Below, piece by piece: positions 1-11,677 of a DNA stretch of 11,677 bases; within the stretch, counting starts at the first letter, position 1; each line of letters begins with the position of its first letter. Below the pieces are notes generated by a model. The model did not search any database. It saw only the letters and a program-made list of their open reading frames with translations, and was not told where the DNA came from. The stretch is from the NCBI GenBank assembly GCA_963663405.2, contig CAXXSM010000048.1, positions 1 through 11,677 on the forward strand, given 5' to 3'. The position numbers and the translations under genes are program-made. This stretch comes from a bacterium. Lineage in GTDB: Bacteria; Hinthialibacterota; Hinthialibacteria; Hinthialibacterales; Hinthialibacteraceae.

Positions 1-1
1 C

Positions 2-1864
2 ACGCTGAAACATCGTGGTCCTGATGGTGATGGCTATCATGTCGATCGTAAACGGGGCTTGGGGATGGGACATGCTCGTCTTTCCATTATAGACCTGGAG
101 ACGGGCGCTCAGCCGCTGTTTAGTTTCGATTCTTCAATTGTTTTAACGGCGAATGGCGAGTTCTATGATTATAAGCGAATCCGTGCAAATGCCGTTCTGA
201 ATGGCGCGCGGTTTAAAACGAAAAGTGATAGCGAGATCGCGATTAGCCTCTATGAACGAAAGGGGCTTGAATTCGTCGATGACTTGCGTGGCGAGTTTGC
301 GTTTGTTTTATATGATCGTAAGAACGATACTCTAATTCTTGTCCGTGATCGCTTCGGAATCAAACCGCTGTTTTATCATATTTGCGATGGAAACCTCTAT
401 TGGGGATCCGAAATCAAAGCGCTATTTGCCCATCCCGCTGTGCCGCGCAGGTTTTCGAAAGAGGGCCTTCTGCACCAAATGATGCACACCATGGTTTTAG
501 GAACCAGTGCGTTTGAAGGCATTAATGCTTTAAAGCCGGGGCATATGCTAATCGTTTCACGGAAAAGCGGCCGTTTGGAAATTCGCGAACAGTGTTATTG
601 GGATGTTGATTTTCCAGAAGAACGAAGTGAAAAATACGATCCACAGGAGTATGTTGAACGTGTCCGTGAGAAATTGTTGGAAGCTGTGCAATTACGGTTG
701 GAGGCCGATGTCCCTGTTGGGTGTTATCTTTCAGGAGGAATCGACAGCTGTTCAATGCTCGGACTGGCCTCTTCTGTCCAACAATCCCCGGTCAAAGCCT
801 ACACCATTAGTTTTGATCATGATGCCTACGATGAAGCCTCGATTGCCAGGGAAATGGCACAACGCACCCAGGCTGATCAAGAAGTGTTGAACCTCAAAGC
901 CTCTGATCTTTATGGAGACAATTACGTCTCAACCGCCTGGCATGCAGAACGCACTTTCTATAACACTTTGAGGGTTGCGAAATACTGTATGAGCCGCCGT
1001 GTGCGTGAAAGTGGCTACAAAGTCGTTGTGACCGGGGAAGGTGCTGATGAGCTGTTTGGAGGGTATCCCGCTTTCAAACGAGATATGTTTCGATTTGGGA
1101 TGGATCCGGCTGCTTCCCATAAAAGTGAAGAATATCAAAGCAAGATGAATAGAAAAAATCGGTTGTTTCAAGGCGCGATTCTTTCCGATGAGTCGGTATC
1201 CCACCCGGCTCTTGAAGCAAAATGCGGATTCACGCCTTCATGGATTCAGCCTTGGATGCAGACTTTGGAGGTTGTACGGCCGTTATTGCATAATGATATT
1301 CAGCATGAAATTCGTGACTATGATCCTATTGAGGCAATCGCGGATTCATTTGACTCGTGTCAAATTGAAAACCGCCATCCTCTTGATGTCGCTCAATATA
1401 CTTGGATCAAAACCATGCTTGAGTGTCAAATTCTAAACTGGGGTGGTGACCGTGTTGATATGGCCAACTCGATGGAATCACGTCCGGCCTTTTTGGATCA
1501 TCATGTTGCTGAGACAGCCAAAATGATTCCTCCCGAGTATCGAATAAATGGTGAAACGGAAAAATGGGTGCTTCGTGAGGCCATGAGGAGTATCTTGCCG
1601 GAGATTCTCTATAAGCGGGAAAAATTCGCATTTATGGCGCCTCCCAGTCACACTGAGGAGAAGAAAAAAAAGGCTGTCCAAAAACTCATTGATACTTATA
1701 TGAACGAACAGGAAATTCGTAAAGTCGGCGTGTTTGATGTCAAACGGCTTCAAAATTTCTTGAATGGAATCAAAGAAGACACCGATCAGACATCGCTTAC
1801 ACGAAAAGACGCGATTCTTAATCATCTTCTCGGATTGCATATTTTGCACGGGCAGTTTCTGTAG
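2..1864 (+). CDS. asnB: Asparagine synthase (glutamine-hydrolyzing) family amidotransferase, 5'-truncated by the window edge
   Basis: The frame is open from base 2 (TLKHRGPDGDG...), so the true start and N-terminal Cys lie upstream; the ORF-track start at 59 is internal. Ntn-GATase motifs are HRGPD, GHARLSIID, NGEFY and RDRFGIKPLFY. Synthetase motifs are the PP-loop YLSGGIDS, TGEGADELFGGY, DRVDMANSMESRPAFLDH and EKWVLREAM...REK. Stop is TAG at 1862-1864. Confidence 0.93.
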   Translation, partial: TLKHRGPDGDGYHVDRKRGLGMGHARLSIIDLETGAQPLFSFDSSIVLTANGEFYDYKRIRANAVLNGARFKTKSDSEIAISLYERKGLEFVDDLRGEFAFVLYDRKNDTLILVRDRFGIKPLFYHICDGNLYWGSEIKALFAHPAVPRRFSKEGLLHQMMHTMVLGTSAFEGINALKPGHMLIVSRKSGRLEIREQCYWDVDFPEERSEKYDPQEYVERVREKLLEAVQLRLEADVPVGCYLSGGIDSCSMLGLASSVQQSPVKAYTISFDHDAYDEASIAREMAQRTQADQEVLNLKASDLYGDNYVSTAWHAERTFYNTLRVAKYCMSRRVRESGYKVVVTGEGADELFGGYPAFKRDMFRFGMDPAASHKSEEYQSKMNRKNRLFQGAILSDESVSHPALEAKCGFTPSWIQPWMQTLEVVRPLLHNDIQHEIRDYDPIEAIADSFDSCQIENRHPLDVAQYTWIKTMLECQILNWGGDRVDMANSMESRPAFLDHHVAETAKMIPPEYRINGETEKWVLREAMRSILPEILYKREKFAFMAPPSHTEEKKKKAVQKLIDTYMNEQEIRKVGVFDVKRLQNFLNGIKEDTDQTSLTRKDAILNHLLGLHILHGQFL

Positions 1865-1991
1865 TTGTTTTTTAATTACCTCTCAAATATGAACGGCCAA
1901 GAAATGTGACATCGCTATTTGCAGTGTTACAGAAAAGCGTATGTCATTCTTGTCGGCGTGCTTACATCATTTAGTTATTTAAGATTAATAC

Positions 1992-2021
1992 TTGACATCC
2001 ACCGGTTGTCCACGTCATAAT
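1992..2021 (+). promoter_or_regulatory. Putative sigma70-type promoter of the large secreted-protein gene
   Basis: Perfect -35 TTGACA (1992-1997), 18-bp spacer and -10 CATAAT (2016-2021). An AT-rich tract lies just upstream, and the element sits about 80 bp before the likely ATG at 2102. Confidence 0.65.
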
Positions 2022-2101
2022 TGCTATGTTAGTTTACATGTATATGAAAACATATCTTCAACTTAAAACCTTCTATGAGTGCAGAAATCTCGGGGGATAA
2101 C

Positions 2102-5100
2102 ATGGTTCAGCAGGTTAGGTTCCTTAATTGTTTAGCAATAATTTGGGGTTTGTTCGTTCTCTGTGCCGCTTTTCATTTGGATTCGTATGCGGCTGGTGGT
2201 GACATTGCTGAACGCTCCGGCGCGAAAAATCCTTATGGTTCAACCAGCCGATGGACCATGTTTGCGGATGACGAACTTGCCGTTCTTTCATTTGGTGAAT
2301 CGAACGACGATGAACGGCTGAAGAGTTCCAAACTCTATATCAATAATGGAGATGACCAAATAAGCAGTACTGATGGACACTCAGCCTCAATATCCCTTGA
2401 TGATGAGGATATTCGAAATCGGGGAAAATATGCAGCCGCATCCGGACGATTTATTACAGCGAATGATGAAGTCGTTGCCGCTCATGTGAAAGACGATGCC
2501 GGTTGGCAACTCAGCTTTTTTGATAACAATTTGCTGCGTATCCGCCATAGGGATTTTGATTATCCCGATGAGGCGTTTCTCGACCTTGTGGTGGGAGATT
2601 TCATTGCCAAGGTAAACGATGATGGTCAGTTTGAAGATGAAATCATCGTTACGCATGTTTATGTGGAACAGGATAGTCCAAATAGTGTTTTGACTATCGG
2701 GGTTTATAATCAGCATCTGGAAACCCTAATTCAATATCCGGATATTGAAATTGAAACAGATTCCGATTCTCCCCCAATAGGTATTCAAGTTGAAAAAGGG
2801 GATTTCAACAACGATGGTATATTGGACTTTGTTGTCGTAATTCCTTTTAAAGAACAATCATTGCGTTTTTATGCTTTTACTTTTAAAGACGACTTTAGCG
2901 AAATTGTTCAGTTGGGTTTTCACACACATACCGAAGAAACTCGTGTTCACGTGTATCGCTTTGATGTGACGTCGGGAGATTTTAACGGCGACGCAATTGA
3001 CGATATTGCGGTCAACTATGAAAACCTTCGTATTTATTCGATGCTTGATCCTGTGTCAAATACTGCCACAGACCGTTTTGAATTTCAGAGTTACATAGAG
3101 CCGCCATTTTCACTAGGTCCAATTCGAATTGCATCAGGTTTGTTTTATTATGATCCCGAAAACAATTTTGATACGGCGCGGCGGCAAATCGCACTTGTTT
3201 ATTTTGATCCTCTAAATAATAACGAAATCGACTATAGGATTTCTCTTTATCGCGTGTTAAAAGACTTTAGCATAAAAGAAATTTCTAAAGTCCAGCCTCA
3301 TATTTATACAAATGGTTGTGCCGGATTCAACGATTTTCAATTAACTGCAGGCAATTTTGACACGAGTGAAGAAGAGGGTATGCCTCCTGGCATGTCGGAA
3401 TTGGCGTTGATTGTGGCTGACTGCGGAGCCACACAGGCGTTTTTCCTGAAGATCGCGCAAGATAAATGGGTAAGCCGTTATATGTTTCACGTTTTTAGCC
3501 ATGAAACATTATCATTGGCGACAGTGCCTTATGACTCGGATGGCGATGCGCTAAAACTCGGCGCTCCGGCGCATATCGTTGTCGAGAACTTTGTTTCTCT
3601 CGATACGGCCATGCAGGAGCCCCCAAAGCATGTGGATTTCCTCCCCAAAGATCCAACGCAGTGGATCGATGACAAGGATCAGTGGGAGGTGGTCAATATC
3701 AGTGCTTACCCTGAATTCTATGTCAAATATGTGAATGAGGACGGCACGAGCGGCAGTGTTACGGAATCTGAGCATTCAACGCGAAGTTGGATTTGGTCAT
3801 GGGCCGCATCGGTGCAAGCGACCTATGAACTGAAATTGGGAGGAGAAAAGGAGGGAATCTCTGCAAACCTCGGATATAAAATGTCCGGCTCAAACACAAA
3901 AACAAAAGAGAGTTGGGATAAACACTACACATCGACAACCAATGAAATTTCGATTGAAAGCAATGACGATGACATGCTCGAATGCGCTTTTCAACTAATC
4001 GACATTTGGCGCTATCCGATTCTCAATCAAAAAGATGAAGACGACGATAATCTATTCCAGGATGTCTTTCTGCCCTACACAAAAAAGAAATATCTGGGCA
4101 ACGGTCTTGGAAAGGAATTCTACCAACCTCGGCATGTGAATCATAACCTGCTCACATACCCGCGCTATACGGATTCATTCCCGAGCGATATTGGTGAGTA
4201 TACGGTCATCCAAAAAGACAATGACGGTGACAAAATATCAGAAACTCAAATGAAGAAGACCTGGAATGAAATCCGGGAAGTTCGATATTCGGCGAATACC
4301 GTGGATGAAGCCGTAACTTTTGATGATGTCGAAAGCAGCGGATATTCAATCTCGCATGAACATTCGCTCGATCATAGCGTGGATGTTGGTGTTAAGATTT
4401 ATGCTGAAGCCACTGTTGGTATCGAAACGGCAAAGGCGGAAGCAGCTGCAAACGCGCATGCTGAGCGAAATCATCACTGGGGTGATAGCAAGATCAAAAG
4501 CTATGAAGAAGAAGATTCAAAAAGCGTCAAGGTCTATCAGCCCGGATACCTTTTTGCCGATATCGGCTGGGAATATAACTATTATCCTGCGATTTATGTT
4601 GCTTCAAAAGGCGGCGGATGGAAGTCGGCTTTTGCCGTTGACTTTGATCAATTGGATTTCCGTTGGTGGAACTATTACGGTTCGCGTCCTGATCCGGCGC
4701 TTGGATTACCCTATCGGCTTGAAGCCTCTCAAAACACCAAGTCATCTTTTGTTGCCTGGAATCTGAATGAAGAGAACAGCCGTATGATTATGCGCGGCTT
4801 CTTCCTTTATGAAAAGAACTCCGACTCGGATGAGAAGATTCTTCACTCCGGCGTGGGTATTGAAGAAGGCGATATTATTGAGGCCGCCGCCCGTATCTAT
4901 AATTTATCTCTTTCTCAAGAAACGGGATCTTTCGATGTGCGTTTTGAGGCGCAGATGCTTGATACCCGGACTGGAATGGAAGTTGATGACGAACGCGAAA
5001 TCATCGGTACGGCAACGGTTCAACATTTGGATCCGCTTGAAATGCAGTTGGTTTCTGTTGATTGGGATACGACAGGCTTTGGGTTGGCCGAAAGCAGTTT

Positions 5101-5734
5101 CAATACATGGCGTATCTATGTGATCGTTGATCCCGATAACCAAGTTTTCAATGAAATCCACGAATGGAAAGATGAAGCCCATGTGGGTGTGGACGGTTGG
5201 ACAGATGATGAGGGGCGGCTTTATCATGGAAATAACGAAGGCTATTTCCCTCGCAATAATGGATATTTTGTCGGCAAAATGCTGAATCAGAAATCCAAGG
5301 CCGCTACGCTTCCTGATGCGTCAAATCATCCAATTGTGCCGCATGCCGCGCTGCATGAAGAGTCATTGGCGATTGAGTATGAGCAGGGCATTGTGACCGG
5401 TGGGGAAATACGAGTCCCACTTGGCGGCAAATACCGACTGCGGACACATATTACCTTCGATGGTTCCTATCACCCCAAAACCGGCTATATCATGTTCCAC
5501 GATCAGAATCCGGAAAGCACGAATGAGGTGTTTTCGGTAGAGATCGTCCGTGGACTCATGACCGATAACTACATTTGGACAACATGGACGCCAAAAGAAG
5601 CCGGAGAATACGAACTTTGGGCGGTTTTTTTGGAGCATTCGGATGATCCCAAACAAGGCGATGCTCAGGATTTCTTACAGGTCACTGTTTATGATCCTGA
5701 GGACACGAATGTCGCGGACTGGCCTTTGCATTGA
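2102..5734 (+). CDS. Large secreted FG-GAP/VCBS-repeat protein with central Ser/Thr-rich beta-hairpin region, CARDB/Ig-like C-terminal domains and a short conserved C-terminal tail
   Basis: Long ORF; ATG 2102 is preferred over 2075 because GGGGGA (2092-2097) precedes it and a Sec-type signal peptide follows (MVQQVRFLNCLAIIWGLFVLCAAFHLDSYA). FG-GAP-like motifs are GDFNNDGILDFVV, GDFNGDAIDDIAV, VGDF...EDEIIV, ASGLF, AGNFD and DSDGD. The CARDB-like segment is ARIYN...FDVRF...VSVDWDT...IYVIVDPDNQVFNEIHE...NN. The protein ends DTNVADWPLH*. Confidence 0.85.
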   Translation: MVQQVRFLNCLAIIWGLFVLCAAFHLDSYAAGGDIAERSGAKNPYGSTSRWTMFADDELAVLSFGESNDDERLKSSKLYINNGDDQISSTDGHSASISLDDEDIRNRGKYAAASGRFITANDEVVAAHVKDDAGWQLSFFDNNLLRIRHRDFDYPDEAFLDLVVGDFIAKVNDDGQFEDEIIVTHVYVEQDSPNSVLTIGVYNQHLETLIQYPDIEIETDSDSPPIGIQVEKGDFNNDGILDFVVVIPFKEQSLRFYAFTFKDDFSEIVQLGFHTHTEETRVHVYRFDVTSGDFNGDAIDDIAVNYENLRIYSMLDPVSNTATDRFEFQSYIEPPFSLGPIRIASGLFYYDPENNFDTARRQIALVYFDPLNNNEIDYRISLYRVLKDFSIKEISKVQPHIYTNGCAGFNDFQLTAGNFDTSEEEGMPPGMSELALIVADCGATQAFFLKIAQDKWVSRYMFHVFSHETLSLATVPYDSDGDALKLGAPAHIVVENFVSLDTAMQEPPKHVDFLPKDPTQWIDDKDQWEVVNISAYPEFYVKYVNEDGTSGSVTESEHSTRSWIWSWAASVQATYELKLGGEKEGISANLGYKMSGSNTKTKESWDKHYTSTTNEISIESNDDDMLECAFQLIDIWRYPILNQKDEDDDNLFQDVFLPYTKKKYLGNGLGKEFYQPRHVNHNLLTYPRYTDSFPSDIGEYTVIQKDNDGDKISETQMKKTWNEIREVRYSANTVDEAVTFDDVESSGYSISHEHSLDHSVDVGVKIYAEATVGIETAKAEAAANAHAERNHHWGDSKIKSYEEEDSKSVKVYQPGYLFADIGWEYNYYPAIYVASKGGGWKSAFAVDFDQLDFRWWNYYGSRPDPALGLPYRLEASQNTKSSFVAWNLNEENSRMIMRGFFLYEKNSDSDEKILHSGVGIEEGDIIEAAARIYNLSLSQETGSFDVRFEAQMLDTRTGMEVDDEREIIGTATVQHLDPLEMQLVSVDWDTTGFGLAESSFNTWRIYVIVDPDNQVFNEIHEWKDEAHVGVDGWTDDEGRLYHGNNEGYFPRNNGYFVGKMLNQKSKAATLPDASNHPIVPHAALHEESLAIEYEQGIVTGGEIRVPLGGKYRLRTHITFDGSYHPKTGYIMFHDQNPESTNEVFSVEIVRGLMTDNYIWTTWTPKEAGEYELWAVFLEHSDDPKQGDAQDFLQVTVYDPEDTNVADWPLH

Positions 5735-5735
5735 T

Positions 5736-5761
5736 AACCGGATGTCAGATGCATCTCGGTT
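5736..5761. terminator. Hairpin between convergent genes (possible weak bidirectional terminator)
   Basis: AACCG-GATG (5736-5744) pairs with CATC-T-CGGTT (5752-5761) in the 53-bp gap between two convergent stops. There is no clear U-tract on either side. Confidence 0.35.
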
Positions 5762-5787
5762 CATGACACGAATTGGTGGCTAAAGTA

Positions 5788-7149
5788 CTATTCGGTCGGC
5801 TGGTTTATCTTGCGGACATACGCATCGATATCGAACTTGCGGCGCAGCCCTGCATCATTCATATAGCGTACGATGCCGAAAATATCCCGCTCGGTCCAAG
5901 GTCTGTCGTGTTTCCCGAAACACCAGGCCACACCGGCAAATGAATTCGGATCGCGGCCGTCAAGAAAGTATTTGTTGTTGAAATAAAGAACTCTATTGAA
6001 TGCGGTTTGCGGATTGGGGCTCCATTCGATTATTTTTTTCCCCCAATACATCCGCATGTAATTGGCCATCTTACCGGTGACACGCATCTCACGCATCGCC
6101 GCATTCCAATAGGGATCGTGTGTCTGAGCGGTTTCTAGCCGGCTTCGTGTATAAATATAGTCGCGTGGATCTTTTGCATGTCGAGCCAGGGTGCTTCTGA
6201 CCCAACCCGGCAGGCAAAGATAAGAATCATAATTCTCATTATAATAGACAAAGTTGATACTTAACTCGCGGCGGACGATTAGCTCTTCCAGAAAAGCATC
6301 TTTTGACGGCTTTTTCTTTCCTCGTGCCTTCTTTACTTCTAGCGCAACAGTCAATGGCGACATCTGCCCGAAGTGAAGATAGGGACTAAGATTCGATTGA
6401 AGCCCCAAACTCGGGTCGTTACGCGAATCCGCATAATCGTTTAATTTCGAGTTAATAAAATCAGCAAGCCATTGTTTCGCCTGTCGTGTGCCTCCCTTGT
6501 AAAAAGATTGGGCCGGGGCACTTCGGTCAATCTTTAACTTTCTGAGAATTCCCTCGATATCCTGCAAATCAAGACCTTCGGAGATCAATCCCAGTGACTT
6601 TTTGTTTACTTTGCGTTGTTGTAGCGGCACAAGAAAACGGTCCTGCTGTTTAGCGAGTTTGCGGCGCAATGTTGCCGCAGAATATTCTTCTTTATGAGAA
6701 GCTGTTTCGACCGGGACGATAATATCGGATTCTACTTCATAAACAGGGCAGGGAGCCTTATGTGCAACGGCCCGGCGCCACTTCCTTTGTATGCGTGTGT
6801 ATCCGCTGTCTGTTACGACAACGCAAGCCTGCTCCGCGAATTTCAATGCGGCGCGATCAGGTGAGTCGTGCAGGATGCTGAACTCAATGCCTCGCTTATG
6901 TAAGGCATGCTGAGTCTCCGCCAATCCCTCGAGCATGAAAGCGTAATGACGAAGGTTGGCATCGGGGAAATCATCGGTTAGGCCAAAAATGGCAACCACC
7001 GGGACTGCTTTCTGATTTGCCATATCGATAGCAAATTCCAGGGCGTGATTATCCTCGGCTCGTTGTGAAGCCTGCATCCAATAGAGGACATATTGACCTG
7101 CTTTTTCCTGGCACTGATTCAGAAGATGAATTCGTTCGGTATGGATCAT
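5788..7149 (-). CDS. phrB: Deoxyribodipyrimidine photo-lyase, class II CPD photolyase
   Basis: Class II signatures are VLYWMQASQRAEDNHALEFA, SNLSPYLHFGQMS, FLEELIVRRELSINF, THDPYWNAAM, GKMANYMRMYWGKKIIEWS and LDGRDPNSFAGVAWCFGKHDRPWTERDIFGIVRYM. The likely start is ATG at 7149 (MIHTERI), with a GAGGA Shine-Dalgarno 7 nt upstream, rather than TTG at 7182. Confidence 0.95.
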   Translation of the reverse strand: MIHTERIHLLNQCQEKAGQYVLYWMQASQRAEDNHALEFAIDMANQKAVPVVAIFGLTDDFPDANLRHYAFMLEGLAETQHALHKRGIEFSILHDSPDRAALKFAEQACVVVTDSGYTRIQRKWRRAVAHKAPCPVYEVESDIIVPVETASHKEEYSAATLRRKLAKQQDRFLVPLQQRKVNKKSLGLISEGLDLQDIEGILRKLKIDRSAPAQSFYKGGTRQAKQWLADFINSKLNDYADSRNDPSLGLQSNLSPYLHFGQMSPLTVALEVKKARGKKKPSKDAFLEELIVRRELSINFVYYNENYDSYLCLPGWVRSTLARHAKDPRDYIYTRSRLETAQTHDPYWNAAMREMRVTGKMANYMRMYWGKKIIEWSPNPQTAFNRVLYFNNKYFLDGRDPNSFAGVAWCFGKHDRPWTERDIFGIVRYMNDAGLRRKFDIDAYVRKINQPTE

Positions 7150-7318
7150 GGCCGTTTCCTCAGTTCTCTTTGCTATTGACAAAATTAAACCTAGAACAAG
7201 GCCATGGCTAGTTCACCCGCTCCAATGAATCAATTCATCATCAATGACAACATCAAACGATTCTTGCCGAAATTATAAGTGCCGCTTGGACTGAAAATCA
7301 GCGCGGAAATATCCGTTT

Positions 7319-9505
7319 CTAGCGTAGTGACCAATCACCGACGCCGGTTTCGGATGTCTGCAGGATTTCCACCTCATCCAATAACACACCCCAACCGAAA
7401 TTCCCAACGGTCTCGAAACGGATTCGGTAGGATTCGCTCAAATCCGGTAATTCCAGAACTTGATGTATCCATTCGGTCACATTACTCATGTATTCCGCAC
7501 CGGGCAACAAAATCCATTCTCCATCCGGTGAACTCTGATAATACACACGCAACTCATCCTGGTCGTCTCCCCAAGCGGGTTGAGCGTAGTAGAATGACAG
7601 ATAAGCCGTATCGAATTGACTCAGACAGAAAGATTGAGATGTGGCATAAGAAAAAATACCGATTTCTTCTGTGTAATCATCTTCAAATTCGTACCGTGGG
7701 TCAAATGAAAAAATACTGTTTTGCTTTCCGTTAAATGCCGAACTTGGATTTTGTTTCGGCATTAAATTACCATTGGCGTTATACCAACTATAACTATGAT
7801 CGAAATACATTTCGCCGTTATGTGAATAAGAAATTCGAAAATGTGGATTGTCCTCGTTCGCTTCAAATCCGTTGCGAAAGATATTTTTTGATGATTTAAA
7901 TATTGCCTCATCCGAACTTGCGGAAGCGATCCCATTGTTCATCGTCCATCTGTAATAATAAGTGGTATCGGGAAGAAGGTTGTCGATATCCAAAGTGATT
8001 TCTTGATCGCGCAGTAATGGCGAAACCGATTTGATATTTCCGTATTCAGGTGTTTCACCGTATTCGAGATATACATTTGTTGGCAGATTGTTGGTTTCAA
8101 ACGCGCCGATAAATGTCGTCTGTAAATAGTTATCCCGTACAACAGGACGATCCGTTTCGACCGAAGGCTCCTTAAGCGTGAATGAATCCGGCAAGCCTTC
8201 AATATCATCCTCACCATCTTCCTGATTGACGATAACCAGACGATAGTCATACGTGTGTCCGGAAACCAATCCGTTAACGTTTTCTGTTGCGCGGTAAATG
8301 CTTTGGCCGCTTGAATAGGAGATTGTCTTCGTTTCTGTTTTCTGATTGAACGTTTCATCCTTTCCGTATTCAAAATAATAAGAAACGGCGGCTCCGCCCG
8401 TTTTGACATAACCCGAGAAGGTTGCATAATCCTCGCCGGCATCTTCTACTCCCGTTGTATATGCGTGGATAGACGATTCATCCAAATACAACACACAAGG
8501 ATACAAATTAACTCTGGCCGATTTGTAGCGGATGCGCATATACCCATCCTCACCCCATTCGGTTCCCCAACTGTTTCGCAGTATCCAGCAGCCGCCCCCG
8601 CCTTCCGGTGGATGATCATCCCACCCGACCAGAGAGATGGCGTGGTTCGCAGATGAATAATAATAAGGGGTGGCATTCGGCTCCGTACACGTATCCTCAT
8701 AAACGCCGCCTGCGTAATTATAAAACGCATTGGTGACATAGATGGCGGTAACGACACATCCATATTTCAGTATGGCCGCTTTGATCGCATCGGTTGTGTC
8801 TTCATCATTGGGAGTGAATACACGAAACCAATTGTCCACATAAATACGAGGATAAGATTTAGATTTTTCACTATAGTCATCGCCCGGGTAGATGTCCTGA
8901 TATGGAAAGTCTTTTTCAAAACAAGTTCCTTCCAATCCGGTTCCTAAACCGAACTTGGTAAGCGCTGTCAAGTTGTAAAAATCTACGTTGGCCCCAATCC
9001 ATCCTGAGAAATATTCGGAGTAATCATCAACTTGCCCGAGAGTCCAAGACACATACGATTCGGATAGATCGATGCAGTTTTCATCCGTTAAATTTGCATG
9101 GATGTTGAAAACCGATTCCGCCGCAGCGTTACCCGCGAACATTCCGCAGGTTCCTGCTTGCATCTGATCGCGTATTGGGCCGATATAGGATTTCCCATCG
9201 ATGTTACGCCAATCGAATGATTCAGGCAATTCTTCGGGAATGTCTATTGTTCTGATATTGAGCGATTTGCTTTTTAAATTGGTTCCACTTTCGACTGGAA
9301 AGAGTCCTGGAACGAAGTAACTTCTGCCCACTTCTGTTTCGTAATCGCGGACTTGAAATGAATATCCATTTTGTTTGATTTTTTCGCGAATTGTGCGGAT
9401 GTCGTCATCCGCTTCAAAAGGCATAAGTGTTTGTGACCAAGACAAGCCGACAGCAAACATCACTAACAAACATAGAGCATAACGAATCCAAGTATTCATA
9501 TTCAC
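7319..9505 (-). CDS. Secreted papain-family (C1A) cysteine peptidase with two FN3-like modules, a MAM/cleaved-adhesin-like domain and a short conserved C-terminal tail
   Basis: Signal peptide (WIRYALCLLVMFAVGLSWS) and short pro-region, then LPESFDWR, oxyanion Gln and catalytic Cys in PIRDQMQAGTC, DLSE, catalytic His in NHAISLVGW, and catalytic Asn in WILRNSWGTEWGEDGYMRI. Two repeats follow (YYFEYG...GLVSGHTYDYR; VYLEYG...NLLPDTTYYYR), then QDELRVYY...W...GWGVLLDEVEI. The GTG start has AAGGA upstream. The protein ends ETGVGDWSLR*. Confidence 0.9.
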   Translation of the reverse strand: MNMNTWIRYALCLLVMFAVGLSWSQTLMPFEADDDIRTIREKIKQNGYSFQVRDYETEVGRSYFVPGLFPVESGTNLKSKSLNIRTIDIPEELPESFDWRNIDGKSYIGPIRDQMQAGTCGMFAGNAAAESVFNIHANLTDENCIDLSESYVSWTLGQVDDYSEYFSGWIGANVDFYNLTALTKFGLGTGLEGTCFEKDFPYQDIYPGDDYSEKSKSYPRIYVDNWFRVFTPNDEDTTDAIKAAILKYGCVVTAIYVTNAFYNYAGGVYEDTCTEPNATPYYYSSANHAISLVGWDDHPPEGGGGCWILRNSWGTEWGEDGYMRIRYKSARVNLYPCVLYLDESSIHAYTTGVEDAGEDYATFSGYVKTGGAAVSYYFEYGKDETFNQKTETKTISYSSGQSIYRATENVNGLVSGHTYDYRLVIVNQEDGEDDIEGLPDSFTLKEPSVETDRPVVRDNYLQTTFIGAFETNNLPTNVYLEYGETPEYGNIKSVSPLLRDQEITLDIDNLLPDTTYYYRWTMNNGIASASSDEAIFKSSKNIFRNGFEANEDNPHFRISYSHNGEMYFDHSYSWYNANGNLMPKQNPSSAFNGKQNSIFSFDPRYEFEDDYTEEIGIFSYATSQSFCLSQFDTAYLSFYYAQPAWGDDQDELRVYYQSSPDGEWILLPGAEYMSNVTEWIHQVLELPDLSESYRIRFETVGNFGWGVLLDEVEILQTSETGVGDWSLR

Positions 9506-10703
9506 AGTATCCTTATAAAAAAAGATATTTTTGGGCGGAATTTCCCATTTGAACGAAAAAAGCCTATTTTAGAATCCCATTCAAATTGCCAATACAATAA
9601 TGCAGCAAGTCAAGCATCCTTCCGGAAATCCTACATTTTGAAGATAAAGGAGGCGATTTCATCCAGTAATTCAACCTAATGCATACAACTTTTCCAGGGC
9701 AGTTATAAATCCTCTAATATTTCGATGCTTGATCCTGAACCATTACACCGGAATTAGTTTGAGCCGGTGAATCTTCTTAAGAATCCTCTCAAAAAGTCCT
9801 CATGGCGCCGCTGCTTATGGTATTTGGACGGTCAAAATGTCACGTGTGTGATACGGCCTTTGCCCCGATCTTGATGAGTTTCTTCAAATGAGTTATTGGT
9901 GACAAATGCTTTATCGATACCACGATTTCGTTCGATAGAATGAATGATATTGAACCACCGGTTTACAATTCTGGAATAGCAAGAAATGATTCCATAAACG
10001 GAACGTTTGCTTTACCAAGACTCGATTCATCAACTTCGAATATTGAAAAACTCATCCAAGGCTCTGCCAATGAGAATACTCTTGATATCAGTATACCAAC
10101 TTTTTCAATCTCTCTGGGGTATCCGGAATAGAGCCAAGGTCTTGACGATGGTATCCATATCCGTCTGTATGTGGGCTGTGTTGGATTGGATAGGCGCATT
10201 TTGAAGATTCGGAACTGCAGTGGCGGTCAGAATTCACCAAACGGTTGTCTCCCTCCGTACGTGTGATTCCTTACTGGGGTTAAAGAGGATTTACACTATG
10301 GTGTGTGAAGATATCTCCACCCAATTCGCACATGCGTCAGATAGAAGCGGAAGACTTCTTCTCCGGTGGCCTCCCTTTTCGGCATAATCCTGTGAAAAGT
10401 CTTTGGGCGGATGCTTGCCGTAACATTTGTAAGCGGTATTATTTTGTGTATAAGGGGCATATTTCCATGCCCTGTGTTTTTACGAGCCAGGCCAAAAGAG
10501 GAGAAGCCTTCCAACGGCTTTCTGGGCATGAATCGTATTGATTTTCTTCGCTGCCAACTCGCAGACTTCTATGGCGGCAAATTGCACATTACAGGGTCAA
10601 AAAGTGGCTTGAGTAAATCGCATACAGTCAATCGAAGGGGTGCTTTTTTCCTCTTGATAAGAGCACGCCTGCCATTCTGGCATTACAATCCGTGCTTTTG
10701 CGG

Positions 10704-10731
10704 TTGTTTCCCTGACAAAGAACGCTATAAT
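10704..10731 (+). promoter_or_regulatory. Putative sigma70-type promoter for the pilin-like gene
   Basis: Perfect -10 TATAAT (10726-10731) with TTGTTT (10704-10709) at 16-bp spacing. It would give a leader of about 170 nt. Confidence 0.4.
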
Positions 10732-10909
10732 TTATACAGTCCTATGGAAGGTGTTGGTGCGGGTTTTTTTGTGCTTTTCATGGGACTTGACGAACCTCGT
10801 GGAATGAAGCGCATGCAGACGTTTCACCACGCGAGGAGGGAAATTGCCGGAGACATACCACCGAATCATTTGGGGGTGATCTTGCGGCCAAAAACAAGGG
10901 ATTACCATA

Positions 10910-11539
10910 ATGCAAAAGTACAGAGGTTTTACGCTTATTGAGTTGCTGATTGTTGTTGCAATCATTGGAATCTTGGCGGCTATCGCCGTCCCTAATTTTC
11001 TGAACGCGCAAATCCGGGCGAAAGTTGCACGTAGCATTTCTGATTTGCGCAATCTTGATGACCAGAATTTTCTCCGTAAGAATGATACAGGGCGTTGGTT
11101 GATTGATGGAAATGACTCCGGCGATCCGATCTCTAAAGAGAAATGCACTCTGGAAAATACATCAATGTGGGGTGTACCCCCCACACAAGCTGGGATTAAA
11201 GACCTTATTGGTGATTTTCGGTACTACAGCGGCCACATTTGGCAGCAACTTACAACACCTATTAATTATATGGGCTCTATCCCCACTGAACCGTTTTCAC
11301 GCGGGATGTTTTATGGTTTTGACGACATTAACTGCTCGAATGGGATTGGAATGGTCTATTTTATGACTGCATCAGGACCTGATAAGGATATCGGCGAGTG
11401 GCGCGGTCCGACAGGCATGGCCGTGCTTTACGAGCCGTCGAATGGCCTTAATTCCGATGGAGATATCACGCGTTGCCGTATTCTGAAAGGCGACGGCGGT
11501 GAACTGGTCAATCGACTCGGTTACCGTATCTGCAGCTAA
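10910..11539 (+). CDS. Prepilin-type N-terminal cleavage/methylation domain protein (type IV pilin / T2SS pseudopilin-like)
   Basis: Class III signal peptide MQKYRG|FTLIELLIVVAIIGILAAIAVPNF with basic leader, Gly-1, Phe+1, Glu+5 and Pro22. The globular domain contains LTTPINY...PTEPF, SGPDKD and YEPSNGLNSDGDI, plus four Cys. AAGGGA lies upstream of the ATG. Confidence 0.92.
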   Translation: MQKYRGFTLIELLIVVAIIGILAAIAVPNFLNAQIRAKVARSISDLRNLDDQNFLRKNDTGRWLIDGNDSGDPISKEKCTLENTSMWGVPPTQAGIKDLIGDFRYYSGHIWQQLTTPINYMGSIPTEPFSRGMFYGFDDINCSNGIGMVYFMTASGPDKDIGEWRGPTGMAVLYEPSNGLNSDGDITRCRILKGDGGELVNRLGYRICS

Positions 11540-11569
11540 TTTATTGCCATCGGTTTAACAGTAATTTCT

Positions 11570-11610
11570 AAACGCCCGCGCTCCGGTCAGGAGCTCGGGC
11601 GTTTTTCTTT
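11570..11610 (+). terminator. Rho-independent terminator of the pilin-like gene
   Basis: AAACGCCCG-C-GCTCC, loop GGTCA, GGAGC-T-CGGGCGTTT, followed by TTCTTT. It lies 30 bp after the stop codon. Confidence 0.88.
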
Positions 11611-11677
11611 ATAATAACCATCCTCTCACAAAGCGCCGTCTATAGCTAACTGTGGTAATGGCTCAGATTGTCTAAAA

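Follow-up and report, generated by a model that had tools for sequence, protein, structure and literature searches.

A ten-residue C-terminal tryptophan tail on many unrelated, probably exported proteins of uncultured bacteria, and its possible docking on a type IV filament

Among described systems the tail analyzed here is closest to the C-terminal ends of PilC/PilY1 and MshQ, which it resembles in its length of about 10 residues, its position at the extreme C-terminus, the lack of a membrane helix and a Trp followed by a hydrophobic residue. According to the accessible part of PMC12918778, the PilK/PilX beta-sheet is completed by a C-terminal stretch of ~10 residues from PilC/PilY1, GspK of the T2SS supplies its own last strand, and T2SS payloads do not use strand complementation; the latter counts against the docking proposed below. 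An initial reading of this DNA from its letters alone (the sequence-only reading) had stated that known signals need a helix or a domain of ~70–80 aa. This holds only in part, as the PilC/PilY1 tails are ~10 residues long, with a conserved Trp, and are membrane-free.

The T9SS CTD (TIGR04183, PF18962) is also a C-terminal tag on many unrelated Sec-type proteins and is found with the same cargo domains, however it is 40–82 residues long as compared with ten here. The tripartite signals (LPXTG, PEP-CTERM, GlyGly-CTERM, MYXO-CTERM, IPTL-CTERM) have a short signature near the C-terminus, are present in many copies per genome and stand in the place of the tail in homologues from other lineages, but the tail has neither their membrane helix nor their basic cluster. 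Type I dockerin is likewise a terminal module on unrelated exported proteins, with a distribution complementary to that of the tail; unlike dockerin, the tail has no calcium loop, is one sixth the length and shows no sequence likeness to it.

The window, i.e. the whole stretch of 11,677 nucleotides analyzed, encodes two proteins with the tail (Table 1). The true start of the FG-GAP protein is probably a few codons downstream of position 2075.

Table 1. Features of the window, with coordinates, strand and basis.
Feature	Position	Strand	Basis or remark
Cargo 1: 1,219-aa FG-GAP/VCBS-repeat protein, signal-peptide-like start	2075..5734	+	sequence, Pfam
Trp tail and stop of FG-GAP protein	5702..5734	+	sequence; matrix score 17.1; kept in 9/71 homologues
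DNA photolyase between both tails	5788..7182	-	tail-less, outside the system
Cargo 2: 728-aa papain-family (C1A) peptidase with fibronectin-like and MAM-like domains	7319..9505	-	
Trp tail and stop of C1A peptidase	7319..7351	-	sequence; matrix score 13.2; kept in 11/120 listed homologues
Pilin-like gene, one of a 110-member family	10910..11539	+	associated, putative role

The FG-GAP protein ends in D-T-N-V-A-D-W-P-L-H-stop and the C1A peptidase in E-T-G-V-G-D-W-S-L-R-stop. Reading of both stretches confirms the shared tail. The two proteins have no Pfam family in common, and by eye both starts look like the Sec signal peptides that had been proposed.

A weight matrix, seeded and iterated on the source genome, detects the tail on 180 of 6,126 open reading frames (ORFs), where 0.2 are expected (the mean of a null of random pseudo-termini). 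The motif is therefore not confined to the two window proteins; the 180 ORFs fall into 77 unrelated groups. By a crude heuristic, 133 of them have signal-peptide-like starts, an enrichment with an odds ratio of 8.6. Among ORFs of at least 150 aa, W is found at position -4 from the end in 252 of 5,514, as compared with 52–124 at the other 29 positions, and a matrix score of 12 or more is reached by only 2 of 37,019 internal W positions versus 139 terminal ones.

The genome-wide consensus is [TVS]-x-[VI]-x-[DN]-W-x-[LIV]-[YFH]-stop. The residue before W is D in 32% and N in 22%, W+2 is hydrophobic in 172 of 180 tails and W+3 is Y/F/H in 169. The stop codon follows 3–6 residues past W in all 180, and W is at -5 or further from the end in 36. 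The last core residue, H/R in the sequence-only reading, is Y in 55%, F in 21%, H in 18% and R in 3%. The acidic residue which that reading placed at -10 is not conserved, being found in only 35 of the 144 tails with W at -4. An AlphaFold2 model of the tail alone shows one short helix and is uninformative (pTM 0.17), and a search of the ESM Atlas with the tail gives a single match, at 0.77, which is below a usable level. No description of the tail was found in the literature searched, most subscription journals being outside its reach.

Comparison with homologues places the tail beyond the last folded domain. It is not the last strand of the fold, since the FG-GAP homologues P0163, P0174, P0184 and P0187 stop before the tail position. 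At this place homologues bear T9SS, dockerin or membrane sorting tails. The CotH homologue P0287 has a T9SS domain exactly there, and other CotH homologues have a dockerin. Homologue P0012 displays S-L-N-E-W-G-L, near the tail core, ahead of a membrane helix; the tripartite family labels of such ends are presumptive assignments from motifs. Homology with IPTL-CTERM is not supported, there being a likeness but no model match. The Pfam/NCBIfam sorting models leave the tail unmatched (0 of 42 tails match TIGR04183/PF18962), thus it is not covered by a sorting-signal family described in them. The domains that precede it in 40 sampled cargo proteins are of surface type: LamG, CBM9, CotH, LRR and beta-helix.

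Of 35 genomes of the source class, which is probably Hinthialibacterota, 34 have the tail above background, as do 57 of 75 Sumerlaeota genomes. It is also seen in a third phylum, and two genomes outside Hinthialibacterota and Sumerlaeota, G337 and G183, carry W-tails. The link to Hinthialibacterota that the sequence-only reading suggested agrees with the names of the nearest homologues. The evidence supports a compact, lineage-restricted tag on proteins that are probably exported, with export or surface attachment as its likely role; the occurrence in two further phyla rules out the earlier restriction to one. Apparent matches in G117, G248, G396 and G225 are located in short frames and are noise, and 6 of 9 matches in G183 are not tails. 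A looser tail pattern gives background levels in all three genomes tried. Hinthialibacterota, Sumerlaeota and the third phylum may be kin, in which case genes common to them are not independent evidence.

The best explanation, a tentative one, is that cargo proteins dock by their tail on a type IV filament tip, through a giant K-type minor pilin. The likeness to the tested PilC/PilY1 mechanism, with the W+2 and W+3 residues given above, favors it. The tail, which follows the last domain in many unrelated proteins, would act as a donor beta-strand that plugs into this pilin once Sec has exported the cargo. The filament would carry the cargo through a secretin, and the cargo may then be released or kept on the tip for surface display. 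A PorU-like peptidase may also cut at the upstream T-x-V half of the tail; docking and cutting are compatible.

The candidate acceptor is encoded in a fourth cluster, on contig C143, where three prepilin genes are followed by a giant K-type gene without Glu5. The gene is present here as two ORFs (1,114 and 1,072 aa) and in L276 as one ORF of 2,153 aa. By alignment, the product ends right after the penultimate strand, before the last strand of the genome's ordinary GspK proteins; 12 of 13 representatives cover the end, and all 12 stop within 6 residues of that point. The absence of this strand is deduced from aligned short ends rather than from a structure, and the K identity is based on the N-terminus, gene order and weak scores of 8.7 and 6.4 bits to a 3-sequence profile. 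Three distant homologues (E 3e-8 to 4e-5) have no assigned taxa, so that occurrence of the giant pilin in Sumerlaeota and the third phylum is only putative. Each of the three Pfam-supported GspK genes of the genome extends past the penultimate strand, and one ends in I-R-Y-W-K-V-I-R, where the hydrophobic/W spacing is the same as in the tail. Docking is also favored by the absence of a PilY1-type [ST]-W-[RK]-[EQD] end among genome ORFs of at least 400 aa, and by eight secretin loci as possible exits.

Other observations count against docking. Downstream of the giant pilin gene, in the usual place of PilY1/MshQ, is a conserved protein of 427–439 aa; its start is signal-peptide-like, its end is conserved and free of W, and it could be the dedicated strand donor. 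W+1 is mostly uncharged (charged in 59 of 180 tails, the W itself being fixed by the search), whereas in PilC/PilY1 one or two charged residues stand between the Trp and the hydrophobic residue. The tail differs further in its aromatic last residue and its upstream T-x-V. In the PilC/PilY1 case one to three adhesins carry the tail, as compared with 180 ORFs in 77 unrelated groups here, and the candidate acceptor here is of ~2,150 aa. The PilC/PilY1 beta-propeller family was not detected among the 40 sampled cargo or the two window proteins.

The 110-member pilin-like family gives mixed evidence on docking. A family gene is found within 500 bp of 18 of the 180 tail genes, and of 45 of the 1,282 signal-peptide-like genes that are tail-less (odds ratio 3.1, p 5e-4), which favors it; however 162 of the 180 have no such neighbor, and the adjoining pilins retain Glu5 and therefore are not K-type. 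In DNA sampled from each of the three phyla, the family has a density of 14–19 per Mb.

A second explanation, rather doubtful, is that a PorU-like sortase acts on the tail in the absence of a T9SS translocon. Cleavage near T-x-[VI] by two conserved giant C25 cysteine peptidases would be followed by attachment of the new end to a glycan or lipid of the surface. C25 genes are found in all 35 class genomes and in 73 of the 75 Sumerlaeota genomes; a long and a short form are shared, and every listed copy of either form has the GHG histidine and the cysteine. Their best PDB match is PorU (6za2, E 2.7e-10), and NF033707 scores are 160–232 bits, yet the cut-off for PorU is 420. A tree of 51 domains separates the pair forms, on one side (27 rows, 94/98), from the PorU-type rows, although the branch is not starred and includes one long-branch outsider. 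In the ESM Atlas the long form matches only C25 clusters, mostly without taxa. Outside both phyla the best C25 scores are in G337 and G183, where W-tails were then found as predicted beforehand; on the other hand, 105 of the 366 genomes outside have C25 profile matches, and nearly all of these are tail-less. G028 has matches to the pair but is tail-less by three patterns, and G466 and G468 have C25 but few tails.

In the accessible part of PMC11969387, known PorU sites favor a small residue followed by Ile. Counted from the W, position -4 of the tail is G/S/A in 96 of 180 and position -3 is V/I/L in 163, but -4 is proline in 37, and PorU cleavage is described as sequence-independent in the accessible part of PMC4804311. 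The T9SS domain of P0287 also favors this explanation, as does genus g218, which is without the pair and has relaxed tails without T-x-V-x-D. Against it, G232 lacks the pair and retains tail-like ends. In a pair-less genome, six CotH/LamG-type proteins end in relaxed x-[WFL]-x-[IVL]-[YF] tails, thus the distal half persists where the peptidase is lacking, which favors docking. A predicted complex of a 33-residue tail (from an alignment of 42) with both C25 catalytic domains gives no answer (score 0.02, mark 0.32).

A further likeness to T9SS lies in the PorU-like peptidases and PorV-like barrels, however the C25 pair also forms a group separate from PorU. The PorV family score is 61 bits against a cut-off of 90. 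The barrels were rejected as readers of the tail: in at least 10 of 12 loci they follow a different partner, a proline/threonine-linker gene that encodes a C-terminal domain of its own, and with one query they are found in just 26 of 35 genomes. No SprA that could take cargo to the surface was found: TIGR04189 has no match in G000 (82% complete) or in four tail-bearing genomes, while the control G106 matched. A crude composition scan shows no large outer-membrane barrel in its place. TIGR04183 has no match in the source genome (a search without positive control), nor PF14349 in the 35 class genomes (no control matched). Among sorting enzymes of the tripartite signals the search covered exosortase: PF09721 was not found in the genome, the control having matched.

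It is unlikely that the tail is instead a non-covalent docking peptide for another receptor, such as a surface scaffold or the heads of the 110 pilins, filling the job of dockerin-like ends in sister lineages. Dockerin loop counts are inverse to tail counts over 35 genomes (Spearman -0.46; 31 versus 0 in G028 and 49 versus 8 in G033), but two orders drive the correlation and kin are not independent; in other orders n=9 and p is 0.06. The dockerin at the tail's place in CotH homologues and the presence of cohesin domains are in agreement with it, although just three cohesin-like proteins were found. A GspG-like end is present in 88 of the 110 pilins, and the W that follows it in the genome's two GspG-type proteins is found in only 3 of these 88. 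No candidate for another receptor was found; the pilin model is of low confidence (pLDDT 62) and has no PDB match at E 0.001.

It is very improbable that the tail has no sorting role and is a stabilizing cap or turnover tag of periplasmic proteins: the crude heuristic scores 47 of the 180 tail ORFs as not secreted, but by eye many have signal peptides or truncated starts, the tail occupies the place of known export or anchoring modules, its cargo domains are of surface type, and only 133 of the genome's 1,603 signal-peptide-like proteins carry it.

Docking and cutting may also be joined. It is improbable, though conceivable, that the tail is a general secretion code of three uncultured phyla, open to any protein given it, with strand addition on the giant K pilin, passage through a secretin, and cutting and anchoring by the PorU-like pair. 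If true, export by a type IV filament would be combined with attachment in the manner of T9SS, and no shorter transferable export signal than the tail would be known for a diderm bacterium. The sortase explanation, if true, would mean PorU-type sorting that functions without the T9SS translocon.

The choice of cargo by type II and type IV filament machines is a long-standing question because no linear signal is seen in their substrates. With a linear tag of ten residues on about 180 proteins of one genome, and a named candidate acceptor, cargo choice becomes testable. If the proposal is true, it would also define which proteins are secreted or on the surface in at least three uncultured phyla, and a ten-residue export or display tag could serve as a tool.

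The ten-residue C-terminal tryptophan tail is present on both of the window proteins where it was first noticed, the FG-GAP protein and the C1A peptidase, and these two are unrelated, having no family in common. It is not limited to them. The source genome (8.44 Mb, 82% complete; open reading frames from a custom caller) displays W at position −4 in 252 of 5,514 open reading frames, compared with 52–124 at other positions. By an iterated weight matrix, 180 of its 6,126 C-termini qualify as tails, versus 0.2 at random cut points, and about 20 more variants are seen by eye under the threshold. The high scores found at 139 terminal W positions are reached by just two of the 37,019 internal ones. 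The consensus of the 180 tails is [TVS]-[SPA]-[VI]-x-[DN]-W-x-[LIV]-[YFH]. In 144 of them W is at −4, in 31 at −5 and in five further from the stop. The expected enrichment among secreted-type proteins is borne out: a hydrophobicity heuristic assigns 133 of the 180 to this type, versus 1,470 of the 5,946 others (odds ratio 8.6).

Once their tails are removed, the 180 open reading frames form 77 groups. Among 40 sampled cargo proteins, 15 have a Pfam match at 1e-6 (LamG, CBM9, CotH, LTD, LRR, beta-helix, NHL) and 25 have none at that threshold.

Locations of the tails and of neighboring or related features (C, contigs of the source genome; L, DNA loci)
Location	Feature	Observation
Window 2–1864	Asparagine synthase-like amidotransferase	Ordinary, without tail
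Window 5702–5734 (+)	End of FG-GAP protein	Tail
Window 5788–7182	DNA photolyase	Ordinary, without tail
Window 7319–7351 (−)	End of C1A peptidase	Tail
Window 10910–11539	Pilin-like gene	Member of 110-gene family
C106:68413–70716	Internal tail	About 115 more residues follow; just one other internal copy scores highly
C143:46431–47750; L276:11339–12622	Conserved 427–439 aa protein	Directly 3′ of giant K-type pilin gene
C125:18409–22661 (L001); C35:12861–16918 (L002); L021–L032	PorV-like barrel gene	3′ of cohesin/dockerin/Pro-Thr-linker protein

Sequence comparison shows the tail to be a module appended to its carriers. Among the matches listed, it is kept in 11 of 120 C1A homologues; other listed C-termini are membrane sorting tails (family labels presumed from motifs), dockerin or other modules. 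It is kept in 9 of 71 FG-GAP homologues, and several of the 71 stop immediately after the last strand, which places the tail outside the last fold. CotH homologues of another cargo match the tail in 57 of 99 cases, with PF18962 in three and dockerin in two, and in one (P0287) a T9SS domain begins at the tail's expected position.

The closest named homologues are in records of Ca. Hinthialibacter and 'Omnitrophota', which makes the source genome a probable member of Hinthialibacterota; the SURF_12 record we take to be Hinthialibacterota. A stop-anchored DNA pattern, whose last codon also admits TGG, passes (at least five matches and twice the control) in 34 of the 35 genomes of the class, with zero matches in G028. 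A stricter pattern gives a maximum of 9 matches in any of 366 outside genomes. Two of the top four of these, G064 and G383, have true tails on long open reading frames and are Sumerlaeota by cluster names. Of the 75 Sumerlaeota genomes, 39 pass by the strict pattern alone and 57 once a variant pattern is added (run on 71 of the 75; totals 556 versus 98 and 354 versus 20). A third phylum (G183, G337) is also tail-bearing: three of nine pattern matches in G183 are ends of signal-peptide proteins, and four of 39 candidate secreted open reading frames in sampled DNA of G337 match the tail. These two genomes (loci L159, L160, L161) also display a second short tail near the stop, P-V-E-L-x-x-F-x-x-E, with 14 and 7 pattern matches, respectively, some overlapping. 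It has at most five in each of 339 other genomes searched and none in the source genome.

Three candidates can be named for the machinery that would recognize the tail. The best of them, and the one that most readily lends itself to testing, is a strand-less giant K-type minor pilin, which would belong to the tip of a type IV filament. Some tail genes adjoin pilin genes in the source genome. In PilC/PilY1, according to passages of PMC12918778 and PMC13711793, a ten-residue Trp tail completes the PilK sheet, and GspK has its own strand. This predicts a K pilin without the last strand. All three GspK proteins of the source genome extend beyond the penultimate strand. A fourth cluster, on C143, has at its end a giant K-type gene that is in two frames there and intact in L276 (2,153 aa), and its protein ends at the penultimate strand. 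Twelve of 13 representatives cover the end, the other being an internal fragment, and all 12 stop either at that point or no more than six residues from it. However, the conserved gene directly downstream could be the strand donor, the K assignment is weakly scored, distant homologues carry no taxon, and 162 of the 180 tail genes do not adjoin pilin genes. The downstream protein is in the PilY1/MshQ position and its C-terminus is conserved. The source genome also has 110 pilin-like genes of a single family, whose N-terminal helix hardly varies and whose heads are about 31% identical, together with three T2SS-like clusters, one Tad cluster and eight secretin loci.

A pair of giant PorU-like C25 cysteine peptidases is another candidate reader. 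C25 genes are present in 35 of 35 class genomes and 73 of 75 Sumerlaeota. They come in two forms, long and short, both without the tail and with the catalytic pair present. PorU sites are treated in passages of PMC11969387 and PMC4804311; the C25 forms are closest to PorU yet score under its cut-off. The short-form profile ranks G337 and G183 top among genomes outside both phyla, which led to the third phylum. In a tree of 51 catalytic domains, which omits about 10 fetched copies missed by the motif rule, long and short forms are on one side (94/98, not starred; one long-branch outsider). SprA was not found in five tail-bearing genomes, while a control was detected. Against the pair, its profile matches 105 of the 366 outside genomes, and G028 has the pair but no tail. 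In addition, the single-contig genome G232 lacks the pair, yet six of its CotH/LamG-type proteins have relaxed tails, three with W. A two-part tail, the distal half for export and the proximal half for cutting, would fit this one genome. G232 (L229, L232, L233, L238, L241) also encodes giant secreted proteins, 1,700 to >5,800 aa, with a near-identical C-terminal domain of at least 60 residues, possibly a different sorting domain in a genus without the pair. The PorV-like barrel of the source genome and its partner, which has its own C-terminal domain of about 280 aa common to about 12 proteins, look like a separate anchoring system.

Some different receptor is the remaining candidate; dockerin-loop counts are inverse to tail counts across genomes, which suggests interchangeable roles. 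Sister orders (G028, G026, G029, G033, G034) have 30–49 dockerin-like calcium loops per genome, and proteins with these loops can end in a W-containing helix.

Among known systems the PilC/PilY1 tail is closest in its working, but differs in its carrier. T9SS and tripartite signals (the latter as defined in part of 10.1101/2023.06.07.544157) differ from the tail in size, membrane helix and translocon. No description of the tail was found in the literature searched, and PMC8092238, a genome paper on Sumerlaeota, does not use the term 'C-terminal' in the passages covered. At E 10, no sorting model in NCBIfam or Pfam is matched by any of 42 tails, which supports the proposal that no described sorting family covers the tail. 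The tail, apparently undescribed so far, is a real C-terminal tag of several phyla.
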